Notes under the pieces: model-generated
Database searches by the model: none
Told to the model about the DNA's origin: nothing
What the model saw: the letters and a program-made list of their open reading frames with translations, nothing else
Program-made: the position numbers and the translations under genes
Shown: positions 1 through 64,000 of the stretch, in pieces
Layout: each line of letters begins with the position of its first letter
How positions within the stretch are numbered: the first letter of the stretch is position 1
From: Candidatus Poribacteria bacterium
Lineage (GTDB): Bacteria > Poribacteria > WGA-4E > WGA-3G
Reading direction: 5' to 3'
Length of the DNA: 64,000 bases
Assembly (NCBI GenBank): GCA_022825665.1
Contig: JAJDWI010000112.1
Coordinates: 172-64,171 of the forward strand

Positions 1-84
1 CCGCAACGAAGCACAAACCCCTACCTTTAGGTAGTGGGTACTATGACAGACCTAATTGCTATCCTTCCACTAAATCTCACCTAT

Positions 85-181
85 TGTCTGCACCAGGATT
101 TTCAGGATTGCTTAAATAATGTCAAACTAAGGAAAGACATTTATCTGAGAGAAACTAATCCTGTCCATCCTGGTTCAGACA
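85..181. repeat. MITE-like element with ~24-nt terminal inverted repeats (tgtctgNaccaggattttcaggat ... aatcctg..cctggttcagaca)
   Basis: Left arm 85-108 and right arm 157-181 are near reverse complements. The same termini recur at 23818-23961, 48756-48893, 61823-62020 and 63847-63893. Confidence 0.7.
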
Positions 182-271
182 ACAATAATATATTCATTGA
201 CAAAAGCACCTTTAACCATATAGAATAGAGTTATATTTATTGTATTTTCACCTATTGAAAGGAAATAAAAA

Positions 272-1351
272 ATGGCATTAAAAGTTGGCGTAGTTGGCAT
301 GAGTGGAATTGGGAATAATCATGCGAATTGCCACGCAAATGATGATTTAGCGGAACTTGTTGCGGTATGCGATATAGTGAAAGAACGAGCGGACAGCGCA
401 GCAGAACGACTCGGTGTGAAGGCATACTATACCTTAGCCGATATGATTGATGGAGAACCCGATTTGGACATTGTTGATGTCACTACGGGTGGAAATGAGA
501 ACGGTAGTTGGCACTATGAACCGACAATGGAAGCACTTGACAAAGGAAAACATGTGCTCGTAGAAAAACCGATCTCAAATGACATCGGACAGGCTCGTGA
601 AATGGTTGCGAAGGCAACAGAGGAAGATCTCTACCTTGCATGTAATCTCAATCACTACTTTACACCCCCAGCGGATCAAGCAAAGAAATATATTGACAAT
701 GGACAGATAGGAGAAATGGTTTACATTCTGCATAAGATGGGGTTTGCTGGTGGAGAATTCAACTATAGTTACTCTAATGCACCCCGATCTGACGGTTTTC
801 CTTATTTTCACGTGAAAGCGTTTCTATCACATCCGTTCAGTGTGATGCGTCATTTCTGCGGCGACGTGACACATGTGCAAGCATTTATGGAACGTCCTCA
901 TTTTCGTCGCCGTGAAGGTGACCTGATGGTATCTATAAACAGTATTCATCTTCGGTTTGAAAACGGTTGTATCGGCTACCTACTCAGTCAACGTGGAGAT
1001 GCGACCTTCGGACTTGGTGGTTGGTGGAGTGTTGAACTTGCTGGCACACGCGGCACATTCTGCATTGAAAACTGTATCGAAAAGGTCACTTTCTGGTCCG
1101 CCCCCGGTGCACCTGAAGGTGGAGAACCAGTTGTAACAGAATCGGGTATCAAAGACTTTTCACAAACCTTCCCTCTAAGGATACATGCGTTTTTAGAAGA
1201 CATTACTAACGAAGTACCGAAAGAGAAGATACGCGCCTCTGGTAGAGATGCTCTCGCTGCGCTTGAATACACATGGGCTGCAATGGAATCTTATGAACAG
1301 GGAGGAATCTTGGTCCGTCCCCATCCTCTGCCTACATTGAGTGGTCTGTAA
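272..1351 (+). CDS. Gfo/Idh/MocA family NAD(P)-dependent oxidoreductase
   Basis: 359-aa ORF with an N-terminal Rossmann segment (KVGVVGMSGIGNNH) and the family EKP motif (VLVEKPIS). An A/G-rich RBS precedes the ATG. Confidence 0.85.
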   Translation: MALKVGVVGMSGIGNNHANCHANDDLAELVAVCDIVKERADSAAERLGVKAYYTLADMIDGEPDLDIVDVTTGGNENGSWHYEPTMEALDKGKHVLVEKPISNDIGQAREMVAKATEEDLYLACNLNHYFTPPADQAKKYIDNGQIGEMVYILHKMGFAGGEFNYSYSNAPRSDGFPYFHVKAFLSHPFSVMRHFCGDVTHVQAFMERPHFRRREGDLMVSINSIHLRFENGCIGYLLSQRGDATFGLGGWWSVELAGTRGTFCIENCIEKVTFWSAPGAPEGGEPVVTESGIKDFSQTFPLRIHAFLEDITNEVPKEKIRASGRDALAALEYTWAAMESYEQGGILVRPHPLPTLSGL

Positions 1352-1392
1352 GAGAACACTTGTATCACGACACTTTAGAAGGAGAATCACAT

Positions 1393-2190
1393 TTGAAATT
1401 AGGAGCAAATTCTGTTTTATTTGGCGGTTACGATATGGAAACCGCCTTCAAACACATTGCAATGGCTGGCTACGATGGCATTGAACTTTCTGCTATTGAC
1501 GGAATGAGCCAGCACCTTGTTCTTGCAAATTGGCAGGAGCTTGCAGATGACATCAAACGTTTTTCAAAAGAATATGATCTTGAGTTGTTGGCAATGGAGC
1601 AACCCTCACGCGATCCTGAGAGAATGGAGTTGGCATTTCAAGCAGCTGTTGAGATCGGCATTCCAATTGTGAACTGCGGTCCTGGCGGTTCATCTGATGA
1701 TGAATCTGCATGGGCTCCGGTCATCGATTCTTTGGGTAGCCTATCTGAACGTGCGGAACACTACGGTGTTACGTTATGCGTCAAGGCACACGTCGGTGCG
1801 AGTATCTACAACACACCAACAACACTCCGTGTGATGGAAGAAATTACATCCCCAGCATTCGGTATTGACATGGATCCATCACACATACACCGTGCAGGAG
1901 AAGATCCTGTGGAAGCGATTGCGGCTGTCGTCTCACGCGTGAAACACGTACATATTCGTGATTGTAAGGGTACGGAACGCGGTCCTGGTGCCCCTGAACT
2001 ACAAGCAAACGGACGAGGAGACATTGACCTTGTCGGATATATCCGTGTGCTACATGAAAACGGTTATACAGGTCCGTTAAACCTTGAAGTTATTGGTGCA
2101 AGAGAATATAGTATGGAACAGTGTTGCACAATCGCTGCTGAATCGCGTGGACACATGCAGGCGTGTTTGCAGGCATGTGGTGCACGTTAG
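1393..2190 (+). CDS. sugar phosphate isomerase/epimerase (xylose isomerase-like TIM barrel)
   Basis: ORF 1360-2190 looks like the AP endonuclease 2/xylose isomerase-like fold family (GYDGIELS, HVHIRD, NLEV). I prefer the TTG at 1393, 7 nt after RBS gaaggaga, over the track start at 1360. Confidence 0.75.
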   Translation: MKLGANSVLFGGYDMETAFKHIAMAGYDGIELSAIDGMSQHLVLANWQELADDIKRFSKEYDLELLAMEQPSRDPERMELAFQAAVEIGIPIVNCGPGGSSDDESAWAPVIDSLGSLSERAEHYGVTLCVKAHVGASIYNTPTTLRVMEEITSPAFGIDMDPSHIHRAGEDPVEAIAAVVSRVKHVHIRDCKGTERGPGAPELQANGRGDIDLVGYIRVLHENGYTGPLNLEVIGAREYSMEQCCTIAAESRGHMQACLQACGAR

Positions 2191-2250
2191 TATACTACAG
2201 TCTATCTCATATATCATTTACTTAAACTCTTGCAGAATATCATATCTTCA

Positions 2251-2320
2251 TCGTAGGGGCGAGGTTGCCTCGCCCCAGAAGGAAAGAGAGCCTCTAATCG
2301 GGCGGGGAGACCCCACCCCT
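2251..2320. repeat. two GC-rich palindromic (REP-like) hairpin units
   Basis: tcgtaggggcgaggttgcctcgcccc (2251-2276) and gggcggggagaccccacccc (~2300-2319). These are members of the cgtaggggcgagg-N4-cctcgccc family seen at least 9 times in the window. Confidence 0.7.
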
Positions 2321-2494
2321 ATTGTTGTCCTTTTCGGTGCGTGGAAAATACCTAAATCAGATGTTGCAATTGACGATAACGAGTAAGAGTTTATTCCAAG
2401 AAGATAGATTTACAAAGAATTAAACGGTAATATACTCACTGATTTGTAAAAGGTTTATACATAAACCAAGACAATTCAACTAATTGGTATTTAG

Positions 2495-3001
2495 ATGAAA
2501 ATAATAAGACAATACTCACTGTATATTATGTTTGCAGGTGGGTTATTGGTTCTTCTGTGCTTCTTTATACCTTGGATAGTAATTGACACGTTCCCAATAG
2601 GTGGCTCATCAATTTTGAAAACAATAGGTATTCGGTTGGTATTAACAAAGGTTAGTTTTGCAACACTTGCACTCATCACCGCAATTACAATTCTTGTTAT
2701 CTCTATCTACATGTCAGTAAAGAAGACCTCAAGAATATTCAGAACAATTGTCTTGATTTGTTGCGTTGTTGGAGCATTTAGCATTATTATTTCATTAAAT
2801 CAGATAGAAACTGAATACAGACCTTACCTAACTGTAATGGCTGGTACAAATTTAACGAGAAATCAACTAACTGAGTTGAATTATGAAAAAGTATTTAACC
2901 TTCATTATGGTGTGTACGGGATAATTATAGGATATGTCCTTGCATTTATCGGGGCATGCAACATTCCTACTTACGATCAAATAATTACGGATATCAAGTA
3001 A
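2495..3001 (+). CDS. small polytopic membrane protein, paralogue a of a 3-gene tandem family
   Basis: 168 aa with multiple hydrophobic helices. It shares the N-terminal FFIPW motif and the C-terminal YG..G....IG helix with the next two genes. Confidence 0.65.
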   Translation: MKIIRQYSLYIMFAGGLLVLLCFFIPWIVIDTFPIGGSSILKTIGIRLVLTKVSFATLALITAITILVISIYMSVKKTSRIFRTIVLICCVVGAFSIIISLNQIETEYRPYLTVMAGTNLTRNQLTELNYEKVFNLHYGVYGIIIGYVLAFIGACNIPTYDQIITDIK

Positions 3002-3057
3002 ATTGTAGTTTATTGTTCTGTTGTGCCAACAGTTGTTAATACAAAGAGAATGGAGAA

Positions 3058-3456
3058 ATGAAGTTACATCAACGGTTTTTCATACTTGGTAGCGGTCTTT
3101 TTACATTTTTTTGTTTCTGTCTTCCGTGGGAGGATAGCAGATCGGGATTTTGGCTTTGTGCCACTGATGGTTCTGGAATTGTCATTACTGCTTTAATTGC
3201 ATCTTTAGTTATTATTGGTAGCATCCTTATATGGCATTCCAGAATCCTTATTCTGATTAGCAGTATCATCGGTATTCTTATCGTCTTGCCCGGTCATTTC
3301 AGTAATCTACGATATATCGAATACGGTGCATCGCTAACTGCAGTCGGCTTTTTTCTCTCTATTGCTGGTGTAAGGTTTTTTCCCAAAGTTAAGGATAATA
3401 CTGAATCTATTGATGAACAAGATGACGAAGTAGATCCTCAAGGAGAAGAGGAGTGA
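3058..3456 (+). CDS. small polytopic membrane protein, paralogue b
   Basis: 132 aa. Contains motif CLPWEDSRSG, a last helix YGASLTAVGFFLSIAGV and an acidic tail DEQDDEVDPQGEEE. An RBS (ggag) lies upstream. Confidence 0.7.
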   Translation: MKLHQRFFILGSGLFTFFCFCLPWEDSRSGFWLCATDGSGIVITALIASLVIIGSILIWHSRILILISSIIGILIVLPGHFSNLRYIEYGASLTAVGFFLSIAGVRFFPKVKDNTESIDEQDDEVDPQGEEE

Positions 3457-4289
3457 AACAACATTCACATTTAATCACATTGGTAGGAGGAATTTTAGCA
3501 TTCTTCTCTTTTGGATTACCGTGGGAAAATGATCGTTCAGGTGCTTTACTTGCTAACAGTGGCGAAGACACACTGGTTACAATTCTATTCATTATCGGTT
3601 TAACAATTGTCTGCTTCAGTTTTTCTATGTTAAGCCGCTATACCGAATGGTACCTAACATCTAAAATAGCAGCACTTTTCATATCTGGTTTGTCACTCTT
3701 ATTCTTTTCAATTATTGTTGACATATTTATCGGTTTCAGTCTTTTTCCTCTAATGTGGAGGTCTAACTTCATATTCTCCTTTGTCCAGAGAATCAGCGGT
3801 ATATCATTACTATTTTTCCTTGCTTTAGCAATTATTGGGTTTGCTGTATATGTTGCAAACCGACAGGTATATCAAATGTCTTGGCGTAAAACACTTGCAC
3901 TCAGCATTGGGGGTGTTAGTGTACTGTTCTGTTTTGTTTTGTCGTTTGCTATTGATAACACGGGAATTAACCTATTTATTATTTCTTTTATCGCTGCATT
4001 AATCATTACTGGAGTTTGCATATATAGGTTGATCCGACAATCTCCGTGGCGATCTTGGTCAACATATATAATGTTGATATGCATTAGTATAGGTTTCTGT
4101 ATCTTCTTAATCCATTTCCTTGGAAGAAGTCTTGACATAAGAATGAATGGAGAATTACTATACAATCCACAATACGGAACGTTCCTAACTGCAGTTGGAT
4201 ATCTTATTGCAATTATTGGTGTATTGAGCAGCATTGAAACAAAGGAAAGTCCGGAGCAAGATTTGAATTCTACAGAAGATGAAGAATAA
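3453..4289 (+). CDS. polytopic membrane protein, paralogue c
   Basis: 278 aa. The GTG start overlaps the TGA of paralogue b (gtga). Contains motif GLPWENDRSG, a last helix YGTFLTAVGYLIAIIGV and an acidic tail. Confidence 0.7.
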   Translation: MKQHSHLITLVGGILAFFSFGLPWENDRSGALLANSGEDTLVTILFIIGLTIVCFSFSMLSRYTEWYLTSKIAALFISGLSLLFFSIIVDIFIGFSLFPLMWRSNFIFSFVQRISGISLLFFLALAIIGFAVYVANRQVYQMSWRKTLALSIGGVSVLFCFVLSFAIDNTGINLFIISFIAALIITGVCIYRLIRQSPWRSWSTYIMLICISIGFCIFLIHFLGRSLDIRMNGELLYNPQYGTFLTAVGYLIAIIGVLSSIETKESPEQDLNSTEDEE

Positions 4290-4349
4290 ATAGTAACGAC
4301 TTATGTTATTTACATGATAGTTTTGTTGTTTTTAACAACTGTTCATTTT

Positions 4350-4503
4350 CTGTAGGAGTGATCTCCGAATCGCGACCTATTACCCTAAAAATCTTGGTTC
4401 AGGCAACATCGTAGGGGCGAGGTCACCTCGCCCGTCTTCACCCCACACCTTCTTCTGTAGGAGCGACCGATGAATGCCAAATGGCATTCATACCGTTGAT
4501 TTA
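4350..4503. repeat. cluster of modular intergenic repeats (modules C, D, B, C, E)
   Basis: Contains ctgtaggagtgatctccgaatcgcgacc (also at 27605 and 27841), atcttggttcaggca, gtaggggcgaggtcacctcgcccg (4411-4434), and gaatgccaaatggcattcataccgttgattt (also at 24069, 61088, 61968). Confidence 0.75.
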
Positions 4504-4577
4504 CCGGGCGCGACTTTACGACATATATCTACGAATTAACGAAAACTGAATGGCTCTGGGATATCCCATGGAAGCAA

Positions 4578-4607
4578 TTGACAAGTACAATCGTGAAATT
4601 GTATAAT
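4578..4607 (+). promoter_or_regulatory. near-consensus sigma70-type promoter (TTGACA-N18-TATAAT)
   Basis: ttgaca at 4578-4583, an 18-nt spacer, then tataat at 4602-4607. It lies ~75 nt upstream of the ATG at 4684. Confidence 0.5.
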
Positions 4608-4683
4608 TACAACAATGCAATTAAGTCAACACCAATGCTTAAAATCAATCCGCAATTTCTTATTGGTGGAAAAGGATAACCAC

Positions 4684-5016
4684 ATGAAACTTGAAAACAT
4701 GTTTGAATTCATCAACCCAACAGCAATTAGGATAAAGGGAACACGTGTTGGAATAGAAATTGTTATTGAGCAATTTCTTAAAGGGGCAGACCCAAGGGAA
4801 ATTCAGCGGCTTTATCCAAGCCTGAAATTAGAGCAGATTTATGCCACGATAACCTACTATCTGTTCAATAAAAAGAAGATTGATAACTATATTGCAAAAG
4901 GTATTGAGCAATCTGAGGCTGCTTACGAGGAACAACTAAAGAACCCCACTCCCGGTATCAAGCGTCTCATGAAAATCAAAGCGGAACTTGAAGCACAAGG
5001 ATATTATTCAGAGTAA
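4684..5016 (+). CDS. DUF433-like antitoxin-type protein
   Basis: IRIKGTRVGIEIVIEQFLKGADPREIQRLYPSLKLEQIYATITYY matches the DUF433 pattern recalled from memory. The internal ATG at 4684 is preferred over the track start at 4615. Confidence 0.65.
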   Translation: MKLENMFEFINPTAIRIKGTRVGIEIVIEQFLKGADPREIQRLYPSLKLEQIYATITYYLFNKKKIDNYIAKGIEQSEAAYEEQLKNPTPGIKRLMKIKAELEAQGYYSE

Positions 5017-5018
5017 TA

Positions 5019-5387
5019 ATGAATAACATCCAAATTCGATTCCTACTTGATGAAAATATGCCACATGCAATTCGTGATGGCATCAAACGCAGATTACCAG
5101 AGGTTGACGTTAATGTAATTGGGAGTGAAGGTTTTCCAACAATCGGAACAAAAGATGAGAAAATTCTCCAATTTCTGGAACATGAAATGTATATTCTCAT
5201 CTCATCAAATCGAAGTACAATGCCAGTACATTTGCGTAAACACCTACAAAACGGAAGACATATTCCAGGGATATTGTTATTACGTCCGCGAGTATCTTAC
5301 CGAGAAATCATAGATACACTTGAACTTATATGTCTGGCAAGTATACCAGAAGATTTCCAAGATCAGATAACATATATTCCGTACTAA
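5019..5387 (+). CDS. DUF5615-like (PIN-like) toxin-type protein
   Basis: 122 aa starting 2 nt after the upstream stop. The N-terminus IRFLLDENMP is typical of the DUF5615 partners of DUF433 proteins. Confidence 0.6.
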   Translation: MNNIQIRFLLDENMPHAIRDGIKRRLPEVDVNVIGSEGFPTIGTKDEKILQFLEHEMYILISSNRSTMPVHLRKHLQNGRHIPGILLLRPRVSYREIIDTLELICLASIPEDFQDQITYIPY

Positions 5388-5459
5388 AAGTTTGTGAATT
5401 GTTCAGACTCATCTTTTCTGGTTCAACGTTTTGTTTAGTGTGTCTTTAGTTATCACAGA

Positions 5460-6251
5460 CTAAACGGAGATCTCCGACAATGGGATACCGCTATTAAACA
5501 ACTTTCTTGGTGGAAGATCCTCTTCTACGTCAGTTAACCCACACATCCAATTCCATGTATATTGACCCCTCTGCCGATCTCGGTAAGATTCCACTTCTGT
5601 CACATACGGATGTCTTCCCTTATGTTGGTAAGGTGGAATATCATCAGACTCACGCACCCAATCCCGTTTAGGCATTGTCGTTCGGAAATAGGAAAACTTA
5701 ATCATGCCGCGCCTATCAGCGTTAAGTTTTGGTCCTGCTTTATGCCAAATGCCGTACCGTGTCATTGCGACAGTGCCAGCAGGAACGGTAAGCGATAGTT
5801 GACCCAAAATATCACCATAATGTGCAATTGCTTCTCTGTCCACGAGGCGAAAGTGTGAACCCGGCAATATCATCGTTGGACCATCCTCAATTTTTACCTC
5901 TTTTGGATAGTAATAACATTGTAGATGGGTTATTCCGTATCCATATTCTGTGAGTCCATCGGAATGCCATGTCTGTCCACGGTGTGGTGCTTCAAAAAGG
6001 TGATGGTGTGCATTCGTCGGTACGAGGAAATTATCACCTAAAAGTGATCGCATAACACCTGCAACTTCTGGATGGAGCAGGACATTTCTGCGAAAATCTT
6101 CTGAATGGACATATTCATGTAGATGTCCTCCAGTAATGGATTCACATTCCCGATTGAAATCTGCATCAATGACACTCTCTAATGTGATGTATCCGTTGTG
6201 TATAAACTGCATAACATCATCATCATTTAATGTTGGTTCAACTTTTAACAT
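5460..6251 (-). CDS. phytanoyl-CoA dioxygenase (PhyH) family Fe(II)/2-oxoglutarate oxygenase
   Basis: 263 aa with an HxD motif (WHSDG) and a distal His (IWHKAGP). Confidence 0.75.
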   Translation of the reverse strand: MLKVEPTLNDDDVMQFIHNGYITLESVIDADFNRECESITGGHLHEYVHSEDFRRNVLLHPEVAGVMRSLLGDNFLVPTNAHHHLFEAPHRGQTWHSDGLTEYGYGITHLQCYYYPKEVKIEDGPTMILPGSHFRLVDREAIAHYGDILGQLSLTVPAGTVAMTRYGIWHKAGPKLNADRRGMIKFSYFRTTMPKRDWVRESDDIPPYQHKGRHPYVTEVESYRDRQRGQYTWNWMCGLTDVEEDLPPRKLFNSGIPLSEISV

Positions 6252-6263
6252 TAGGTTTCTCCC

Positions 6264-6641
6264 TCAGACTATTTTCTCTAATATGAATTCAAAACTGAGA
6301 TACGCGTTTTCAACATCTGAAAAACTGTAAAGTTCGGGGCGCGGAAATTGGACTATACGCCACCCATCGCGAACAGCATCAAGCACGGAAGCATAGGGAG
6401 GTTCTTGCGATGGGAGTATGGGTTCATCCGGTGCTGTTGGGTCATATAATGCCCACGCACCGAGTGGTGAACGTAGATTTGTTGATTTGGAATAGAGGTA
6501 TAGGATGAGTTGTTTTTCTGAATTCAAGGCATTAACTACATCCTTCAGGTCAACCTCAGTCAACTCACCTGCGTTAAGTTTTTCAATGCAGTTGTCAAGC
6601 CATTTATTTAACGCTGAATTCACTGATAATTCTCCCTTCAA
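6264..6641 (-). CDS. hypothetical protein
   Basis: 125-aa ORF lying 12 nt upstream of (5' to) the PhyH gene on the same strand. No recognisable motif. Confidence 0.5.
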   Translation of the reverse strand: MKGELSVNSALNKWLDNCIEKLNAGELTEVDLKDVVNALNSEKQLILYLYSKSTNLRSPLGAWALYDPTAPDEPILPSQEPPYASVLDAVRDGWRIVQFPRPELYSFSDVENAYLSFEFILEKIV

Positions 6642-6741
6642 TTAATATTGGTATTATAGCATTAAAACAATAAATATGTTATGATAGTTAATGAGGACAT
6701 CTAACTTGAAACATGCTTTCGTAATAGAATAAATAACGGAG

Positions 6742-7992
6742 ATGTTAATTGTGGCTAAAAAACCTAAAAACAAACGTAAGAAACGTTCCAATAACCGAAG
6801 GGAACCTACAAGGAGCCCTAAGTTTTACTTCGATCAAGCAGTTGAAAAATTAAGTCGACATGAAATCCCAGGGACAATCCAGGATTTTACAAATGCGATT
6901 AGACTCAAACCGGACTATGTTGAAGCATACTATTATCGGGGGATCTCAAAAAGTATATTAAGTGAATTTGATGATGCCATATTAGATTATGATGCAGCAA
7001 TCAGATTAAATCCAGACTACGTTCAAGCCCATACAATGCGTGGAATGGCATTAAGATGTATGGATGATTTTGAAGCAGCCATGATAAGTTGTAACACTGC
7101 AATCAAAATTAATCCAGAATATAGCGAAGCTTACTGTATTCGAGGCACGGTATATCATGGTTTAGAACAATATGATAAAGCCCTGGATGATTATAATGAA
7201 GCAATTCGATTGGATCCTGACAGAAGCAATGCCTTCTTTTATCGTGCGAATCTAAAAGAAGAACATGAGGAATATGAAGATGCTCTTGCCGACTACGAAC
7301 AAGCCATACGTGCTGACCCTAATAATTTTGTTGCACGTGATCGTCGGCAAATGTTATTGGAGTGGTTAATGGAGGAAGAAGAAGAAATACCTAATCTACC
7401 AGGTGTGATTGGTTTGACAAGTCCTGAAGGTGAAAGCCTGTCTCCAGATGATACAGAAATCCATGTTCCCACAATGTTGGATTTTTTTGATGATTCTGAT
7501 GAAGATATCGAAGAATACGAAGCTGCTATTAAAGCCGCGGATAGCGTTATAGTGATGGATCCTAAGAACATTGATGCATACTATAATCGCGGAATAGCGA
7601 AGTATAATCTAGATTATTTTGAAGAAGCTATTGATGATTTTGATATAGTGATTAGTTTGCAATCAGACCACGTTGATGCTTACAATTATCGGGGCATTTC
7701 TAAGGACAATCTTGAATTGCATGAGGAAGCGATAAAAGACTATGACGAAGCCATACGAATACAGCCGGATTGTGACGAAGCATATTACTGTCGAGCAATG
7801 GCAAAGTACAACCTTGGGTTAATTGAGGAATCTATAGTTGACTTTAACGAAGCCATACGAATACGACCAGATGTCGTAGATACGTACGTTGGTAGATCAC
7901 TTGCCTATATGCAACTTGATAAAACTGAGGAATCCGTAAAAGATATGGAAAAAACTATGCAGATGATGGGATTACTAAAAGAAGATGATTAA
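6742..7992 (+). CDS. tetratricopeptide (TPR) repeat protein
   Basis: Repeated A.YYRG....L...EAI.DYDEAIRL.PD units. It has a basic N-terminus and an acidic central linker. Confidence 0.85.
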   Translation: MLIVAKKPKNKRKKRSNNRREPTRSPKFYFDQAVEKLSRHEIPGTIQDFTNAIRLKPDYVEAYYYRGISKSILSEFDDAILDYDAAIRLNPDYVQAHTMRGMALRCMDDFEAAMISCNTAIKINPEYSEAYCIRGTVYHGLEQYDKALDDYNEAIRLDPDRSNAFFYRANLKEEHEEYEDALADYEQAIRADPNNFVARDRRQMLLEWLMEEEEEIPNLPGVIGLTSPEGESLSPDDTEIHVPTMLDFFDDSDEDIEEYEAAIKAADSVIVMDPKNIDAYYNRGIAKYNLDYFEEAIDDFDIVISLQSDHVDAYNYRGISKDNLELHEEAIKDYDEAIRIQPDCDEAYYCRAMAKYNLGLIEESIVDFNEAIRIRPDVVDTYVGRSLAYMQLDKTEESVKDMEKTMQMMGLLKEDD

Positions 7993-8154
7993 TTTATTCT
8001 TGTCACTGGAATCCAACAATACAATTGTATAGCCCATAGAGTTGTCGGATTGTCTTGAATGATTTTGGATACAAATATGTATCTTAACGGATATCTACGG
8101 AATGGAAGCATGTAGTTAGTCGATATAAAAAAATATATAAAGAAAGGATAGTTT

Positions 8155-8985
8155 ATGAGACTGGAAGGTAAAGTAGCAATTGTTGCGGGTGCTGCATGGG
8201 GTGGTATTGGTGCCGCAACTGCATATAAATTTGCTTGTGAAGGTGCCAAGGTGGTGGTTAATACACGCCACAGAAAAGAAAAACTTACCGAAACGGTTGA
8301 CCGTATTAAAGATGCTGGTGGAGAAGCGGTTGCTGTGATGGGTGATGTCGCAGATGAAAAAACATGGGAAACCCTCGTCAAAACAGCTTTAGATAATTAC
8401 GGAAAAATAACAACACTGGTTCATAATGCTGCACACTCCTACACAAAAAAAGCGATTGAGTTCACACCCGAAGAATGGAACGAAAGTCTTGGAGTAACGC
8501 TGGGTGGTCCGTGGCTCGGAGCGAAATATTGTATACCTGAAATGATCAAAAACGGTGGTGGTAACATTGTTTTTATTTCCACTGTCAATGCAACAATTAC
8601 AAACCCCGGTTTTGGTCTGTATGGCGCAGGTAAAGGTGGATTGAATGCTTTGACGCGAAGTATTGCTCTGGACTATGGTAGAGAAGGTATCCGGGCTAAC
8701 GCAATTGCTCCCGGACAAATTGTAGGAGAACGCGGTGAAGCATCGCTCGCTGCAGATGCATTAGAAGATCAGGCATCACGAGATTGCTACCCAATCGGAC
8801 GGTATGGCAAACCTGAAGACATTGCAAACGTTGCCCTCTTCTTAGCATCTGATGAGGCGGATTTCGTTACTGGTATCGTGCTAACTGCTGACGGTGGCTT
8901 GACGCTCCAGTCACCAGAAGCACTTGTCCGTCCCTCTTTCCGTCTTCGCTGGAGAGACGACATTTTGGTACCACAACCGAAATAG
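8155..8985 (+). CDS. SDR family oxidoreductase
   Basis: Glycine-rich N-terminus (AIVAGAAWGGIG), NAA motif, catalytic YGAGK and PG motif (IAPG). Confidence 0.85.
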   Translation: MRLEGKVAIVAGAAWGGIGAATAYKFACEGAKVVVNTRHRKEKLTETVDRIKDAGGEAVAVMGDVADEKTWETLVKTALDNYGKITTLVHNAAHSYTKKAIEFTPEEWNESLGVTLGGPWLGAKYCIPEMIKNGGGNIVFISTVNATITNPGFGLYGAGKGGLNALTRSIALDYGREGIRANAIAPGQIVGERGEASLAADALEDQASRDCYPIGRYGKPEDIANVALFLASDEADFVTGIVLTADGGLTLQSPEALVRPSFRLRWRDDILVPQPK

Positions 8986-9074
8986 ATAGACGCTGAAATT
9001 GTTGACGTATGAGTTGGTTTACTTGATTCAAAATAGGGGTAATTTGAACCCTTTTATACAAAAGGAGATAGCAA

Positions 9075-9806
9075 ATGTGTGGAAGATTTACCCTCGCAAG
9101 TGCCCCAGATTTATTTTATGGAATATTTGATAATCCACAACTGCCAATGGAGTTTACGCCACGGTATAATATCACACCTACACAAGATGTAGCAGTGATT
9201 ACCAACACGCAGGATAATGGTGATAAAAATAAGATCGAATTGTTTCATTGGGGACTAATTCCATCTTGGGCAAAAGACCCAAAAATAGGAAGTAGAATGA
9301 TAAATGCTCGGTCAGAAACACTGAGTGAAAAACCTTCCTTCCGGAGTGCCTACAAACGGAGGCGATGTCTTATTTTAGCGGATGGATACTATGAATGGAA
9401 AACGGTTCCTGGTGAAAAAAACAAACAACCCATTTATATACGTCTCAAATCGCAAAATCCGTTTGCGTTTGCAGGATTATGGGAGGAATGGCAGGCAAAC
9501 TATATGGATAAGCCTCTCCAATCATGCACAATCATAACCTGTCCGCCTAACCCGTATTTGGAAGATATACACCACAGAATGCCTGTGATATTGCCTAAAG
9601 ATGCTTATGCTCAGTGGCTTGCTCCCGATGAAAAATCATCAGAGACACTACAACCTATGCTTGTTCCTTTTTCTGATGAGGAAATGGAAGCATATCCCGT
9701 GTCTCGGTTCGTTAATCGTCCAGCAAATGATTCGCCTGAATGTATCGTCCCAATGTCGGATACTGATGAAAATAGTGTTAAGTATATAAAGGAAAGTTTA
9801 TTTTAG
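9075..9806 (+). CDS. SOS response-associated peptidase (SRAP/YedK family)
   Basis: Starts MCGRF (Cys2 nucleophile). WGLIPSW and ADGYYEW motifs are present. Confidence 0.9.
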   Translation: MCGRFTLASAPDLFYGIFDNPQLPMEFTPRYNITPTQDVAVITNTQDNGDKNKIELFHWGLIPSWAKDPKIGSRMINARSETLSEKPSFRSAYKRRRCLILADGYYEWKTVPGEKNKQPIYIRLKSQNPFAFAGLWEEWQANYMDKPLQSCTIITCPPNPYLEDIHHRMPVILPKDAYAQWLAPDEKSSETLQPMLVPFSDEEMEAYPVSRFVNRPANDSPECIVPMSDTDENSVKYIKESLF

Positions 9807-9851
9807 TTTCTGATGCAATTTGTAACATAATAATAACTTTAGGAAGGGATT

Positions 9852-10835
9852 ATGTCAAAACCGTCCAAAGAGCAGATGCTCTTTATGTATCGCAAGATGG
9901 TGGAAATCCGTCAATTTGAAGAAGCCGCTGGAACACTTTATCAAAGCGGTCAACTTCCCGGATTTCTACACTTATATATTGGTGAAGAGGCAACAGCGGT
10001 GGGTGTTTGTGCACACTTAAAAGATGACGATTACATCACGAGTACGCATCGCGGACACGGACATCTCATAGCGAAGGGTGGCAAACGTGACCGCATGATG
10101 GCAGAATTGTTTGCCCGAACAACTGGCTACTGTAAGGGAAAAGGTGGGTCTATGCACATCGCTGATAAAGAAACAGGTATTCTTGGTGCAAACGGTGTCG
10201 TTGGTGCGGGGATTCCACTTGCAGCTGGTGCAGCACTCTCCGCAAAAATCCGTGGCACAAATCAGATAGCAGTTTCCTTTTTTGGTGATGGTGCAACGAA
10301 CCAAGGCGTATTCCATGAAACCCTTAACCTCGCTGCTGTGTGGGAACTTCCTGTCGTATTCGTTTGCGAAAATAACCGTTTTGGGATGGGAACACCGCAA
10401 CATGAACATCAACGTGTAGAGGATATCTCTGTGCGTGCCCCTGCTTATGATATACCGGGAGTTACCGTGGATGGTAACGATGTTCTCAAGGTGTACGCTG
10501 AAGCACACGAAGCCGTTGTACGCGCTCGTGAAGGTGGCGGACCGACTTTACTTAATTGCGATACATACAGGTTCCGTGGACACCATATCGGAGATCCTGG
10601 GACATCCTATCGTGACCGAGAAGAAGTTCAAGAACAAGAGCGACAACGTGATCCTATCCGAAGACTTGCTCAGGTGTTAACCGAAGATGAAGGTGTGACA
10701 CAAGAAGACCTTGAGACGCTTGAGGCAGAACTTGCAAACGAACTTGAAGAGGCTTTAGAGTTTGCGAAAAATAGCCCTGAACCGTTGCCTGAAGATGCGT
10801 TAGAGGACGTATATGCTGATGAAATTCAACCGTGA
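9852..10835 (+). CDS. thiamine-diphosphate-dependent 2-oxoacid dehydrogenase E1 component, alpha subunit
   Basis: YRKMVEIRQFEE, HRGHGH, the TPP motif GDGATNQG...NN, and RFRGHH. Confidence 0.85.
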   Translation: MSKPSKEQMLFMYRKMVEIRQFEEAAGTLYQSGQLPGFLHLYIGEEATAVGVCAHLKDDDYITSTHRGHGHLIAKGGKRDRMMAELFARTTGYCKGKGGSMHIADKETGILGANGVVGAGIPLAAGAALSAKIRGTNQIAVSFFGDGATNQGVFHETLNLAAVWELPVVFVCENNRFGMGTPQHEHQRVEDISVRAPAYDIPGVTVDGNDVLKVYAEAHEAVVRAREGGGPTLLNCDTYRFRGHHIGDPGTSYRDREEVQEQERQRDPIRRLAQVLTEDEGVTQEDLETLEAELANELEEALEFAKNSPEPLPEDALEDVYADEIQP

Positions 10836-10872
10836 GAATTTCATAAAACGAAAAGTTCAAAGAACATAAGGT

Positions 10873-11814
10873 TTGATAATGTTTAACGGAACTACAACAA
10901 CAGAGATGTCTTCATCTGAACTTGCGAAATGCAGAGAACGCATTAGGCATCAATGGGAAAATAGAAAGGTTGATGAGGCATTACTCCAATGTGCTTGGAA
11001 AGCTGCACAGCGGGTTGCGACTGTGCTTTATCAAAATTATGGGGCGTCGAAAGTCGCTGTCTTCGGTTCTCTCACTGAACGTGATTGTTTCACTGAAAAA
11101 TCCGATATTGATATGGTTGTGTGGGGAGTCTCATATAACAAATGTCTTGATGCACTTTGGGATACTAAAGGTTTAACTACTGAATTCAAAATTGATCTCA
11201 TAGATTTTGAGTCGACGAATGGTCTTTTTCGTCAACGGATTTTGAACCAAGCAATTCCAATTGATAAAGATGTATCAGATATTCATAAATTAATTGAAAA
11301 CGCTTACACTACTTTATATGCTGAAACTGAAGGGGTTTACGTTGTTAATCGGGATAAACTTATTCAACGTATTTCTGATGAACTGACGAAAATTGAAGGA
11401 ACTGTAAAGAGAATTGAAAGAGCATTAGAAAAAATTGATGTGTTACCACATGACGCGAGAGAATTTATAGAAAGAGCACTTGCTGCTGACCTTGCCGAAG
11501 TATATACCGGTTTTGAGAAGATATTTGAACGCATTGCTAATGAAGTTGACAAACATGTTCCGCATGGAAGCCAATGGCATAGCAATTTATTGGCACAAAT
11601 GGCAGCTGGTCGTAGGGAACGTCCACCTGTGATTTCTGATGTCACTCAGCGTAGATTAAAACGGTTGTTAAAATACCGACACAGAGTTACAAACATATAC
11701 GGTGATGAGTTAATTTACTCCAACTCAGAAAAACACGCAAAACGAGTTGGCAAACTCTTTGAAAATATCTCTGAAGAACTAGATACATTCGTCGCTTTTT
11801 TGAGCGAGACGTAA
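10873..11814 (+). CDS. fused MNT-type nucleotidyltransferase / HepT-like HEPN protein (paralogue 1, HEPN His replaced)
   Basis: The N-terminal half has the NTase motif FGSLTERDCFTEKSDIDMVVWG. The C-terminal half has HepT-like blocks (YTGFEKIFERIA, WHSNLL, PPVIS, KYRHRVTNIYG). The true start may be the ATG at 10879. Confidence 0.7.
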   Translation: MIMFNGTTTTEMSSSELAKCRERIRHQWENRKVDEALLQCAWKAAQRVATVLYQNYGASKVAVFGSLTERDCFTEKSDIDMVVWGVSYNKCLDALWDTKGLTTEFKIDLIDFESTNGLFRQRILNQAIPIDKDVSDIHKLIENAYTTLYAETEGVYVVNRDKLIQRISDELTKIEGTVKRIERALEKIDVLPHDAREFIERALAADLAEVYTGFEKIFERIANEVDKHVPHGSQWHSNLLAQMAAGRRERPPVISDVTQRRLKRLLKYRHRVTNIYGDELIYSNSEKHAKRVGKLFENISEELDTFVAFLSET

Positions 11815-11820
11815 GGCGAC

Positions 11821-13764
11821 ATGATAGTGGATGAACGCCTGAAATTACAAGGAGTCACATGGAAATCTGTTATCATTACGCTTGCGTTGATTCCGTTTAA
11901 TTTCTACTGGATTATCGCTGGTGAAATAGGTCTCGTCGGCTATGCCCTCAATACATACGCTGTACCGTTTTACAATGTCGTCTTCGTTGTATTCATCTTT
12001 ACACTGTTCAATCTTGCTGTTAGACATACCACCCGTATCCGTCTACTCACCGATGCGGAATTGCTTACCGTATACATTCTGCTTAGTGCTGCGTGTGCTT
12101 TTCCCTCCATTACCCTAATGACGATTCTCGTCACAACCGTCGGACATGCCTTCTGGTTCGCTACCCCTGAAAACGAATGGAAACAACTCTTTTGGGATTA
12201 CCTTCCAAGATGGCTCCTTGTAGACGACTCAAAAGCACTTTCAGGATACTACACAGGCTCAACTAACCTGACAACATTCGAAATTATAAGAGCATGGATG
12301 GTGCCAATATTGTCTTGGACACTATTCATAACAGCACTTATTCTTGTTATGTTGTGTATCAACGTCATCCTTCGGAAACAGTGGGTTGAACGTGAAAGAC
12401 TTGCCTATCCCATTACACAAATCGCCTTTCATGTCACGCATAATACAAAATCGCTGTTCTCCCACCGTATCATGTGGGTTGGTTTCGGAATTGCTGCGTC
12501 TATCGCTATACTCAACGGCTTCAGTTTTCTGTATCCTACAATCCCTTCCCTACCAATAAAACGTATCGGTGGATGGAGAGGATTTGGACACCTGTTCACA
12601 GAAAAACCGTGGAATGCCATCGGTGGTATCAGTATGTCCTATTATCCATTTGTCATTGGATTAGGATTGTTGATGCCTCTTGATCTTTCTTTTTCCAGTT
12701 GGTTTTTCTTCTTTTTCTATAAAGCACAGTTAGTATTCTCAAGTGCTGTTGGACTCTCTAACCTACCCGGTTTTCCTTATATAGATCGACAATGCTTTGG
12801 TGCTGCCATTGGTATATTTATCTCTGTGTTAGTTCTGAACCTACGTCATTTTCGAGGTGTGTTCCGAATTGCAAGACAACGCACAGGTGAAGATTCTGAT
12901 GAACCTCTCTCCTATAGATTTGCTTTGTGGGGTATTGTTGGTGGACTTGTATTTCTCTTTATTTTTTCCAAACGTATCGGTATGTCATTGTGGCTTATAC
13001 CGTTGTTTTTCGCGATCTATTTCATCATCGTTTTGGTGTTAACGCGAATGCGTGCTGAGCAAGGATTTCCAGTGCATGCAATGGAAAACATGCCAAACCA
13101 TCATATTCTAATTGATAGTTTTGGCACACGCATGTTAGGAACAAATAACCTTGTTGCGTTCACACTATTCCGATGGTTCAATCGGAGTTATACAAGCAAC
13201 CCAATGCCACACCAGTTAGAAGGATTCAAACTATCAGAACGTTCCAGCATTGCACCAAGACGGTTGTTCTATGCACTACTTGGCGTTTCAGCATTTGCTT
13301 CAATCATGGTTTTCTCAGTGATTCTCTATCTCTTTTATTCGTATGGTGCATTGAATATGAGTGGGAGCAGCAGTTGGAACATTGGTTTCGGTGAACGGGT
13401 CTTTAGTGGACTTCAACGTTGGTTGTATTATCCGACAGAACCGAATTTCTATGCTACTGGAGGAATTGTTTTCGGGCTGCTGTTTTCGACGTTTTTAATG
13501 TTTATGCGGACACGTTTTTTCTGGTTTCCTTTCCACCCGATAGGGTATGTCGTTTCAAGTGATTGGGGAATGCGGTATTTGTGGAGTTGTATGTTGGTAA
13601 GTTCGGTTGTAAAATGGTCGGTCTTGAAAATCGGTGGTCACCATGCATCGCGCCAATTAGTGCGGTTTGCTATTGGGTTGATGTTAGGGGACTTTATCGT
13701 TGGGGGAATTTGGAGCCTCATTAGTGTTATAACACAACAGCCGATGTATAACTTTTGGCCGTAA
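11821..13764 (+). CDS. large polytopic membrane protein, uncharacterised family (paralogue of 21640-23607)
   Basis: 647 aa with many hydrophobic helices. It shares the blocks TPEN.W, ILRKQW.ERER, FTEKPW, DSDEP..YR.AL.G and HPIGY with the second copy. Confidence 0.75.
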   Translation: MIVDERLKLQGVTWKSVIITLALIPFNFYWIIAGEIGLVGYALNTYAVPFYNVVFVVFIFTLFNLAVRHTTRIRLLTDAELLTVYILLSAACAFPSITLMTILVTTVGHAFWFATPENEWKQLFWDYLPRWLLVDDSKALSGYYTGSTNLTTFEIIRAWMVPILSWTLFITALILVMLCINVILRKQWVERERLAYPITQIAFHVTHNTKSLFSHRIMWVGFGIAASIAILNGFSFLYPTIPSLPIKRIGGWRGFGHLFTEKPWNAIGGISMSYYPFVIGLGLLMPLDLSFSSWFFFFFYKAQLVFSSAVGLSNLPGFPYIDRQCFGAAIGIFISVLVLNLRHFRGVFRIARQRTGEDSDEPLSYRFALWGIVGGLVFLFIFSKRIGMSLWLIPLFFAIYFIIVLVLTRMRAEQGFPVHAMENMPNHHILIDSFGTRMLGTNNLVAFTLFRWFNRSYTSNPMPHQLEGFKLSERSSIAPRRLFYALLGVSAFASIMVFSVILYLFYSYGALNMSGSSSWNIGFGERVFSGLQRWLYYPTEPNFYATGGIVFGLLFSTFLMFMRTRFFWFPFHPIGYVVSSDWGMRYLWSCMLVSSVVKWSVLKIGGHHASRQLVRFAIGLMLGDFIVGGIWSLISVITQQPMYNFWP

Positions 13765-13804
13765 GATGAACGGTTTCCCGTCTTTTTCTTTGACAAATTT
13801 CACT

Positions 13805-13833
13805 TTGAAAAATCGCTACAGGTGTGCTACAAT
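13805..13833 (+). promoter_or_regulatory. candidate promoter TTGAAA-N17-TACAAT with extended -10 TG
   Basis: ttgaaa at 13805-13810, tgc then tacaat at 13828-13833. It lies ~28 nt upstream of the ATG at 13862. Confidence 0.45.
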
Positions 13834-13861
13834 TCAATATTAATTGAGAAGATATATCAGC

Positions 13862-14098
13862 ATGGATTTTGAAATCGTTGGAGAAATCAAACAAATCGAA
13901 ACAATTGGTCGTGGTAGTTGTCTCCGAAATCACGCGAGGTTACAACGTCAGTACGGTCAAGGTAAGTAGCGTAAGCTAAAGAGAGTAGCATACGTAAGTC
14001 TAATTGATGGTTCAGTCCGACTTACCGAACTCCATTGGTATCAAGTTGACAACATCGGTAAGAGAGAATTTAAGATGAAACTCCCGTTTTTAGATTAA
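13862..14098 (+). pseudogene. small conserved gene interrupted by an in-frame TAG (13967-13969)
   Basis: The frame reads MDFEIVGEIKQIETIGRGSCLRNHARLQRQYGQGK*RKLKRVAYVSLIDGSVRLTELHWYQVDNIGKREFKMKLPFLD. It stays coherent across the stop and ends 2 nt before the next ATG. Confidence 0.6.
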
Positions 14099-14100
14099 AA

Positions 14101-14379
14101 ATGGACACAAAAGATAACCAATTTCCACAATTCGGTCTATGTCTTAATAACGAAGGGTACGCAGCGTCTCTTGAGGTAGGAAAAGTGTATCGTGTCATTT
14201 CTGACGATGATGCAGCGACTCACGGTTATATCCGCGTTATAGATGAAAGCGGCGAGGATTATGCCTACACTGCTAACCGTTTTTACCTAATTCAGTTACC
14301 TATTGATGTTGAAAAGGCGTTGTTATCCCATCCCACTGACATCGAAGCAACCCCTATTCAGGGAATTTCTGGAATCTAA
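14101..14379 (+). CDS. small conserved hypothetical protein (partner of the interrupted upstream gene)
   Basis: 92 aa. The block YRVISDDDAATHGYIRVIDESGEDYAYTANRFYLIQLP resembles a widespread small-protein family that I recall occurring as a two-gene pair. Confidence 0.6.
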   Translation: MDTKDNQFPQFGLCLNNEGYAASLEVGKVYRVISDDDAATHGYIRVIDESGEDYAYTANRFYLIQLPIDVEKALLSHPTDIEATPIQGISGI

Positions 14380-14417
14380 GTCCAAAAGCAATCCTAATTT
14401 CCTTAGGAGACCTAAAC

Positions 14418-14936
14418 ATGCGTTCACTAACAATTTCGTTACCAGACTATCTTTATGAGAAATTAGCACAACAAGCGCAAGCGTATGATACCTCTCTTGA
14501 AGAACTTGTGTTGTTCCAACTCAAACGTGATGAGGTGAGAGATACTGCTTTAGTTTTCTTACAAAAACATGCTGGTAGATGTCTGACCGTCAGAGAACCT
14601 ATCTTTAAGGAAGTTGTTCATCCTATTTGGACAGTTCCCGTTTTTACAAATGTTGTCCCTACCACAGAAGTCGGAGAGATAGCCATTGATGCAGACACAG
14701 GCAAGGTCTTGAGTACAGACAAAGACGTAGCTGAAATGATAAAAAATGGACATCCCAGTTTTGGTTTTGAAACATTTCCTGCGGATAAACAGGAACGCTT
14801 AGCAGAACTCTTGGCATTGAATGGTGAACAACAGTTAGAATCTCAAGCGAAACAGGAAATGGAGACCCTCCTTGCTGAAGAACAAGCACTACAAATCCGA
14901 AATCTGGAAACATTGGAAAAGCGACTTATATCATAG
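14418..14936 (+). CDS. hypothetical protein with RHH-like N-terminus and coiled-coil C-terminus (partner of HNH gene)
   Basis: 172 aa. Good RBS (ttaggaga). The N-terminus is ISLPDYLYEKLAQQA. The C-terminal KQERLAELLALNGEQQL... resembles proteins found upstream of this HNH class. Confidence 0.6.
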   Translation: MRSLTISLPDYLYEKLAQQAQAYDTSLEELVLFQLKRDEVRDTALVFLQKHAGRCLTVREPIFKEVVHPIWTVPVFTNVVPTTEVGEIAIDADTGKVLSTDKDVAEMIKNGHPSFGFETFPADKQERLAELLALNGEQQLESQAKQEMETLLAEEQALQIRNLETLEKRLIS

Positions 14937-14949
14937 CAAGAGGTGAGTT

Positions 14950-15357
14950 TTGCGTGTAGGTGATCCATTTCGTGATAGTATCGTGGACCGCGCTGCAGGT
15001 CAATGTGAATACTGTCATTATCCCGAGCATTTTTCACCTTCTGCATTTGAAGTCGAACATATATTTCCCCGATCTATGGGCGGTAAGACAGAAACCAACA
15101 ATCTTGCCCTCGCTTGTTCACATTGTAATGCTCACAAAGCTACGCGCCAGAAAGGTTACGATTCGCTCACAGAAACTAATGTAAGATTGTTCAACCCAAG
15201 AATAGATAATTGGGAAGTCCATTTTTTCTTGAACCGAGAAACTGGTGAAATACAGGGACAAACGTCTATAGGTCGTGGAACAGTTGAAACACTTCTGATG
15301 AATGCTGAACAACCTGTTCGAGCACGCCATAACTTGATAAAACTTGGGATATTATGA
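14950..15357 (+). CDS. HNH endonuclease
   Basis: CEYCHYP...FEVEHIFPRSMGGKTETNNLALACSHCNAHK plus LFNPR..W..HF. TTG start. Confidence 0.85.
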   Translation: MRVGDPFRDSIVDRAAGQCEYCHYPEHFSPSAFEVEHIFPRSMGGKTETNNLALACSHCNAHKATRQKGYDSLTETNVRLFNPRIDNWEVHFFLNRETGEIQGQTSIGRGTVETLLMNAEQPVRARHNLIKLGIL

Positions 15358-15396
15358 CATTGTAGATGTTTATGGAATTCAGCCTCATTTCTCTTC

Positions 15397-15425
15397 TTGA
15401 ATTCTAAACCGTATCATGCTATCCT
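15397..15425 (+). promoter_or_regulatory. candidate promoter TTGAAT-N17-TATCCT with extended -10 TG
   Basis: ttgaat at 15397-15402, tgc then tatcct at 15420-15425. It lies 21 nt upstream of the ATG at 15447. Confidence 0.4.
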
Positions 15426-15446
15426 ATTCTCATAGGAGATCGTGAT

Positions 15447-16340
15447 ATGCACCAACCCACAGATACCCATCGCACAGCAAAAGACCTATCACCAGAAGAA
15501 CTCAAGGAATACCGTAAACGTCTTGACCAGCACTTTCAAAATCGGAAAGTGGATAAAGCATTGCTGCAGCGCGCGTGGCAAACCGCACACAAGATAGCAG
15601 CCATGCTCTACGAAGATTTCGGTGCTACGAAGGTTGCGATATTTGGTTCGCTTGTGGATAAGGTCCGGTTCACAAAATGGTCGGACATTGATATTGCAGT
15701 CTGGGGAATACCTGCCGATAGATATTTTAGTGCCCTTTGGCAAGCTGAAGAAATTAGTGGATTATTTAAAGTTAACTTAGTTGATTTTGAGAATTGTAAT
15801 AGTCTATTTCGTGAACGAATTCAGAACCAAATTATTTATATTGAACAAGGGAAAATCTATAAAGTGGACAGAATCGGACTTTTTGAGCGTATTTCCGATG
15901 AACGAAAGAAAATCGGAGAAACTGTAGAAAAAATAGGTGCAAGATTAGAAAAGATTAAAACTACTCCCATAGAGTACAGAGAAGAAATAGAGACAACAAT
16001 TGCCAAGAATCTTGTTGATTGTTACCAAGGTATGGAAAGTATTTTTAGACGAATTGCACTTGATGTTGACTTACATATACCTGATGGAAGCAGGTGGCAT
16101 AAAGAATTACTTATGCAAATGGCGGCGCAACAGGATGAACGTCAACCTGTGATTTCACAAGAAACTTTAGAACTACTGCAAGAGTTATTAGAATTTCGAC
16201 ATGTATTTAATCATATCTACGGCGAAGAACTGGTCTACGAAAAAACTGAACAAAATGCCATTAAGATAGAAATGTTGTTTAACAAAATATCAAAAGAACT
16301 TGACGACTTCATAGACTACTTAAAAAATGAAAATGAGTGA
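15447..16340 (+). CDS. fused MNT-type nucleotidyltransferase / HepT-like HEPN protein (paralogue 2, Rx4H intact)
   Basis: NTase motif FGSLVDKVRFTKWSDIDIAVWG. HEPN motif EFRHVFNHIYG (R 16197-16199, H 16212-16214). Collinear with 10873-11814. Confidence 0.7.
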   Translation: MHQPTDTHRTAKDLSPEELKEYRKRLDQHFQNRKVDKALLQRAWQTAHKIAAMLYEDFGATKVAIFGSLVDKVRFTKWSDIDIAVWGIPADRYFSALWQAEEISGLFKVNLVDFENCNSLFRERIQNQIIYIEQGKIYKVDRIGLFERISDERKKIGETVEKIGARLEKIKTTPIEYREEIETTIAKNLVDCYQGMESIFRRIALDVDLHIPDGSRWHKELLMQMAAQQDERQPVISQETLELLQELLEFRHVFNHIYGEELVYEKTEQNAIKIEMLFNKISKELDDFIDYLKNENE

Positions 16341-17487
16341 ACAGACTCTCCTACAACAGATGAATGACTTCTGCCGATTGCTACGACAGATGGACATTAA
16401 TGTCACAACAACTAATCAACTCAGTTGGTGTTACAGTATTCAGTTAATTGACATAAGTGAAAAAGAAGCATTTTACCATACGGCACGCACGAACCTAATT
16501 GCTAACCAAACAGACCGCAAGACATTTGACACTGCTTTTAATTTATTTTGGCAATACCCGCGACCCGAATTCCACGCCATTGATACAGGTGGTGAAGAAC
16601 CAGAATCTTCCGCACTACAAGATATTTCTGATGCAGATGATCAGGATAATATCCTTGAACAATGGATAGATTATGAGGAAGATGATCAGAAAGGACAAGA
16701 AGACGACCCTATCGCATATAGTGTGGAAGAAATCCTAACAAAGAAGGATTTTAGTGAGTTTACTGAGGAAGACATGAAGAGAGCGCGATCTATTATCGCA
16801 AAATTAGCACAGATTTTATCCACAAGACTTAGTAGACGAAAGGTTTTCAGCAAAAAAGGGAAGGTAATTGACTTTAGAAGAAGTTGGCGAAAAAGCCTTG
16901 CACACGGAGGTGAACCGATTACGCTCATGCGGAAACAGCAGAAGATCAAAAAGACAAAAATTTTACTTCTATGTGATGTAAGTGGATCTATGGATTGTTA
17001 TGCCAAATTTCTTATCCAATTTATATACGGCATGCAGCAAGAGTTGAGAGAAGTAGAGGTAGCAGTATTCAGCACACACTTGACCAACATTACAGGACTA
17101 CTTCAACGGAAAGGATTAGCAGAGGGATTAAATGAAGTGGCAAATATTGTTCCAGACTGGTCAGGTGGCACAAAAATTGGTGAAAGTCTGTTAGAATTTT
17201 GTCGTCAGTTTGCTCCATCTTTTTCGGCATATCGTTCAGTCGTTATTCTCATCAGCGATGGTTGGGATAGGGGTGATGCCGATCTGCTACGGCGATCTAT
17301 GGAGATGCTGAATCGACATGCATATAAACTCATTTGGCTCAATCCGTTACTCGGAAGTGATACATATCAACCGATATGTCGTGGTATCAGAACTGCACTA
17401 CCGTATGTAGACTATTTTCTTCCCGCACATAATTTAGAGAGTTTAGCACAACTGACAAAGGTTTTAATCCCACTTTGGGCAAGTTGA
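16327..17487 (+). CDS. CoxE-like von Willebrand factor A domain protein
   Basis: 386 aa with MIDAS motif LLCDVSGSMD. Overall it looks like the VWA_CoxE family. Its start overlaps the upstream gene by 14 nt. Confidence 0.75.
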   Translation: MKMSEQTLLQQMNDFCRLLRQMDINVTTTNQLSWCYSIQLIDISEKEAFYHTARTNLIANQTDRKTFDTAFNLFWQYPRPEFHAIDTGGEEPESSALQDISDADDQDNILEQWIDYEEDDQKGQEDDPIAYSVEEILTKKDFSEFTEEDMKRARSIIAKLAQILSTRLSRRKVFSKKGKVIDFRRSWRKSLAHGGEPITLMRKQQKIKKTKILLLCDVSGSMDCYAKFLIQFIYGMQQELREVEVAVFSTHLTNITGLLQRKGLAEGLNEVANIVPDWSGGTKIGESLLEFCRQFAPSFSAYRSVVILISDGWDRGDADLLRRSMEMLNRHAYKLIWLNPLLGSDTYQPICRGIRTALPYVDYFLPAHNLESLAQLTKVLIPLWAS

Positions 17488-17534
17488 GTGGTATCAACAA
17501 ACTATCATAGAATAATAAGTAAGGAATACAAACT

Positions 17535-18659
17535 ATGCAAGTTCAAGCGGCGGTGATGCTCCAACCCGGGCAGATAGAAATCCGCGAATTTGATAAACCC
17601 ACACTTACCGATGATTCCCTCCTGCTACAAGTAGACAAGGTCGGTATCTGTGGCAGCGACAAGCACATGTATCTTGGACATACTGCTTTGAAGTTTCCCG
17701 TCATCCCAGGGCATGAAGTCGTTGGTACAGTCGCAGAAATCGGCAAAGATGCAAATCAAGTTATGAATGTAATGGGTGGTCCCATCAAAGAGGGTGACCG
17801 TATCACCGTGGTACCCGGATCAAAAAACTGCGGTAGATGTTATTACTGTTTACATGTGCCTGGACGACCTACCTTGTGTTCGGGACGAACTATATATGGG
17901 TTCAGCAACAGCGAATCGCCTCCATATTTGACTGGTGAATTCTCTGAATACACCTATATTCACGGGAACTCTTGGGTCTATAAAATACCTGATGACATTC
18001 CAAAGGATATTGCTGTCTTGACAGAGCCTGTGGCTGTCGCGACACGTGCTGTTGAACGCGCTTGTGCACCCGGATTACCACAGGTAGGGGATGGATATAG
18101 CATTGGAAGCAGTGTTGCCGTGTTAGGTTGTGGTCCAATCGGTCTCCTTGTTATTGCAGTGTTGCGTGATAGTGGGGCAGGTACAATTATTGCTACCGAT
18201 CTCGTTGATAGCCGCTTAGAGATGGCACAGCAGATGGGAGCAGACGTGGTAATAAATGTTGGTGATACCACACCAGAAGAACGTATAGAACAGATTCAAT
18301 CCCACACAAGCGATGTTGGTGTAGACATAGCGATTGAGTGTGCAGGCATCCCTGGCGTTTTTTCCGAAGCATTGGATGTCGTTAGGCGAGGTGGTAAAGT
18401 CATTGAAGTTGGTCACTACACCGATTCAGGTGAAACACAGGTGAGACCACATCAAATTTGTAATAAAGACCTTGACGTTTGCGGTGTTTGGGCGTATCCG
18501 CAAATACAATTCCAGACAGCATTGGACTTTCTTCAGCGAACACGTGCCCCGTTACACAAATTGATCACACACCATCTTCCACTGATTCAATTGGAAGCGG
18601 GTATTGATATGCTTGGTAATGAAGGCGTATATAAAGTCGTGATTGAACCACAATCCTAA
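17535..18659 (+). CDS. zinc-dependent medium-chain alcohol/polyol dehydrogenase
   Basis: GICGSDKH, GHEVVGTV, a structural-zinc Cys cluster (CGRCYYC) and a Rossmann motif (LGCGPIG). Confidence 0.85.
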   Translation: MQVQAAVMLQPGQIEIREFDKPTLTDDSLLLQVDKVGICGSDKHMYLGHTALKFPVIPGHEVVGTVAEIGKDANQVMNVMGGPIKEGDRITVVPGSKNCGRCYYCLHVPGRPTLCSGRTIYGFSNSESPPYLTGEFSEYTYIHGNSWVYKIPDDIPKDIAVLTEPVAVATRAVERACAPGLPQVGDGYSIGSSVAVLGCGPIGLLVIAVLRDSGAGTIIATDLVDSRLEMAQQMGADVVINVGDTTPEERIEQIQSHTSDVGVDIAIECAGIPGVFSEALDVVRRGGKVIEVGHYTDSGETQVRPHQICNKDLDVCGVWAYPQIQFQTALDFLQRTRAPLHKLITHHLPLIQLEAGIDMLGNEGVYKVVIEPQS

Positions 18660-18721
18660 GAATATAATATACGGTAGATAATCATAAACCATCAATCGAA
18701 ATTATCATGATAGGTGAAAAA

Positions 18722-19729
18722 ATGAAAATCCGAAATACAACGTTTATTTTAGTATGGTGTCTGTTACTGTTGTTTCTCCTCTGTCTTGATGTAACAAATA
18801 CCGTATCTGCGGATGTAACGATTAAGAAACCAGAAAAGCAACTGATGGAATCTTCAATTTATAAAACTATTGAAAATGCAAAATCGTATATAATAAAGCA
18901 TCAAAATAGAGATGGCGGTTGGCCCCTTTTACCTGGTGAAAAAAGTGATGCAGAAGTTACTGCCCTTGCTATTTGGGCATTGACTGATGCGGGATGGGGT
19001 ACCGGATCACGTATTATACGGAGTGGAGTCAGATATCTAAAAAACCAGCAAAGTGAAGACGGTAGTTGGAACAACAATACCGCGCACACTGCTTTTGCAC
19101 TCATTGCTCTGGCAAATGCTAAAGCAGATGCGGATACACAATTCAACGGATTACAGTGGCTCAGAAATGCACAGAATCCAATTGGTAGTTGGGGACGCAA
19201 AAGTAAGGGACCAGGACATGTTCTTTATACTTCCGCAACACTTGTCGGATTCAAAAAACTCGGTTTTACAGAAAGGCATTTTAAACCTATTCTTCCAAGT
19301 TTAGAATGGCTTGCTGAACAGAATAATTTTGAGAACGTCTGGAATCTCCCTGGTGGAACCCAGTCGGATATCTATGTGACCTCTTGGGTATTGCAGGGCA
19401 TGTCACCAGACCGAAAATATGATGAAAATGTCTACGATCTTGATGAACAGATTGTTTGGATAAAGCAATTTCAAAACAGAGACGGTGGATTTCCCAGATT
19501 TAAAGGTAGACCGAGTGATCCAGAGGTAACTGCTACAGCCATTATGGCATTTGCTGCATACAATGACCCACTCAATACACGCCGCGTCGCAATATCCTAT
19601 CTGACAAAAGCACAAGAAGCGGATGGAGGTTATAAAAGCAGTATTCCCATAGAACTCAAAACACCTACTGCGAATTTGCAGACTACCTGTTTTGTTCTTA
19701 TTGCTATATACTCAAAATCTGATGGTTAA
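18722..19729 (+). CDS. secreted prenyltransferase/squalene-oxidase-repeat (terpenoid cyclase-like) protein
   Basis: Signal peptide MKIRNTTFILVWCLLLLFLLC. Repeated Q.RDGGW/EDGSW/DGGF units. The ATG at 18722 with RBS aggtga is preferred over 18707. Confidence 0.7.
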   Translation: MKIRNTTFILVWCLLLLFLLCLDVTNTVSADVTIKKPEKQLMESSIYKTIENAKSYIIKHQNRDGGWPLLPGEKSDAEVTALAIWALTDAGWGTGSRIIRSGVRYLKNQQSEDGSWNNNTAHTAFALIALANAKADADTQFNGLQWLRNAQNPIGSWGRKSKGPGHVLYTSATLVGFKKLGFTERHFKPILPSLEWLAEQNNFENVWNLPGGTQSDIYVTSWVLQGMSPDRKYDENVYDLDEQIVWIKQFQNRDGGFPRFKGRPSDPEVTATAIMAFAAYNDPLNTRRVAISYLTKAQEADGGYKSSIPIELKTPTANLQTTCFVLIAIYSKSDG

Positions 19730-19933
19730 CAACCTGTATACGAATTTGTTGTTATATGTTATTGAGATTAACTTAAGGTTAATACTTTGATCGGAATGAA
19801 TAGATGTTTAGCCTGTATACTGTTTATAGTCTGAACCAGCATTCACATTTATAACAAATCTGTCAAGAAACCTCATCATCAAGAAACCTCTGTCTGATAA
19901 AATAATGACAGAAAAAGGAGATAATATTGTAGT

Positions 19934-21394
19934 ATGGCACAAAAACCGAATATCCTATTTCTTCAAAGTGACGAACACAGTCCACATGCTATCGGATGTG
20001 AAGGGAACGATATTGTCCAAACACCGCACCTTGATCGGCTTGCCGAATCTGGCAACTATTTTGATGCAGCATATTGTCAATTTCCACTCTGTACACCTTC
20101 ACGAATGTGTATGTTAACGGGTAAATATGCACATCGGTGCTCTGCTTGGAATAACGGTTCCATCCTATTCCCTGAACATCTGACAATACCAGCACATTTT
20201 GCTGAACACGGCTATTCAACTGCCCTTGTTGGAAAAATGCACTTTGGTGGAAAAGAACAAAACAACGGTTTCCAATCACGCCCTTACGGTGACTTGCGCG
20301 GGAATGCGGGACATCAACGTGACCCGTTAAGTGGTAACCGTAATCGCACAAAAGATGCTGGTGTCACTGAAATACCAACAAGCCTTCTCCAAGAACGGGT
20401 GGTTAACGAAGAAACAATTGAATATATAAGGTCTCATCCCGCAGATAAACCGTGGTTTTTGCTCGCAAGTTACAGTCGTCCGCACTTTCCGTTGACTGCT
20501 CCGAAAAGGCTGCTTGATAAATACTATCCTGACAATGTGGACATGCCTAATATCCCGCCAGGACATTTGGAACAAACGCATCGCTATGCGGAGGGGCTGC
20601 GAAAATGCTTTAATACAACTGACATTACAGAGGAAGAAACACGAAAAGCGCGTGCGGCATACTATGCATGCTGTGAATTCCTTGATGAATGTCTTGGTGA
20701 TTTGCTAACTATCTTAGAACGCGACGGTCTATTAGATAATACAATTATCGTTTATACTACTGACCACGGTGAGATGGCAGGTGAGCATGGACAGTGGTGG
20801 AAATCCAGCTATTATGAAGCTGCAGCAAGAGTTCCACTCATTATTTATGATACCCGTTCAAAAGATACACACGGTAGACGTGTCAATGCTCCTGTGGAAT
20901 TAAACGACCTATTTCCAACGTTATGTGCAAGGGCAGATATACCTATACCCGATGGGTTAGACGGTTCGGATCTATCCAACCTAATGTTAGGAAATACGGA
21001 AGGTTGGCGAAATACCGCAATCAGCGAATATTGGGCAACACAAACAACCGGACCAATGCGTATGTTGAGAACGCCGCGTTATAAATACGTAGCTTTCCCT
21101 GAGGATGAATCCATCTTATTTGATCTGGAAAATGATCCCGACGAATTTGAAAATCTAACAGGTAAATCTGAAGTAAGCGACATAGAAGCATCTCTACATG
21201 AACAACTCATGGAGGGATTCTCGTGGGAGGATGTCGCAAAACAACAAGAAGTAGATAAAGAACGCAGCAAAGAGTGGAAAGCACCGTGGGGAAGAGGCAC
21301 ACCAAATGCCTATACTTTACCCGACGGTAGAATTGTAGATGCTGAACTTTGTCTGTATAATCCTGTCCTTCGGGATGACCCTATAGGTGAATAA
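19934..21394 (+). CDS. sulfatase (formylglycine-dependent, choline-sulfatase-like)
   Basis: NILFLQSDEH, the CxPxR motif (PLCTPSRMCMLTG), and TTDHGEMAGEHG. Confidence 0.9.
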   Translation: MAQKPNILFLQSDEHSPHAIGCEGNDIVQTPHLDRLAESGNYFDAAYCQFPLCTPSRMCMLTGKYAHRCSAWNNGSILFPEHLTIPAHFAEHGYSTALVGKMHFGGKEQNNGFQSRPYGDLRGNAGHQRDPLSGNRNRTKDAGVTEIPTSLLQERVVNEETIEYIRSHPADKPWFLLASYSRPHFPLTAPKRLLDKYYPDNVDMPNIPPGHLEQTHRYAEGLRKCFNTTDITEEETRKARAAYYACCEFLDECLGDLLTILERDGLLDNTIIVYTTDHGEMAGEHGQWWKSSYYEAAARVPLIIYDTRSKDTHGRRVNAPVELNDLFPTLCARADIPIPDGLDGSDLSNLMLGNTEGWRNTAISEYWATQTTGPMRMLRTPRYKYVAFPEDESILFDLENDPDEFENLTGKSEVSDIEASLHEQLMEGFSWEDVAKQQEVDKERSKEWKAPWGRGTPNAYTLPDGRIVDAELCLYNPVLRDDPIGE

Positions 21395-21406
21395 AAAAGA
21401 AATATA

Positions 21407-21532
21407 ATACCATTTCTAAATAATAACTTCTCATTAACAAAGAACGCGTTCGTAGTCGCGCAATTCATTGCGCCTCTTACATTTGACTTTATTAAAGTCT
21501 CAAAATGTGGTTTATTTATTAGAATTTGGTAT
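21407..21532 (+). repeat. full-length ~126-nt MITE (TIRs ataccatttctaaataa / ttatttattagaatttggtat)
   Basis: The termini are inverted repeats. An internal palindrome gcgcaattcattgcgc is present. A second full copy lies at 56391-56518 and partial copies at 25335, 27747, 35982, 36596 and 42346. Confidence 0.8.
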
Positions 21533-21639
21533 AAGGTGGCAGGTGTAGCGCGGTATAAAGAAATCGGCTTAACACCGCGCCATACAGTTCATTTCATCAA
21601 ATATGTATGAACTGCTATACATCGTAGGAAACTTCATAT

Positions 21640-23607
21640 ATGCCTCGCCGCCCAAAAATACGATTCTCTGCTATCCTTGTAGGTCTCTTTTTAGTAGGGG
21701 CTATGTGTGCAATCACCCCCTACAATAACTATTTTTTAGAAAATTCAAGGATAGCAGGAAACCACCTACCTGTCGGTTCAATCTTCGGATTACTACTTCT
21801 TGTCTTCTTAATCAATCTTCCCTTACGTTTTCTCACACGAAACAACCGATTTTCTTTCTCTGCACTTGAATTAACGGTGATCTGGATGATGATCATTGTT
21901 GCTGTCGGTATCCCTTCAATGGGATTGCTGCAGTTTCTGATTCCTTGTCTCGTAGCACTACGTTATTTCACAACCCCTGAAAACGATTGGGCAGAGACAC
22001 TTCAACCCCATATCCCAGAATGGTTAGTGGTAACTGACATACATGCGGTGACAGATTTCTATGAAGGACTATCATCGGGAGGAAACGTGCCTTGGTCACC
22101 TTGGATAAAACCGCTACTTATCTGGGGTCTTTTTGTGTTCGTGTTCTATTTCACGACAATATGTCTTTGCACAATCCTCCGTAAACAGTGGATAGAGCGC
22201 GAACGGTTTTCATTTCCCTTAGTTCAAATTCCAGTACAACTGGCAGCCGAACCTGAACACGGCAACCTTCTCAATGCTTTTTTCAAAAACAAACTGCTGT
22301 GGGTAGGCATGGCACTACCTCTACTCATCCATTTTCTTAACGGCATGCATGCACATTTTCCCAATGTACCGGAAATACCGTTGATATTTAATATTCATCG
22401 TGCTTTTACAGAAAAACCTTGGCATACACTCAGCATGTGGCCCGCTATGAACATTGCTATATACTTCTCTGTTATCGGTGTAGCCGCACTGTTAACACTT
22501 GAAGTATCGTTTAGTCTCTGGTTTTTCTTCCTCTTTTTCAAACTACAATATATAATCATGAATGCAACAGGTTTCGGGATAGGACCTTGGGTAAGTTGTA
22601 GTCGACAGGTAATGGGAGGGTATCTTATATTTGTCCCTGCCATTTTCTGGGGTGGACGTGAACATATCAAATCAATTATTAGGAAAACATTCGGTATGTC
22701 CAGTCAGCAAGTAGATGCTTCAGGCGAAAGACGATTGATAGACGATTCAGATGAACCGATACCGTATCGATTAGCATTACTCGGATTCTTACTTGGGTTT
22801 GTTACACTTGTTGCATTCTTGATGATTGCTGGTATTACAGGATGGGTTGCTGTTGTAACACTTCTCTCAATCTTCATTACCTCTGTTGTATTATCATGGA
22901 TGGTCGTAAACGGTGGATTGTTACTTGTACAAGCACCTTTCTTTCCATCTGACTATATGAACTTTACAGTCGGATCTGCTGCAATGGGACAAAAAAGTCT
23001 TGCTGTTCTCAGTTTTCAGCGGAGTTTTCTACGAGATTGGGGAGAATTTATGATGCCGAATTTCCTACACAGTTTTAAGGCAGCAGATGAAGTCAATCTT
23101 GTCAGACAGCGCATTGTTCCTATACTCAGTGTTTCAATTATCTTCGCCATCCTTGTTTCTGTATACGCATCCTTAACACTGGTTTATGACAAAGGTGCAT
23201 TGTTCTTACAAAGTTGGTCTTATGTGGGTGCTCCACGCGGATATTTTAATCGAATGAATAAAGTTATCCAATTTCCTATTGAAACAAATTGGCTTGAAGT
23301 CTATAGTATGATTGCCGGTGCTGGATTCACAGGCTTTATGTTATGGATGCGTCAGAGTTTTGTCTGGTGGTCCCTACATCCAATAGGATACCTATTAGGT
23401 GCTACCTATCCTGCGTTTCACCTTTGGTCATCTATTTTCTTTGGTTGGATGCTGAAATATATTACACTAAAATTCGGCGGTCCATTGATGTATCGTAGGC
23501 TTCGACCAGTCGCATTCGGATTAATCTTTGGTGAATATGTCATGGTAGGAATCTGGATGGTAGTCGGATTCTTCAGTGGTATAGGCTATCATGCACTACC
23601 GCGTTGA
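21640..23607 (+). CDS. large polytopic membrane protein, uncharacterised family (paralogue of 11821-13764)
   Basis: 655 aa with the same conserved blocks in the same order as the 647-aa protein. Confidence 0.75.
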   Translation: MPRRPKIRFSAILVGLFLVGAMCAITPYNNYFLENSRIAGNHLPVGSIFGLLLLVFLINLPLRFLTRNNRFSFSALELTVIWMMIIVAVGIPSMGLLQFLIPCLVALRYFTTPENDWAETLQPHIPEWLVVTDIHAVTDFYEGLSSGGNVPWSPWIKPLLIWGLFVFVFYFTTICLCTILRKQWIERERFSFPLVQIPVQLAAEPEHGNLLNAFFKNKLLWVGMALPLLIHFLNGMHAHFPNVPEIPLIFNIHRAFTEKPWHTLSMWPAMNIAIYFSVIGVAALLTLEVSFSLWFFFLFFKLQYIIMNATGFGIGPWVSCSRQVMGGYLIFVPAIFWGGREHIKSIIRKTFGMSSQQVDASGERRLIDDSDEPIPYRLALLGFLLGFVTLVAFLMIAGITGWVAVVTLLSIFITSVVLSWMVVNGGLLLVQAPFFPSDYMNFTVGSAAMGQKSLAVLSFQRSFLRDWGEFMMPNFLHSFKAADEVNLVRQRIVPILSVSIIFAILVSVYASLTLVYDKGALFLQSWSYVGAPRGYFNRMNKVIQFPIETNWLEVYSMIAGAGFTGFMLWMRQSFVWWSLHPIGYLLGATYPAFHLWSSIFFGWMLKYITLKFGGPLMYRRLRPVAFGLIFGEYVMVGIWMVVGFFSGIGYHALPR

Positions 23608-23668
23608 TGTTGCCTGAACCAAAATTAGTAGGATAATAGGGTGTTTGTGGAATGTCTGATTCACTGAA

Positions 23669-24109
23669 CCATTAGCGTCAATTTAAGGAGAAACCGCGTT
23701 CGTAGTCGCGCAATTCATTGCGCCTCGGACATGCCGTAGGGACGAGGTCACCTCGCCCGCATGCTCACATACAGTCCTGTAAACCGAAGCAAGCAAAGCA
23801 GCCTTCGACATATATGTTATCTGAACCAAGATTTCCAGGATCGGGAGTTAGTGGGTATATATTCCGTTGTCCAGGAGGAAGGACTACCTTTTGCAAAGGA
23901 ACATCGGCATACAATCTCTTATCCTGAAAATCCTGTAATCTTGCAAATCCTGGTTCAGACAACAAGCAATTCAAACGGACAAGAATCACTAAATTGACGC
24001 TTATGGTGCGGTTTCCTAACCGCACTGGAGTTTTCCCAAAATTACCGAATTAATAAATTAATCTTCAAATGGCATTCATACCGTTGATTTGAAAATCCTG
24101 GTTCAGACA
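23669..24109. repeat. composite nested repeat (~338-nt element bounded by ccattagcgtcaattta / taaattgacgcttatgg, plus flanking modules)
   Basis: The outer TIRs are at 23669-23685 and 23990-24006. Inside are modules A (gcgttcgtagtcgcgcaattcattgcgcc) and B (gtagggacgaggtcacctcgccc), a hairpin module, and a nested MITE at 23818-23961. It is followed by gtgcggtttcctaaccgcac and gcattcataccgttgattt modules. A second copy lies at 61671-62064. Confidence 0.8.
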
Positions 24110-24124
24110 TATACAAAATAAATT

Positions 24125-25330
24125 ATGCATACAAACGAAAGTCCACTCAGCACACAATGGAAAACACGCACTAAAACGCGCCACACTGTCGCAGCTATAC
24201 GGACATGGCACGTTAATTTAAATCCCCGTGCAATGCCAACACTCGGTTTTGCCAAAGGTGATATCCCTGGACAGACAAAACTAAAAAATGTCCATGTTGA
24301 TTGGCGTGGACCTTTCGCAGCACAAGCAGGCGCGTTAATAGTTGAAATTACAACTGATAAAGGCTTGAAAGGATACGGTCTCGGTGGAGGAGGACTCGCT
24401 GGGGCACTGATTATTGAAAAACACCTACAACACTTTGTCCTTGGACGTGACCCGCTTGATGTAGAAGAAATTTGGGAAAATCTATATCACATCACCTCTA
24501 TCTATGGACGACGCGGACTTGTCATTTATGCGTTAAGCGGATTAGAACTTGCCCTCGTTGATTTATGTGGTAAGATTTTGGACGCACCTGTCTATAGTCT
24601 CTTTACAGATACACCGACACTTCAGATTCCAGCGTATGCAACCGGTGCTGATATCGGTTTTTATGCTGATAATGGGTTCACCGCATGCAAACTTCCCCTC
24701 AGAAACGGACTCGCAGAAGGTGAAGAAGGTTTTGACCAAAACCTTGAGATGATACACAACGCACGCGATGCTATTGGGTCAAATGTAGAACTCATGGCAG
24801 ACATCTATCTTCGTTGGAATGTGGATTATACCCTCCGCTTTGCTAATGAAGCAAGGAATGTTAACCTAAAGTGGATTGAGGAACCAATACCACTTGACGA
24901 TTATGCGGGTATGGCACAGTTAGTCCAAGAGATTGATCCAACATGGATTGTCTCAGGTGAGCATGAATTCACTCGATATGGATTCAGAGAGTTATTACGA
25001 TGGCAAGCAGCAGATATGATTCAGCCAGATGTGAGTTGGGCTGGCGGGTTTACAGAATGCCTCCGCATCGCACGCGAAGCAGCGGAACTCGGCATCCCAA
25101 CATGGTTGCATCAAGCAGGAACACCGTGGGGATTACATCTCACTGCCTGTTTACCAATGTCATGCATGGCTGAGACGTTTGGTCCCTCTCGCAATGATGT
25201 TGAAAATGAACTTTATAGTCGCTTACGTCCTACCCCTCGCGATGGAACCTTCACACTCAATGATGCTCCAGGTTTCGGTGTTGATATTGATGAGACATTG
25301 TTGGAGGCATATACTGTAGATAAACTGTAA
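24125..25330 (+). CDS. enolase-superfamily dehydratase (mandelate racemase/muconate lactonizing family, L-rhamnonate-dehydratase-like)
   Basis: LIVEITTDKGLKGYG...EKHL..FVLGRDP...ALSGLELALVDLCGK, with C-terminal barrel blocks (WIEEP, QPDVSW.GG). Confidence 0.75.
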   Translation: MHTNESPLSTQWKTRTKTRHTVAAIRTWHVNLNPRAMPTLGFAKGDIPGQTKLKNVHVDWRGPFAAQAGALIVEITTDKGLKGYGLGGGGLAGALIIEKHLQHFVLGRDPLDVEEIWENLYHITSIYGRRGLVIYALSGLELALVDLCGKILDAPVYSLFTDTPTLQIPAYATGADIGFYADNGFTACKLPLRNGLAEGEEGFDQNLEMIHNARDAIGSNVELMADIYLRWNVDYTLRFANEARNVNLKWIEEPIPLDDYAGMAQLVQEIDPTWIVSGEHEFTRYGFRELLRWQAADMIQPDVSWAGGFTECLRIAREAAELGIPTWLHQAGTPWGLHLTACLPMSCMAETFGPSRNDVENELYSRLRPTPRDGTFTLNDAPGFGVDIDETLLEAYTVDKL

Positions 25331-25334
25331 AGTT

Positions 25335-25651
25335 ATACCATTTCTAAATAATGACTTCTCATTAACAAAAAACGCGTTCGTATCGCGCAATTCATTGCGC
25401 CTCTTACATTCTCCGTAGGGGTAGGGGCGAGGTCACCTCGCCCGTCTTCACGCGCCTCTTACATTAACGTAGGTCGGAGCAAGTATAACGACCTCCGAGA
25501 TACACACTAAAGCCTCGGAGAGAGGCGACAGGTGTATAGCAAACGTTTTTCCTACTAATAGTAAGCCCCAGAGGGGCGACAGGTGTATCAGATACACTAA
25601 CGTTACGCCCTAAATTGACGCTTATGGCTTGGTTAGGAAAACGAACCTACC
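25335..25651. repeat. mosaic of repeat modules (MITE left half, A, B, hairpins, right TIR taaattgacgcttatgg)
   Basis: It starts 4 nt after the stop at 25330. Modules are shared with 21407, 23669, 33183 and 61671. ggcgacaggtgtat is duplicated at 25524 and 25574. Confidence 0.75.
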
Positions 25652-26267
25652 AAAGTGTAGAAGTAATTACGAAACTTACTATAATTACGCGAATTTGGAA
25701 TAAGTAACTTTTGAAATCGGTTGAATCCACATTAAAAATCCGTTGATTATATTTTGGGAAAAATAATCCGAATTTTCAGAGTCATTCTTGACTTAATAGG
25801 TCATAATAGCCCTTAAAACCCAGATAGAATATAGGTTTATAGCACATGATAAAATTGTGTCATTTTCCCTTTGACTCTGAAAACTCTGAATCTTCTGAAC
25901 GAAAATAATGTTAATATCAGCCAAAATTTTAACATGATTAATTTCAACACTGTTCAATCAATTATCAAACTCAACTTATTAATATTGTAAATACTTAGAT
26001 CAGATTATGCTCACTTTCCACCCACCTATCCTCCTGTGTAGTCAGTGATTTACATTACAGATAATTCTGATAATCCTGTTTCAGACAATATTCCACTCTA
26101 CAAACTGCAGAAATTAAGAAACTTTAATCTATTGCAAGCGTTAATTTTCTTGTATAGAACGCAAGTTTCATCAAGCATTTTTAATAAGTTTCAACCCTTT
26201 CCAAAATACGAGATAATGCATCACCTATCCAAATTATTGCCACATTCTTTACCGGAGATGCCTCTGA

Positions 26268-27506
26268 ATGAACCCGAACCAGAAAATTAAAAAACTCACT
26301 TCACTACTCAATAAACACCATCAATATAGAGAAACCTGCTTGAATCTCATCGCATCAGAAAACACACCTTCACCTCTGGTTGAAGAACTCTTTGACGAGA
26401 GATTAGCGCGGCGATACGGAAACTATCACGGAATTGACCTAAATAAACGCAGTTATAAAGGCAATCGTTATATCGCAGAGATAGAAAAATACACACAGGA
26501 ATTAGCAAAAGAACTGTTCAATGCAAAACACGTTGATTTTCGTCCGCTTTCTGGGAACTTAGCGGGGATTGCTGCTACTTTCGCGCTGACGGAACCGGGT
26601 GATATAGCATTGGAACTTCATGACGGACATAGTTATGCACACAAACTCGCTACTTCACCACTTAAGATAGAACTACAGTCAATTCCGATTCCGTGGGATG
26701 GTCTTCGGTCAAATATAGACCTTACAGCAACGATCAAACTTATTGAGAAGCACAAACCTAAAATTGTTAACATCGGGTCTGCGGTTTTTCTATTTCCACA
26801 TCCTGTATCTGAACTGAAAAGTGCAATACGTCAGGCAAACCCGAATTCATTTCTCATCTACGACGCGGCACACGTCATTGGACTCATTGCAGGCAAACGG
26901 TTTCAATCTCCACTTGAAGAAGGTGCGGATGTCATCATTTCAAGCACGCACAAAACTCTCGCAGGTCCGCAAGGGGGTATGATTTTAACTAACGACAAAT
27001 CTATTGCTGAGCGAATCGCAGACACCCTCTGTCCGTTACTTATGAGCAACCATCATCTGAATCGGTTGCCAGCTTTAGCAGGTACGTTTGTGGAATGGAT
27101 GACATGCGGGGAAGAACATGCGGATGCCATTGTAGCAAATGCAAAGGCATTAGGACAAGCATTAGCAGATCGCGGTGTACCGATGTTAGGTGCAGAATTT
27201 GGTTATACAGCATCGCATACCTTGATACCAATTGTAGACGCTTTTGGTGAAGGAGTTGAGTTTGCAAATCAGTTGGAGACCTGCAACATAATTGCAGGTG
27301 CTGCAACGTTATCACCTGAAGTTGGCACTTCCGGACTACGTCTTGGTGTGCAAGAGGTCACCCGATGTGGAATGACACCAAAGGATGCACCAGAAATCGC
27401 AGACTGTATCGTTGATGCACTATCTGGTAAGGATCCTGAAATAGTTAAACCCAAGGTAGTCCATTTAGCACAACGTTTTAATAAGTTGCAGTTTACTATA
27501 AAGTAA
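26268..27506 (+). CDS. glyA: serine hydroxymethyltransferase family PLP enzyme (divergent)
   Basis: NLIASENTPSP and the PLP-lysine block SSTHKTLAGPQGGMI. The region that is normally YAEGYPG.RYY is divergent (RRYGNYHGIDLNKRSYKGNRY). Confidence 0.7.
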   Translation: MNPNQKIKKLTSLLNKHHQYRETCLNLIASENTPSPLVEELFDERLARRYGNYHGIDLNKRSYKGNRYIAEIEKYTQELAKELFNAKHVDFRPLSGNLAGIAATFALTEPGDIALELHDGHSYAHKLATSPLKIELQSIPIPWDGLRSNIDLTATIKLIEKHKPKIVNIGSAVFLFPHPVSELKSAIRQANPNSFLIYDAAHVIGLIAGKRFQSPLEEGADVIISSTHKTLAGPQGGMILTNDKSIAERIADTLCPLLMSNHHLNRLPALAGTFVEWMTCGEEHADAIVANAKALGQALADRGVPMLGAEFGYTASHTLIPIVDAFGEGVEFANQLETCNIIAGAATLSPEVGTSGLRLGVQEVTRCGMTPKDAPEIADCIVDALSGKDPEIVKPKVVHLAQRFNKLQFTIK

Positions 27507-27604
27507 ATATTTTGATTTCATATTATCCTATATTATCTTTTTCAAAACTTCTGAAACTAACAAAAGATTTTATGGTGAACTTTCTAAATTAAGATACTTA
27601 TGTT

Positions 27605-27867
27605 CTGTAGGAGCGATCTCTGAATCGCGACCATACCACAAGGACACAAGTCTCGGAGAGGCACCATGCTCTTATGACATTTGTCGCCTGATGCACATCG
27701 TAGGGGCGGGGTTTCCCCGCCAGTATTGACACTTTACATATCGGATGCGTTCGTAGTCGCGCAATTCATTGCGCCTCTTACATTTGGATTTATTAAAGTC
27801 TCAAAATGTGATTTTATTTATTTAGAATTGGTATTATATTCTGTAGGAGCGATCTCCGAATCGCGAC
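27605..27867. repeat. cluster of repeat modules (C, B-variant, MITE right half 27747-27834, C)
   Basis: ctgtaggagcgatctc(t/c)gaatcgcgac at both ends, gtaggggcggggtttccccgcc, and gcgttcgtagtcgcgcaattcattgcgcc ... ttagaattggtat. Confidence 0.75.
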
Positions 27868-28119
27868 GAAACACACAGATAGTCAAGAAATCTGAGTTCC
27901 CTTCTACATCTCTAAATGTCACATTAATTCTAAAGTTCACTATATATCAACCAAATTAATAGTTACACGATTCAATCTAACTAACGAGTATCGCAGTATT
28001 TACAGTTATAGTGACAGGCTAATAAATTAATCACAATATGTTATAGTTATGATATGTCATTAACATCCATACGAAGTTAAGGCATTTTTAAATCAGTAAA
28101 TTACAAAAGGAACAAAACT

Positions 28120-29856
28120 ATGGAAAATAAAGTACTCGGTTGGGTGAAAGTTGCCGAGTTAAGCGAAGTGCCTGAGGGACAACCGAAGGCAATTAAAATG
28201 GGTGAAGGACGCAGCATTGCCCTCTTTAACGAAGACGGAAAGATATATGCGACTGATAACCAGTGTCCACACATGGGTTACCCGTTGACGCGAGGCACAA
28301 TCCGAAATGGTATCCTCACATGTGATTGGCATAGGCGCAGCTTTGATTTAGAAGGTGGTGGATGTTTCCACGTCGAATGTGATGATCTACGAACGTTTCC
28401 TGTAGATATCAGAGGAGAGGAAATCTGGATTGAACCCGGTGATATGACATACCGCCGTGCCGAAGAACATAAGAAATTGCTCCGAGAAGGTCTTTTAAGC
28501 GAAGACCGTTGGACAATGTCAAAGGCAATTGCGCTGTTGCTTAAAGGTGGTGTCCCAGAAGAAGAGGTAATGGGAGCGATTCTTGAACACGTCGCACGAC
28601 ACATCCCCAGTGCTCACGGGTCAGAAGGTGGGGAGGATGTCTCCAAACTAATAAATGGACTTAGAGTTGGAAGTCGGTATGAAGGTGAAGATAGACTAAT
28701 CGCAGTCACCACCGCTGCATGTTCTGCTGCAGGAGAAGCACGGCAACGTCTTGAGGTAGTTCCCCTACCGGAACCTGTTACGTGGGAAAAGATAAGCCGT
28801 TGGGTTCGTATCTTCTCTTATGAAGGACAAGCTGGTAGAATTGAACGATGTCTGTTCACTGCTTATCATAAAGGCGATGAAGACAAATTACGTCCGTTGT
28901 TGTTTGAATGTGCTGTGGAACCCAATTTTATTGACAATCCACAAATACCGCTTTATGTGAGTTACCTTTCTGAAGTCGTTGATGAATTCGGATGGGACCG
29001 TACAGCTGACTTGTTCTTCTATCTCGGTGCAGACCTTGTAGGACACCATCCAGCAGACCCAGAACGGTATCGTAGAGACGCTATCAATCTTATGAAAGAG
29101 ATGCTACCATCCATTGAAGGTGCCACATTAGAACGCACCAATAAGTTTGATGAAGATGCATTTGTGGAAGCACTTACCAGCGTCAATCTCCAACGTTCCT
29201 TTGAGGAAGTTCAAACTGTCATAGTTGATGGTGTCAAGTTAGACAGAATTATTACAACACTTGTGTTGCTTGCAGCGGATAGGATGGCGAACACACCTGT
29301 TAATGTAGATGCGGGTTGGTGGAACTTAACAATGGAACTTAACCTTGCGTCTTCTCTACGGAGTGCACAGCAAATAGGTGGTAACCTTGTCGCAGCGAAG
29401 GGTTTATTCCATGTTGCATGGCAAATCTTTGCTGACCGATGGATCAATATCACCTCACGACCTCTGAGTGAACCGTTAAGTGCCGAAAAACTTAATGTCG
29501 CTAATGAGGATGAAGGTGTAAAACTAATTATTGGGACAATCGAGTCGCTCAACGTACAAGATGTGGGACCACAAGTGCTTGGATATCTAAATTCTGGTTA
29601 TTCTGGAGAACGTCTTATAAAAGAGATAGGACATTCAGTGCTATGGGATGATACAGGTAGTGAAGTCCTACCAACTTTACGTACTGTATTTGAAGAATGG
29701 AAACATGCTGACGGACATCCAGCACAACCCCAGTTATTAGTTGGATTAGCACGTTACGTTACAGATATCCGATCCAATACCGATAACAAATCTGCTGCTA
29801 CCACTGCAATGAATTTTGCAGAAGGTAGAACAACGATTGAGGTATTTGAGGAATAA
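28120..29856 (+). CDS. Rieske [2Fe-2S] domain protein with ~470-aa unassigned C-terminal domain (paralogue 1)
   Basis: C49-P-H51 ... C68-D-W-H71 (CPHMGYPLTRGTIRNGILTCDWH). The rest of the protein has no motif I recognise. Confidence 0.8.
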   Translation: MENKVLGWVKVAELSEVPEGQPKAIKMGEGRSIALFNEDGKIYATDNQCPHMGYPLTRGTIRNGILTCDWHRRSFDLEGGGCFHVECDDLRTFPVDIRGEEIWIEPGDMTYRRAEEHKKLLREGLLSEDRWTMSKAIALLLKGGVPEEEVMGAILEHVARHIPSAHGSEGGEDVSKLINGLRVGSRYEGEDRLIAVTTAACSAAGEARQRLEVVPLPEPVTWEKISRWVRIFSYEGQAGRIERCLFTAYHKGDEDKLRPLLFECAVEPNFIDNPQIPLYVSYLSEVVDEFGWDRTADLFFYLGADLVGHHPADPERYRRDAINLMKEMLPSIEGATLERTNKFDEDAFVEALTSVNLQRSFEEVQTVIVDGVKLDRIITTLVLLAADRMANTPVNVDAGWWNLTMELNLASSLRSAQQIGGNLVAAKGLFHVAWQIFADRWINITSRPLSEPLSAEKLNVANEDEGVKLIIGTIESLNVQDVGPQVLGYLNSGYSGERLIKEIGHSVLWDDTGSEVLPTLRTVFEEWKHADGHPAQPQLLVGLARYVTDIRSNTDNKSAATTAMNFAEGRTTIEVFEE

Positions 29857-29862
29857 TATCCG

Positions 29863-31143
29863 ATGCCCCAAAACACTTGGCACTTTCCACGCACAGAATA
29901 TATTGAAGCAGTAAATAAAGGCGATGCGAATCAGGTCAAGTCCTTGTTAGCAGATAGCGCGGAACTTCTTGAGTTCATTGATGCACCTTGGTTCGCCTTT
30001 GATTCTCCTGCTGTTGTGTTTGCCGCTTCAATGGTCAATCGTCCACTTGTGCAAGTTCTACTTGATGCAGGAGCGGATATCAATGCCAAGAGTTCTTGGT
30101 GGGCAGGTGGAACCACAGCACTGCAGCACGCAGCAGGTGCGATGCTCGGATACAACAAGGAATTAGCTGAGTATCTAATTGAACGCGGTGCAATTATTGA
30201 CGCACACGCTGCAGCTGGCTTAGATATGCTTGAAACGCTTGAGGATTTGATTCGTGAAGATCCTAAAGTAGTCAACGCACCGGGAAGCGATAGCATGTCC
30301 CCATTACATTTTGCAGCAACTCCCCGCATTGCTGAATTGCTACTAAAACACGGCGCAGACATAAATCTGCGTGACCGTGACCACTGGGGAACTGCTGCAC
30401 AATGGACAATGCGAAGACGACCTGAAGTATGTCGATACCTACTTGACCAAGGTGCAGAAGCGGATGTTGTCCTTTATTGTGTAATGGGTGATGTAGAACG
30501 CGCAAAGCAAGAGTTTCATAAGAATCCTGAACTCCTTAGGTTAAGAATTAATATGAATGCACCTGAAGGCTACATCATACCTCCGTTGAAACCGTCCAAG
30601 TCTAAAAATGAACAGATTAAGCCTGTTCCCGGTGGACATGTATACGTGTATCAGGTTGGACCGACTATGCCGCTACTTGAGATTGCCCTACAAGCCAAAC
30701 AACCAGAAATCGTTGATCTGCTCATTGATTCAGGTTATGAGATCAACTTACGAGACTGGTATATGTTGGTTGGACAAGGACCTAAACGGTTTGATGCATT
30801 ATTAAAAAGTTTTATTGCTAAAGGTCGTGATATCAATGCACTTCAAAAACATAGACGAGGTATGTGGACACCGCTACATTGGGTTGCACAACGCGGGTTA
30901 ACGAATGGCGTTGCCTGTTTATTGAAGAACGGTGCTGACCCGAATGTAACCGATGACAAAGGACAAACCCCTTTACACTTTATTGCTCAAAAAGGCGTTG
31001 GTAAAAACCAAGCGGAGTTACTGATTGAGCACGGTGCAGATGTCAATACACGTGATGATTCAGGACAGACACCGCTTGATTACGCTAAGAAGGCAAAGCG
31101 GAAAACAGTTGCAGATTTTCTGTCAAAATTGGAATTGCGTTAA
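29863..31143 (+). CDS. ankyrin repeat protein
   Basis: Multiple TPLH.A...G....LL..GAD.N units (e.g. SPLHFAATPRIAELLLKHGADINLRD, TPLHWVAQRG, TPLHFIAQKG, TPLDYA). The ATG is 6 nt after the upstream stop. Confidence 0.9.
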   Translation: MPQNTWHFPRTEYIEAVNKGDANQVKSLLADSAELLEFIDAPWFAFDSPAVVFAASMVNRPLVQVLLDAGADINAKSSWWAGGTTALQHAAGAMLGYNKELAEYLIERGAIIDAHAAAGLDMLETLEDLIREDPKVVNAPGSDSMSPLHFAATPRIAELLLKHGADINLRDRDHWGTAAQWTMRRRPEVCRYLLDQGAEADVVLYCVMGDVERAKQEFHKNPELLRLRINMNAPEGYIIPPLKPSKSKNEQIKPVPGGHVYVYQVGPTMPLLEIALQAKQPEIVDLLIDSGYEINLRDWYMLVGQGPKRFDALLKSFIAKGRDINALQKHRRGMWTPLHWVAQRGLTNGVACLLKNGADPNVTDDKGQTPLHFIAQKGVGKNQAELLIEHGADVNTRDDSGQTPLDYAKKAKRKTVADFLSKLELR

Positions 31144-31342
31144 ATAGTGACAACAAAGATGCGATTACGCATCTAACCAGCATCAGTGCAGCAAAAAATA
31201 GAAACCACTGACCCATCAATATAACAGTATGTAGGTTGGAGAGAACAAAGTGAAACCCGACAGATTGAATTGATGAAAACACATGCATCTTCGGTTAGAA
31301 CAAATCGTTTCCTGCCGTTGATGTAAATAGGAGAAGTATATA

Positions 31343-33091
31343 ATGTTATCAGAAAATGGAAATTTCGTTAAAGTCGCTGCCCGCAATGATATAGCAGAAG
31401 GAAAACCAAGGGCAGTTAGAGTTGAAGGGCATAGTATTGCCCTATTTGAACATGAAGGCAATGTTTATGCAACGGATAATCAATGTCCACACATGGGCTA
31501 TCCGCTCATAAGAGGACATGTCAAAAGAGGTGTGTTAGCATGTGACTGGCATGGATGGAGTTATGATATGGAAGGCGGTGGGTGCTTCACCGGTGGTTGT
31601 GATGACCTTGCCACATTTCCTGTTGAAGTCCGAAATGGGGACATCTACATTGATGTTGAAAGTGGTGGAAAAAAACGCGATGACGCACATTTTCTGTTAT
31701 TGAAAGAAGGGCTATTTTCACAAGACAGTTGGACGCTTTCCAAAGCTATTGCCATTATGTTAGCGAAAGGTGTTTCAGAAGACGAAACCTTGGAGATAAT
31801 GGTCAAGCACATGGTGCGGCATATTTCAACCACCCAAGATGCACGAAGCGGTGGTGGACGAATCGCAACACTGATGTACGGAATTAAGGTCGCGCACATG
31901 TATGAGGCTGAAGACAGACTTATTCCGCTGATGATGGCTGCAACGCATGCTGCGGGTAGTCACAATGACCGTCCTGACCGACAACCTTTACCACCACCAG
32001 TTGACTGGGAAAAACTCGAAAATTGGATTAGAGTGTTCACAGCTGATAAAGAGTGGGAAGGTATAGAAAAATGCCTAATCACAGCAAGAGCATTAGGTGG
32101 ACATGAAGATAAATTCATCCCGCTCTTCCTCGATTGTGCATCCCAATGGTTTTTCCTCAGCTACTCCAGAAACCTTATTGACCTTTGTCATCTGGCTGAA
32201 GTGCTTGAGAAATGGGGATGGGAGTTAACCGGAGAATTAGTGTGCAACCTCGGCGCAAAAATACTCGGGCAAGGTAGAGGTAGACCTGGTGAACGTCTCC
32301 GTGAAGCACTCCAAAAACTGGAAGAAATTGAGCATATTTTTGATGATCTGCCACAGGAACAATCACCTGATGTTGACGTCGACTTTGACGAAGATGAATT
32401 ATCCGCAGATCTTGTCAGTGGGGATATAGACACAATATTTGATGCTATCACGAAAGTACTTACAGCAGGCGTTCCCATTGACTCAATTGCTACCACTATG
32501 GTTATGACCGCTGCTGATAGGATGGCAAGAACACCGGTTAACATGAGTCCAGGTTGGTGGGATTTACAAGAAGAGATGGAAATGGCTGCTAACATCAGAA
32601 AACTACTCCGATTTGGCGGCACAAAAATAGCAGCAAAGGCTCTCTACCATTGTGGATGGAGATTTTACTCAAACCGATGGCTAAACATACGACATCAACC
32701 TATTTCAGAGGTGAGAACGACTTCTACCACCAAAGTACTTGATGAAGATATTGCAATTGACGCAATCATTGATGGGATTGAATCTGTCCGCATCCAAGAA
32801 ATCGGACGACGTACCCGAGAATATCTGAACTCAGGCTGCTCTGCTGAACGGTTGATGCGTGAAATGGGACTATGTATTCTCAAGGATGATAGAGGAGACA
32901 ACCTCCTCAGCAGCATCTATATTGTATCTAATGAATGGAAAAGGTGCGAGTCACATCCTGCCAGAAATCAACTGATCGTTGGGTTAGCACGATGGGCAAC
33001 GGATATTCGTAGAAATACTGGAAACGACTCCGCTGTGCAAACGGCACACCGTTTTGCAAAAGGCGAGACCGCTACAGAACTTTATGAATAA
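31343..33091 (+). CDS. Rieske [2Fe-2S] domain protein with ~470-aa unassigned C-terminal domain (paralogue 2)
   Basis: CPHMGYPLIRGHVKRGVLACDWH. Collinear with 28120-29856 along its full length. Confidence 0.8.
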   Translation: MLSENGNFVKVAARNDIAEGKPRAVRVEGHSIALFEHEGNVYATDNQCPHMGYPLIRGHVKRGVLACDWHGWSYDMEGGGCFTGGCDDLATFPVEVRNGDIYIDVESGGKKRDDAHFLLLKEGLFSQDSWTLSKAIAIMLAKGVSEDETLEIMVKHMVRHISTTQDARSGGGRIATLMYGIKVAHMYEAEDRLIPLMMAATHAAGSHNDRPDRQPLPPPVDWEKLENWIRVFTADKEWEGIEKCLITARALGGHEDKFIPLFLDCASQWFFLSYSRNLIDLCHLAEVLEKWGWELTGELVCNLGAKILGQGRGRPGERLREALQKLEEIEHIFDDLPQEQSPDVDVDFDEDELSADLVSGDIDTIFDAITKVLTAGVPIDSIATTMVMTAADRMARTPVNMSPGWWDLQEEMEMAANIRKLLRFGGTKIAAKALYHCGWRFYSNRWLNIRHQPISEVRTTSTTKVLDEDIAIDAIIDGIESVRIQEIGRRTREYLNSGCSAERLMREMGLCILKDDRGDNLLSSIYIVSNEWKRCESHPARNQLIVGLARWATDIRRNTGNDSAVQTAHRFAKGETATELYE

Positions 33092-33102
33092 CACAATTGC
33101 AT

Positions 33103-33150
33103 GAAATGTTGTGCGGGGTCTCTGTGTCCCGCACAACATTTCTTTAGATT
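33103..33150 (+). terminator. strong stem-loop downstream of the Rieske paralogue 2 stop
   Basis: Perfect 15-bp stem: gaaatgttgtgcggg (33103-33117) pairs with cccgcacaacatttc (33128-33142), with a 10-nt loop. It is followed by a short ttt. Confidence 0.6.
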
Positions 33151-33182
33151 TATAGTAGACAAAGTTCCATCCTCAGACCTAT

Positions 33183-33332
33183 CCATAAGCGTCAATTTAA
33201 GGAGGAAATGCGTTTGTAGTTACACTTTTCAATGTGCCTCTTACATTATCATTATCGTAGGGGCGAGGTCTCCTCGCCCGTATTCTCATATACAGTCCTG
33301 TAGGTCGGAGAGCAAAGCGACCTACGACATGG
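33183..33332. repeat. left half of the composite repeat (ccataagcgtcaattta, A-variant, B, hairpin module)
   Basis: Collinear with 23669-23815 and 61671-61820. Confidence 0.75.
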
Positions 33333-33370
33333 ATACTAAGCCCGGACAAATGCTATACGGGGAGTATCTT

Positions 33371-34408
33371 ATGAAGATTAATTTATTCTTAATGAAAAAT
33401 ATCCTTCTATCCATCCTATTATGCATATTATGTATGTCAGCACATAGTGCATCATTGGAGTCCGCATTTCAACTTGGCGAAAAGCAGAACCCTCGACTTG
33501 ACAGATTGCTACCTGATGTTGCGCGGTATATGGCTTTTAATAAGAATAGCACAAAGTTGATTGCAGAAGAGATGGGTGGAACGATAGTAGAATGGGATTT
33601 TATATCGCGCAAAAGACGGGAGTTAGGTCACATTCAAGCAAAGCGATTGTTTGTATATTCCAATTCCACCAGTCAACTCTTAATTCAGAAAGAAGATGAT
33701 GTCACTATTCTCAATCTCATAGATGGCAATGAAACACAGATTACAAAGGGACAATATGAAAGTGGGAGTCTTTCAGCTGACAGCACCTTAGCTGTGTTGT
33801 CGAAAGGTGACAAAGAATTCGGGTTTTGGCAAATCACTAAAGACAGTTCAAAGCCAGTGAAGACTTTTCAGACAACTTTACCTGTCAGGAACGGTCTTAC
33901 ACTATCCGATAACGGAAAGTTTATTGCGACTGCTGAAGGAACTTACCGTGATGGTGAAGGACATCGTACAATTATAGAAATTTGGAATGTAAATGATGAA
34001 AAGCAACCTATACGAGTCATAAACACGGGTGAAATTCTTGGTGTGTAGAACCTTGTATTTTCACACGATGGGACAATGCTCGCGGTTGACACACAACTCA
34101 ATGCAAAATCTGGAATTCGCGTATGGGATATAAAGACAGGTGCACATCTACTCAACAAATCCGGTTTTGAGGCATATTGGACACGTGCCCTTACTTTCGC
34201 TCCTAACAATAAATCAAATCCTATAGAATACCTTTTCTCAGGCGACGAGAAAGGTAATTTACGAATATGGAAAATCCCCAGTGGTGAATCTACAATTCAT
34301 GTAAACTATCCAACCGGTATCCAAACGTTAGCCTTCTCACCCAACGGTAAATATTTGGCAGTAGCACTGTGGGACACCACAATTCAAATTTTGAGGTGGA
34401 CAAGATGA
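33371..34408 (+). pseudogene. secreted WD40/beta-propeller repeat protein interrupted by an in-frame TAG (34046-34048)
   Basis: ATG 33371 with RBS ggag, and signal-like MKINLFLMKNILLSILLCILCMSAHS. ORFs 33101-34048 and 34076-34408 share a frame. The WD-like units continue across the stop (...GEILGV*NLVFSHDGTMLAV...IRVWD...LRIWK...LAFSPNGKYLAV). Confidence 0.65.
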
Positions 34409-34911
34409 GTAATAATAATGAATCTTATACTGACGAAAAAGGACGCACCCGGTGGCATATTAACGATGAAATAGCGTTAAGATTTATGGAACTCCATGCC
34501 TTCTTGATTATAGCAGATTATCCCGAAGACCATGCCTCGCGCTATCCACGTTTGGCACATTCCATTTCTCGCTTTCCAGAATCAGTTGCTGATCTCGTGG
34601 AGCAAGATCGGCTAATTGAAGAAATCGGTGGGGTAGGGGATATTGTCGCAACTATCATCACCGAATATCTTCAAACTGGCACCTGTTCAAAAATGGACGA
34701 ATATGCAGGTGACATACCACGATCAATAACTGAACTCGTTCCTGTTCCAGGATTGGGTGGGAAAACTATTAAGCGGCTGTATGAAGATATTGGGATAGAT
34801 AGTCTTGCATCCCTCCGTTCAGCAATTGATGAAGGAAAACTCAAAGGTTTCAAAGGCATTGGAAAGAAAACTCTTGAAAAAATAGAGGAATACCTTGATA
34901 CAAATTTATAA
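34405..34911 (+). CDS. PolX N-terminal-like (8-kDa lyase-like + helix-hairpin-helix) protein, no polymerase domain, paralogue A
   Basis: The ATG overlaps the WD40 stop (atga). GGVGDIVATIITEYLQTG and VPGLGGKTIKRLYEDIGIDSL...GFKGIGKKTLEKI resemble the first ~160 aa of family X polymerases. Confidence 0.65.
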   Translation: MSNNNESYTDEKGRTRWHINDEIALRFMELHAFLIIADYPEDHASRYPRLAHSISRFPESVADLVEQDRLIEEIGGVGDIVATIITEYLQTGTCSKMDEYAGDIPRSITELVPVPGLGGKTIKRLYEDIGIDSLASLRSAIDEGKLKGFKGIGKKTLEKIEEYLDTNL

Positions 34912-34973
34912 TCTGAAGCAATCCTTGATACTCTTCATTTTGAAGAATAAATTAAGGTAAGGATGATGTCAAA

Positions 34974-35456
34974 ATGGAACAAAAAGAACACACAAACAGA
35001 CTAACCAACGATGAAATCGCCCAAAAACTGATGGAACTGCATACAATTCTGATTGTCGCTGATTATCCGGAAGACCACGCAGCACGTTACCCCCGTCTTG
35101 CATATACAATTTCTCGTATGGAAGAATCAGTATCGGACTTAGTTGCTCGAGGAAGATTACAAGACGAGATCCCCGGTGTCGGAGATATAGTCTCAACAAT
35201 CATCACTGAATATGTAGAAACCGGAACATGCTCAAAATTACAAGAATACGCAAGCGATGTCCCGCAGACAATTGTTGAACTCATACCTATTCCCGGACTC
35301 GGTCCAAAGACAATTAAACTTCTATATCAGGAGATAGGTATTGATAGTCTGCAATCACTTCAAAACGCAATTAATGAAGATAAACTAAAAGGGATCAAAG
35401 GTGTCGGAAAGAAAACAATAGAAAAATTTGAAGAATACCTTAATGAAAATTTGTAA
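34974..35456 (+). CDS. PolX N-terminal-like HhH protein, paralogue B
   Basis: 160 aa, about two-thirds identical by eye to 34405-34911 and collinear with it. Confidence 0.65.
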   Translation: MEQKEHTNRLTNDEIAQKLMELHTILIVADYPEDHAARYPRLAYTISRMEESVSDLVARGRLQDEIPGVGDIVSTIITEYVETGTCSKLQEYASDVPQTIVELIPIPGLGPKTIKLLYQEIGIDSLQSLQNAINEDKLKGIKGVGKKTIEKFEEYLNENL

Positions 35457-35483
35457 TTGATATTTTTACATACAGGTGAAATT

Positions 35484-35969
35484 ATGGCAAGTTCACGAGA
35501 TACAGGCGAAATGGTGGATGGCAAAAAGCATGGGTATTGGGTAACTTACTACGCCACTGGTGTAAAGCGAAGTGAAGGCAACTACATTCACGGCAAAAAA
35601 GATGGTCCCTGGATCAATTATCATAAAAATGGAAACAAATCAGGCGAAGCCTCCTTCCGTGATGGAAAATACGAAGGTCCTTGTATCACATATCATGAAA
35701 ACGGTAACCTTAGATCCAGTGGTTCCTATCCTAAACATGAGGGTAAGTCTTATGATGGGAAAAAGGAGGGACCATTTTACAATTACGAAGAAGACGGAGA
35801 AACGGTGTGGCTAATCATAACTTATAAAAAAGGTGGTAGTCGTGCAAAACCCGACGAGTATCCCCTTGGAACATGTGAGGTATGTGGTGAGGTAAGACGT
35901 TTAAATTGGACTGATAGCTGCCCAAAATGTGGTGCAGAAATTGATGAGTCAGAAGTTATTCCCAATTAA
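35484..35969 (+). CDS. MORN-repeat-variant (YwqK-like) protein with C-terminal CxxC...CxxC zinc ribbon, paralogue A
   Basis: GKKHGYW.TYY..G.K.SEGNYIHGKKDGPW repeats, then CEVCG...CPKCG. ATG 35484 with RBS aggtga is preferred over the track start at 35457. Confidence 0.7.
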   Translation: MASSRDTGEMVDGKKHGYWVTYYATGVKRSEGNYIHGKKDGPWINYHKNGNKSGEASFRDGKYEGPCITYHENGNLRSSGSYPKHEGKSYDGKKEGPFYNYEEDGETVWLIITYKKGGSRAKPDEYPLGTCEVCGEVRRLNWTDSCPKCGAEIDESEVIPN

Positions 35970-35981
35970 CAGATTTATCTT

Positions 35982-36117
35982 ATACCATTTCTAAATAATA
36001 ACTTTTCATTAACAAAGAACGCGTTTGTAGTCGCGCAATTCATTGTGCCTCTTACACTAACGTAGGAGCGAGGTCGCCTCGCTCGTGCAAACAAGATAAT
36101 TCAGGTTAATTTGGTAT
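35982..36117 (+). repeat. MITE variant between the two MORN paralogues
   Basis: ataccatttctaaataataacttttcattaacaaa + module A + module B + gtgcaaacaagataattcaggttaatttggtat. The right end also occurs at 61190-61225. Confidence 0.75.
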
Positions 36118-36131
36118 TATGAGGTGAAATT

Positions 36132-36596
36132 ATGGCAAGTGCAAGAGATACAGGTGAAATGGTCGATGGTAAAAAACATGGGTACTGGATTACCTATTTT
36201 GCCAACGGATTAAAACGTAGCGAAGGAAACTTCATCCACGGCAAAAAAGACGGAAAATGGATCCTCTATCACAAGAATGGGAATATATCCAGCGTAGCAT
36301 ATTTCCGGGATAATAAGTACGAGGGCGATTATATATGCTATCATGAAAATGGGAATCGCAAATGGGGTGGTCCCTACAAGAAACATGATGGCACATCTTC
36401 CGACGGGAGAAAAGAGGGAGTTTGGCACTGTTGGGAAGAGGACGGCGAGACGATATGGCGTATTATCACCTATAAAAAAGGCGGTGCCCGCGCAAAACCA
36501 GACGAACATCCTTTCGGTGAATGCCACGGTTGCGGCGAAGGTAGACGCTCAACGTGGACAGATAATTGCCCAAGGTGTGGCGAACCACTTAACTAA
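36132..36596 (+). CDS. MORN-repeat-variant protein with C-terminal zinc ribbon, paralogue B
   Basis: 154 aa, collinear with 35484-35969 including the RBS context (aggtgaaattatggcaagt). Ends with CHGCG...CPRCG. Confidence 0.7.
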   Translation: MASARDTGEMVDGKKHGYWITYFANGLKRSEGNFIHGKKDGKWILYHKNGNISSVAYFRDNKYEGDYICYHENGNRKWGGPYKKHDGTSSDGRKEGVWHCWEEDGETIWRIITYKKGGARAKPDEHPFGECHGCGEGRRSTWTDNCPRCGEPLN

Positions 36597-36776
36597 TACC
36601 ATTTCTAAATAATAACTTCTCATTTACAAAAAACGCGTTTGTAGTCGCGCAATTCACGCGCCTCTTACATTCTCGTAGGGGTGAGGTCGCCTCGCCCGCA
36701 TTCTCACATATAGTCCTGTAGGTCGAAACAAACTTGCAACCTACAACATGCTTGTCTAAACCAAGATTTTCAGGAT
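36596..36776 (+). repeat. MITE left half plus A, B, hairpin and D modules
   Basis: It starts on the last base of the TAA stop codon (36594-36596) of the upstream gene. Collinear with 23690-23841. Confidence 0.75.
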
Positions 36777-36931
36777 ACTTCTCATAATATATCAGTCAGA
36801 ATCAGAAAAAACAAAGAGAACGCGGAAAGCACGGAAGGAAAAGGTGTTTTCCGCGCCTTCGGCGATTCAAACAGAAAAATCGACAATTGAATGTCTCTGT
36901 TTGCCTCTGCATAGAATTTGCTTTAAATGTG

Positions 36932-36962
36932 CATTCAGCATATAATACGGATATGCTGAATG
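36932..36962. promoter_or_regulatory. perfect 12-bp inverted repeat (cattcagcatat N7 atatgctgaatg), possible operator
   Basis: Arms at 36932-36943 and 36951-36962. It lies 55 nt upstream of the ATG at 37017, and tataat is at 36992-36997. Confidence 0.35.
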
Positions 36963-37016
36963 TGATTCTGTCGCATAAGCGTGGAATTAGGTATAATAAC
37001 ACTTAAGGAGAAATGT

Positions 37017-38054
37017 ATGTACAAGTGTGCAATATTAGGTTGTCGTGGACGGGCGCGCGCCCATGCACGTGCTTACGATAATGTAAAGGGTGGTAAACTT
37101 GCTGCTATCTGTGACATGAAGGAAGACTTACTTGAAGGTTTCGGAGAAGAATTCAAGATTGATTCACGGTACACCGACCTTGATGAAATGCTCTCAAAAG
37201 AAAAACCGGATCTCTTACACATTGTAACTGCACCTGTTTTACGGGGTACTAATGAACGTATTCGGTATCCACTGCTGAATCAAGCTTCTGAACACAACGT
37301 TCCCGCCGTGATTATTGAGAAACCGATTGCAGTTGAAAGTGAAGACTGGCGGCAAATCTATGAACTTTCTAAACGCACTAAGACAAAAATTTGTATCAAC
37401 ACACAACTAAACTTCCATCCCAAAAACTTGGAATTGAAACAGGATGTAGCAGAAGGCAAAATAGGTACGATAAAGTTTATTGAGGCAAGTGCACGAAACC
37501 CACCCGTAGACCAAGCACCACACGTACTTCAGTTAGTCTCCTCCTACATTGATAATTCACGACCTGTGAAAGTGATGGGACAAATCGCAGGTGCAGACAA
37601 GTTGGATGGAGCACAACCCTCTCCTGCAAACGCTAATGGGAGAGTCACGTATGAAAACGGTGTGCAAGCCTCTGTAGCCTTTGGTCCAGAGATGGCACCG
37701 CGTGTATTGCCGGAAACTGGGAGTAGCAGACATAAACGCGTCTGTGTCTTCGGTGAAACGGGATTTGTACACTGGCGGTTTGATAGTTGGGAACGTTACA
37801 CACCCGAAGGTGGCTATGAAGGTGGTGATCTCAATTACGGCGCGCAAAATGCTGTCGCACAAACAAATTTGACTGAGGCTGTATTTGATTGGCTTGACGA
37901 TGAAAGCAAGGTACATCCTACGCATCTCTCTCAATCACTTGCGGAATTCAATCTGCTCCTTGGAATCTACTATAGCGGTTTAAGTCACACCGTTATTGAC
38001 CTGCCTTTCGATCCACCTGATGGAATGATGAACATGTTCAGAGAACAATTGTAG
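37017..38054 (+). CDS. Gfo/Idh/MocA family oxidoreductase
   Basis: MYKCAILGCRGRARAHARAY and the EKP motif (VIIEKPIA). RBS aaggag at 37005-37010. The track start at 36981 is probably too early. Confidence 0.8.
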   Translation: MYKCAILGCRGRARAHARAYDNVKGGKLAAICDMKEDLLEGFGEEFKIDSRYTDLDEMLSKEKPDLLHIVTAPVLRGTNERIRYPLLNQASEHNVPAVIIEKPIAVESEDWRQIYELSKRTKTKICINTQLNFHPKNLELKQDVAEGKIGTIKFIEASARNPPVDQAPHVLQLVSSYIDNSRPVKVMGQIAGADKLDGAQPSPANANGRVTYENGVQASVAFGPEMAPRVLPETGSSRHKRVCVFGETGFVHWRFDSWERYTPEGGYEGGDLNYGAQNAVAQTNLTEAVFDWLDDESKVHPTHLSQSLAEFNLLLGIYYSGLSHTVIDLPFDPPDGMMNMFREQL

Positions 38055-38314
38055 TAGATACAATCTGTATACTCTTCACCTATATGGCGAATTATTAAAA
38101 TAATTGGACATTTTACATGTAGAAGCAACTGGCAAATCAAGAAATCAACGGTATCAATGTCTGTAGGCATTACCGAGTATGAATGCTATTGTCAGAATAC
38201 GCGCATGGAATTCTGTCTGATTTCCCGAGGCACTCCTACTGGACACTGACAAATAATGATACACTGTTTATTAGAAGTGGTATAAACTCTCTTGTAGAAA
38301 AAGGAATAATCCTT

Positions 38315-39469
38315 GTGAATGACATCATCTACATGGACAATCACGCAACAACACCAATTGCACCGGAAGTGTTAGATGCAATGCTGCCGTATTTAACGAA
38401 TCACTTCGGCAATGCATCAAGCACACATCCGTTTGGTGTTTATGCAAAAGATGCGGTGGATAAAGCACGACAACAGGTAGCAAACCTTCTTGATTGCTCA
38501 ACTGAAGAAATTATCTTTACAAGTGGCGCAACGGAATCAGATAATCTCGCTATTGCAGGTGCTGCTTATGCGTTTAAGGACAAGGGTAACCACATTATCA
38601 CAAGCACAGCAGAACATCATGCTGTGCTTGATACATGTCACGTCTTAGACAAAGAAGGATTTGAAACCACATATCTTCCAGTAGATAAATACGGTATGGT
38701 AAATCCTAACGATGTTGAAGCAGCCATAACACCAAAAACCGTATTGATGAGTTTCATGTATGCTAATAACGAAGTTGGGACAATCAATCCTATACAGGAC
38801 ATCGCCAAAATTGCCTCAAAACACGGTGTGCTGTTCCATTCTGATGCGGTGCAAGGAATCGGTAAACTTGAGTCGAGTATGGATGTGTTAGGACTTGATA
38901 TGGCTTCAATTACTGCCCATAAGATTTACGGACCAAAAGGCATTGGGGCACTATACATCAGGAACGGAATTCGTATTGACCCGTTGTTTTTTGGAGGCGG
39001 TCAGGAGAAAGGTGTTCGTCCTGGAACATTGAATGTGGCAGGGATTGTAGGTTTGGGTGCGGCGTGTGCATCGTGTCAGACAGCAATGGAGATGAAAACA
39101 GAGGAAAAAGTCGTTGGTCCTTTGCGCGATACACTCTTCCAAAAATTAGCATCAGAGTTAACAGATATTCATCTCAACGGTCATCCAGAAAATCGTTTGT
39201 TAGGCAACCTAAATCTCTGTTTTGCAGGAGTACAAAGCCATTCACTTTTGGCAGGGCTCAAGACAGTTGCCGTATCAACAGGTTCAGCGTGTGATTCGGA
39301 ATCTGTCACCGCATCACACGTATTAGTAGCGATGGGTATCCCCAATGAGTTAGCGATAACTGCTGTCCGTTTCGGTTTGGGCAGATACAATACGGAAGCG
39401 GAGGTAGATAGCGTCGCGAATGAAGTAATACAAACGGTTAATAGATTACGCACCTTAGCAGAAGAATAA
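38315..39469 (+). CDS. cysteine desulfurase (NifS/IscS class V aminotransferase)
   Basis: IYMDNHATTP, the PLP-lysine block SITAHKIYGPKG, and the active-site block STGSACDS. I prefer the GTG at 38315 over the track start at 38183. Confidence 0.85.
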   Translation: MNDIIYMDNHATTPIAPEVLDAMLPYLTNHFGNASSTHPFGVYAKDAVDKARQQVANLLDCSTEEIIFTSGATESDNLAIAGAAYAFKDKGNHIITSTAEHHAVLDTCHVLDKEGFETTYLPVDKYGMVNPNDVEAAITPKTVLMSFMYANNEVGTINPIQDIAKIASKHGVLFHSDAVQGIGKLESSMDVLGLDMASITAHKIYGPKGIGALYIRNGIRIDPLFFGGGQEKGVRPGTLNVAGIVGLGAACASCQTAMEMKTEEKVVGPLRDTLFQKLASELTDIHLNGHPENRLLGNLNLCFAGVQSHSLLAGLKTVAVSTGSACDSESVTASHVLVAMGIPNELAITAVRFGLGRYNTEAEVDSVANEVIQTVNRLRTLAEE

Positions 39470-39586
39470 GCGGTTAGGCAACCACATCTACCGACGAGTG
39501 TACACTTATTTTTAGGTTTCACTATAAAATGCAGAGAGGACAACATACCGAATCATTGGAACTTACCTATTGTTGAGCGGAGAGAA

Positions 39587-40429
39587 ATGATTGAAATAGC
39601 GTTATTAGAACGCTACACCCAAAAACCACACGTCTTTTATTTTACGATCTGTTTCCTCTTACTAACAAGTCCTGTTTTGGGACAAACAGAATATCCGTTT
39701 GAAATTGCACGTCCGCATTATGTAGGTGCACGTGCCTTAGCGATGGGAAACGCTTTTACCGCTGTCGCCGACGATGCTACCGCAGGTTTTTGGAATCCCG
39801 CAGGTTTAATACAGTGGCAAGGGGTTAAACTCTTTGGCGTAACGAAATTTCATGATCGGCATTTTTATCGATTCGACCCGAAAGGTATCGGTTTTAGTTG
39901 GCGTGGTTATAGTCTTTATTGGGGTAACAAGATCGCTATTGATGTTAAAAGCGGTGTTCCCGATTACAATTACTATAGTTTTGCACGCCAACTCGGAGCA
40001 TATCTTGCTGCAGGATTAAGTCTTAAATTCAAAAGACGACATCCTTCAGATTATTACCAATTTTTTGGTTATCATACCTCTTATGACATCGGATTTCTCT
40101 TTAAACCGCGTCCTGAACTCAAAGTCGGATGTCTGTTGCAGAACCTTGAAGGAGATAGTATTCAATGGGTAACACTCGGTACTGCTTACCAATACATGTC
40201 GTATCAAATCTCCGCAGACATCGCGTTCTCTACCGATGATTTTGAACGGGAGTTTTACTTCGGTGTTGAATGGACACCGACATCGCTGTTTTCCCTACGA
40301 GTCGGTAGTTCAAACGGTGATCTCACTGGCGGTGTCGGTCTGCGGATTATTGATGTGTATTTTAGTTATGCCCGAATATATGAAAGTCGTTTCAGGTCGG
40401 ATTTCATCTCTGCTGAAATACATTTTTGA
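39587..40429 (+). CDS. outer-membrane beta-barrel protein (PorV/PorQ-like)
   Basis: Signal-like N-terminus, GARALAMGNAFTAVADDATAGFWNPAGL, alternating beta-strand pattern and a C-terminal Phe. Confidence 0.55.
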   Translation: MIEIALLERYTQKPHVFYFTICFLLLTSPVLGQTEYPFEIARPHYVGARALAMGNAFTAVADDATAGFWNPAGLIQWQGVKLFGVTKFHDRHFYRFDPKGIGFSWRGYSLYWGNKIAIDVKSGVPDYNYYSFARQLGAYLAAGLSLKFKRRHPSDYYQFFGYHTSYDIGFLFKPRPELKVGCLLQNLEGDSIQWVTLGTAYQYMSYQISADIAFSTDDFEREFYFGVEWTPTSLFSLRVGSSNGDLTGGVGLRIIDVYFSYARIYESRFRSDFISAEIHF

Positions 40430-40452
40430 ATGTTTCAACACAAGCAGAGACA

Positions 40453-41865
40453 TTACTCAATCTTTTCCCAATCCAACGCTTCAGAATCCCATTCAAATTG
40501 TTGTAATGGACCAAATTTTAGGTTGACCGTCAAACTCTTCGGGGTTGGTGAACTGTCGAACAGATTGAAATCACGCACAACAACAAAAGTGTGCTGACCA
40601 TCGGTAATAGCCTTGCATGCTGAAACGAAATCATCAAGATTCCGTACCTGCATCCCATTTATATTCAGGATAACCACCTTTGAGTTTCCGTTGCGTTCCT
40701 GCACACCGACCCGTGAGAAACTGCTACCAGCTGCTGCGTGCGGAAGATAGACACCGTCTGCTTCAAGATAGAGTAACCTACGCAGCTGCGGTGTGATGTC
40801 GTGAAACACAGCACCACCGAATCGCACGAAGCGCTGAACCTTCTTCTTCTCCAAATCTTCCACTGGTACCTGCAAGGTTAGGTTTTCTCCATTCCGATAG
40901 ATGTCAAGAGTCACCTCTTTGCCGACATTCTGATTCAATATAGCATCAAAGGTATATAAATCATCTCGGATAAGTTCATCATTGATACGATAGATGATGT
41001 CTGATGCGCGCAGGAAGTCTTCCCCTGTTGTTCTTGGTACAAGGGATTCAACTTGAATGACCTTCGGGGTACCTGCTTTGGACGGACCGATCTCTTTACG
41101 TAAAGCATCAGGAAAGTTAAAGTGTTTTATGGCTTCTCCAATAGATATGAGTTCAAGATCAACACCGATTTCACCTCGTCGTATCGGCATTTCATTCTGA
41201 ATCAACTCAAGAGCATCAATGAGATAATCAATAGGTAATTCAAAACTTGATGTATCTGTGCCGCGTGCATGGATTGCGATTACTTCACCAACCGTGTTCC
41301 ACACTGGACTACCGCTTGACCCACCTGTTCTGTCAAACGTGGTATGAATGTAACTGGAATGCCTATTCCCTTTGTTAACATTTAGGTTAGCAATTCTTCC
41401 AAATTTGATGGAATATTCCTCTTTCTCGTTGTTGCCAATCAGTAATAACTCATCACCGAGAGAAAGTTCACCCCATTTGCCAAGTTCAACGGCTTGCAGT
41501 TCAAATTCTACTTCCGCAGGATCAATCTTATAAAATCCGAAATCGTGTGTTGGATCATAATAAAGAATATTCGCTTCTGTGAAGCTGCCATCGTGAAAGT
41601 TTATTTTGATATTAGCTGGACTGGTCCCGGTGACATGTTGGTTTGTAGCGATGATTCCACGTTCCGCATCAACAACAAAACCTGTGGCAAAACTTGTGCC
41701 TTTTGTTTCTGTTTCAAAGACTACTTCAGAAGCAGTTTCAACATTCACCACCATCGGTTTGAAACTTGCGATCTGTTCTGTCCAATCGTGTTGTGCATTA
41801 ACATTTGTTATAAAAAGTGTAAAGATTAATAAGAAAATGGATGTTCGTTGAATTCTTTGTAGCAT
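40453..41865 (-). CDS. secreted trypsin-like serine protease with PDZ-like C-terminal domains (HtrA/Nma111-like)
   Basis: Signal peptide. His block IATNQHV. Serine block GGSSGSPVWN. The C-terminal half is PDZ-like. Confidence 0.8.
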   Translation of the reverse strand: MLQRIQRTSIFLLIFTLFITNVNAQHDWTEQIASFKPMVVNVETASEVVFETETKGTSFATGFVVDAERGIIATNQHVTGTSPANIKINFHDGSFTEANILYYDPTHDFGFYKIDPAEVEFELQAVELGKWGELSLGDELLLIGNNEKEEYSIKFGRIANLNVNKGNRHSSYIHTTFDRTGGSSGSPVWNTVGEVIAIHARGTDTSSFELPIDYLIDALELIQNEMPIRRGEIGVDLELISIGEAIKHFNFPDALRKEIGPSKAGTPKVIQVESLVPRTTGEDFLRASDIIYRINDELIRDDLYTFDAILNQNVGKEVTLDIYRNGENLTLQVPVEDLEKKKVQRFVRFGGAVFHDITPQLRRLLYLEADGVYLPHAAAGSSFSRVGVQERNGNSKVVILNINGMQVRNLDDFVSACKAITDGQHTFVVVRDFNLFDSSPTPKSLTVNLKFGPLQQFEWDSEALDWEKIE

Positions 41866-42048
41866 GTTGCTCCTTATCTTTTGAATAAATATGTTGAATT
41901 CATAGGTAAATATACAAGAATATTAACATTTTAAATCGGGAGTGTCAAATCCATTTGAGGAATTTGCGGAGTCTAATGTTATACCAATTCTAATGATTAT
42001 TATCCCATTACTGGATTCAACTATTGTTGTTGTCTGACCACTGAAAGC

Positions 42049-42290
42049 TGAAACATATATCAAATATATTGGATATATATTGTTATCAAACACAATAACA
42101 CTACAAAACCAAACGACCATCAAGTATAATAAAACCTAACATTCAATACATAACTTACAAAATGGAGTAGCCCAATGACTATCAACCAAATTCAAAACGA
42201 AATCCTCAAATAAATCACACGAAACTTATGCAATGCGATGACAACATACCAAAACACAAAAACCGAAAAAAAACAACTAAATGAAGCTTA
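42049..42290 (+). repeat. A/C-rich repeated segment, homologue of 61333-61606
   Basis: tgaaacatatatcaaatatattggatatatattgtt (42049-42084) is matched by tgaaacatacatgaaagctattggatatatattgtt (61333-61368). Both are followed by A/C-rich tracts containing aaaaccgaaaaa. Confidence 0.55.
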
Positions 42291-42499
42291 AATTATTAAA
42301 GTTGATTCGAGGTAGATCCTATAAATATTCCTCGCAAATGACACTTTATTTATTAGAAATGGTATTAGCTTGAGAATCCATAATAGACACTTGTGAAAAT
42401 ATAGACGCAACACCTTTGATATGGTATATTATGGTGTAGTAGATATATAAGCAATTATAGAACTTACAAGACACACCAAAAGCCAAGAGATGTAGGAAC

Positions 42500-43100
42500 A
42501 AAGACAATCTTGACATACTCCCCTGTAAGCATGGGGGATTCTTAGTCCCGTGCCACAGAGTAGATTGTGGTATCAACAAGGGGTGCTTGCCGAAGCAAAT
42601 CTGACCCCGCTACTCCAAAGGTTGATGCCCCAACCTTATGAATATTTATAGCAGCGTTTATATCTCGGTCATGATGGATTTACAGTTATGACAATACCAC
42701 TCACGGATATTCAAATCAAAAAACTTATGTATTTGTCCACAGGCATGGCACACTTTAGTTGTCGGTGTCCATCTGTCCATCTGCACAACGTGCTTGCCTC
42801 GTTTTTGTGATGGTTGTGGACAGGCACAATGACATGCAAGTCTCTCTGAAGATGTCGGTCGCGCTTATGGTTCTGTATCTTGTATTTGTAGGTTCGCATT
42901 GTCAGTTCCTTTCACATTGTCATACCACTTCTAAATGGTGCGGTGGCACTCTCAAGCGAGAGGTAGAATCCACCGCGACAATGCAGAACATATCATACTA
43001 AAAATATACGTAAAAGTCAAGTTTTTTTGGGACGACAAGGAACTTAACGGTGTCCACATCCCAAAGCTAAAGCAACGGGGTCTTGACACCGAAGATTAAT
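42500..43100 (-). mobile_element. decayed IS200/IS605-type element (tnpB remnant plus end structures)
   Basis: The 3' tail ggcacgggactaagaatcccccatgcttacaggggagtatg (reverse complement of 42500-42541) is homologous to the tail at 54343-54385. Hairpin gcggtgg...ccaccgc at ~42939-42975. No tnpA is present. Confidence 0.5.
42542..42899 (-). pseudogene. tnpB: internally deleted, frameshifted IS200/IS605-family tnpB remnant
   Basis: On the minus strand: MRTYKYKI start; in another frame VVQMDRWTPTTKVCHACGQIHKFFDLNIREWYCHNCKS (zinc finger); in a third frame HHDRDINAAINIHKVGASTFGV (RuvC-III-like). Confidence 0.65.
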
Positions 43101-43217
43101 AATAGTTTGCAGCGGACTGCTGTGGGTGTGAAACAGCAGATCAGCCGCAATACTAAAAGTGCCTTGTGGTAAGACACAATATTGGTAAGTTTCGTATTCT
43201 AAATTTCCTTTTGGCAG

Positions 43218-44831
43218 TTATTCTTCGGGCATTTCTGCTTCCGTTGTAAGATAATAATACCCGACGATTATGCACATCTCGTCTTCCGATGTAAATCCAA
43301 ACTCAATCGGCACATCGCGATCGTAATTGTTATGGGTGCACTGAAAACTAAGTCCATCGGTCGCATTGAGCATCAGCGGTGGGTTATAGAACGTGATAGG
43401 TGCGTTATCATAAACGATACTTCTGTGAAGCAATTCATTTGTTGACATCCGCGTAATTTCAAACAACTCACCATGTCTATGCATGTGAGATGTCAGCGTA
43501 ATTATATTCAAGACGGCATCCGAAGGGGCACCGCGTAGGTGAAGTTCATCTTCAACATACCAGTCCATTTTCGTAACACGGGTGAGACCCGGTGGAATGT
43601 TAATATCCGTGTTGGAAACGAAAATCTCTATCGCTTCATGCTTGACTTCTTCAGGCGGTAGTGTGTAAATATTTATATAGGCCTCACCGATGAGTGGTTC
43701 TGTGCCCAATAAGTTGATATAGTGAGAATTCAAGTCGAACAGCGTGTCGCCAGGGAGACGCAGCGCAACACCTTCAGGGAATTGAAAGGAGAAATCCTCA
43801 GTTTGTGTCCCGGCAACAAAGAACCGATGAGACCCCAGATTTCCGAGTGCTTGCGGATCAGCTGGATCAAGTTCACGAAAAACGTGGTTCGGGTCAACGC
43901 CTATTCCCGGTGTGACACCCGCCTGGAGAATGCCTTCTGTTATCGCTGTATCAGTGAGCCTGTATAAGATAAAGTGATGACTGCCTGTCGGGTAGAATAT
44001 CTCGTATCCGTTGATGAATATATCGCCTTCTATCAGATTGCCATTTTCATCACGAATCTGTGTTGCATAAAAGACCTCGCGTTCGGTGCCCGGTTCAATT
44101 GTGTAAGGCGGTAAATGCAACTGATAACCCTGTCCAAGTGGCGGTGCTGACGGTGGCACAAATGTTTCTTCGGGATCTCGTAGTACACCAAGATCACTAA
44201 CGTCTTCTATTTTGCCTGTCTGTGGTGCACCGGCAGTAATCCATTTCCGAATAGCATCTATTTTGCCGGCATGAAGCACGCCACTACCAAATGGCATTCT
44301 TGCTCCATGTTCTTGTGCTATGGGGGCAATCAACTTCGTCAACAAGAAACTATTTTCAGGATTGCCCGGATCAACAAGTTTCATACCCGAAGCCAATGCC
44401 GCCCGGTTCTCTGGTGCTTGTCCAATCAGTTCCTCATAGGAAGATGTATAGGTGAGGTTCAAACCAGCAACATTTCTTGGTGCCGCATGGCATGCACTAT
44501 TCACACAGCTTTTGTCAAAAATATACTCTTGAATAGCGTGATAAGTAGAATGCTCATCTGGCACTGTTTCTCCAAAACGATTACTGACACGAACAAGATC
44601 AAGGATATTGATAACACCATCGCGATTGACATCAGGGTCATGTAAAACCGAGCGATCTCGCGGCTGTCCAAAAGCAGCAGCGACAAGCACTAAGTCTTGA
44701 ATATTTACCACACCGTCTTTGTTCACATCCTCTAACAAGGTCGGGGAATCGCTGTGTCCAAACACAGTAGAAGATACAGACACCATAAGCACAAGAAACA
44801 GAAACAAGCATACTATTTTTTTTAACGTCAT
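43218..44831 (-). CDS. secreted protein: two dockerin-like repeats + PSCyt-like segment + copper type II ascorbate-dependent monooxygenase-like C-terminal domain
   Basis: Signal peptide. DVNKDGVVNIQDLVLVAAAFG and DVNRDGVINILDLVRVSNRFG. FDKSCVNSACH...PENSFLLTKL...IRKWITAGAP. C-terminal SHMHRHG, CTHNNYD and SEDEMCIIVGYYY. Confidence 0.65.
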   Translation of the reverse strand: MTLKKIVCLFLFLVLMVSVSSTVFGHSDSPTLLEDVNKDGVVNIQDLVLVAAAFGQPRDRSVLHDPDVNRDGVINILDLVRVSNRFGETVPDEHSTYHAIQEYIFDKSCVNSACHAAPRNVAGLNLTYTSSYEELIGQAPENRAALASGMKLVDPGNPENSFLLTKLIAPIAQEHGARMPFGSGVLHAGKIDAIRKWITAGAPQTGKIEDVSDLGVLRDPEETFVPPSAPPLGQGYQLHLPPYTIEPGTEREVFYATQIRDENGNLIEGDIFINGYEIFYPTGSHHFILYRLTDTAITEGILQAGVTPGIGVDPNHVFRELDPADPQALGNLGSHRFFVAGTQTEDFSFQFPEGVALRLPGDTLFDLNSHYINLLGTEPLIGEAYINIYTLPPEEVKHEAIEIFVSNTDINIPPGLTRVTKMDWYVEDELHLRGAPSDAVLNIITLTSHMHRHGELFEITRMSTNELLHRSIVYDNAPITFYNPPLMLNATDGLSFQCTHNNYDRDVPIEFGFTSEDEMCIIVGYYYLTTEAEMPEE

Positions 44832-45212
44832 AAGATCCTAACTTTCTATATAGTTGTGTTAATTATTGTAACTAATTTATATAAACTAATGTGAGTTCGG
44901 TATAAGAAAAAGTTTCGATAAATAGAAAACTCCTATTGTATAAAGAAACGGAATTAGTAGTTTTGGACTTAAATAAAAATGTTTAAAAGATCGTAATTAA
45001 CCCTTGTGTAGACAGAGTTTATATAGTATAATATAGATAAGAAATTAGCGGGTATTTACCCCCTAATTGAACACAAAGAAGCGAGTTGCTTTTCTGATGT
45101 TCTTGCTTACCTAATTATTGTATCATTATTGTATCAGAATCCGTCAGGAAAAGCAACTCCCAGGACAAACTCTTTGTCATAAACCCTAATATTACGCTAT
45201 CATATCTAAACC

Positions 45213-46205
45213 ATGAACACACAAAAACTCTTATCAAACATACTACTTAATACCACTTTTTTTCTTCTCTTATTCGTTTGGAATTCGGACGCACAAGTGT
45301 TAATCGACTCTGTGATTGCTGTTGTTGATGAACAGGCAATTACGCAGAGTGAACTCGTAGACGAATTTCGTATTGCTGCTATTACGGATAAACCTCTCTC
45401 ACACGAACCGACTGAAACAAAAAAACAGGAACAATTAAATCTTATCATTCGTCGTAGATTGGTATTAAAAGGAGCGAAAAGGATTGGAATAACTGCCATT
45501 GATCACAAAAAACAGGTGGCAGAACGGATAACAAAGATCCGCGCCAGATTTCCTTCCGATGAAGCGTTCCATAACGCATTACAGAAACAAGAATTAGAAA
45601 TCGAATCGTTAGAGAAGTGGGTATATGAACAGATTATTTATGATGCCTATTATAAGCGTCAATTTGTCAATAGAGTTGATAGCAAAGAAATTGACAAGTT
45701 AGCACCGCAGTACTTTGAAAAGAATAAAGCACAATTTATTGCGCCTGGAAAGGTTACTTTTCGTTCTGTTCTGATAACCGTTCCATCCGACGAATCAGCA
45801 GAAAAGAAGCAAGCTGCAAAACTCCTCGCTGAACAAATCAATGGACGCTTACAGAACGGTGAAACTTATGAGGAGATTGATCAAAGTTTCAAAACTGAGA
45901 AATCTATCAGTTTCAGTTCACAAACCCTTACAACTGATACACCTTTAGGTGCGATTGTTACAGAATTAGAACCCGCTGAACGTAAGGGACCTATTGCCGT
46001 TCCAGAAGGATATCAGATTGTTGAACTTGTAAAGAAAACATCTGCACGTCAAAAAGGATATTCGGAAGTTAAGGATGAGATTGCAGAGATGATCCGACAA
46101 AACAAAGCAGAATCTGAGTTTAAAAAGTGGTTAACAAGGCAAAAAGCAAGAGAACCTTGGTATATCTTTGATGATGCATTAAAACGAGTCCCGAATAATT
46201 ATTGA
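45213..46205 (+). CDS. SurA/PrsA-like peptidyl-prolyl isomerase chaperone
   Basis: Signal peptide. SurA-N-like IDSVIAVVDEQAITQSEL. A parvulin-like segment (FRSVLITVP...AKLLAEQI). Confidence 0.65.
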   Translation: MNTQKLLSNILLNTTFFLLLFVWNSDAQVLIDSVIAVVDEQAITQSELVDEFRIAAITDKPLSHEPTETKKQEQLNLIIRRRLVLKGAKRIGITAIDHKKQVAERITKIRARFPSDEAFHNALQKQELEIESLEKWVYEQIIYDAYYKRQFVNRVDSKEIDKLAPQYFEKNKAQFIAPGKVTFRSVLITVPSDESAEKKQAAKLLAEQINGRLQNGETYEEIDQSFKTEKSISFSSQTLTTDTPLGAIVTELEPAERKGPIAVPEGYQIVELVKKTSARQKGYSEVKDEIAEMIRQNKAESEFKKWLTRQKAREPWYIFDDALKRVPNNY

Positions 46206-46222
46206 TCCTATACAATAATCCT

Positions 46223-47833
46223 ATGAATTTAGCACATCTCAGAACATTTTTATGTTTTCTCCTGATTGTAATCACTGTCCCTGTTATTGGAAACGATTTG
46301 TGGTGGGATGTATCTACATATTCTGTAGAAGTGCAGGAACATCTGGAGAAAGCGCAACACGCATTTAAAGAGGGTGAGTTTGAAGAAGCACTTCGTTTGT
46401 ATCAGATGCTCTCTAAAGATGTGCCTAAACTTCCGAATACACATATCGGTGAAGGGGATTCCTCAGCGAAGTTAGGAGATTACCCGAGTGCAATTGAGGC
46501 GTTTCAACGTGCTTTGCAACTGATTTCAGAGTTACCACAGACTCAACGTTTTGTCCTTGAACCGACCGTGCAAGCCAAACTTGCCTCTGCTTACCATCGC
46601 GATAAGCAACTTGATGAGGCAGATGCATTATTTCAACAGGCTATCAGACAGGCAAATGAAGAAGCACCTGTTTCTTGGTATATCGCTTTGGGACAAATTG
46701 AAACGGAACGGGGTAACTTTGAGAAAGCACGTCAGCATTACATCGTTGCAGTGCAACTGCACCCAGACACAACAGCTGCCTATAACAACCTCGGACATGT
46801 CTTGCTAAAACTCAACCGTATTGATGAAGCAGATGCGGTGTTTCGTGAAGCACTAACATTAGATAAAACTCTTGCAAGTGCTGCTTTCGGTAGAGGTGAG
46901 GTCGCAGTAAAACGTAAACAATTCACTGAGGCACAACATTATTATGAACAAGCTATTCAACAGACACCACACGAACCGATATTTCACAAAGCACTTGCTG
47001 ATGTTCTGGAACAACTTGGTGATACTGAAGCATCTAAGGTTGTCCGTTTGCGCTACAGACATACATTAGCAGAAGTCTATCGCCGTCAGGCACAACGGTA
47101 TATTGAAAAACAGCAGGGAAAGCCTGCCCTTGAACTATTACAGAAAGCACTCAATACGGATGAGAATTATATTCCTGCCTTAGAGGATTTCGCTTATGTA
47201 CAGATGCAGATGAATAACTTAGCATCTGCTAAACAGACATATCGACGCGTTCTTGAGTTAGAACCTATCTCGCGCCAAGCATTGATAAATTTGGGTGGGA
47301 TAGAAGCAAAACTTGGGAATCGAACTGAAGCAGAATCACATTTCCTTTCGCTCATCAAGCATGAACCGGACTTTATGGATACATACTCTCAACTTTCAAA
47401 TTTGCGCGAAGCGTCAGGCGATCTTTCTGGTGCAGAGAATGCACTTACGATGGGTATTCAACATCAACCCGCATGGGCACCGGGATATTGGTGGCGCGGA
47501 CTAATTTACCAACAACAGGGTGAGTCCGGCAAGGCAGAAGCAGATTTTCGTCGTGCAATCCAACTTGCACCAAATGTTCCATATCCAAAAGATGCGTTAG
47601 CATCTTTACTCGCTACAGAAAACAGATCGCTTGATGAAGCATTCACCCTTGCCAAATCTGCTGTAACCAGTGATGAACGACCAACACATCTTGCAACACT
47701 CGCGTTTGTTTACTACCGTCTCAAACGTATTTCTGATGCCAAGCGAGAAATTAAAAAGGCTTATTTACAAAACCCTAAACATCCGTATATTGTAAAGATC
47801 TATTCAGAAATACTACAGACTGATCAAAAGTAA
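46223..47833 (+). CDS. TPR repeat protein
   Basis: Signal/anchor MNLAHLRTFLCFLLIVITVPVIG followed by many TPR units. The track start at 46202 overlaps the upstream stop. The ATG at 46223 is equally possible. Confidence 0.8.
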   Translation: MNLAHLRTFLCFLLIVITVPVIGNDLWWDVSTYSVEVQEHLEKAQHAFKEGEFEEALRLYQMLSKDVPKLPNTHIGEGDSSAKLGDYPSAIEAFQRALQLISELPQTQRFVLEPTVQAKLASAYHRDKQLDEADALFQQAIRQANEEAPVSWYIALGQIETERGNFEKARQHYIVAVQLHPDTTAAYNNLGHVLLKLNRIDEADAVFREALTLDKTLASAAFGRGEVAVKRKQFTEAQHYYEQAIQQTPHEPIFHKALADVLEQLGDTEASKVVRLRYRHTLAEVYRRQAQRYIEKQQGKPALELLQKALNTDENYIPALEDFAYVQMQMNNLASAKQTYRRVLELEPISRQALINLGGIEAKLGNRTEAESHFLSLIKHEPDFMDTYSQLSNLREASGDLSGAENALTMGIQHQPAWAPGYWWRGLIYQQQGESGKAEADFRRAIQLAPNVPYPKDALASLLATENRSLDEAFTLAKSAVTSDERPTHLATLAFVYYRLKRISDAKREIKKAYLQNPKHPYIVKIYSEILQTDQK

Positions 47834-48103
47834 GGTGATATTCGTCCCTAATTTATTCAGTTTGGCTGTAATTCTGAAACTCATTCTGTGAGAATACGAT
47901 ATAATCTCTGTAAGATTATAATTTAATTCTTGATAATTTATTTATAATTATGGTATTATTAGAAATAAGGTTGTGTAGTACACGAATCTGAAGAGTGACC
48001 AACTCAGTTGAAAGGATTTCAGTTCTAAAGCCTAACAATATAGATTTGAAACTCTTCTTTAATTTTTTATTCTCGAATAATATATTATAGGGAAGGAACA
48101 ATA

Positions 48104-48670
48104 ATGCTAAAATATCAGATAACCCTAATTTTAATCTTAATCGGATGTATTGCTTTTGTGGCTTGTGAACGTGCACAAGAAGCATTAATGCCTGTTATGC
48201 CAGATCCGGAACCGGAAATGATGCTTGATTACTCGTCATGGGAACATGTTGTTCTCGAAAATGCAGTTGGAACAGGTGCAACGGCTCACGCTGGGGGATC
48301 CCGTACTGTCTATTTTAATGAAGCCGCTGCCCTGGCAAACAAGGCTGAAGGCACAAAAATGTACCCTATTGGTTCCATGATTTACAAGGAAGTCATGAAT
48401 GCTGACAACACTATGGTAACTCAGCTCGTTTCAATGATGAAATCAGACGACCCGATGTACGCTGATCATGGTGGTTGGGTCTATGGTGTAGGTGGTGACG
48501 AAGTCAGTACAGAAGTAGCAGCACATTGCGATAGTTGCCATGTAAAAGCCGGCGAAGGTATGAATGATTACGTCTTCGTATCGCTCATGAAAGCTGATGA
48601 CAGCATGAACGGCGATGATACCGGCATGAACGGCGATGATACCAATGGTGGCAACGGAAACGGTTCCTAA
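48104..48670 (+). CDS. cytochrome P460-like c-type haem lipoprotein
   Basis: Lipobox-like LILIGCIAFVAC. Single CXXCH (HCDSCH). P460-like blocks (RTVYFNEAA, YPIGSMIYKEV, GGWVYG). The C-terminal tail has a 21-nt tandem repeat (MNGDDTG/MNGDDTN). Confidence 0.65.
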   Translation: MLKYQITLILILIGCIAFVACERAQEALMPVMPDPEPEMMLDYSSWEHVVLENAVGTGATAHAGGSRTVYFNEAAALANKAEGTKMYPIGSMIYKEVMNADNTMVTQLVSMMKSDDPMYADHGGWVYGVGGDEVSTEVAAHCDSCHVKAGEGMNDYVFVSLMKADDSMNGDDTGMNGDDTNGGNGNGS

Positions 48671-48691
48671 AACATACCACATTAATTAAAA

Positions 48692-48740
48692 AAACGGATT
48701 GGCAGATCTTTAGGTTGTTGTCAGTCCGTTTTCTTTTTTT
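48692..48740 (+). terminator. rho-independent terminator
   Basis: Stem aaacggattggca (48692-48704) pairs with tgtcagtccgttt (48718-48730), with two G-U pairs. It is followed by ttcttttttt. Confidence 0.7.
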
Positions 48741-48755
48741 AAATACCTGCCTTTG

Positions 48756-48893
48756 TGTTCTGAACCAGGATGGACAAGATTATAGGATTTTCAGGATTTG
48801 GAAATTTGCAAAATCAACGTGATTCGTAATCGTCTATATTTTTGTTGACCTCAATAAATAATCCTGGTAATCCAGTTAACTCTGGTACAGACA
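48756..48893. repeat. MITE-like element of the ctgaaccagg...cctggttcagaca family
   Basis: tgttctgaaccaggatggacaagattataggattttcaggat ... aatcctggtaatccagttaactctggtacagaca. Confidence 0.7.
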
Positions 48894-48904
48894 ACACAAT
48901 GAAA

Positions 48905-48938
48905 ATAAAAAAACCGTGTAACAGATACACGGCTTTTT
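48905..48938 (-). terminator. rho-independent terminator for the minus-strand lipoprotein gene (A-tract/T-tract, possibly bidirectional)
   Basis: Stem ccgtgta (48914-48920) pairs with tacacgg (48926-48932). On the minus strand it is followed by ttttttttatttt. Confidence 0.65.
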
Positions 48939-48966
48939 CAATTCTCATTACGATATTTATTTACGG

Positions 48967-49893
48967 TTATTTATCGCCCCAAGCAGGACCACGCTTAATC
49001 CATAAACGTTGTCCAACACTTAGTCTCGTCCGATCAAAGATATAATCGTCCTGATTCCCTGCGACTAACCGTGTCCACTTTTCGGCATCGTCATAAATCT
49101 CAGGACGTGCAGCGATGTGTTTCAGTGCTGCTTCGCCATTTGCTTCCTCAATATCTTCTTCTCTGACAACATATCTGTCAACCGGTTCAGGACTGGTTAC
49201 ACTGAAACTAAAAGTGTGTGAAGAAGAGAGAGAGTTCCCTGCCATATCAGTAGCACCCGAGACGGTGGCAGTATAAATGCGTCCAGCGCGCATTGGCATA
49301 TCTGAAGTAAACGTTACTGAATCTCCGCTTCCGCTTACTGTGCCGGAAATCATAGCAGCTGCGGGTTCGCTCATAGAATCTTCAGTTTTAGCGACTGCGA
49401 CCTCAATTGAGACACTATTGGCATCAACTGCTTCGCTGAAGGTCACTGAAAGACTATCCCTGACATTCAAAGAATTTTCATACTCAGAGATAACTGTACC
49501 GTCAGTAGGATCGGTTAGGGTTACAGTCGGTGGTGTTGCATCCTTATAGGTAAACTTCTGGGTGAGTGTTACAGGTGCATCGGGTTTTCCTTTATTGGTA
49601 ATGACAACATCCACTGATTGTCCTGCTGTGCCAGCAGGTGTTACCACAGTAATTTCTGTTTTACTTGGGACAGTTGCATTTTGCCCTTCTTTTCCACCGA
49701 AGGTAACGGTCACACCGTTTTTCATATCAAATTTTTCGCCGGTAATACGGACAGAGGTGCCACCAGTCTCTGGACCTTCAGTTGGGGTCATTCCTGACGG
49801 GACAGGTTCCGGATTACAGCCTCCGCATCCTACCATCCACACACAGATAAATGCGAAGATAGCATGTATCGCTATATTTCTGTGTTTTTTCAT
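48967..49893 (-). CDS. lipoprotein with IPT/TIG-like and Ig-like (SbsA-type) domains and a LysM-like C-terminus
   Basis: Lipobox MVGCGGC. GGTSVRITGEKF...VTFGG. DATPPTVTLTDP...FSEAVD...TATVSGATDMAGN. The C-terminal part looks LysM-like (my reading). Confidence 0.6.
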   Translation of the reverse strand: MKKHRNIAIHAIFAFICVWMVGCGGCNPEPVPSGMTPTEGPETGGTSVRITGEKFDMKNGVTVTFGGKEGQNATVPSKTEITVVTPAGTAGQSVDVVITNKGKPDAPVTLTQKFTYKDATPPTVTLTDPTDGTVISEYENSLNVRDSLSVTFSEAVDANSVSIEVAVAKTEDSMSEPAAAMISGTVSGSGDSVTFTSDMPMRAGRIYTATVSGATDMAGNSLSSSHTFSFSVTSPEPVDRYVVREEDIEEANGEAALKHIAARPEIYDDAEKWTRLVAGNQDDYIFDRTRLSVGQRLWIKRGPAWGDK

Positions 49894-50057
49894 GTATCGT
49901 ATCTCCTTATCATCACGAACGGTTTTTGTCTGTCTAAACTAAAAATAATTTCCTGCAACCTTGGACGTCACATTCCGATTTGTCATTTTGGCTGACTACG
50001 TTCTAAATTCCTTATTTTTAAAATTATACATGCAAATCGTTGTTGTTGTCAACTTTT

Positions 50058-50909
50058 TTATTCTCCACGCCAAGTTGTCCGTTTTAACGGGTCGTGCACT
50101 TCAACGACTAACGCTGGACCGAAACCTTCTACTGCTAACCGCACCGTATCTCCGTCACCAACCGCTGTGAGTGCTTCATGATGTGTGCCTGTAGAAACAA
50201 CATCTCCCGGTTCCAGTGTCAGTACATTGGTAACCTCAGCGAGTAATTCTGGGACAAATCGCGCCATTGAATTGGTAGAGAAATCGTGTTGTAAGCCATC
50301 GTTGATCCATAGTTGTACACCGAGTGCATTAGGATCTTCAACTTCATCAGCGGTGACGAGTACAGGTCCCATCGGCGCGAAAGTGTGCCAACTTTTCCCT
50401 AAAAAGAACCCTCCCGGTAAACCGCGTGCTGAAACATCTATAAATTGTGTGTACCCGAACACACAATCAAGTGCGTTTTCCTCTGTGAGATGTTTCGCTG
50501 TTTTCCCTATAACAATCGCTAACTCCGGTTCAAAATGGAAAACAGTTACATCTGCTTCTGGAAGTTCGACAGTCTCTTTTGTAGAAATAACACCGGTCGG
50601 TGATTTAAGGAAGGCATTAAAATCACCGCGGGAAGGACTGTCTGGTTCAATGTAGTTTCCTGCGAGACAAACCAGTTGTCCAGGGCGTGGTAGTGGGGGT
50701 TTAAAACTGACTTTGTCTAATGCGATTGGGGTACCATGATCAGCTGCATCTGTTATTGTTGGACGCAGATTATCGAAATCCTCAATCACCATCTGAATCA
50801 GTTCTTGTGGTGTGTGATAAGATATATCACTTAGTGCATCGCTGATGTCAACGATATTATTATCTGATATCACACCGAGTCTGTCATCATCAAAGAATGC
50901 AAGTTTCAT
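50058..50909 (-). CDS. fumarylacetoacetate hydrolase (FAH) family protein
   Basis: 283 aa with an FAH C-terminal domain pattern (ELAIVIGK, GYTQFIDVSAR, KSW.TFAPMGP, GDVVSTGT). Confidence 0.8.
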   Translation of the reverse strand: MKLAFFDDDRLGVISDNNIVDISDALSDISYHTPQELIQMVIEDFDNLRPTITDAADHGTPIALDKVSFKPPLPRPGQLVCLAGNYIEPDSPSRGDFNAFLKSPTGVISTKETVELPEADVTVFHFEPELAIVIGKTAKHLTEENALDCVFGYTQFIDVSARGLPGGFFLGKSWHTFAPMGPVLVTADEVEDPNALGVQLWINDGLQHDFSTNSMARFVPELLAEVTNVLTLEPGDVVSTGTHHEALTAVGDGDTVRLAVEGFGPALVVEVHDPLKRTTWRGE

Positions 50910-50965
50910 TCAGTTCATTACTCCTATGTTTAGTTATTGTGGTGAAGTTATCTATACAAAACTGG

Positions 50966-52069
50966 TTATGAAAGGGCAAGCGGGTGGCTCCGTTCATCTA
51001 AAGGGAGATATGCTTTTTTCCCAGAAAAATGAGACACATAAGTTGCGCTTACACACTCAAGAGACGTAAGTGCGTTGTGTCCACCAAGTTCTGGTTGATT
51101 GCGATTTAGAATTGCGTCTCTCATGTTTTTAGCACTCCAGATAGTATGTCGAGATTTCCATTCCTTACCAGAGATTATAAACGCTGATGTATCAAGTTCT
51201 ATCTGTTCCCAGGAGGGTGTATGTGCTGCAAACGTAACATCAAATGGACAGTACCACATCTCATCTATACCTGTGTTTGGGTTCGGTTTTATCATCAATT
51301 GCCCCTCAGATCCAAGGAGGTGCGGTCCCATCATCCATCCGTGTCTCTGTTCTCGTTTGTAAAGTTCCATAATTCCATAAGTGCCTCTTGAACTACCGAT
51401 ATGGATTAACATCGTATCTCCTGCTACGATACCGTTGTCACGTCGATCAGTTTTACACAATTCGCTGCTGTGCATGATATCTGCGTCTGTCACATCTTGT
51501 CCTTGATAGGTAATATGCGCCTGTATCCAAGAGATACCATCTAAGAAGAAATCCATTTCGTCAAAGTAGTGAACACCCATCTCCATCAGTTCAAAACCTG
51601 CTTCGCGCCCCTTACCTACCTCACGAATTGATCGGAGTTCGCCAATTTTCCCTGCATCAACTAATGATTTTGCGTGTCGAAACATCGGAGTGAAACGGAA
51701 TTGATGGCTTACTGCCAAGTGGACATCTGCTTTGTTACATGCAGCAAGCATCTGGTCAGCTGTCTCTAAATCAACTGACAGTGGCTTTTCACATAAAACA
51801 TGGATACCGGCTTTTGCAGCTGCAATAGTAATCGGGGCATGTAAAGGGGCATGCGTACATACACTTACAAGGTCAAGTGTTTCGCGTGCAAACATCTCCT
51901 CGTAGTCATTATATCGGTTTGAAACACCGTATTCATCGGCACGGTTATTGAGGGCATCATTATTTATGTCACACATTGCAACAAGGACAACGTCTGCTAA
52001 ACCATCATAAGCGGCGGCGTGGCTCCGGCTAATGCCACCACATCCGACAATCCCCGCACGTAAGGACAT
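50966..52069 (-). CDS. Gfo/Idh/MocA family oxidoreductase
   Basis: RAGIVGCGGISRSHAAAY and the EKP motif (VLCEKPLS). Confidence 0.85.
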   Translation of the reverse strand: MSLRAGIVGCGGISRSHAAAYDGLADVVLVAMCDINNDALNNRADEYGVSNRYNDYEEMFARETLDLVSVCTHAPLHAPITIAAAKAGIHVLCEKPLSVDLETADQMLAACNKADVHLAVSHQFRFTPMFRHAKSLVDAGKIGELRSIREVGKGREAGFELMEMGVHYFDEMDFFLDGISWIQAHITYQGQDVTDADIMHSSELCKTDRRDNGIVAGDTMLIHIGSSRGTYGIMELYKREQRHGWMMGPHLLGSEGQLMIKPNPNTGIDEMWYCPFDVTFAAHTPSWEQIELDTSAFIISGKEWKSRHTIWSAKNMRDAILNRNQPELGGHNALTSLECVSATYVSHFSGKKAYLPLDERSHPLALS

Positions 52070-52100
52070 TAGTTATCTCCGATTCCAAATTAAGAGACAG

Positions 52101-53120
52101 TTAGTCCATCTTACCTCTATGCATCTCTAACAATGCTTGCCATTGTGCTTCGTCTACAAGGACACCCTTTTCAAGACTCTCTTGCCGTATGCGCATCATA
52201 CCTTCTCCCGGATATCGCACTTTTTCATTTTCATCTAAGGGCACAGCAGTATGAAAATCGTTGATAATCTCATCTACGGTTTCTTTCAAAACCGCTTGTC
52301 CCATCATACCGGTAACATTAATAGCGATGTAGACTTGAGAAACAGCATATTCTGATTTCTGCTTTCCAATCTGATGTGTCGCTTGTCCACCTGAAATCAC
52401 AGCAGCCATTGTGTCAAGTACCAATGCCAATCCTGAGCCTTTCCAGTAACCGATTGGAAGTGCTCGCTGCGAATTGAGAATCTCTGAGGGTTCAACCGTT
52501 AGTTCACCCTTAGTATCATACCCACCCGGTAGCGGGAGTTGTTTGCCTTGTAGCTTGAGCACTTCTAATTTTCCGTTTGAATATTGACTCATCGCCATAT
52601 CCAGTAGAATGTGACCATCAACACGTGGTACGGCAATTGCCAAAGGGTTATTACCTATCTTTTTCTCAGCGGAACCCCACGGTGGCATGAGTTTAGTGGT
52701 ATTTGTCCAACAGATACCGATGTAACCTGCTTCTGCTGCTTGTAATGCGTAAGCACCACCACGCATCCAGTGGTTCGTGTTTGAAAGTCCAATACAACCG
52801 ATGCTGTGCGTTTGTGCAAGTTCCATTGCGCGTTGCATACAGATATAAGCATTGACAAGTCCCACACCCATCTTGCCATCCCACCGTTCTAATGCACCAA
52901 AATCCTTAATTTTCTCAGGTTCTGCACGGAAGTTAATCTGTTTACTTGTTAAACCTGAGACAAATCCAGGAAAACGGTTGAGTCCGTGTGAGTAGACACC
53001 GTCCCGTTGATTCTCGGAAAATAGTTTTGCACACAATTTTGCGCGATCACCGTCAAAACCTACAGATGTAAGCACACGATAAAATTCATCAGATAATGCT
53101 TGAAAAGGCACACGTATCAT
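52101..53120 (-). CDS. dlgD: Ldh_2 family dehydrogenase, 3-dehydro-L-gulonate 2-dehydrogenase (YiaK/DlgD)-like
   Basis: Long collinear similarity to E. coli YiaK as recalled (GVYSHG.NRFP, NHWMRGG, GYIGICWTN, MPPWG, GYWKGSG). Confidence 0.7.
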   Translation of the reverse strand: MIRVPFQALSDEFYRVLTSVGFDGDRAKLCAKLFSENQRDGVYSHGLNRFPGFVSGLTSKQINFRAEPEKIKDFGALERWDGKMGVGLVNAYICMQRAMELAQTHSIGCIGLSNTNHWMRGGAYALQAAEAGYIGICWTNTTKLMPPWGSAEKKIGNNPLAIAVPRVDGHILLDMAMSQYSNGKLEVLKLQGKQLPLPGGYDTKGELTVEPSEILNSQRALPIGYWKGSGLALVLDTMAAVISGGQATHQIGKQKSEYAVSQVYIAINVTGMMGQAVLKETVDEIINDFHTAVPLDENEKVRYPGEGMMRIRQESLEKGVLVDEAQWQALLEMHRGKMD

Positions 53121-53165
53121 GCAGTTTTCCTTAAACGTTTTGTTCAGTATTATTATGACTTAGGA

Positions 53166-54023
53166 TTACCACATTTCAAGCCATTCTGCAAGGGTAGTCA
53201 AGGGTTGCGTTTCGCTACGGATAACCCACTTAAAATCTGGGTCTTTCCAATAAATTGTACCCGGACTATCACCGTCACGTAGATAACGGATGTCAATTGC
53301 CCATCGCACAATTCTGCTCGTTGTGTGCGGTAAGGATCGGTGTAGGGTAAGATTGTGGAACACCAAGGCATCACCTACTTCCATAGGACAAGTTATGATA
53401 CGAGAATCCTCTATCAGTTCGTCCATCACCTCAAGAAACTTGCCTTCCCGATTTTCAGTGTGATGGTCAACAACTCCTAACCGATGCGAACCTGCAACGA
53501 CCTGTAAACATCCGTTGGTTTCGTCCACAGGCACGAGTGGAATCCAAGCGGTTGGTATAAGTGATTCTTCACTGACTTTACCGAAATAACCGCTATCTTG
53601 GTGCCATGGAACAACGGTTAACTGTTGACCGGGAAGTTTGGGACGAGCATTAAATACGGGATGTCCAATAACATCGGTTCCTGTGAGTTGACCAATTGCA
53701 TCTACGAGACGTGCAGCGTAGTGCAAATCGAAAATTTCAGCGGTTGCAATTTGTCCACGCCACGACCGCCCAAAGCGGTTGGCATGCTCTTTAGCAACTT
53801 GTGCCAGACGCGTTTCGAACGGTAGTTCTGTTCCTTCATCTTCAACGATTCCCTGCTCTTTCAGTTGGCGAATAATACCATCAACAACGCGCGCAAAACT
53901 GTCGCGCACACCATTGATAGTAGCCTTTGGAACAACGTCCTTCAGCAGTAGATAGCCATCGTTTTCCCATTGTTCCATCTGTTCAGGAGAAAGTGGAGTT
54001 GGTCGCTTTTTATCGGTTGTCAT
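53166..54023 (-). CDS. phytanoyl-CoA dioxygenase (PhyH) family oxygenase
   Basis: WENDGYLLL, HxD (WHQDSGY), and distal His blocks (GSHRLG, LHRS). Confidence 0.8.
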   Translation of the reverse strand: MTTDKKRPTPLSPEQMEQWENDGYLLLKDVVPKATINGVRDSFARVVDGIIRQLKEQGIVEDEGTELPFETRLAQVAKEHANRFGRSWRGQIATAEIFDLHYAARLVDAIGQLTGTDVIGHPVFNARPKLPGQQLTVVPWHQDSGYFGKVSEESLIPTAWIPLVPVDETNGCLQVVAGSHRLGVVDHHTENREGKFLEVMDELIEDSRIITCPMEVGDALVFHNLTLHRSLPHTTSRIVRWAIDIRYLRDGDSPGTIYWKDPDFKWVIRSETQPLTTLAEWLEMW

Positions 54024-54063
54024 ATTTTCTTACTTCCATATTAACATTTTCTATGCTGATGAT

Positions 54064-54297
54064 TTATCTATGTGTTTCCATATATGCCCTGAGCACTGCA
54101 TTTATCCGGATGTGGTAATCTTGTCCCTGTCTTTTGAACCATTCTAAAACCTCAGGTTCAATTTGAAGGAGATTTTCGGGGAGAATCTGATCCGCATTTT
54201 CCCAAAAGCCATCATCAAGTTCCGGAATTTCTGATGTGCCAATAGCGTCTTCAGGGAGACTCTCAATTTCAGAGAGTCGCGTCTTTGATAGCTGCAT
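54064..54297 (-). CDS. BrnA-like (DUF4415) antitoxin-type protein, no BrnT partner
   Basis: DDGFWENA...EVLEWFKRQGQDYHIRINAVLRAYMETH matches the BrnA/DUF4415 pattern from memory. The start is probably MQLSK at 54297. The track extension to 54345 runs into the IS remnant. Confidence 0.6.
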   Translation of the reverse strand: MQLSKTRLSEIESLPEDAIGTSEIPELDDGFWENADQILPENLLQIEPEVLEWFKRQGQDYHIRINAVLRAYMETHR

Positions 54298-54345
54298 TGT
54301 ATCTTCTCCTTTCCTTAGAAGTGGCTTTTCTTGCTGATTTGACAT

Positions 54346-54760
54346 ACTCCCCCTGCTAAAGCGTGGGGATTCTTAGCCCCTCACACAGGGTAGATCGTGG
54401 GATCAATGACCTTTGCTTTCAAAGAAAGTCTGACAAAGCCTACTCCAACAGTTGATGCCCCAACTGCACCTCCAAAGGAGGTCGGACGAACGATTAGTAC
54501 ACGTGATTTAGATGGGATGAGCTGTTACGCTGCTTTCCCTGAAGGTGCAATAGATGTTACAAAGAACTTTAGCAGTCTTGAATCGCAAGGCTTTACGTGA
54601 TTGTTTCACTGCTTAACTGTCTACCACAACATCAATCACAACCAATGCCGGCTGCTACGAACAGACTAACAGACTTGGCGTTTTCTGTCAAGAAAAATGC
54701 TAAAGCAGGCATCACATCCCCGCCTTAAAAGACGGGGTTGAACGCCTAAAGCGAGTATGA
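54346..54760 (-). mobile_element. tnpB: second decayed IS200/IS605-type tnpB 3' remnant(s)
   Basis: The minus strand reads ...GAVGASTVGVGFVRLSLKAKVIDPTIYPV* (stop 54381-54383) plus the tail ggggctaagaatccccacgctttagcagggggagtatg, homologous to 42500-42600. Fragments VVVD and a further tail-like hairpin ccccgcc...gacgggg lie at ~54718-54740. Confidence 0.5.
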
Positions 54761-54981
54761 TAATTCGATGCTTTCCATCCCGTTTTACTCTCGTCCCACT
54801 CGAATTCCATAATATCGTATTGATTTATTTTTAATAAGACTTCACATTTATTGTATCACTTTTAAGTAAAATTGACTATTATTTTTCAAGTATACATTTT
54901 GTTGTGCTGACAAATATTCCTTATACCGTTGACATTTTACCTCAAAATTGATACCCTACACATATCAAAGGAGGAAACATC

Positions 54982-56355
54982 ATGGCAACTTTGACGCAAA
55001 CTGAAAACCGTATTAGACCCCTCTATATTGATGGATACACCCACCAGTTGAGTTACGCACCCGGTGAAGAGATTGCATTTCACGTCTCAACCAGTGCTGG
55101 AAACCACTCCCTTGAAATTGCGCGTATCGGTGCGGAACGCGAAGTAGTATTCAACGAATCTGGACTACCCGGGAAGGCACAACCCGTTCCCGTAAATGCT
55201 TCATCCCACGGATGTGGGTGGGAAGCTACCTATACGTTTGAAGTGCCAGATACATGGCAGAGCGGATATTATGAAGGCATTCTCCGCGCATTAGATGGTG
55301 GTGGTGACCCCATTTATAGAAACCATCGCACTGCAGAAAGTTCTTTACACTTTATTGTGCGTCCAACAGAACCGGGAGCAAAAACTCCGATGCTGTTTCA
55401 ACTCTCTACCAACACATATAACGCCTATACCAACTGGGGTGGGTTTAGTCTTTACGGGTATCACGGACAGAATGGTATGCAAGGACGACGTGTTTCATTT
55501 GACCGACCTATTGGGAGCCAGTATAGGACGTGGGAGTTACCTTTTGTTGTCTGGGCAGAACAGAATGGATATACACTTGATTATGCTGCAAATAGCGACC
55601 TTGAATTCCGTCCTGAAATGTTGGAAAATTACAAACTGGTATTGAGCCTTGGGCACGACGAATACTGGTCTGCACCAATGCGCGACAATCTTGAGAAATT
55701 CATTGCTGATGGCGGAAATGTTGCCTTCTTTAGCGGTAATGCTGTGTGTTGGCAAGTGCGTTCTGAAGACGATGGACGCGCCCTCGTCTGTTGGAAGCAA
55801 AGCTACAATCAAGACCCTGTTTACAAAACAGATGATCACAGCACACTGAGTACATTGTGGAGCCACCATCTGGTAAAACGTCCTGAAAACGAACTGACCG
55901 GTGTCGGTTTCCTTCAAGGCGGTTATCATTTGAGTCACGGTCAATTTATGGATGGAGATGGCGCATATACGGCACACCGTCCAGAACATTGGGTGTTTGA
56001 AGGTACAGACTTGAAAGCAGATGACAAGTTCGGCGGGCAAAATACCGTTGTGGGCTACGAATGTGATGGATGTGAATTCACGCTTGAAGATGGCTTACCT
56101 GTGCCGACCTATAAAGATGGCACTCCTGAAGGATTTACAATTCTTGCTACTGCTCCTGTGCGTTGGCATCCGGATGATTGCGAATGGTATGAACATTGGG
56201 AACAAGGATATACAGGTGCTGCTACGATGGGTATCTACACAAAAGGCGGCACTGTCTTTACTGCTGCTACGACCGATTGGTCACACGGATTGTCAGGTGG
56301 TGATGCTGTTGTGGAACAGATTACGCATAATGTTTTGCAGCGGCTTTCGGCATGA
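54982..56355 (+). CDS. N,N-dimethylformamidase beta-subunit-like domain protein
   Basis: LFQLSTNTYNAYTNWGGFSLYGY and GHDEYWS blocks, as I recall them for the DmfA2-like family. Confidence 0.55.
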   Translation: MATLTQTENRIRPLYIDGYTHQLSYAPGEEIAFHVSTSAGNHSLEIARIGAEREVVFNESGLPGKAQPVPVNASSHGCGWEATYTFEVPDTWQSGYYEGILRALDGGGDPIYRNHRTAESSLHFIVRPTEPGAKTPMLFQLSTNTYNAYTNWGGFSLYGYHGQNGMQGRRVSFDRPIGSQYRTWELPFVVWAEQNGYTLDYAANSDLEFRPEMLENYKLVLSLGHDEYWSAPMRDNLEKFIADGGNVAFFSGNAVCWQVRSEDDGRALVCWKQSYNQDPVYKTDDHSTLSTLWSHHLVKRPENELTGVGFLQGGYHLSHGQFMDGDGAYTAHRPEHWVFEGTDLKADDKFGGQNTVVGYECDGCEFTLEDGLPVPTYKDGTPEGFTILATAPVRWHPDDCEWYEHWEQGYTGAATMGIYTKGGTVFTAATTDWSHGLSGGDAVVEQITHNVLQRLSA

Positions 56356-56390
56356 AGTAATTTCTATATAATATCTAATTTTATGACCTA

Positions 56391-56518
56391 ATACCATTTC
56401 TAAATAATAACTTCTCATTAACAAAAAACGCGTTCGTAGTCGCGCAATTCATTGCGCCTCTTATATTTGGATTAGCATTAAAGTCTCAAAATGTGGTTTT
56501 ATTTCTTAGAATTGGTAT
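56391..56518 (+). repeat. full-length ~128-nt MITE (second full copy)
   Basis: ataccatttctaaataataacttctcattaacaaa ... gcgcaattcattgcgc ... ttatttcttagaattggtat. Near-identical to 21407-21532. Confidence 0.8.
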
Positions 56519-56567
56519 AACTAAACTTTGAACTGCTTGTTCGACGTTTCCCTACATGGAGTTTTAA

Positions 56568-58016
56568 ATGGCTAATGAACGTCCAAATATCGTACTAATC
56601 ACCACTGACCAACAACGCGGCGACTGTTTGGGTATTGACCCAGACGGTCCCGACTGTCTACAGACACCGAATCTTGACTGGATTGGTCGCAGTGGAACAC
56701 ATTTTCGACGTGGATACGCAGAATGTCCAAGTTGTATTCCTGCCCGTCGCGGTCTAATGACAGGCACTGCACCTGCAGCCAACGGAATGGTTGGATATAC
56801 AGGAGCACAATGGAATCCACCACATACACTGGCAGGTGAATTGTCCGCAGCAGGTTATCAAACCGAGATGATCGGCAAACTACATCTGTCTCCACCACGT
56901 AGGCGTTACGGTTTTGATCATATTCAGCTGTCCGATGCTACCCATGGAACCGCTAACAATGACTACGTAGAGTGGTTGCAACAATACCATAGTCGTAATG
57001 ATTACGATCCAGGAATGGCACACGGTGTCTCTGCTAACGGATGGGTTGGACGACCACATCATCTTCCCGAAGAACAGATGCACACCTTCTGGTGTGTCGA
57101 CCGCGCCCTTAAATTCCTCCGAAAACGCGATCCATCAACTCCCTTTTTCCTCAACATCTCCTTTATAGACCCACACCCACCACTGACACCACCTGAACAT
57201 TATTACCAACGTTACATACAGCGGGATCTTCCACCTCCCGTTATTGGTGATTGGTCATTAAACCTTGACATTGAACAGAAAGGGCAGAATCCAAATGCGT
57301 GGGAGATTAACCTTGACAAATACGATATGCAATGTGCGCGGGCTGCCTATTACGGAATGATTAACTTTATAGACGATCAGATTGGTCGGTTACTTCAAAA
57401 CGCTGGTAGTTTAAATGACTGTCTCATAATTTTCACTTCCGACCACGGTGAAATGCTTGGTGACCATAACATGTTCCGCAAAACCTTCCCTTATGAAGCC
57501 TCTGCACGAGTGCCGTTTCTTGTACGAGCACCTCGAAGATGGGGTTATCCACAAGAAACCGTCTGTAATAGTCCTGTTGGTTTGCAGGACATCATGCCCA
57601 CAATTCTTGACGCGGCAAATATTGAGATTCCAAGCACCTGTACTGGTAAAAGCCTTCTACCCATCATGCGAGGTGATGCTGATCAGGTAAGAGAATGCCT
57701 ACATGGGGAACACTCCGGTTGCTACGATAACAAACATGGCAACCACTATGTGACCGATGGAGAACACAAATACATCTGGTATTCCCAAACGGACAGAGAA
57801 CATCTCTTCAATCTACAAGAAGATCCACACGAAACAACAGACTTAGCACTTCAGAGCGATGCTGAAACTCGGCTAACTCCATGGAGAGATCGTCTGATTG
57901 AGTTCCTACGCGACCGCCCTGAAGGCTTTACGGATGGAAAGAATCTCATTGCGGGGCAATCGCATAAAGCCTTGTTGCCTGATTATGATGCCAATGCAAC
58001 ATATCCTTATTTATAA
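56568..58016 (+). CDS. arylsulfatase (formylglycine-dependent)
   Basis: NIVLITTDQQR, the CxPxR motif (SCIPARRGLMTG), and TSDHGEMLGDH. Confidence 0.9.
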   Translation: MANERPNIVLITTDQQRGDCLGIDPDGPDCLQTPNLDWIGRSGTHFRRGYAECPSCIPARRGLMTGTAPAANGMVGYTGAQWNPPHTLAGELSAAGYQTEMIGKLHLSPPRRRYGFDHIQLSDATHGTANNDYVEWLQQYHSRNDYDPGMAHGVSANGWVGRPHHLPEEQMHTFWCVDRALKFLRKRDPSTPFFLNISFIDPHPPLTPPEHYYQRYIQRDLPPPVIGDWSLNLDIEQKGQNPNAWEINLDKYDMQCARAAYYGMINFIDDQIGRLLQNAGSLNDCLIIFTSDHGEMLGDHNMFRKTFPYEASARVPFLVRAPRRWGYPQETVCNSPVGLQDIMPTILDAANIEIPSTCTGKSLLPIMRGDADQVRECLHGEHSGCYDNKHGNHYVTDGEHKYIWYSQTDREHLFNLQEDPHETTDLALQSDAETRLTPWRDRLIEFLRDRPEGFTDGKNLIAGQSHKALLPDYDANATYPYL

Positions 58017-58258
58017 AGTGCTTGCTTAGGGATTCCCTGATGATTCCCTAAATTCTGTTGCTTATTCGGTGATGGCGTGCTATCCTATTTACTATATTTC
58101 AGACAGTTTCTACCAATTTTATTTTGAGCACTTAGTAATATATACGATTGATCGGGTATTAATAATTGATATTTGATAATAGACCTATATCTGAAGTCAA
58201 TGACCAAGATTTGAATGAGGATTAAGTAAATATTTCGGTAATTCTAATTTTCCCAAAC

Positions 58259-58331
58259 CCGGTAGGTGCGGTTTCCTAACCGCACTGGATCTTTTTCCAA
58301 AATTACCGAATTAATAAATTAATCTTCAAAT
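58259..58331. repeat. repeat module F (gtgcggtttcctaaccgcac hairpin + attaccgaattaataaattaatcttcaaat)
   Basis: Collinear with 24005-24070. Confidence 0.75.
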
Positions 58332-58365
58332 AAATCTTATCGGTAACCAAGAGGAGAATTTATGG

Positions 58366-58884
58366 GTTGATTTCAAGAAACATCATTATCATGGATATAA
58401 AACTGACCACGAAATATATAAACGTGAGATATGCAAAGATGTTTCGGCAATGGCTAACGCTGCAGAAGGATATATCCTTATTGGTGTTGATGAAGAAAAC
58501 AAGATCGCTCAAAGATTTGTTGACATCCCTGATGCAGAAAGTAAAGCACAAAGCATCTACAATATTTGTCATCAACATATAGTTCCACGCATCGCAAAAT
58601 TAGAGGTAAAACCATACACTTTGAGATATCTGGGTAATGAGTTCAACCTTATAATTATCCATATTCCTTTTAGTGAAATTCGTCCTCATGGTTTTGCTTC
58701 AAATGGAACGCTCAACTTTGTAAAACGGTATGGGGATACTACAAGAGAATTTCAGATGTTAGAGTTCATTCCTGAACTTTTAGCACGACATCCATTGCCA
58801 TTCATAGAAGACATTAGCGGAAGGTTAGACCGAATTGAAAGTCAAACGGCAGATATATTAAAGGAAATCGGAGGGAACAAATGA
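58366..58884 (+). CDS. AlbA_2 (Schlafen-like, putative nucleic-acid-binding) domain protein; start displaced by a 1-nt frameshift
   Basis: VDFKKHHY...ICKDVSAMANAAEGYILIGVDE...IIIHIPFSEIRPH...VKRYGDTTREF fits the AlbA_2 pattern. The only RBS-linked ATG (58362, RBS gaggag) is one base out of frame. Confidence 0.55.
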   Translation, partial: VDFKKHHYHGYKTDHEIYKREICKDVSAMANAAEGYILIGVDEENKIAQRFVDIPDAESKAQSIYNICHQHIVPRIAKLEVKPYTLRYLGNEFNLIIIHIPFSEIRPHGFASNGTLNFVKRYGDTTREFQMLEFIPELLARHPLPFIEDISGRLDRIESQTADILKEIGGNK

Positions 58885-59607
58885 ATGTACTTTCGTCAAG
58901 ATATAATGCTTTTGTTAAATCTATATCTGACCAACCCTATTACCACATTTGTGCGTTACCCGTTGCAACCAATCGGAATGTAGTATCTACCGAAGAACAA
59001 CGTATACGCAATATTTTACGTAAACCCCCAAATAAACGTTGGGCAGGATTTGGGGTTACAGGACTATGGGAACAGGAAGTGTCTCAATTAGAAAACGGTA
59101 TAAATGGACGCAATATTACTGGAGGGCAGATTACTTTATTAGAGGATGGATATTTTGAAGTAAAATGTCCTATATGTATCCAATTTCAAAGAGGATGGGG
59201 TTCCCCCACAATTCGCAATTCCTAACTCTGTAAAATGGTTATACCCGTATGTCGTTATTGAGTTTCCTGTATCATTCATGCGTTTAGTGAAAGTAATATA
59301 TGATGAATCTGGTATTGAATCTGACGTGTTCATACAACAGAGTTACCATAATATAAAAGGATATGCGTTACCAGAGGGTCCGCCCACTTATCCTACATTT
59401 GGAGCGTTCTTGGATGAAAGAGGAGTATATGAAAAAGCAGACCCCATTAAATCTAAACAACAGATTCATGCCAAAGAATGGATGTGCGTAGATTTTATCC
59501 CCGACCATGTCGCTTACGCTTTAGTGGCAGACGTGTATGCGAAATTTGGATTAAATGCTAATGCCATTCCTGCGTTTGATGAAGATGGGAAATTTATTTT
59601 AGAATAG
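58881..59607 (+). pseudogene. hypothetical protein split by a +1 frameshift in a C5 run (59203-59207)
   Basis: The ATG overlaps the upstream stop (atga). The frame of ORF 59278-59607 is open from 59164. Removing one C gives a continuous ...QRGWGSPQFAIPNSVKWLYPYVVIEFPVSFMRLVKV... Confidence 0.5.
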
Positions 59608-59636
59608 TTATCTGTAATGGTATATAGAAATTTAAT

Positions 59637-61031
59637 ATGCACAAGGAGACAAGAACCCCCTCATCAATATACGCTCCCGGTGCTGTACTCTTAATCTCCT
59701 GTTATGAACTCGGGCACCGACCAATAGGACTAACGCGCCCTCTTCGCGCACTTGAAAGTGCAGGATTTTCACCCGATACTATTGACATTGCAGTCGAAAC
59801 CTTAGATACAGAAAAGGTCAGTTGTGCAGAGTTTATCGGTATCTCTGTCCCGATGCATACTGCCTTACGACTCGGTGTTCACCTACTCCAACGAATTCGT
59901 GAACTCAACCCAGATGTTCCAATTTGCATGTATGGACTCTACGCGGAACTCAATGCCGACTACCTACTCTCACACGGGGTTGACTATTGCATCAGTGGTG
60001 AAACGTCTACGCAACTCGTTGCGTTAGTACAATCCCTTGTTGAAAAACAACAGACATCTCAGGTAACAATCAATAGTGGAAAACTCCCTACTTTAGAAAA
60101 ATACGCACAATTTGAAGATAACGATGAGGTGCGAACCGTCGGCTATACTGAGACAACGCATGGATGCAAGCATCTTTGCACGCACTGCCCTATTCCTCCT
60201 ATCTATAACGGCAGGTTCTTTCCATTACAACGCGATACTGTATTAGACGAAATTCAGAAACAGGTAGCAGAAGGTGCTACGCATATCACATTTGGTGATC
60301 CAGATTTCCTCAATGGACCGATGCACGGACTCCGTATCCTCCGCGCAATGTATGATTTCTACCCCGACCTTACTTATGACTTTACAACCAAAATTGAGCA
60401 TATTCTAAAACATAAAAAACATTTTCCGGAATTTGCTCAACTCGGATGCCGATTTATCATTTCTGCTGTAGAATCTCTCAGCGAGACAGTGTTAACGATT
60501 TTGGAAAAACACCACACTCGTGCAGATGTTGAAACCGCACTTGAGATCGTTCACGGTGCCGGCATTGCATTACGTCCAACATGGGTGCCGTTCACCCCGT
60601 GGACAACCTTAGACGACTATCTTGAAATCCTTGAATTCGTCAACACACACCGACTTGTCTATCATGTAGATCCTATACAATATGCCGTTCGGTTGCTCAT
60701 TCCACCCGGTTCATATCTGCTTAACCGACCCGAAACAAAGGTACTTGACCTCACACTTGATCAAACTGCCTTTAGTTATATGTGGACACATCCAGACGCA
60801 CGCCTGGATGAACTTCACAAAACGGTCAATACACTTGTAGAAAAAGACGCACGAAACGGTGTTGATACGAAGGACACTTTTTATCGGATATGGGAACTTG
60901 CCGCAGATATGAAAGGACAACCTATACCGAAACGAAGGAATGTATCATATTTACCCGCGCCCCGTATTACAGAAGCATGGTTCTGCTGAGCGGAACCAAC
61001 CGAAGGGCAGTTTGCTCCGATTCATGTCTAA
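59637..61031 (+). CDS. B12-binding-like/radical SAM protein with CUAEP tail (probable selenoprotein; TGA 60987-60989 read as Sec)
   Basis: Radical SAM motif CKHLCTHC. The ORF-caller stop TGA directly follows ...EAWFC and is followed in frame by AEPTEGQFAPIHV, then TAA at 61029-61031. Confidence 0.7.
60988..61019 (+). promoter_or_regulatory. tentative SECIS-like stem-loop immediately 3' of the UGA
   Basis: Hand pairing: gagcgga (60988-60994) with tttgctc (61011-61017), including two G-U pairs. Not folded computationally. Confidence 0.25.
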
Positions 61032-61063
61032 TACCCAATTAACGAGATTTATCTTGTTTTTCG

Positions 61064-61283
61064 ACGGTAGGTGGGGAATACTAAAAAGCATTCATACCGT
61101 TGATTTAGCGGTTTCCTAACCAATGCAGAATGCCATAAGTGCATTCTGCCGAAACCAAGGAACTATCCGTAGGGGCGAGGTTTACTCGCCCGTGCAAACA
61201 AGACGAATTAGGTTAATTTGGTACTATACATTATCCTAAGAATATACTGTTTGTAGTCGCGCAACTCATTATACATCTCATCT
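61064..61283. repeat. cluster of repeat modules (E, F-variant, hairpin gcagaatgc/gcattctgc, B, MITE right-end variant, A remnant)
   Basis: gcattcataccgttgattt, gcggtttcctaacc, gtaggggcgaggtttactcgcccgtgcaaacaagacgaattaggttaatttggta, and tttgtagtcgcgcaactcatt. Confidence 0.7.
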
Positions 61284-61332
61284 TTATCAGAATTACTAAA
61301 AACTCAAAACTACCAAGAAACAACCCCACCTA

Positions 61333-61606
61333 TGAAACATACATGAAAGCTATTGGATATATATTGTTCAAAATTTAATAAAACCTTCCAACATACAAAA
61401 TCACATGTTATAATACGACCACTATGAAAAACAAAAAACCACACGCAACCCATACATTTCCACAAAACAGACCAACCAACACCCAAAAAATGTCCACACA
61501 AAAACTGACCATACCTAAGCAAACCAAAAACGAACCAAAATTGAAAATTTCAAAAATTTACAAAAACCCTATAAACCCAGATACAGACTGGCATAACCCC
61601 AAAAAC
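61333..61606 (+). other. strongly A/C-skewed non-coding tract (possible CA-rich RNA), homologue of 42049-42290
   Basis: The plus strand is almost devoid of G/T runs. aaaaacgaaccaaaa is repeated. The tract ends at the 16-bp hairpin 61607-61652. Confidence 0.3.
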
Positions 61607-61660
61607 AAAAACGAACCAAAAACCGAAAAACACCCGTTTTTGGTTCGTTTTTAAAAGGAG
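61607..61660 (+). terminator. 16-bp perfect inverted repeat with T-tract (terminator-like)
   Basis: aaaaacgaaccaaaaa (61607-61622) pairs with tttttggttcgttttt (61637-61652), with a 14-nt loop. Confidence 0.5.
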
Positions 61661-61670
61661 CAAAAACCAA

Positions 61671-62064
61671 CCATAAGCGTCAATTTTAGGAAGAGATGTG
61701 TTTGTAGTCGCGCAATTCATTGCGCCTCGGACATTCTCGTAGGGACGAGGTCTCCTCGCCCGTATTCTCTCTCATACAGTCCTGTAGGTCGGAACGAGCA
61801 AAGTGACCTCCGACATGTATTCTGTCTGAACCAGGATTTTCAGGATTATAGGATTTTCAGGATAAGAGATTTATATACCAATGTTCCTTTGCAAAAGGTA
61901 GTCCTTCATCCTGGACAACGGAATATATACTTACCAATTCCTAATCCTGTCCATCTTGTAATCCCGGGGAATGCCAAAAGGCATTCATACCGTTGATTTG
62001 GTAAATCCTGGTTCAGACAACAAGCAATTCAGACAGGTAAGAATCACTAAATTGACGCTTATAG
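61671..62064. repeat. second copy of the composite nested repeat (TIRs ccataagcgtcaatttt / taaattgacgcttatag) with inverted core
   Basis: Collinear with 23669-24006, except that the ~79-nt core (61864-61941) is the reverse complement of 23842-23920, and an E module is inserted at 61965-62001. Confidence 0.8.
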
Positions 62065-62316
62065 TGTGGTTTCTTATATGCACCGAGTACATCTGTGGGA
62101 AATAGATAATGGTTGAGTCTCAGGTATTTACTATTTTTTGCGAGTTTCTGAGGGAATGTAATTCATAGAAAAAGTATTTCAATTGTAATTTGGAACAACC
62201 CAGAAGGGCGAAATGTGTATAAATTCTAACTTGTCTGGATGTTAGGCGTTTTCACAACATTCTAAGAGAAGTTTCAAAACTGTCCAAACTATAGTCAACA
62301 CTAACAAGGAAAAAAT

Positions 62317-63006
62317 ATGTCAAAACAATTACAAGAACTACTTGACTTAGAAACTGCACCTATTGCAGTAACATTCCACGAGGCACAACCTGATGGTGTT
62401 TCCCGTGTGGAAAAAGTTGAAGCATCAGGTTGCACCTATTGGAAACGCGCATCAGAAGGGAACACCTTCTACACAGAAGCATCCGACCACTACAACTGTC
62501 CAATAGGATGTTATACCCATAATGTCGAACTACCCGATGCACAAATGAAGGAGTTGGAAAACACACTCGGTCTAATGGGTGAACTCGGTTATATTAGTAT
62601 GGATGAAGTCCCCGGTATTCCTCGTCAAGAAAATACATTTCAAAACGCAGTCTACTCCCCATTAGCAGACACGCAAGACATACCGGATGTTGTTATTATC
62701 TCAGGCACGCCAAAGCAGATGATGCTTTTAGTTGAAGCCGCGACCGCTGCAGGAATAGAGATGGAAAAAGGTCTCATGGGAAGACCAACCTGTGCAGTTA
62801 TACCTGCCGTTATTCAGTCTGATGGAGGCGCAAGTAGTCTGGGATGCATCGGCAACCGAGTTTATACTGCACTCGCTGACGATGATTTCTACTTAGCTTT
62901 CCCAGGCAACCATATTGGTGCTATTATTGATAAGTTAGAGACAATTGTGAATGCAAACCATGCATTAGAGGAGTATCATCAGCAACGGAAAGAGGAATCT
63001 AAATGA
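62317..63006 (+). CDS. DUF169 domain protein
   Basis: 229 aa. PIAVTF...SGCTYWKRASEG..FYT...HYNCPIG resembles DUF169 as I recall it. Confidence 0.6.
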   Translation: MSKQLQELLDLETAPIAVTFHEAQPDGVSRVEKVEASGCTYWKRASEGNTFYTEASDHYNCPIGCYTHNVELPDAQMKELENTLGLMGELGYISMDEVPGIPRQENTFQNAVYSPLADTQDIPDVVIISGTPKQMMLLVEAATAAGIEMEKGLMGRPTCAVIPAVIQSDGGASSLGCIGNRVYTALADDDFYLAFPGNHIGAIIDKLETIVNANHALEEYHQQRKEESK

Positions 63007-63788
63007 AATACGTTGCTGTAATTACCGGTGCCGCAAGTGGCATCGGACGCGGTATGGCAGAACGGTTCGCCGCAGAAGGAATGGCAGTTGTCCTTGCAGA
63101 TATTGAGGAAGAACCTTTAGCCAAACTTGAGGCAGACCTACGGACTAAAGGCGCAACCGTCCTTGCTGTCAAAACAGATGTCTCAAACGCAGCCGATGTT
63201 GAAAACCTTGCAGGGCAAACGTTAGACGCTTATGGTACTGTGCATATCCTGTGCAACAACGCAGGTGTAGTCTGTAGCCGTCCAATCTGGGAACATACAC
63301 CCGCCGATTGGGAATGGGTTTTAGGTGTCAACCTTTGGGGTGTAATTCATGGTATCAGGGCATTTGTACCACGTATGCTAAAGCAAGAAACCAAATGTCA
63401 TATTGTGAACACTGCTTCTATACTCGGTTTAGTCCGAGGTCCAGGTGAAGGCATCTATAAAGTCAGTAAACACGGTGTCGTCGCGCTTTCGGAAACCCTT
63501 GCAGATGAGTTAGCACAAAAAGGTTCACAAATTCAGGTGCATGTGTTGTGTCCCGGTTGGGTGCGCACAGGTATACTCAATTCCTCACGTAACCGACCAG
63601 ATGTTGAATTACATCATCAAAGTGTTACTGATTCACGGAATGTCCGTGCTGAAATGGAGGCTGGGATGTCTCCTGCCGAAGTGGCTGATCACGTTTACAA
63701 CGCAATTCAGACAGATACATTCTATATTCACACACACCCTGAACATAAAGCGTGGATCCGCGCACGTATGGAAGGTATTCTCGGTTAG
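63003..63788 (+). CDS. SDR family oxidoreductase
   Basis: VITGAASGIGRG, NNAG and YKVSKHG. The start overlaps the upstream stop (atga). Confidence 0.85.
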   Translation: MKYVAVITGAASGIGRGMAERFAAEGMAVVLADIEEEPLAKLEADLRTKGATVLAVKTDVSNAADVENLAGQTLDAYGTVHILCNNAGVVCSRPIWEHTPADWEWVLGVNLWGVIHGIRAFVPRMLKQETKCHIVNTASILGLVRGPGEGIYKVSKHGVVALSETLADELAQKGSQIQVHVLCPGWVRTGILNSSRNRPDVELHHQSVTDSRNVRAEMEAGMSPAEVADHVYNAIQTDTFYIHTHPEHKAWIRARMEGILG

Positions 63789-63801
63789 TTTATGTTACTC
63801 T

Positions 63802-63840
63802 ATCTGTTTTATATAAACGAATCTAAACAGATTTTATTTT
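63802..63840 (+). terminator. rho-independent terminator candidate
   Basis: Stem atctgttt (63802-63809) pairs with aaacagat (63825-63832), followed by tttatttt. Confidence 0.5.
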
Positions 63841-63846
63841 AGGAGA

Positions 63847-63893
63847 AACTAATCCTGGTAATCCTATAATCCTGAAAATCTTGGTTCTGACAA
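63847..63893. repeat. right-end fragment of the cctggttcagaca MITE family
   Basis: aaactaatcctggtaatcctataatcctgaaaatcttggttctgacaa. Confidence 0.6.
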
Positions 63894-64000
63894 AAAACCA
63901 CATATCTATACCTCTGCATTGCCGTTGACAAAATCAACTTTTTTATTGTATACTATTTTTAATAGACAAGACTTACGCATAAACGGTAGGCGGGGAATGC

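Follow-up and report, generated by a model that had tools for sequence, protein, structure and literature searches.

In the two-gene HepT/MntA system, the tyrosine of the HepT motif RX4HXY (Y104 in SO_3166) receives AMPs, and D71 of MntA coordinates the second Mg2+ (PMC7641770). HEPN domains are "occasionally fused to MNT" (minimal nucleotidyltransferase) domains (Anantharaman et al., PMC3710099), and one fused MNT-HEPN protein, FhepTA (SO_1440), was characterized in prophage CP4So of Shewanella oneidensis (Yao et al., NAR 2026, PMC13000451). We analyzed a fused gene of this kind in a 64,000-nucleotide stretch of a Candidatus Poribacteria contig, here called the window. A sequence-only reading of the window had pointed to an antitoxin and a toxin in one chain; the architecture was already published (PMC13000451, PMC3710099), and the cis-fused MNT-HEPN is not new in kind.

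The single-chain protein and its relatives

The fused gene lies on the + strand at 15447 to 16340 and encodes 297 amino acids (aa) (ORF listing, Pfam, AF2, and Foldseek). Its MNT domain, at residues ∼9 to 131 (15471 to 15839), was delimited by Pfam Polbeta, stand-alone relatives, and the family profile, and its HEPN (HepT-like_2) domain of five helices, at residues ∼143 to 295 (15873 to 16331), by Pfam PF20797, AF2, and Foldseek. Pfam matched the Polbeta nucleotidyltransferase (NTase) family at residues 49 to 131 (30.5 bits against a cut-off of 26.9) and PF20797 at residues 185 to 291 (99.5 bits; E = 1.5e-28). The C-terminal half scores as HepT-like, and with VWA_CoxE in the second ORF (see below), the nucleotidyltransferase, HEPN, and vWA domains that the earlier reading had proposed for the two ORFs were found. 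The AF2 model (pLDDT of 86) places the helices of the HEPN half at residues 143 to 172, 175 to 208, 217 to 226, 238 to 256, and 264 to 295. In Foldseek searches, the N half resembled the MNT antitoxins 8xeo, 1no5, and 7bxo, and the C half resembled the HEPN toxins 7ae6, 7ae8, and 5yep_C (TMt of 0.73 to 0.75 for 7ae6 and 7ae8). When the family profile was compared to the PDB, the MNT half matched 1wot (E = 2e-8) and MntA (5yep_A; E = 8e-8), but the HEPN half was not picked up, and no HepT chain was matched; a PDB search with the single fused sequence returned only noise. There was no Pfam match to PF01934 (DUF86) at E ≤ 0.1.

The 297-aa ORF does encode MNT and HEPN halves in a single chain. We found 129 intact fused copies in Candidatus Poribacteria, and because of these, an assembly artifact, missed stop, or frameshift is ruled out as the source of the fusion, though split relatives do exist elsewhere (representatives of ∼125 aa plus ∼160 aa). 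Stand-alone relatives of ∼120 to 130 aa align to residues 9 to 128 of the fused protein, and those of ∼160 aa align to residues 143 to 295. One distant Poribacteria genome has a split pair of 118 and 160 aa with a 4-nucleotide (nt) overlap, and a pair of 123 and 159 aa adjoins defense-type genes on a Pseudanabaena plasmid. The best 80 loci in the related-locus search were all from Poribacteria, so the contexts in other phyla come from plasmids and cluster names only.

Like FhepTA, the protein is one polypeptide in which an N-terminal MNT with GS...DXD is joined by a short linker to a C-terminal HEPN with R-x4-H and an adjacent Tyr; the sizes are similar (276 aa for FhepTA), and both have close split two-gene relatives. 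Unlike FhepTA, with SO_1440 compared by its description, the HEPN half belongs to PF20797 (HepT-like_2) rather than to HepT's DUF86/PF01934. Because of this, and because the PDB profile matched no HepT chain, the 297-aa fusion probably arose independently of FhepTA. The protein shares with HepT/MntA the folds of both halves (Foldseek), the transferase motif GS-X10/11-DXD, and an RX4HXY register identical to that of the published HepT motif, but it is one chain rather than two and scored only 28.9 bits against the NCBIfam MntA equivalog NF047752 (curated cut-off, 60 bits). KNTase, AadA, and LinB likewise have an NTase followed, N to C in one chain, by a helical domain of the HEPN clan. However, their whole-chain TM-scores to the fused protein were only 0.19 to 0.23, and their C-terminal domains are entirely without the R...H...Y motif.

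Catalytic residues, expansion, and turnover

Both catalytic motifs proposed earlier, GS-x11-DIDIAV and RX4HXY, can be read in the 297-aa protein. The first (GS-X11-DID at residues 67 to 82; 15645 to 15692) comprises G67, S68, D80, and D82, which are invariant in 129/129 fused copies. The metal triad of MntA (D39/D41/D71) is nevertheless incomplete in this copy: D80 and D82 are kept, but the third metal-binding Asp, which aligns with MntA D71, is replaced by N110 (AAC; 15774 to 15776). Of the 129 copies, 124 have Asp here, and Asn occurs only in the 297-aa copy and its two closest orthologues. The Asn, which also sets the protein apart from FhepTA, may impair AMPylation in this copy.

The HEPN motif reads R251-H252-V-F-N-H256-I-Y258 (16197 to 16220). 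Among the 129 copies, the Arg is conserved in 126, H252 in 116, and Y258 in 120, and position 256 is N in 87, Y in 22, H in 12, and R in 6. The canonical Rx4H histidine is thus kept in the 297-aa copy but in just 12/129 Poribacteria copies, a variability across the clade that is unlike FhepTA. Since N is as frequent as H at position 256 in the wider family, split and fused forms together, a canonical HEPN RNase is not the conserved feature. Three further residues of the HEPN half, Y193, D208, and R232, vary little or not at all, and the other conserved family residues are all intact in the 297-aa copy.

Fused copies number 1 to 7 per genome in 78/81 genomes of one Poribacteria family and 0 or 1 in other genomes; the expansion of the gene is largely confined to this sponge-associated family. 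The copies include tandem arrays and fragments, and some are pseudogenes interrupted by internal stops. The allele in the window is a mosaic: nt 15684 to 16275 have 53 to 68% identity to a relative whose flanks are 93 to 97% identical, and dS is discordant along the gene. In comparisons with the two nearest orthologues, omega is 0.13 to 0.17 (about 0.15) along the full length of the ORF, its HEPN part included, versus 0.02 to 0.09 for flanking genes. In this uncultivated sponge symbiont, single-chain MNT-HEPN cassettes have undergone a large and well-documented expansion that is specific to the lineage, with alleles being shuffled and the canonical catalytic His eroding.

A paralogous fused MNT-HEPN gene in the window (10873 to 11814, + strand; 313 aa, motif RHRVTNIY) ends 6 nt before a DUF6785/DUF6784 membrane-protein gene and falls in a separate, stable clade of DUF6785-adjacent copies. 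A variable island of small genes (13765 to 15357, + strand) separates the DUF6785 gene from the cassette; it holds a 92-aa ORF, a 172-aa RHH-like ORF, and an HNH endonuclease gene (14950 to 15357). The close relative L070 has no such island, L025 has it in rearranged form, and in other genomes its position is held by PemK or by additional fused copies. We also considered whether the island derives from a prophage or plasmid but found nothing to indicate this, and the fused family matched no entry of the phage collection that we searched. In contrast to FhepTA, which is found in prophages or mobile islands, the Poribacteria copies are chromosomal, occupy fixed slots, and have expanded to many copies. 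These cassettes are less obviously mobile than FhepTA.

The CoxE-type vWA gene and its expression

The downstream gene, at 16327 to 17487 on the + strand, encodes 386 aa when counted from its first ATG. Its earlier assignment as a CoxE-type vWA gene with the MIDAS motif DVSGS was borne out: Pfam matched VWA_CoxE at residues 159 to 373 (190 bits; E = 4e-56), and the MIDAS motif (DxSxS...T...D) is intact, with DVSGS at residues 217 to 221 (16975 to 16989), the Thr in SGGTKIG (17161 to 17181), and the Asp in LISDGWD (17248 to 17268). The two ORFs overlap, as had been noted. The overlap had been given as 14 nt, but a junction alignment showed that the start kept in relatives is the second ATG, at 16333, which reduces it to the 8 nt of ATGAGTGA (16333 to 16340, + strand), where the vWA start lies over the stop of the fused gene. 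This stop/start overlap is kept in 46/59 loci that carry the vWA gene, which could reflect selection for coexpression. The vWA gene is a single-copy orthologue in 102/121 genomes of the phylum.

Upstream of the fused gene is a promoter-like element (15397 to 15425, + strand) consisting of a −35 TTGAAT (15397 to 15402), a 17-nt spacer, and an extended −10 TGcTATCCT (15417 to 15425). The composite pattern TTGnnn-N14-TGnTAnnCT-...-GGAG-...-ATG occurred 54 times in 48/80 Poribacteria sequences, always on the + strand and never on the reverse strand (1.04 Mb). A generic promoter scan scored the candidate promoter proposed earlier below threshold (8/12 consensus positions), and the total number of sites in that scan was not above the shuffled expectation; the element is nevertheless conserved. 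A Shine-Dalgarno sequence, AGGAGA (15434 to 15439, + strand), lies 7 nt before the ATG, and AAGGAGA precedes nearly every fused copy, including tandem copies that have no promoter. In genome G105 the fused ORF has been cut to an 11-codon remnant, and the element is still present before the vWA gene. The vWA gene thus appears to receive both a conserved promoter and its stop/start overlap from the cassette; we infer promoter activity and translational coupling from the conserved element and the overlap.

As had been stated, a MoxR/CoxD ATPase is missing from the window, and no AAA_3 or AAA_5 gene is present on its contig (C93). The vWA had for this reason been called an orphan, a description that does not hold at the level of the genome. 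A 297-aa AAA+ ATPase (AAA_5; MadB-like, 266 bits) is encoded on contig C44, where it follows a gene whose product scored 170 bits as a MocA-like cytidylyltransferase (cut-off, 186), and the ATPase and the vWA have identical patterns of presence and absence in 121/121 genomes. In G014 and other genomes of the sister families f2 and f3, the ATPase gene adjoins the vWA gene. In functional terms, the vWA is no orphan. With its VWA_CoxE domain, its intact MIDAS, and an AAA_5 ATPase beside a MocA-like gene, the set resembles a CoxD/CoxE (MadB/MadC-like) pair, although both proteins fall far short of the Mad equivalog cut-offs of NCBIfam. It differs from such a pair in that the two genes are unlinked in the Poribacteria family and the vWA gene appears to be transcribed with an unrelated cassette. 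Bearing on a possible role in molybdenum hydroxylase (CODH/XDH) maturation are the MocA-like neighbor of the ATPase gene and three MoCoBD_1 large-subunit genes on other contigs, with no direct linkage.

Probable origin and function of the cassette

The explanation that we favor, and consider fairly likely, is that the fused gene is a dispensable cassette derived from a toxin-antitoxin module, that its MNT half holds the HEPN half inactive, and that the vWA gene is a neighbor borrowing a promoter and not a partner. Two-gene MNT/HEPN (type VII-like) modules would have given rise to a single-chain protein, and the 297-aa ORF would be one of many dispensable, duplicating, recombining cassettes that expanded in the sponge-associated family. 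HepT/MntA and FhepTA suggest, by analogy, that the N-terminal transferase most likely keeps the HEPN inactive by AMPylating Tyr258 beside R251-x4-H256, by sterically blocking HEPN dimerization, or by both; because the third metal ligand is Asn in the 297-aa copy, steric control may outweigh AMPylation there. An RNase would then be set free when ATP runs low, when the protein is proteolyzed, or in response to a cue from an invader. Both AMPylation and RNase toxicity are predictions drawn from these described systems. The vWA would work with the MadB/CoxD-like ATPase encoded elsewhere, whose place beside the MocA-like gene is probably what is left of a mocA-ATPase-vWA operon preserved in the sister families. 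A housekeeping CoxE-like vWA gene would then have lost its operon and, in this lineage, would now be driven by the cassette's promoter and its overlapping stop/start. Weighing against the favored explanation are the rarity of the canonical His among the Poribacteria copies, N110 in the transferase, the fixed chromosomal slots of copies that matched nothing in the phage collection, and the conserved overlap with the vWA gene.

The two genes might instead form a functional system, for example a defense or regulatory module in which the vWA acts as the sensor, or a means of controlling molybdoenzyme maturation by AMPylation. The shared promoter and the conservation of the stop/start overlap, even where a different paralogue is upstream, speak for such a system. 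A survey of the fused family and the vWA, as the sequence-only reading had proposed, speaks against it: the two are discordant in 21/121 genomes, of which at least 15 have the vWA but no PF20797 gene and 6 have fused genes but no vWA. In L094, L095, and L099, only fragments of the fused gene remain, yet the vWA gene behind them is intact. Several paralogue clades hold the vWA-adjacent slot, which requires 12 or more label changes on the tree, and these copies are polyphyletic; the two other paralogues of the window's genome and the outgroup copies adjoin unrelated genes, and it is the ATPase that the vWA tracks perfectly. On co-occurrence and phylogeny, we rejected a functional partnership, which we consider very improbable. 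Only slightly less improbable is that the ORF is an inert, decaying remnant, whose reading frame persists only because vWA expression requires its promoter and 3′ end. Such decay would fit the many sister copies that are fragmentary or contain stops, N110 at a catalytic position, the L070 copy, whose ORF is intact and whose HEPN motif has degenerated to RNLFINTP, and the persistence of the promoter in G105 without the ORF. It does not fit the low dN/dS over the whole ORF or the intactness of the remaining conserved family residues.

A stronger competitor, though still unlikely, is a domesticated regulatory NTase whose HEPN half is a noncatalytic domain that binds substrate or nucleotide (as in KNTase, GlnE, and HI0073/HI0074); the enzyme would then modify a different acceptor, a small molecule or a protein, by nucleotidylation, and would be no toxin. 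The contrast between the four invariant transferase residues and the rarity of the canonical HEPN His favors it, as do purifying selection and weak whole-chain Foldseek matches to AadA, LinB, and ANT(6). The near-invariant Y193, D208, and R232 could form a binding pocket, and MNT-fused HEPN domains typically are without RNase residues and domesticated (Anantharaman et al., PMC3710099). However, it would be unusual for a housekeeping enzyme to vary in copy number, form tandem arrays, decay into pseudogenes, and swap alleles, and the TM-scores to aminoglycoside NTases are low. In addition, Y258, at the position of the AMP acceptor in HepT, is widely kept, and the 297-aa copy shows the reverse pattern, having kept H256 and lost the third carboxylate of the transferase.

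Two further ideas are, taken jointly, improbable. In the first, the cassette is no mere bystander. After the breakup of the mocA-ATPase-vWA operon, expression of the vWA might have come to depend on the cassette, through its promoter and its terminating ribosomes; if so, molybdoenzyme maturation would be tied to a toxin-antitoxin-like switch, and the cassette would be shielded from loss. Separately, R-H-x3-[N/H]-x-Y might be an alternative HEPN active site, in which the His right after the Arg stands in for the canonical distal His. The natural series of H, N, and Y at the Rx4H position, together with the D-to-N variant at the third metal ligand, is usable for work on the control of fused MNT-HEPN proteins.

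The fused gene and its product

Both open reading frames (ORFs) proposed from sequence alone were borne out: a fused gene at 15447..16340 (+), encoding a minimal nucleotidyltransferase (MNT) and a HEPN domain in a single chain of 297 amino acids (aa), and a CoxE-type vWA gene at 16327..17487 (+), encoding 386 aa from its first ATG. Pfam profiles matched aa 49-131 of the fused protein to the Polbeta-type minimal nucleotidyltransferase (30.5 bits versus a cut-off of 26.9) and the second ORF to VWA_CoxE (190 bits). The C-terminal half of the fused protein is indeed HepT-like, aa 185-291 matching HepT-like_2 (PF20797; 99.5 bits, E=1.5e-28). The motifs GS-X11-DID (aa 67-82) and R251-HVFN-H256-I-Y258 in the fused protein, and the MIDAS motif DVSGS in the vWA protein, can be read off the sequence. 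There was no Pfam match of the fused protein to HepT proper (PF01934); the MntA equivalog of NCBIfam scored 28.9 bits, under its cut-off of 60, and in PADLOC the MNT half matched only the candidate system PDC-S09, and that weakly.

An AlphaFold2 model of the fused protein, computed with 30 family sequences as input, had a mean pLDDT of 86. When the model was compared with the PDB by Foldseek, the N half resembled the MNT antitoxins 8xeo, HI0073 (1no5), and MntA (7bxo), and the C half resembled 7ae6 and 7ae8 (TMt 0.73-0.75) and SO_3166 (5yep_C), all of them HEPN toxins from MNT-HEPN systems; whole-chain matches to AadA, LinB, and ANT(6) were poor (TM about 0.2). In a search of representative sequences, stand-alone relatives of two sizes aligned, those of about 120-130 aa to residues 9-128 and those of about 155-165 aa to residues 143-295. 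Model, structure matches, and stand-alone relatives together place the MNT domain at about aa 9-131 and the HEPN domain at about aa 143-295, with a linker of about 10 residues between them.

The fusion is not due to a stop codon or frameshift missed in this assembly. The protein has more than 100 orthologues (294-305 aa, 69-88% identity), all named Candidatus Poribacteria, and the 129 intact fused copies that we took from 79 related Poribacteria loci as the family set rule out an assembly artefact. Nor is the architecture new. Anantharaman et al. 2013 (PMC3710099) listed HEPN-M as "occasionally fused to MNT" and argued that HEPNs in such fusions have often lost activity and been domesticated. 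Yao et al. 2026 (PMC13000451) characterized the fused protein FhepTA (SO_1440), in which a Tyr beside the RNase motif is self-oligoAMPylated and the MNT domain inhibits HEPN dimerization. Thus, the sequence-only reading described the gene correctly, but its two claims of novelty, the cis-fusion and an orphan vWA gene (discussed below), both fail. The gene is a further example of a known fused MNT-HEPN type, differing from FhepTA in its HEPN subfamily and its unusual host lineage. By analogy, the protein most likely works like FhepTA; its RNase competence and, in the window copy, its transferase competence are putative.

Catalytic residues across the family

Among the 129 copies, G67, S68, D80, and D82 (numbered as in the window's protein) are invariant. 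The position matching MntA D71, which is the third ligand of the second Mg2+ (PMC7641770), is Asp in 124 copies and Asn in the window copy and its two nearest orthologues. In the HEPN half, R251 is kept in 126 copies, H252 in 116, and Y258 in 120. The "intact Rx4HxY" first reported holds for the window copy but is a minority state in the family: at the canonical histidine position, 87 copies have N, 22 have Y, only 12 have H, and 6 have R. Among fused and split members of the wider family alike, N and H are about equally common at this site, and the family motif is therefore R-H-x-x-x-[N/H]-x-Y. The proximal His could stand in for the distal His in the R-H...N variants, since motif positions 2 and 6 are one helical turn apart.

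Copies, arrays, and recombination

The window's genome has three fused copies. In addition to that at 15447..16340, a 313-aa paralogue at 10873..11814 (+; motif RHRVTNIY, with Asn in place of the canonical His) stops 6 nucleotides (nt) short of a DUF6785/DUF6784 membrane-protein gene, and a 329-aa paralogue (RHKVDNIY) lies on contig C80 (L006:1474-2463, minus strand). The C80 copy is followed after 13 nt by an SDR gene, and it overlaps an ABC ATPase gene at the end of the latter. Across the 121 genomes of the phylum surveyed, PF20797 occurred 1 to 7 times per genome in 78 of the window family's 81 other genomes, and 0 to 1 times in other Poribacteria families.

At related loci, the DUF6785 gene and a conserved vWA-ADH-prenyltransferase-like block are separated by 1 to 5 tandem fused genes, frequently 31 nt apart, together with fused-gene fragments, copies with internal stops, and small accessory genes (e.g., PemK and HNH). 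When the 129 copies were placed on a tree, those adjacent to DUF6785 grouped in a single stable clade, which is separate and occurs in the majority of related genomes, though not in every one; copies directly upstream of vWA belong to several clades, and the well-supported branches require at least 12 label changes. In the window, a small-gene island at 13765-15357 (a 92-aa ORF, a 172-aa RHH-like ORF, and a PtuB-like HNH endonuclease) is a variable slot: it is rearranged in L025, and L070, a close relative, lacks it (425 bp versus 1.6 kb).

Compared with L070, nucleotide identity is 93-97% in the flanks and 95-97% over the opening 240 nt of the fused gene, versus only 53-68% for nt 15684-16275. 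Because dS along the gene is discordant between comparisons, the fused gene appears to be a recombinant mosaic. The L070 ORF (L070:6001-6900) is intact in near-identical surroundings, with about 600 strongly divergent nt in its middle, its HEPN signature decayed to RNLFINTP, and WH replaced; the divergence is either an allele swap or runaway divergence. The dN/dS values (0.13-0.17 for the fused gene versus 0.02-0.09 for the vWA, ADH, and DUF6785 genes) indicate purifying selection that is several-fold more relaxed on the fused gene.

Outgroup fused copies have unrelated gene surroundings. One (L105, G047:C1, 6974-8806) is broken into an MNT piece of 123 aa and a HEPN piece of 109 aa by a 333-aa ORF, probably an insertion-sequence transposase. 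One distant Poribacteria genome has a split 118+160-aa pair. Distant relatives occur in cyanobacteria, including an overlapping 123+159-aa gene pair adjoining defence-type genes on a Pseudanabaena plasmid; none were found in the phage collection searched.

The vWA gene, its ATPase, and the cassette junction

No AAA_3/AAA_5 gene is present on the window's contig. However, the vWA gene is no functional orphan: contig C44 of the same genome encodes a 297-aa, MadB-like AAA_5 ATPase (266 bits) directly 3' of a MocA-like cytidylyltransferase. In G014, a sister-family genome, the MocA-like, ATPase, and vWA genes are contiguous in that order; the ATPase there shares 78% identity with its C44 counterpart, and the vWA protein 66% with that of the window. 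But for one exception, ATPase and vWA genes adjoin each other in the sister families f2 and f3; in the window's family, hundreds of kilobases separate them. Their presence agrees in 121/121 genomes, the same 102 having both and the same 19 neither. The fused family and vWA, by comparison, disagree in 21/121 genomes (15 with vWA only, 6 with the fused gene only), and at L094, L095, and L099 an intact vWA gene lies downstream of mere fused-gene fragments. On this evidence the vWA protein belongs with the C44 ATPase, as its unlinked partner, and not with the MNT-HEPN protein.

On C44 (L023:707-2286), the cytidylyltransferase and MadB/CoxD-like ATPase genes form a pair without vWA, and the last 17 nt of the ATPase gene overlap a permease-like gene. 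In the window's genus, both ATPase and vWA have been lost from four genomes.

The fused gene and vWA do overlap, a feature that 46 of 59 loci retain, but the extent of the overlap was probably overstated. Most relatives have AAG or AGG in place of the first vWA ATG (16327); the start kept is the second ATG (16333), the likely true start, which with the stop of the fused gene gives ATGAGTGA. A promoter-like element (TTGAAT, 17 nt, TGcTATCCT) lies at 15397-15425 (+). This element and an AAGGAGA Shine-Dalgarno (SD) sequence precede the first copy of an array (48/80 sequences); this combination was never found on the opposite strand of the same sequences. Downstream tandem copies keep the SD sequence and lack the element. 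In G105, a genome with no PF20797 match, a -10/SD element and an 11-codon remnant stand in frame directly before vWA. There (L111, G105:C4, about 1441-1503), a clean deletion inside the fused gene leaves MVHRDHLKNRK, interpreted as the joined start and end of the fused ORF. We infer that in the window's lineage vWA is transcribed from the putative promoter of the cassette (element plus fused gene) and is probably translated by coupling to the fused gene. The CoxE-type vWA gene would then be a positional neighbor that has captured the cassette's predicted expression signals.

Follow-up and report, generated by a model that had tools for sequence, protein, structure and literature searches.

A conserved pair of Rieske-fusion proteins with an uncharacterised all-alpha domain, accompanied in Poribacteria by an ankyrin-repeat gene

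A three-gene locus of a sponge-symbiont Candidatus Poribacteria bacterium encodes two paralogous Rieske-fusion proteins, A and B, and an ankyrin-repeat protein, Ank, which lies between them (Table 1; the window is the whole stretch of 64,000 nucleotides analysed, positions 172 to 64,171 of contig JAJDWI010000112.1). As electron-transfer modules, Rieske centres have been studied thoroughly, and to our knowledge their fusion partners are few. Sequence comparison identifies the Rieske-X architecture of A and B, where X denotes the C-terminal domain, as a real, uncharacterised family. We favour, with a rough probability of 0.4, the reading that A, Ank and B form a heteromer in the cytoplasm, an oxidoreductase or oxygenase that depends on Rieske centres, in which the catalytic domain would be new and the ankyrin protein an adaptor; the activity of such an oxidoreductase would probably be oxygenase-like.

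Table 1. Features of the A-Ank-B locus, with positions in the window
Feature	Position	Strand	Evidence
Gene A, Rieske-X fusion, 578 aa	28120..29856	+	ORF
Ank, ankyrin-repeat protein, 426 aa	29863..31143	+	ORF, Pfam
Gene B, paralogous Rieske-X fusion, 582 aa	31343..33091	+	ORF
A/Ank junction	29848..29862	+	SD-like GAGGA, TAA, 6-nt spacer
Ank-B intergenic spacer, 199 nt	31144..31342	+	Sequence
Intrinsic-terminator-like hairpin	33103..33142	+	Terminator scan

The open reading frames bear out the first-pass annotation, which had described two ~580-aa paralogues bracketing an ankyrin gene; all three genes lie on the same strand in the order A-Ank-B. The SD-like GAGGA (29848-29852) sits within the final codons of A, whose stop codon (29854-29856) is followed after 6 nt by the ATG of Ank, a spacing already noted in the first reading and directly legible in the sequence. 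Together, this element and the short spacer suggest translational coupling. A further SD-like element, AGGAG (31329-31333), precedes B in the Ank-B spacer. The strong hairpin 3' of B, located 12 nt past its stop and comprising a 17-bp stem with 8 GC pairs and a T-rich tail, likely marks the end of the A-Ank-B transcription unit. Since a promoter scan gave 19 matches, with no excess over the 22.9 expected from shuffled sequence, no promoter is claimed. The usual Rieske partners had been reported as missing nearby, and indeed no oxygenase catalytic domain, cytochrome b, NirB or ferredoxin reductase was found within ~14 kb on either side.

Judged by their sequences, the Rieske domains of A and B are intact and of the ferredoxin-type [2Fe-2S] class. 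Pfam Rieske (PF00355) matches residues ~8-94 with 70.8 bits in A and 71.1 bits in B (cutoff 20.3), and the domain of A extends over residues ~8-105 (nt ~28141-28434). The motif CPH-x16-CDWH, previously read in both proteins, is complete: the four ligands are C49-P-H51 and C68-D-W-H71 in A and C48, H50, C67 and H70 in B, 16 residues separate the histidine from the second cysteine, and all four ligand columns are invariant across 37 homologues. The cysteines that form the loop disulfide in high-potential bc1/b6f Rieske proteins are missing from both domains. Their nearest relatives in sequence and fold are the electron-donor ferredoxins of oxygenases, namely BphF, the NDO and carbazole ferredoxins and T4moC (E to 1.7e-11, TMt to 0.87), and the Rieske part of the AF2 model of A superposes on 5bok, 2i7f and 1fqt with TMt of 0.80-0.87 (0.87 for 5bok) and an rmsd of ~2 Å. 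Domains of this kind supply electrons to non-heme-iron or diiron sites of oxygenases. Three familiar assignments were rejected: a stand-alone ferredoxin, by domain content and scores; NirD, with TIGR02378 at 49.7 bits against a cutoff of 74.65 and no NirB or Pyr_redox gene within ~14 kb; and a canonical Rieske oxygenase alpha subunit, with no Pfam match past residue ~105, an all-alpha C-terminal part and alpha-subunit matches confined to the Rieske domain.

The X domain (residues ~114-577 of A, nt ~28459-29850) is, according to structure models, an autonomous, compact all-alpha domain of ~470 aa without sequence relatives of characterised function. The AF2 model of A places a beta domain before 22 helices (pLDDT 85.5, pTM 0.80), and X modelled alone is again compact with 22 helices (pLDDT 85.4, pTM 0.87). 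The first-pass annotation could not place this C-terminal region, and our searches concur: with an E-value limit as loose as 10, neither Pfam nor NCBIfam has a model matching residues ~110-578 of A or B, searches of the PDB by sequence and by profile matched the Rieske part and not X, and a viral structure library yielded uncharacterised giant-virus proteins and nothing else. Foldseek likewise led to no well-characterised family. The sole non-noise PDB fold match of X among the 50 matches listed is PaD, a DUF4243 dioxygenase (8z4r; prob 0.82, TM 0.41/0.42 full-length, rmsd 10.4 Å, E 0.46), all others listed having TM <= 0.15; its TM of 0.41 lies below the usual same-fold threshold (0.5), and BTG13, the other solved DUF4243 enzyme, is absent among these 50 matches. 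DUF4243 homology at the sequence level was rejected, since hmmscan and PDB profile searches were both negative: PF14027/DUF4243 was unmatched at E <= 10 in A, B and 56 other superfamily members (48 + 10 searched), and the A3 and A4 profiles found neither 8Z4x nor 7Y3W among PDB sequences. The modelled resemblance of X to PaD is the only fold lead, a weak one, which neither sequence profiles nor ligand conservation support.

Conservation within X differs between the A/B clade and the superfamily at large. In the clade alignment (37 homologues), five histidines plus Glu and Lys are invariant or nearly so, with H117, H157 and H533 invariant and H161, H431 and K427 conserved at >= 90%, and both paralogues retain every invariant residue. 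This histidine set is not conserved superfamily-wide, and K427 is an arginine in most clades; the residues conserved throughout are instead rich in Arg and Trp (E242-R243, R388, W400, R/K427, R440, N443, D511 and R545). Neither a conserved E/DxxH pair nor a CxxCH motif occurs in A or B, and haem c was rejected on the lack of the latter. Soluble diiron hydroxylases have as their core a ferritin-like four-helix bundle with two E...ExxH motifs, and the T4MO type uses a Rieske ferredoxin. A T4MO-like assignment had its appeal, since T4moC belongs to the Rieske ferredoxins and the alpha and beta subunits are paralogous; it was rejected, as X has no conserved ExxH pairs and the Foldseek PDB matches listed include no diiron hydroxylase. 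A TPR/HEAT-like solenoid was also dismissed (such Foldseek matches have TM ~0.12, and the X model is compact). For an internal duplication of X, hhalign of halves and quarters gave a hint too weak to claim one (residues ~121-179 versus ~348-408; E 0.0086, prob 4.7%).

Aligned over 576 residues (E = 2e-166), A and B share 42% identity and 64% similarity, the identity being close to the roughly 40 percent first estimated by eye, and their sequence similarity makes them paralogues far beyond chance. The shared blocks AADRMA(N/R)TPVN, GWW(N/D)L, YLNSG(Y/C)S(G/A)ERL and LVGLAR(Y/W).TDIR.NT all reappear in the pairwise alignment. The two genes are adjacent in 87 of the 87 loci that extend far enough, in Poribacteria, Acidobacteriota, Latescibacteria and other lineages, and B orthologues (59-98% identical) lie downstream of A wherever the contig reaches. 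Between phyla, orthologues are about 60-64% identical (A ~63%, B ~60%), a much higher figure than the 42% shared by A and B; an ancient, obligate module of two subunits that is subject to strong purifying selection would show this pattern. From these comparisons, what evolution has conserved is the A-B pair, found in Acidobacteriota, Latescibacteria and other lineages with no accompanying ankyrin gene. More widely, sequence searches define X as a domain of a large, multi-phylum superfamily that is usually fused to Rieske. It comprises at least 8000 sequence clusters, nearly all of them plain Rieske-X proteins of ~580-600 aa, from Chloroflexota, Deinococcota, Acidobacteriota, Latescibacteria and Poribacteria; all of them bear no annotation beyond 'Rieske (2Fe-2S) protein'. 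Proteins with a stand-alone X and no Rieske domain also occur, which suggests that X has a function of its own. Across the neighbourhoods compared, no reductase, pathway or metabolic gene is consistently linked to A-B: Abhydrolase_11 lies upstream in the two Acidobacteriota loci alone, and PhyH, DAO and HpaB are sporadic.

The ankyrin gene (Ank_2 143.5 bits in four stretches, Ank 122.5 bits) adjoins A in 78 of the 87 related loci, deep-branching Poribacteria included, with orthologues 52-96% identical (85% in L007, 73% in L006), which answers the earlier question of its synteny in relatives. The gene order is A-Ank-B in 55 loci, Ank-A-B in 20 and A-B in nine. Of 44 measurable A-Ank junctions in related genomes, 41 have precisely 6 nt from the stop of A to the start codon of Ank; the Ank-B spacer ranges from 13 to about 1300 nt and sometimes holds extra genes, such as a second Ank (L007), a GNAT-Ank gene (L083) or an FGE-sulfatase-like gene (L081). 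By its distribution, the ankyrin gene is a Poribacteria-level addition that is strongly conserved there, upstream of A in the 20 rearranged loci. Ank has no hydrophobic N-terminal signal (maximum 15-mer hydropathy 1.56, versus 2.43 for the signal peptide of the neighbouring WD40 protein), though export might follow another route. ANK genes are few in Poribacteria, with 14 genes on three single-cell genomes (PMC3909097), so the linkage of Ank to A/B is not a density artefact. The first-pass annotation had called such an arrangement unusual for bacteria; the wording was somewhat overstated in view of katB-ankB, where, in the passage of PMC12754779 that cites Howell et al. 2000, the ankyrin gene is co-transcribed with a redox metalloenzyme and needed for its activity.

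In the mechanism that we propose, A and B would form a heteromer, and their N-terminal low-potential, ferredoxin-type Rieske [2Fe-2S] centres would accept electrons from an unlinked generic reductase. Electrons may then pass to a catalytic site in the all-alpha X domain, which would hold a metal or active site, possibly His-rich in the A/B clade (H117, H157, H161, H431 and H533, with E242, E406 and K427). Ank would bind A/B as a Poribacteria-specific intracellular adaptor or assembly subunit, by analogy with AnkB and the catalase KatB as described in that passage. The intact Rieske domains and their kinship with oxygenase ferredoxins support an oxygenase-like reading, the compact X model, its match to PaD and the His, Glu and Lys kept in the A/B clade speak for a catalytic X, the invariant A-B adjacency, the cross-phylum identity of orthologues and the invariant residues retained by both paralogues support a heteromer, and the position of Ank next to A, its near-constant spacing, its lack of a signal peptide, the scarcity of ANK genes and the katB-ankB precedent support it as a partner of A/B. 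Against this mechanism stand the missing sequence-level link to any enzyme family, the sub-threshold PaD match, a histidine set that is not superfamily-wide, the lack of a linked reductase and signalling-type fusions in distant clades. A bolder version of this reading seems unlikely but is worth stating: X would be a redox catalytic domain not recognised before, perhaps a very distant structural relative of the DUF4243 4-His/carboxy-Lys iron dioxygenases, wired to its fused Rieske domain, and Poribacteria would have added a dedicated cytoplasmic ankyrin subunit.

The main rival to the oxidoreductase reading is a redox-sensing signalling module, in which Rieske would report redox state, O2 or NO and X would relay the signal, without catalysis, to protein partners such as repeat proteins (Ank, WD40), sigma factors or cyclases. 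Distant clades indeed contain two fusions of Rieske-X to an adenylate/guanylate cyclase (P0343, P0447), an ECF sigma-Rieske-X fusion (P0364) and an X-WD40 fusion (P0377). Gene contexts point the same way: a stand-alone X lies beside WD40, ECF-type sigma factor and Ser/Thr-kinase-WD40 genes (L089), histidine kinase, response regulator and Ser/Thr kinase genes lie upstream of P0278, ECF sigma/anti-sigma genes adjoin A-B in L003, L004 and L005, Poribacterial A-B genes are flanked by Ank and WD40 repeat-protein genes, and a conserved metabolic partner is lacking. However, among at least 8000 clusters only a handful are such fusions, and these phyla abound in WD40, ECF sigma and kinase genes (WD40 'highly abundant', PMC3909097), so their adjacency to A-B has a high background. 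The WD40 gene of our locus, moreover, bears a signal peptide, lies past a terminator, has a stop codon within its frame and is missing from the closest relative. A sensor would be expected to be less conserved between phyla than A and B are, and a single full-text literature search (Rieske + adenylate cyclase + sensor domain) returned no report of a Rieske sensor domain. We regard signalling as rather unlikely.

It is very unlikely, in our estimate, that A and B are non-catalytic carriers or scaffolds, that is, large Rieske ferredoxins whose X docks to an unlinked enzyme or complex. The ferredoxin-type Rieske domain would suit such a role, no cofactor motif is evident, and the superfamily-wide invariants, Arg, Trp, Asp and Glu, are not classic metal ligands; on this view the conserved Arg and Trp would form an interaction or structural surface. 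Yet a compact, highly conserved domain of this size is a large outlay for docking, X also occurs without Rieske, and a tandem paralogue pair kept across phyla suggests a self-contained machine. A separate doubt concerns Ank, which might be a eukaryote-like host-interaction gene carried by linkage in a permissive intergenic slot. Its absence from A-B pairs outside Poribacteria, its flips in position and the variable, gene-bearing Ank-B spacer fit this view, and action on the host has been proposed for sponge-symbiont ankyrin proteins generally (PMC3909097). But Ank has stayed beside A down to 52% identity and through a rearrangement, with a near-constant stop-to-start spacing, no signal peptide and few ANK genes per genome, and an ankyrin-repeat gene occupies the corresponding slot independently in an unrelated lineage (L083); an Ank unrelated to A/B is improbable.

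A function for X would annotate a large block of 'known unknowns', and its study might uncover new metalloenzyme or redox-sensing chemistry. If X is indeed a new catalytic domain, A and B would be the first members of a Rieske oxygenase class with a new architecture, and that class would be widespread among bacteria (at least 8000 clusters). If Ank is a dedicated subunit, at least one 'eukaryote-like' symbiont ankyrin would serve bacterial metabolism and not host manipulation. Coupled, signal-less and conserved, Ank makes it possible to test an intracellular, bacterial role for a symbiont 'eukaryote-like protein', which bears on how the enrichment of ankyrin genes in sponge symbionts is read.

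Among known systems, the first ~105 residues of A and B resemble the Rieske ferredoxins BphF, NDO ferredoxin, CarAc and T4moC (E 1.7e-11 to 1e-7; TMt 0.75-0.87, rmsd ~2 Å), with which they share the CxH...CxxH ligands and the lack of a loop disulfide. The second ligand box, however, reads C-D-W-H in A/B and C-P-x-H in the ferredoxins, which are stand-alone proteins of ~105-115 aa encoded with an oxygenase and a reductase, whereas A and B are fused to X and have neither gene nearby. Rieske oxygenase alpha subunits (NDO, carbazole dioxygenase, dicamba monooxygenase) likewise place an N-terminal Rieske domain before a larger C-terminal domain, but they match A/B weakly and in the Rieske part alone. 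Their catalytic domain has an alpha/beta helix-grip fold with a 2-His-1-carboxylate iron, whereas the all-alpha C-terminal domain of A/B has no Pfam catalytic match or fold match to it. The DUF4243 enzymes BTG13, GedK and PaD (PF14027; PDB 8Z4Q/R/S, 7Y3W) are all-alpha like X and similar in size, PaD having 465 aa, 22 helices and an iron site of four His and a carboxy-Lys (PMC11371914), and the four to five invariant His and the Lys of the A/B clade are roughly collinear with its H63, H166, H317, H394 and K397. Yet this set is not kept across the X superfamily, sequence and profile similarity is absent, and DUF4243 enzymes have no Rieske domain and perform a cleavage step without an electron donor (PMC12173810); the literature searched contained no report of a Rieske fusion of DUF4243. 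Finally, the katB-ankB operons of Pseudomonas and Myxococcus, as outlined in the cited passage of PMC12754779, combine an ankyrin gene with a redox metalloenzyme gene as A-Ank-B may do. AnkB is a small, periplasmic partner of a haem catalase, whereas Ank, a candidate partner of A and B, is a larger, signal-less protein encoded beside two Rieske-fusion genes.

The three open reading frames proposed in the first-pass annotation are present exactly at the coordinates it gave, all on the plus strand: two Rieske-fusion genes, A and B, with an ankyrin-repeat gene, Ank, between them (see table). A and B are paralogues that share 42% identity and 64% similarity end to end (E = 2e-166), close to the ~40 percent first estimated by eye. 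Each opens with a Rieske domain that scores ~71 bits with the Pfam model (cutoff 20.3) and carries a complete Rieske motif (CPH-x16-CDWH); across 37 aligned sequences, none of the four ligand columns varies. The ankyrin-repeat nature of Ank is clear from its strong Pfam score. As described earlier, its ATG lies 6 nt past the stop codon of A, and a GAGGA is found within the final codons of A, ahead of this ATG. Given the single strand, the 6-nt junction with its GAGGA, and the hairpin past B, A-Ank-B looks like one transcription unit. All three genes are 96-98% identical in the nearest relative (locus L008, JAJEAG010000055.1). In agreement with the initial reading, none of the usual Rieske partners occurs within ~14 kb of the cassette; its neighbours are genes for an enolase-superfamily protein, SHMT, a GFO/IDH/MocA oxidoreductase, a class V aminotransferase, a sulfatase, an ADH, and similar genes.

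Coordinates of the A-Ank-B cassette and of other features in the window
Feature	Position	Strand	Remark
Gene A	28120-29856	+	ORF, 578 aa
Ank	29863-31143	+	ORF, 426 aa; Pfam Ank_2 143.5 bits
Gene B	31343-33091	+	ORF, 582 aa
Hairpin, 17-bp stem, T-tailed	33103-33142		3' of B stop
WD40 beta-propeller gene	33332-34408		In-frame stop 34046-34048
HhH-domain gene, tandem duplicate	34369-34911, 34974-35456		
MORN-repeat gene, tandem duplicate	35457-35969, 36132-36596		
Identical hairpin GCGCGACTACAAACGCGT, two copies	36036-36019, 36650-36633	-	
Polbeta-HepT-like fusion gene	15447-16340		
DUF6785/DUF6784 gene	21640-23607		655 aa
Dockerin/copper monooxygenase gene	43218-44831	-	537 aa

C-terminal to the Rieske domain, both proteins continue into a ~470-aa all-alpha domain, here called X (residues ~110-578), which had been left unplaced and which gave no Pfam or NCBIfam match even at E <= 10. 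Searches of PDB sequences with A alone, the A/B-clade profile, and the superfamily profile returned Rieske domains only. Confident AlphaFold2 models of full-length A (pLDDT 85.5, pTM 0.80) and of X alone (pLDDT 85.4, pTM 0.87) place a compact all-alpha domain with 22 helices behind the Rieske beta domain. With the full-length model, Foldseek retrieved only Rieske ferredoxins and the Rieske parts of oxygenases (5bok, TMt 0.87). With X alone, nearly all PDB matches were noise (TM 0.08-0.15, rmsd > 17 A); the sole exception among the 50 listed was the hydroquinone dioxygenase PaD (8z4r; probability 0.82), aligned along the whole length. A viral structure library yielded uncharacterised giant-virus proteins only. 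The structural comparison of the C-terminal region thus leads to no well-characterised family, the match to PaD being weak (TM 0.41/0.42). In the A orthologue P0075 (L083:7548-9575), about six tandem 8-9-aa repeats (...PFDVERAAS...) are inserted in a poorly conserved X loop matching residues ~445-462 of A, which therefore tolerates large insertions.

X is an autonomous domain; an exhaustive search with X alone gave 195 clusters at 50% identity. Rieske-X proteins of ~550-600 aa make up the majority, and there are also X proteins of ~420-460 aa that lack the Rieske domain. The profile of the largest distant clade retrieved at least 8000 clusters (90% level) that span Chloroflexota, Thermomicrobia, Deinococcus, and Latescibacteria; their annotation goes no further than 'Rieske (2Fe-2S) protein' or 'nitrite reductase/ring-hydroxylating ferredoxin subunit'. 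In a profile-profile alignment, this clade matches the A/B clade with a probability of 99.95% (E 1e-38, 458 columns), and the residues conserved superfamily-wide are E242-R243, R388, W400, R/K427, R440, N443, D511, and R545. The Rieske part is ordinary; X and the Rieske-X architecture are undescribed, having no Pfam model, no structure, and no matching paper in full-text searches, which found none joining Rieske and DUF4243 (PF14027, the family of PaD) and no description of the Rieske-X family in Poribacteria papers that mention Rieske. So widespread a family constitutes a real and sizeable blind spot, for which the mechanistic lead is weak but specific.

[quoted passage not shown] X agrees with PaD in size and helix count. 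Within the A/B clade, H117, H157, and H533 are invariant and H161, H431, and K427 are at least 90% conserved, a set roughly collinear with the PaD ligands. However, the TM of PaD to X is below 0.5, and BTG13 is absent among the 50 PDB matches that Foldseek listed for X. No superfamily member examined matched PF14027, and profile searches of PDB sequences did not recover DUF4243 structures. Moreover, the His/Lys set is clade-specific within the superfamily, where ligand-type residues differ by clade: E406 of the A/B clade aligns with the histidine of an LHTFT motif in the distant clade. Because of the missing PF14027 match and profile recovery, the low TM, and this clade specificity, we treat the predicted X-DUF4243 fold relationship as a lead, not a result.

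We classified 87 related loci by tblastn and found that B follows A always, wherever the contig extends far enough. The gene order is A-Ank-B in 55 loci, Ank-A-B in 20, A-Ank at a contig end in three, and A-B without Ank in nine. The A-B-only loci include Acidobacteriota, Latescibacteria, and unnamed lineages, with A-to-B distances of 72-142 nt (L001-L003, L086) and up to 775 nt (L087). Between phyla, orthologues are ~63% (A) and ~60% (B) identical, far above A versus B, which by sequence comparison indicates an old duplication and identifies the A-B pair as the conserved unit. In both Acidobacteriota loci, a gene for a 225-aa Abhydrolase_11 alpha/beta-hydrolase (L086:5302-5976 and L087:6673-7347) directly precedes A in the same orientation and could be a partner of the pair specific to this lineage.

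The ankyrin gene likewise keeps its place beside the paralogues, being orthologous throughout Poribacteria in both gene orders. Its orthologues share 85% (L007), 73% (L006), and, in deep-branching genomes that still show A-Ank-B, 52-58% identity. The 6-nt distance from the A stop to the Ank ATG recurs at 41 of 44 junctions, whereas the Ank-B spacer varies from 13 to ~1300 nt and in L007 contains a second Ank gene. Poribacteria have comparatively small numbers of ANK genes, with 14 on three single-cell genomes (PMC3909097), so gene density does not account for the linkage. In two lineages whose A and B genes lie apart, other genes fill the slot between them: in L081 (10624-11424) one for a 266-aa FGE-sulfatase-like protein, and in L083 (9908-11257) one for a 449-aa protein in which we recognised, by eye, a GNAT-like domain and C-terminal ankyrin repeats, the latter an independent instance of an ankyrin-repeat gene in this position. 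Set against the retained junction on one side and the variable spacer and Ank-free loci on the other, we consider it unlikely that Ank, the only component this concerns, is a hitch-hiker functionally unrelated to A and B. The operonic, conserved ankyrin gene is an unusual and testable feature.

The WD40-HhH-MORN genes 3' of the cassette are syntenic in Poribacteria and probably lie outside the A-Ank-B unit, given the intervening terminator-like hairpin, the WD40 signal peptide, the in-frame stop in the WD40 gene, and the absence of that gene from the closest relative. The WD40 N-terminus is signal-peptide-like, and the stop, between EILGV and NLVFSHDG, points to a pseudogene or else to a sequencing error; the gene is wholly missing in the 98%-identical L008 and kept by most other Poribacteria. 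The copy number of the HhH/MORN module differs among related genomes. Elsewhere in the window, a dockerin type I domain and a copper type II ascorbate-dependent monooxygenase C-terminal domain occur together in a single protein, which is unusual for a bacterium; the nucleotidyltransferase (Polbeta)-HepT-like fusion resembles a toxin-antitoxin-type module in fused form; and the DUF6785/DUF6784 protein is found again in L007, where it also lies upstream of the cassette.

Low-potential ferredoxin-type Rieske centres pass electrons to catalytic metal sites, and the Rieske domains of A and B are of this type, as they lack the loop disulfide and have oxygenase ferredoxins as closest relatives. Only the anatomy and conservation of the cassette are demonstrated here; as to its role, we tentatively favour (probability about 0.4) a cytoplasmic heteromeric Rieske-dependent oxidoreductase/oxygenase with a new catalytic domain and Ank as adaptor or assembly subunit. 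This preference draws on the Rieske type, the strong conservation of both the paralogue pair and the compact X domain, and the iron-dioxygenase fold lead; beside it, a purely scaffolding or electron-carrier role seems unlikely. The main rival, a redox-sensing signalling module, draws on fusions in distant clades, namely Rieske-X-adenylate/guanylate cyclase (twice; P0343, P0447), ECF sigma-Rieske-X (P0364), and X-WD40 (P0377), and on contexts such as that of a stand-alone X gene (L089:6001-13380) adjoining WD40, sigma-70, and Ser/Thr-kinase-WD40 genes. These give a hint that some clades may serve in signalling, but such fusions are rare and signalling-type genes are abundant in these phyla. For A-Ank-B we judge signalling rather unlikely. 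The distant-clade genes are single copies in variable contexts.

As a Rieske-dependent oxidoreductase or oxygenase, the cassette would comprise a heteromer of A and B, with electron flow in A/B and a putative active site, and Ank would bind within the complex as an adaptor or assembly subunit, by analogy with AnkB, on which KatB catalase activity depends (PMC12754779).

Follow-up and report, generated by a model that had tools for sequence, protein, structure and literature searches.

A conserved block of polymerase-less PolX-type HhH genes and MORN/zinc-ribbon genes beside a decaying WD40 gene in Candidatus Poribacteria

The window, meaning the whole 64,000-nucleotide stretch of Candidatus Poribacteria DNA that was analysed, carries five same-strand genes at positions 33371-36596 (+): a WD40 gene, two helix-hairpin-helix genes (HhH-A and HhH-A′) and two MORN/zinc-ribbon genes (B and B′). 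A sequence-only reading had already described this cluster, and its gene coordinates, same-strand packing and short gaps (62, 27 and 162 nt) were all reproduced, as was its ATGA overlap at 34405, where the WD40 stop and the HhH-A start share 34405-34408. Because the WD40 frame contains an in-frame TAG, the cluster consists of four intact genes and one nonsense-interrupted gene. The features of the block and its flanks are:

28141..29850 (+): Rieske-domain protein, mapped by tblastn; ~43% identical to its paralogue, the 582-aa Rieske protein, and the first gene of the Rieske-Ank-Rieske context
29863..31143 (+): ankyrin-repeat (Ank) protein, 426 aa (Pfam Ank_2, E 3e-42); an upstream neighbour kept by synteny
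31343..33091 (+): 582-aa protein with an N-terminal Rieske [2Fe-2S] domain followed by ~470 aa without a family match (Pfam, synteny)
33103..33142 (+): terminator-like hairpin with a 17-bp stem and a T run
33207..33330 (+): REP/MITE-like intergenic repeat of three hairpins, one of its dispersed copies
33371..34408 (+): WD40 beta-propeller gene encoding a Sec-type signal peptide, nonsense-interrupted by a TAG at 34046-34048
34405..34911 (+): HhH-A, 168 aa, three HhH hairpins and the N-terminal motif SYxDxKGRxRW
34974..35456 (+): HhH-A′, 160 aa, without the N-terminal motif
35484..35969 (+): MORN/zinc-ribbon B, 161 aa, a MORN beta-hairpin array and a C-terminal CxxC-x11-CxxC
36018..36112 (+): truncated copy of this dispersed repeat, in the B-B′ gap
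36132..36596 (+): MORN/zinc-ribbon B′, 154 aa
36630..36735 (+): further copy of this repeat, 3′ of B′

The 582-aa Rieske gene is probably a separate transcript, with the terminator-like hairpin on its 3′ side. This hairpin likely marks the 5′ boundary of the WD40-HhH-MORN unit, and the repeat copy at 36630..36735 likely marks its 3′ boundary. An Rfam search of the whole window gave no matches.

In the WD40 gene, the TAG occupies codon 226, and the ORFs 33101-34048 and 34076-34408 share one frame. Orthologues are intact at 334-341 aa, have Trp at this site (...LGVWN...) and also carry signal peptides, like that of the window gene (MKINLF...CMSAHS-A). WD40 and propeller Pfam models match the window gene, short of a complete multi-blade propeller frame. 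Recoding of the TAG (Pyl or readthrough) was considered and rejected: five further long ORFs terminate at TAG here, and the window has no tRNA gene. The gene is likely a young pseudogene that is decaying in this lineage. Many other Poribacteria lineages have lost WD40 while retaining HhH and MORN. Broken here and deleted independently in the two nearest relatives, WD40 is dispensable. Where it persists, its stop can overlap the HhH start, as also seen at loci L001 and L003. An apparent WD40-HhH fusion (P0365, 387 aa) was set aside as a Rosetta stone; it comes from a 2x-coverage long-read contig in which the Ank gene is also split, and most likely reflects a spurious indel where the two genes overlap at ATGA.

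HhH-A and HhH-A′ (67% identity) both match Pfam HHH_8 and HHH_5 (HHH_8 E 1e-10 to 3e-11) and align with positions 51-145 of the 571-position NCBIfam PolX model NF006375 (E ~1e-21). The HhH profile matches residues 29-148 of Thermus thermophilus PolX (3au2) at E 3e-23 and residues 4-150 of Pol beta at E 2e-10. A predicted AF2 model (pLDDT 88.9) superposes on 3au2 with a Foldseek TMq of 0.75 and 31% identity over 147 columns. These results bear out the proposal that the two proteins are PolX N-terminal modules without a polymerase, and the profile searches resolve them as the 8-kDa and fingers regions. The fold and helix order are those of the N-terminal region of bacterial/archaeal PolX (3au2, Deinococcus radiodurans 2w9m, Bacillus subtilis PolX), including the two universal HhH motifs and a third, GFGxK-type HhH. 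Unlike PolX, however, the proteins stop after the fingers. The palm with its nucleotidyltransferase catalytic aspartates and the thumb are absent, the proteins ending at 160-168 aa and the PolX matches at ~148-150; Pfam and NCBIfam searches of A and A′ found no C-terminal PHP domain, and the intergenic gaps leave no room for palm, thumb or PHP remnants.

These proteins belong to a widespread stand-alone family of ~150-210 aa that comprises the PolX 8-kDa and fingers regions, third HhH included, and occurs in several bacterial phyla. The existence of over 200 clusters in the 150-210 aa range, together with dN/dS values of 0.04-0.11, rules out the possibility that the HhH genes are fragments of a disrupted polX. 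Unlike PolX, the family adds the N-terminal motif SYxDxKGRxRW; A′, found only in a Poribacteria subclade, has lost it and is the younger copy of A. Searches of phage and plasmid collections gave weak matches to PolX N-terminal regions alone and found no family members. Databases label the proteins “HhH domain-containing” or, wrongly, “DNA polymerase family 10”.

Across the family, G68, G70, G108, G110, G143, G145 and K147 are invariant in the three hairpins, the third reading G-x-G-x-K; the PGLGxKT of HhH2 is likewise invariant. The third motif matches the GFGxK that forms the third HhH of bacterial/archaeal PolX, and in B. subtilis PolX Gly130, Gly132 and Lys134 of this motif affect DNA binding (PMC3479172). 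With a net charge of -10 and a pI of 4.8, A and A′ are more acidic than would be usual in a DNA binder that stands alone. As evidence against DNA binding this charge is ambiguous, since full-length PolX-like proteins in a representative library also range from acidic to basic over their first 150 residues.

The lyase pocket was compared by aligning 18 HhH members with residues 1-150 of human Pol beta. Like the mammalian 8-kDa dRP-lyase domain, the HhH proteins have homologous helices, HhH1 and a conserved Tyr39. Unlike it, all 18 have replaced Lys72, Lys68, Lys35 and Lys60, so that Y39 alone is kept; the Schiff-base K72 position holds I, T, Y, M, L or F. Given these replacements, dRP-lyase chemistry is not expected. 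Loss of most of the 5′-phosphate/lyase pocket, Y39 apart, also weakens the suggestion that the module senses DNA ends.

The B and B′ proteins (69% identity) carry MORN repeats. Against the Pfam MORN_2 cut-off of 29.6 bits, B scores 38.1 bits and B′ falls just under it at 28.4. The AF2 model of the MORN protein predicts an antiparallel beta-hairpin array (pLDDT >90 for residues 10-70, 88 for 71-80), which Foldseek matches to MORN1, MORN4, RSPH1 and SET7/9 (E 3e-5 to 1e-3). The array thus resembles those of MORN1, MORN4, RSPH1, the SET7/9 N-domain and bacterial MORN_2/YwqK proteins; unlike all of these, B and B′ are fused to a C-terminal ribbon. Its four cysteines (C131, C134, C146 and C149) are invariant in 18 sequences, with model pLDDT of 53-71 over this predicted zinc ribbon, and their actual spacing, CxxC-x11-CxxC, corrects the x(13-14) given previously. 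No YwqJ-type toxin stands beside B and B′, in contrast to YwqK, and in contrast to most Fusobacterium MORN2 proteins they lack a signal peptide, as do the HhH proteins.

Every one of the 77 Poribacteria loci examined conserves the Rieske-Ank-Rieske-WD40-HhH-MORN/ZnR block, WD40 being lost in many lineages. The co-occurrence check proposed alongside the original description therefore finds the genes together well beyond this genome. A WD40 orthologue ends less than 180 nt upstream of 55 of the 62 A-type HhH genes, and a full-length MORN/ZnR gene lies within 5 kb of 83 of the 93 HhH genes (median gap 130 nt). Block order and strand hold down to 57-60% protein identity. At loci L001, L080 and L086 an Ank gene directly precedes WD40-HhH. 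An Ank-like N-terminus of P0144 was not confirmed by Pfam at E <= 0.01 and was left unused. Outside named Poribacteria, none of eight HhH contexts has a MORN/ZnR neighbour; the family's neighbours there are SDR with DUF3750, VF530, beta-lactamase and TANGO2. As far as these contexts show, the HhH and MORN/ZnR combination is confined to Poribacteria.

Inserts of up to 3.8 kb are tolerated between HhH and MORN, among them a three-gene 3-kb cassette (L073), an NTase-HEPN gene (L001) and TnpB elements. The NTase-HEPN gene was considered as a “missing palm” and rejected, since it matches MntA/HepT-type toxin-antitoxin models and PDC candidates; it is an insertion, being found in that position at one locus only. 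Some 10-20 kb separate the A module from the A′ module in two genomes (L048/L025 and L051/L023). Loci carry one to four MORN copies, plus fragments and TnpB insertions.

A census of gene orders indicates how the block arose. The two pairs had been described as tandem diverged duplicates of about two-thirds identity; the identity values hold, and the tandem-duplicate wording misleads. Both B types occur in distant Poribacteria with only one HhH gene, so they are not recent duplicates, and the B′ type is present even at the most distant Poribacteria locus, L001; B and B′ are ancient paralogues. The ancestral order was most likely W-A-B...B′. Segmental duplication of the A-B pair then produced A′, the HhH-MORN pair apparently being duplicated as a unit, and the first B was lost later. 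MORN fragments lie between A and A′ in sister genomes. Most likely, then, the A-A′-B-B′ order of the window derives from A-B-A′-B-B′ through loss of the first B. Values of dN/dS of 0.03-0.11 for A, A′, B and B′ indicate strong purifying selection on all four.

Comparison with known systems returned no counterpart. None of the PADLOC-DB 2.0 component models matched the six window proteins of the cluster, and literature on PF14716/HHH_8, on Poribacteria and MORN, and on MORN, YwqK and zinc ribbons yielded no description of the block, in agreement with the earlier statement that no described system has this combination. Nothing found in the block points to an enzyme, a defence system or a toxin system. 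Kamke et al. (2014; PMC3909097) provide a domain census of eukaryote-like repeat proteins in sponge symbionts. The expansions they describe are comparable in phylum, in the nearby Ank and WD40 genes and in the WD40 signal peptide, whereas this block, the PolX-derived HhH family and the MORN/ZnR family are not in the census. The block is real, undescribed and conserved across sponge-associated Poribacteria.

We tentatively favour reading the locus as a phylum-specific, operon-like block of non-enzymatic binding modules in which the HhH proteins bind the DNA backbone. Its oldest core would be a gene for an exported WD40 propeller, coupled in translation to the gene of a small HhH protein of the cytoplasm. 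This HhH protein would be the putative DNA-binding N-terminal portion of a bacterial PolX (8-kDa and fingers, three HhH), and one to several MORN-repeat/zinc-ribbon genes would follow. The HhH proteins may contact the sugar-phosphate backbone without specificity, using the conserved GxG of each of their three hairpins, probably with neither polymerase nor dRP-lyase chemistry. The MORN/zinc-ribbon proteins might be adaptors that contribute a small zinc knuckle and a beta-sheet able to bind protein or lipid. Since WD40 has a signal peptide and HhH and MORN have none, the products could act in different compartments. Repeated WD40 loss, tolerance of inserts between HhH and MORN and the lack of a MORN/ZnR neighbour in the eight contexts outside Poribacteria also speak against this favoured reading.

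Shared descent might instead account for the arrangement, the genes being neighbours through synteny inherited within one phylum and the small proteins acting independently, without forming any “system”. All 77 syntenic loci do come from a single phylum, and the unrelated HhH neighbours elsewhere, the repeated loss of WD40, the tolerated inserts and the separated A and A′ modules are all consistent with this view. Nevertheless, order and strand persist at low protein identity, the WD40/HhH stop/start overlap is conserved, the HhH-to-MORN gap is typically short, and the HhH-MORN pair appears to have been duplicated as a unit; descent alone is an unlikely explanation, although a serious one.

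Two further explanations are less probable. Ank, WD40, MORN and HhH proteins might be eukaryote-like effectors delivered to the sponge host to disturb host processes, phagocytosis for instance or, through HhH, host DNA. Poribacteria, as symbionts of sponges, encode many Ank, WD40 and similar eukaryote-like repeat proteins, some with signal peptides (PMC3909097), Fusobacterium MORN2 proteins are suspected, putative host-interaction factors (bioRxiv 10.1101/534297), the WD40 orthologues carry signal peptides, and Ank genes repeatedly adjoin the HhH family. This idea, also raised in the sequence-only reading, is weakened by an HhH module closest to bacterial PolX, with a third HhH specific to bacterial/archaeal PolX, and by HhH and MORN/ZnR proteins without signal peptides; the only candidate for secretion, WD40, is itself disappearing, and secretion-system genes were not found in the block. 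It seems improbable. Least probable is an immunity-gene array, in which B and B′, maintained in tandem, would protect against a polymorphic toxin as YwqK-type immunity or antitoxin proteins, with the HhH proteins as unrelated passengers or regulators. MORN_2 is a YwqK-type repeat, JGI calls shorter homologues “antitoxin component YwqK”, and MORN copy number varies, with fragments and TnpB insertions. Those shorter homologues, however, lack the C-terminal zinc ribbon; no LXG, Rhs, deaminase or other toxin gene was found in the window block or related loci, PADLOC gave no match, and B and B′ form stable orthologous lineages across the phylum under low dN/dS, unlike fast-turnover immunity islands.

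A bolder form of the binding-module reading would have HhH and MORN/ZnR form a dedicated complex, anciently with Ank and the exported WD40, serving as a hitherto unrecognised, non-catalytic DNA-lesion or DNA-end sensor or scaffold, or as a host-directed DNA-binding effector set specific to sponge-symbiont Poribacteria. We give this a low probability.

If the HhH proteins are indeed a functional DNA-binding module split from PolX, they would define an unannotated family. Their fixed link with WD40, Ank and MORN/zinc-ribbon genes in Poribacteria would offer a testable handle on the large and obscure eukaryote-like repertoire of sponge symbionts. In annotation practice, the result keeps the genes from being mistaken for truncated polymerases, for toxin-antitoxin modules or for parts of a defence system.

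The five genes lie on one strand within 33371-36596. The ATGA at 34405-34408, where the WD40 stop overlaps the HhH-A start, is where a sequence-only reading had placed it (34405), and its estimate of about two-thirds identity between duplicates agrees with the values for A versus A' (67%) and B versus B' (69%).

The WD40-HhH-MORN/zinc-ribbon (MORN/ZnR) cluster
33103-33142: 17-bp terminator-like hairpin, 3' of the upstream Rieske gene
33371-34408, + strand: WD40 reading frame, Pfam WD40/propeller matches
34405-34911, + strand: HhH-A, 168 aa, Pfam HHH_8 and HHH_5
34974-35456, + strand: HhH-A', 160 aa, Pfam HHH_8 and HHH_5
35484-35969, + strand: MORN/zinc-ribbon B, 161 aa, Pfam MORN_2
36132-36596, + strand: MORN/zinc-ribbon B', 154 aa, Pfam MORN_2

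The HhH proteins had been read as a polymerase-less PolX N-terminal module, and both profile and structure uphold this. At profile level the family matches residues 29-148 of Thermus thermophilus PolX (E 3e-23) and residues 4-150 of Pol beta (E 2e-10), the NCBIfam PolX match covers positions 51-145 of 571, and the AF2 model (pLDDT 88.9) superposes on the T. thermophilus PolX structure 3au2 over 147 columns (TMq 0.75). The GxG of all three hairpins is invariant, and the third (G143-x-G145-x-K147) is the counterpart of the GFGxK specific to bacterial and archaeal PolX; in Bacillus subtilis PolX, its Gly130, Gly132 and Lys134 affect DNA binding (PMC3479172). When human Pol beta 1-150 (validated sequence) is aligned with 18 family members, the lyase nucleophile K72 (Pol beta numbering) is replaced by I, T, Y, M, L or F in 18/18; K68, K35 and K60 are likewise substituted, and Y39 is retained. 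An exhaustive profile search yields, at E <1e-30, 20 representatives of 50%-identity clusters, mostly of 150-210 aa and bearing the N-terminal motif; matches weaker than about 1e-27 grade into full-length PolX of about 570 aa. The HhH proteins are thus a true stand-alone family that descends from bacterial PolX, and not fragments of a disrupted polX, the outcome the sequence-only reading had named against itself.

The MORN/ZnR proteins form about 54 clusters, the named ones all from Poribacteria. Four cysteines are invariant (C131, C134, C146 and C149, B' numbering), giving CxxC-x11-CxxC rather than the CxxC-x(13-14)-CxxC originally proposed. The model is a beta-hairpin array (pLDDT >90 for residues 10-70, 88 for 71-80) that matches MORN1, SET7/9, MORN4 and RSPH1; confidence is low over the ribbon.

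Scanning one genome per GTDB species gives 77 loci, all of them (77/77) in Poribacteria, and in nearly all the tblastn map shows Rieske(paralogue)-Ank-Rieske-WD40-HhH-MORN/ZnR on one strand. A WD40 orthologue ends <180 nt upstream of 55 of 62 A-type HhH genes, and a full-length MORN/ZnR gene lies within 2 kb of HhH in 66/93 and within 5 kb in 83/93, with a median HhH-to-MORN gap of 130 nt. The WD40 stop/HhH start overlap is also seen in two related loci, L001 (57% identity) and L003. A' homologues measure 150-186 aa throughout, and every named one is from Candidatus Poribacteria. The linkage thus recurs in other Poribacteria genomes, so the objection that these genes might not co-occur outside this one falls away.

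Other genes enter some of these loci. In L001, from one distant genome, a fused MntA-like nucleotidyltransferase-HEPN gene (6837-7640, 267 aa), matching PADLOC candidate models PDC-S09 and PDC-M05A, sits between HhH and MORN/ZnR. Several genomes carry there a three-gene cassette (L073 8767-11369; 347, 237 and 277 aa), by eye possibly methyltransferase-like, haem-oxygenase-like and GNAT-like. IS605-family OrfB/TnpB genes adjoin extra MORN/ZnR copies (L003 8492-9604, L001 10942-12156), and such elements may drive MORN copy-number variation.

The HhH family has further named members in Deltaproteobacteria, Binatia, Latescibacteria, Granulosicoccus and Gammaproteobacteria MAGs. Eight contexts beyond named Poribacteria were inspected.

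HhH contexts outside named Poribacteria
L082: SDR - HhH - DUF3750
L085: SDR - HhH - DUF3750
L083: beta-lactamase - HhH, giant AAA-WD40 protein nearby
L086: Ank - WD40 orthologue (45% identity, signal peptide) - HhH - SDR
L087: esterase - HhH - VF530
L088: neighbourhood rich in Ank
L089: HhH at contig end without upstream sequence, then an oppositely oriented TANGO2-domain gene; WD40, Ank and MORN all absent
L090: upstream of HhH, oppositely oriented SDR and aldo-keto reductase genes; WD40, Ank and MORN all absent

WD40 and Ank are the deepest recurring partners of the HhH family. A MORN/ZnR gene occurs in 0/8 of these contexts, and its association with HhH is a Poribacteria feature. On the Deltaproteobacteria-type contigs a DUF3750 gene follows HhH (L082 7510-8298, overlapping; L085 6572-7282, 59 nt downstream) and an SDR gene precedes it, which may be a different conserved partnership.

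Clustering 115 HhH and 113 MORN sequences resolves two clades of each (A-type 70, A'-type 45; B-type 53, B'-type 59). Distant loci hold a single A-type HhH yet both B-type and B'-type MORN, so B and B' are ancient paralogues, and the earlier description of tandem diverged duplicates is misleading. A' is confined to one subclade and has lost the N-terminal motif SYxDxKGRxRW, kept in A and in non-poribacterial members. The commonest orders are A-B-B' (13 loci), A-A'-B-B' (10) and A-B-A'-B' (7), and several sister genomes retain a MORN remnant between A and A' (e.g. a 78-aa fragment in L003). The simplest history runs from A-B-B', through duplication of the A-B pair, to A-B-A'-B-B' and loss of one B, the window having lost the first. 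Purifying selection acts strongly on A, A', B and B' (dN/dS 0.03-0.11 against L005, L044, L018 and L008).

The WD40 gene is decaying in the window's lineage. The sequence-only reading recognised it as WD40 and overlooked an in-frame TAG at 34046-48, which splits one frame into ORFs 33101-34048 and 34076-34408. Orthologues have LGVWN here, so TGG became TAG. TAG is the ordinary stop of five other long ORFs in the window, where no tRNA gene is present. Two loci of 93-94% DNA identity to the window carry deletions with unlike end points, a clean one in L005 (5718-5723) equivalent to window 33182-34351 and one in L056 (5656-5718) equivalent to 33152-34192. With the nonsense codon, these make three independent lesions. 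WD40 is also absent from L031, L037, L041-43, L052 and L053, so neither HhH nor MORN requires it. Genes flanking the inactivated WD40 stay under strong purifying selection.

A dispersed REP/MITE-like intergenic repeat of about 110-130 nt with three hairpins has nine copies in the window, always on the + strand (cores at 2252, 4410, 23735, 25420, 33256, 36061, 36674, 61168 and 61738), three of which bracket the cluster. Its core is GGGGCGAGGTCnCCTCGCCC, then CCTGTAGGTCG...CGACCTACG; folding z-scores are -2.3 to -3.2, and the repeat has no Rfam match. The B and B' 3' flanks, repeat included, are 93% identical, against 73% for the coding regions. Upstream, two paralogues of about 580 aa (28141-29850 and 31343-33091; about 43% identity) stand either side of the ankyrin gene, each carrying a Rieske [2Fe-2S] domain at the N-terminus plus about 470 residues without family match. 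This Rieske-Ank-Rieske order is kept across Poribacteria.

The likeliest reading, held tentatively, is that the genes make up an operon-like set of non-catalytic binding modules. The HhH proteins would contact the DNA backbone but carry out neither lyase nor polymerase chemistry, and the MORN/ZnR proteins would serve as adaptors; we infer a physical link between the two. Two points speak against a simple DNA-binder role: A and A' are acidic (net -10), though the charge of bacterial PolX N-termini varies too, and the WD40 signal peptide implies a different compartment. It is possible, if on the unlikely side, that the synteny is inherited and the genes share no functional link. Eukaryote-like effectors directed at a host (context: PMC3909097) are improbable. 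A YwqK-type immunity array is very improbable; shorter MORN matches without the ribbon do carry the JGI name YwqK antitoxin, Pfam annotation reveals no toxin gene near MORN/ZnR, and PADLOC returns zero matches for the window cluster proteins.

The literature search found no description of the WD40-HhH-MORN block or of a stand-alone HhH family, in keeping with the initial impression that no described system has this combination. The block is composed wholly of known domain types, without new chemistry.

Follow-up and report, generated by a model that had tools for sequence, protein, structure and literature searches.

Comparative evidence for selenocysteine at an in-frame TGA in a CUAEP-tail radical SAM gene of Candidatus Poribacteria

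Introduction

A radical SAM gene in the 64-kb window (the whole 64,000-nt stretch of poribacterial DNA analysed here) ends, as called by ORF prediction, with a Cys codon followed by TGA, beyond which the frame stays open for another 13 codons. Is this TGA a stop, or does it encode selenocysteine (Sec)? Comparison with homologues led us to favor the second answer, with a probability of about 0.85 for the reading as a whole: a selenoprotein gene of the CUAEP/CCAEP family, in which a hairpin downstream of the UGA would direct Sec insertion and, more speculatively, the Cys-Sec tail may hold a soft substrate atom or a reacting group.

The gene and its read-through product

The ORF at 59637-60989 on the forward strand encodes 450 aa, and its last codons are TGG TTC TGC TGA, of which the TGA occupies 60987-60989. 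Past this codon, the frame reads GCG GAA CCA ACC GAA GGG CAG TTT GCT CCG ATT CAT GTC and closes with a TAA at 61029-61031, giving a read-through product of 464 aa that ends in WFC-U-AEPTEGQFAPIHV. The sequence thus matches the initial annotation, which described a 450-aa radical SAM ORF ending in ...WFC-TGA that could be read through as C-U-A-E-P-TEGQFAPIHV to the same TAA. The annotation also placed the Cys-Sec pair 15 residues from the C-terminus; Sec would be residue 451, and the count after it is 13. The C-[U/C]-A-E-P tail motif corresponds to TGC TGA GCG GAA CCA at 60984-60998. The coordinates of all features are collected in Table 1.

A stop-free extension of 13 codons is common by chance. 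Since it is unremarkable by itself, the case depends on the comparison with homologues. TGA is a usual stop codon in the window, where it terminates 9 of the 39 long ORFs (TAA 23, TGA 9, TAG 7). No second selenoprotein emerged convincingly from a scan of the window for in-frame TGAs with a long open stretch on either side, and a promoter and terminator scan around the radical SAM gene gave nothing that exceeded shuffled sequences.

The protein carries the CX3CX2C motif of the radical SAM cluster as GCKHLCTHC (C177/C181/C184, encoded at 60165-60188), in which the three cysteines are invariant in alignments, and it matches the Pfam Radical_SAM model PF04055. The Pfam B12-binding model PF02310 scored slightly below its cutoff of 32.1 bits.

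Table 1. Features of the selenoprotein locus (positions in the window).
Feature	Position	Strand	Basis
Full CUAEP-tail radical SAM selenoprotein gene (464 aa, Sec451), TAA included	59637..61031	+	NF040546 match
Rossmann-type, cobalamin-binding-like N-terminal domain, residues 19-130	59691..60026	+	PF02310, 31.0 bits; fold of homologue model
Radical SAM core, residues 172-311	60150..60569	+	PF04055, 47.1 bits
Palindrome (perfect, 9 bp) TGGTTCTGC-TGA-GCGGAACCA (WFC / AEP codons), UGA as triloop	60978..60998	+	Uncertain significance
Cys450-Sec451 dyad (TGC TGA), UGA probably recoded	60984..60989	+	Homologue codon counts
Predicted translated tail AEPTEGQFAPIHV, overlooked by ORF callers	60990..61028	+	AEPTxxQ conserved after TGA and TGY alike
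SECIS-type hairpin: core stem 61005-61009 / 61013-61017, apical loop GUU 61010-61012	61001..61019	+	Folding, register, covariation
DUF169 gene, co-directional downstream partner conserved in Poribacteria, Planctomycetota and Nitrospirota	62317..63006	+	Neighbourhood comparison

Membership in the CUAEP/CCAEP family

The CUAEP/CCAEP family that the initial annotation had named does exist, as NCBIfam NF040546 ("CUAEP/CCAEP-tail radical SAM (seleno)protein"), an equivalog model with a curated cutoff of 500 bits, and the gene belongs to it. The 464-aa product, with U written as C, scored 614.7 bits, and its residues 17-460 aligned to profile positions 1-467 of 468, tail included. The gene is an ordinary member of this catalogued family, with which it shares the full-length match, the WFC-U-AEP tail, the CX3CX2C motif, the Sec/Cys alternation and the SECIS-type hairpin described below. 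There is no substantive difference; ORF calling leaves the copy in the window 14 residues short, as it does most database entries. Haft & Gwadz (bioRxiv 10.1101/2022.07.06.499078), who call NF040546 uncharacterised, list it as one of a small number of selenoproteins that have a CU motif.

The best 120 database homologues were 75-100% identical to the protein, and those with a named source were all from Candidatus Poribacteria. All 120 end in ...EAW[FV]C, that is, they are cut at the same Cys codon, and this common 14-residue truncation removes the residue that is most likely to be catalytic. Poribacterial proteins that are 75-85% identical already bear the NF040546 name in NCBI. The family, the Sec site and the poribacterial members are therefore already known there, although the entries of close relatives are truncated, and a selenoprotein specialist would find no surprise in them, given that curation already covers both the family and the Sec site. 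In the annotation of this locus, the gene should be carried on to 61031 and codon 451 read as Sec.

The codon after WFC in homologous genes

Eighty loci were taken from contigs representing one genome per species and spanning Poribacteria, Planctomycetota, Acidobacteriota, Methylomirabilota/Rokubacteria, Gemmatimonadota, Chloroflexota, Nitrospirota, Nitrospinota, SAR324, Myxococcota and others. The motif-bearing genes numbered 77 when only distinct ones were counted, including that of the window, or 78 with an identical gene from a Logan contig (L001). Over these 77 genes, which come from more than 10 phyla, WFC was followed by TGA in 62, by TGC in 11 and by TGT in four; neither TAA nor TAG occurred at this position. 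Ten Poribacteria genomes besides that of the window, and about 50 genomes from other phyla, carry TGA there. The triplet [AS]EP directly follows the U/C codon in 75 of the 77, mostly continuing as T-x-x-Q. Clusters at 50% identity have many representatives that end in ...E.W[FY]C and many that run on as CCAEPTxxQ. The initial annotation had proposed examining homologues for an extension past the Cys; the Cys-form homologues do run on as CCAEPTxxQ, and the AEP extension is conserved.

Such alternation between TGA and Cys codons at one position is the standard signature of Sec/Cys exchange, and it rules out that the TGA is a real stop, that it arose by sequencing error or that the genetic code is reassigned. 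The in-frame TGA almost certainly encodes selenocysteine, and the protein almost certainly has 464 rather than 450 residues.

A covarying SECIS-type hairpin downstream of the UGA

A hairpin recurs in the 60 nt after each UGA, with the conserved Gln-Phe/Leu codons (CAG UUN) in its apical loop. Sixty of the 62 Sec genes had an unbroken stem of 5 bp or more in a conserved register, which began 11-15 nt past the UGA and was closed by a loop of GUU, AGUU or AGUUN. In the window, the hairpin starts 11 nt past the UGA, and outer C-G/G-C pairs (61001-2 with 61018-9) extend the core stem across an AA bulge.

Covariation was evaluated on 46 sequences that share one register, in which the stem was 79% paired. 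The covariation score was 0.453, compared to at most 0.147 in controls in which the 3' arm was slid by 1-3 columns. Doubly changed cells numbered 67, compared to 23.8 in shuffles (0/500 of which reached 67), and a looser search for hairpins whose loop contains GU found one in 55/62 Sec genes but in only 1/15 Cys genes (Fisher p = 1.9e-9); because the sequences are phylogenetically related, both the shuffle and the Fisher statistics overstate independence. One stem pair occurs as CG in 22 sequences, GC in 12, UA in 11 and AU in one, and couples the synonymous third base of a Gly/Asp codon to the second base of the codon three positions downstream. As the change at this second base alters the encoded amino acid (Ala, Asp or Gly), the selection is on the RNA and not on the peptide. 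Compensatory changes in the stem are also found inside Poribacteria (GGGCA/UGCUC, GGACA/UGUCC and GGUC/GACC).

The hairpin of the window is weak by itself (5 bp, -4.2 kcal/mol), and the local 76-nt region folded no better than shuffled sequences (z = -0.93). Neither the Rfam SECIS family nor any other relevant one was matched in the whole window at gathering thresholds or in a permissive scan of 60940-61100. The position of the element and its G at the first or second base of the apical loop, followed by U, conform to the bacterial SECIS consensus of Zhang & Gladyshev (2005), as quoted in PMC13582414. Like the SECIS elements of the E. coli fdhF/fdnG type, the element in the window is a hairpin within the coding sequence, about 11 nt after the UGA, with a loop of G followed by U and a stem that covaries. 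It differs from them by its short stem (5-bp core), the lack of an evident bulged U and the absence of an Rfam match, and in this family the loop is fixed by the conserved Gln-Phe/Leu codon pair. The family thereby gains a clean SECIS candidate supported by covariation.

The initial annotation had drawn a different stem, 60988-60994 with 61011-61017, directly after the UGA. This stem can be drawn, but it did not covary among the 46 homologues (176/500 shuffles did equally well) and was rejected as a SECIS. It has only its 3' arm in common with the conserved hairpin; the stem-loop that had been looked for 3' of the TGA was found at 61001-61019 instead.

The UGA also forms the triloop of the WFC-UGA-AEP palindrome listed in Table 1. 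It is 94% pairable, all of which is accounted for by amino-acid conservation.

Decoding of the UGA and alternative readings

In the mechanism that we propose, SelB carrying Sec-tRNA(Sec) would bind the hairpin at 61001-19 during translation. Selenocysteine would then be inserted at the UGA (60987-60989), so that Cys450 and Sec451 would be vicinal, with 13 residues between the pair and the C-terminus. ORF callers halt at the UGA and report 450 aa. ARAGORN found no tRNA genes in the 64-kb window and no tRNA-Sec in 60 related loci, a motif scan of the window showed no SelB-type GTPase or SelD signatures, and the 30 window ORFs that were scanned against NCBIfam included no match to sel genes. The 60 related loci likewise yielded no selA, selB or selD. 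SelA, SelB and SelD COGs are recorded for the poribacterial bin70 and bin44 and for Poribacteria WGA-3G (Table S4 of Slaby et al. 2017, PMC5649159), and Sec-type hydrogenases have been reported in Poribacteria. From these relatives we infer that the source genome decodes Sec, and the comparative data point to selenocysteine use in this lineage of sponge symbionts.

We considered the possibility that the UGA is recoded, but as Cys, either by a SelB-dependent tRNA of the tRNA(ReC)/SelC* type or by near-cognate read-through. According to a passage in PMC13582414 that cites earlier work, tRNA(ReC) reads UGA as Cys in some bacteria when a SECIS is given, and the 15 homologues with a Cys codon indicate that Cys is functionally acceptable at this site. 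However, the machinery reported in Poribacteria is the canonical SelA, SelB and SelD, tRNA(ReC) is a minority system, and the curators of the family take the site as Sec, making recoding as Cys improbable.

Less likely still is a genuine stop at the TGA, which would leave a 450-aa protein with a C-terminal Cys and make the downstream "tail" a stretch of untranslated sequence that is open by chance. The ease with which 13 open codons arise, the normal use of TGA as a stop in the window and the lack of Sec machinery seen within it would fit this reading. It would leave unexplained why, among 62 genes with TGA from many phyla, the codon is never TAA or TAG, why [AS]EPTxxQ is conserved downstream and the 15 Cys-codon homologues read on, and why the NF040546 profile matches through the tail with a covarying hairpin behind the UGA. 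By these comparative data, a genuine stop is effectively refuted.

A sequencing or assembly error, or a pseudogene created by a TGC-to-TGA nonsense mutation in one MAG, might be suspected in a metagenome-type assembly in which the upstream neighbours (58450-59607) look fragmented, but can be dismissed given the gene identical to that of the window on an independent Logan contig and the TGA at the same codon in the 10 other poribacterial and about 50 other-phylum genomes.

Structure comparison

An AlphaFold2 model of a Cys-form homologue with 47% identity had a pLDDT of 94.5 and a pTM of 0.93. Its CCAEP segment had a pLDDT of 86-88, which suggests that the tail is docked, not floppy, in the modelled Cys form. 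The closest solved folds to this model were AprD4, TsrM, OxsB, MgmA and MiaB (TM 0.57-0.68, identity 13-19%), with AprD4, TsrM and OxsB at TM 0.6-0.68 and AprD4 the best match. The likeness to AprD4, TsrM, OxsB and MgmA lies in the overall fold of the homologue model and in the B12-binding-like N-terminal domain (PF02310 being below its cutoff); unlike the protein of the window, these four have no CU/CC tail. To our knowledge, AprD4 does not use cobalamin. A sequence search of the PDB returned MiaB as its sole match, and a weak one, so no member of the family has a solved structure.

Kinship with ArsL and the possible function of the tail

The second-best NCBIfam match was ArsL (NF040542; RCCLKC-tail, hydroxyarsinothricin synthase), with E = 4e-95, compared to 2e-10 for the next family. 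The ArsL score of 319.4 bits does not reach the cutoff of 450. An ArsL-type protein was 35% identical over residues 18-394, and ArsL is by far the closest characterised family. The two have in common a Rossmann-like N-domain, a CX3CX2C core and a short tail with a vicinal Cys. They differ in the spacing of the tail, since WFCUAEPTxxQ follows about 55 residues after the core here and RCCLKC about 19 residues after it in ArsL, and in the Sec, which ArsL does not have. The genomic context differs as well, with no arsM/arsQ and with DUF169, an ATP-grasp ligase, Nfu and YggX as the recurrent neighbours of the family: there were no ars genes near the gene in the window, and none were recurrent among the neighbours of 64 loci. 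The RCCLKC motif itself is absent from the protein, in which the tail is WFCUAEP. In a multiple alignment, the CC of RCCLKC fell under C450-U451, with only the dyad aligned.

ArsL cleaves the C-gamma-S bond of SAM, yielding a 3-amino-3-carboxypropyl (ACP) radical or organometallic species, and this cleavage does not depend on its RCCLKC tail, which is however needed for As(III) binding and formation of the C-As bond (bioRxiv 10.1101/2024.02.01.577332; 10.64898/2026.04.29.721666). More speculatively, and by analogy, the Cys-Sec tail may hold a soft substrate atom, or a reacting group, at the [4Fe-4S]/SAM site, and the kinship with ArsL suggests that the tail may bind substrate.

Thioredoxin reductase likewise has a vicinal C-U near its C-terminus, in a GCUG tail. 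The main alternative to substrate binding would accordingly be that the Cys-Sec dyad, carried by a C-terminal arm that is mobile, forms a redox-active selenenylsulfide and shuttles electrons or resolves an intermediate. In addition to the similar arrangement, a redox-active Cys is what Sec usually replaces, and the Fe-S- and iron-handling neighbours in other phyla (Nfu, YggX, IscA) would fit an oxidation-sensitive or sacrificial cluster in need of redox support. On the other hand, the tail of ArsL, the only characterised relative, has no effect on SAM cleavage and is the As(III) binding site; CU motifs cluster in heavy-metal-handling proteins (Haft & Gwadz, bioRxiv 10.1101/2022.07.06.499078); and the modelled tail of the homologue is confidently placed and not disordered. 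We consider a redox arm rather unlikely, if a serious contender. The initial annotation had called the Cys-Sec pair redox-active, which was an assumption; the ArsL tail, taken as the model, would argue for substrate binding instead.

Conserved gene neighbourhood

Neighbours were counted across 64 loci. An ATP-grasp enzyme with an L-amino-acid-ligase C-domain was found at 18 loci (at 13 of them within three genes) from Acidobacteriota, Planctomycetota, Nitrospirota and others. DUF169 occurred at 17 loci from Poribacteria, Planctomycetota and Nitrospirota, where it is co-directional and often starts 67-170 nt after the U/C codon. The YggX Fe(2+)-trafficking protein was present at 12 loci, mainly of Chloroflexota, abutting or overlapping the start of the radical SAM gene, and Nfu/NifU at 11 loci from several phyla. 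IscA/HesB (four loci, scattered) and an Atg22-like MFS protein (four loci, Blastocatellia) were less frequent. Together, these neighbours are suggestive of a small molecule of the amino-acid type as the product and of a strong dependence on the supply of Fe-S clusters.

Combined with the kinship to ArsL, the conservation of DUF169, the ATP-grasp ligase, Nfu and YggX as neighbours provides a testable hypothesis of function. The CUAEP/CCAEP family might be a second, far more widespread branch of the ArsL-type non-canonical radical SAM enzymes. The Cys-Sec tail would hold a soft acceptor atom (As, Sb, Se, Te, S or Hg), and transfer of 3-amino-3-carboxypropyl from SAM to this atom would produce an unusual amino acid. 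The adjacent ligase-type ATP-grasp enzyme and Atg22-like exporter (several phyla) might then turn this amino acid into a secreted peptide antimetabolite, with DUF169 as a dedicated partner. We regard this proposal as speculative and, in its full extent, unlikely; if true, sponge-symbiont Poribacteria would make an undescribed organometalloid or organoselenium metabolite.

The ligase, Nfu, YggX, IscA and MFS genes were not found in the window by tblastn, and DUF169 is the only recurrent neighbour present there. In the window, the radical SAM gene is preceded by an arylsulfatase gene and three small ORFs, of which the first has a partial Schlafen/AlbA_2 domain, and it is followed by a spacer, DUF169 and an SDR gene. 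The spacer, between the radical SAM gene and DUF169, is 1.3 kb long, poor in ORFs and filled with repeats.

Sequence around the UGA codon and tail variants

The UGA codon of the radical SAM gene lies at the centre of a palindrome, TGGTTCTGC-TGA-GCGGAACCA (window 60978-60998), which forms a perfect 9-bp hairpin with UGA as the triloop, because the codons for WFC are the reverse complements of those for AEP. Across the 62 Sec genes, which carry TGA after WFC, this hairpin was pairable at 94%, a value that is explicable entirely by amino-acid conservation. One position in the hairpin is free, base 3 of the Ala codon. Of the 62 Sec genes, 57 have a purine there (mostly as GCG), versus 7 of the 15 Cys genes (Fisher p = 2.4e-4).

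Among the representative homologous proteins, P0221, P0227, P0235, P0248 and P0249 have a WFCCAAP tail in place of CCAEP, and are more distant relatives (31-36% identity). Tails of the RCC[LI][KR]C type, as in ArsL, the closest characterised relative, were found in P0209, P0230, P0236 and P0255. In the Nitrospirae locus L026, where the gene is a Cys form with TGT, a sequence resembling the SECIS is kept at 3948-4004 (GGGGC AGUUC GGUCC), with its stem broken. It may be left over from a recent switch from Sec to Cys.

Surroundings of the radical SAM gene

Immediately 5′ of the gene, three small ORFs of 144, 114 and 109 aa follow one another, and the identical arrangement is present on Logan contig L001, whose radical SAM gene is the same as that of the window. 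The first ORF encodes a partial Schlafen/AlbA_2 domain; a family match was sought for the second and third, and none was found. The three may represent a single fragmented gene.

On the 3′ side, the gene is followed by an ORF-poor spacer of 1.3 kb made up of dispersed repeats, further copies of which occur elsewhere in the window, the majority between called ORFs. The repeats were also found in the poribacterial relatives L002 and L003, and look like a MITE/REP-like family. In L005-L010 the radical SAM gene is followed directly by DUF169; L002-L004 carry inserted WD40-repeat genes between the two.

Positions of features in the window
Feature	Position	Remark
Three small ORFs	58450-59607	
Repeat-built spacer	61032-62316	
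Copy pair inside spacer	61073-61106 + 61966-61999	
Spacer-repeat copy	85-109	
Spacer-repeat copy	4472-4507	
Spacer-repeat copy	21448-21483	
Spacer-repeat copy	23667-24109	
Spacer-repeat copy	25376-25501	
Spacer-repeat copy	27744-27784	
Spacer-repeat copy	33183-33337	
Spacer-repeat copy	36023-36120	
Spacer-repeat copy	36637-36776	
Spacer-repeat copy	42049-42084	
Spacer-repeat copy	48759-48797	
Spacer-repeat copy	56432-56460	
Spacer-repeat copy	63849-63898	
DUF169	62317-63006	
Rieske-type paralogue	28120-29856	~580 aa; N-terminal ferredoxin domain
Rieske-type paralogue	31343-33091	~580 aa; N-terminal ferredoxin domain
Sulfatase	19934-21394	
Sulfatase	56568-58016	
Cysteine desulfurase	38183-39469	NifS/IscS type

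The neighbours of the family are conserved across phyla (window and loci L002-L081), and comprise DUF169, an ATP-grasp enzyme of the L-amino-acid-ligase type, Nfu/NifU, YggX (which in Chloroflexota overlaps the start of the radical SAM gene), IscA/HesB and an Atg22-like MFS protein. In Nitrospina, DUF169 is reported to adjoin hgcA-like genes as well (bioRxiv 10.1101/648329). The Rieske-type paralogues, both sulfatases and the cysteine desulfurase have no link to the radical SAM selenoprotein finding.

Locus L050 (CAZCWX010000254.1) is labelled 'uncultured Enterobacteriaceae'. Its radical SAM-DUF169-ATP-grasp arrangement and tail sequence match those of the Nitrospira loci L034 and L045, and the label given to this bin is probably wrong.
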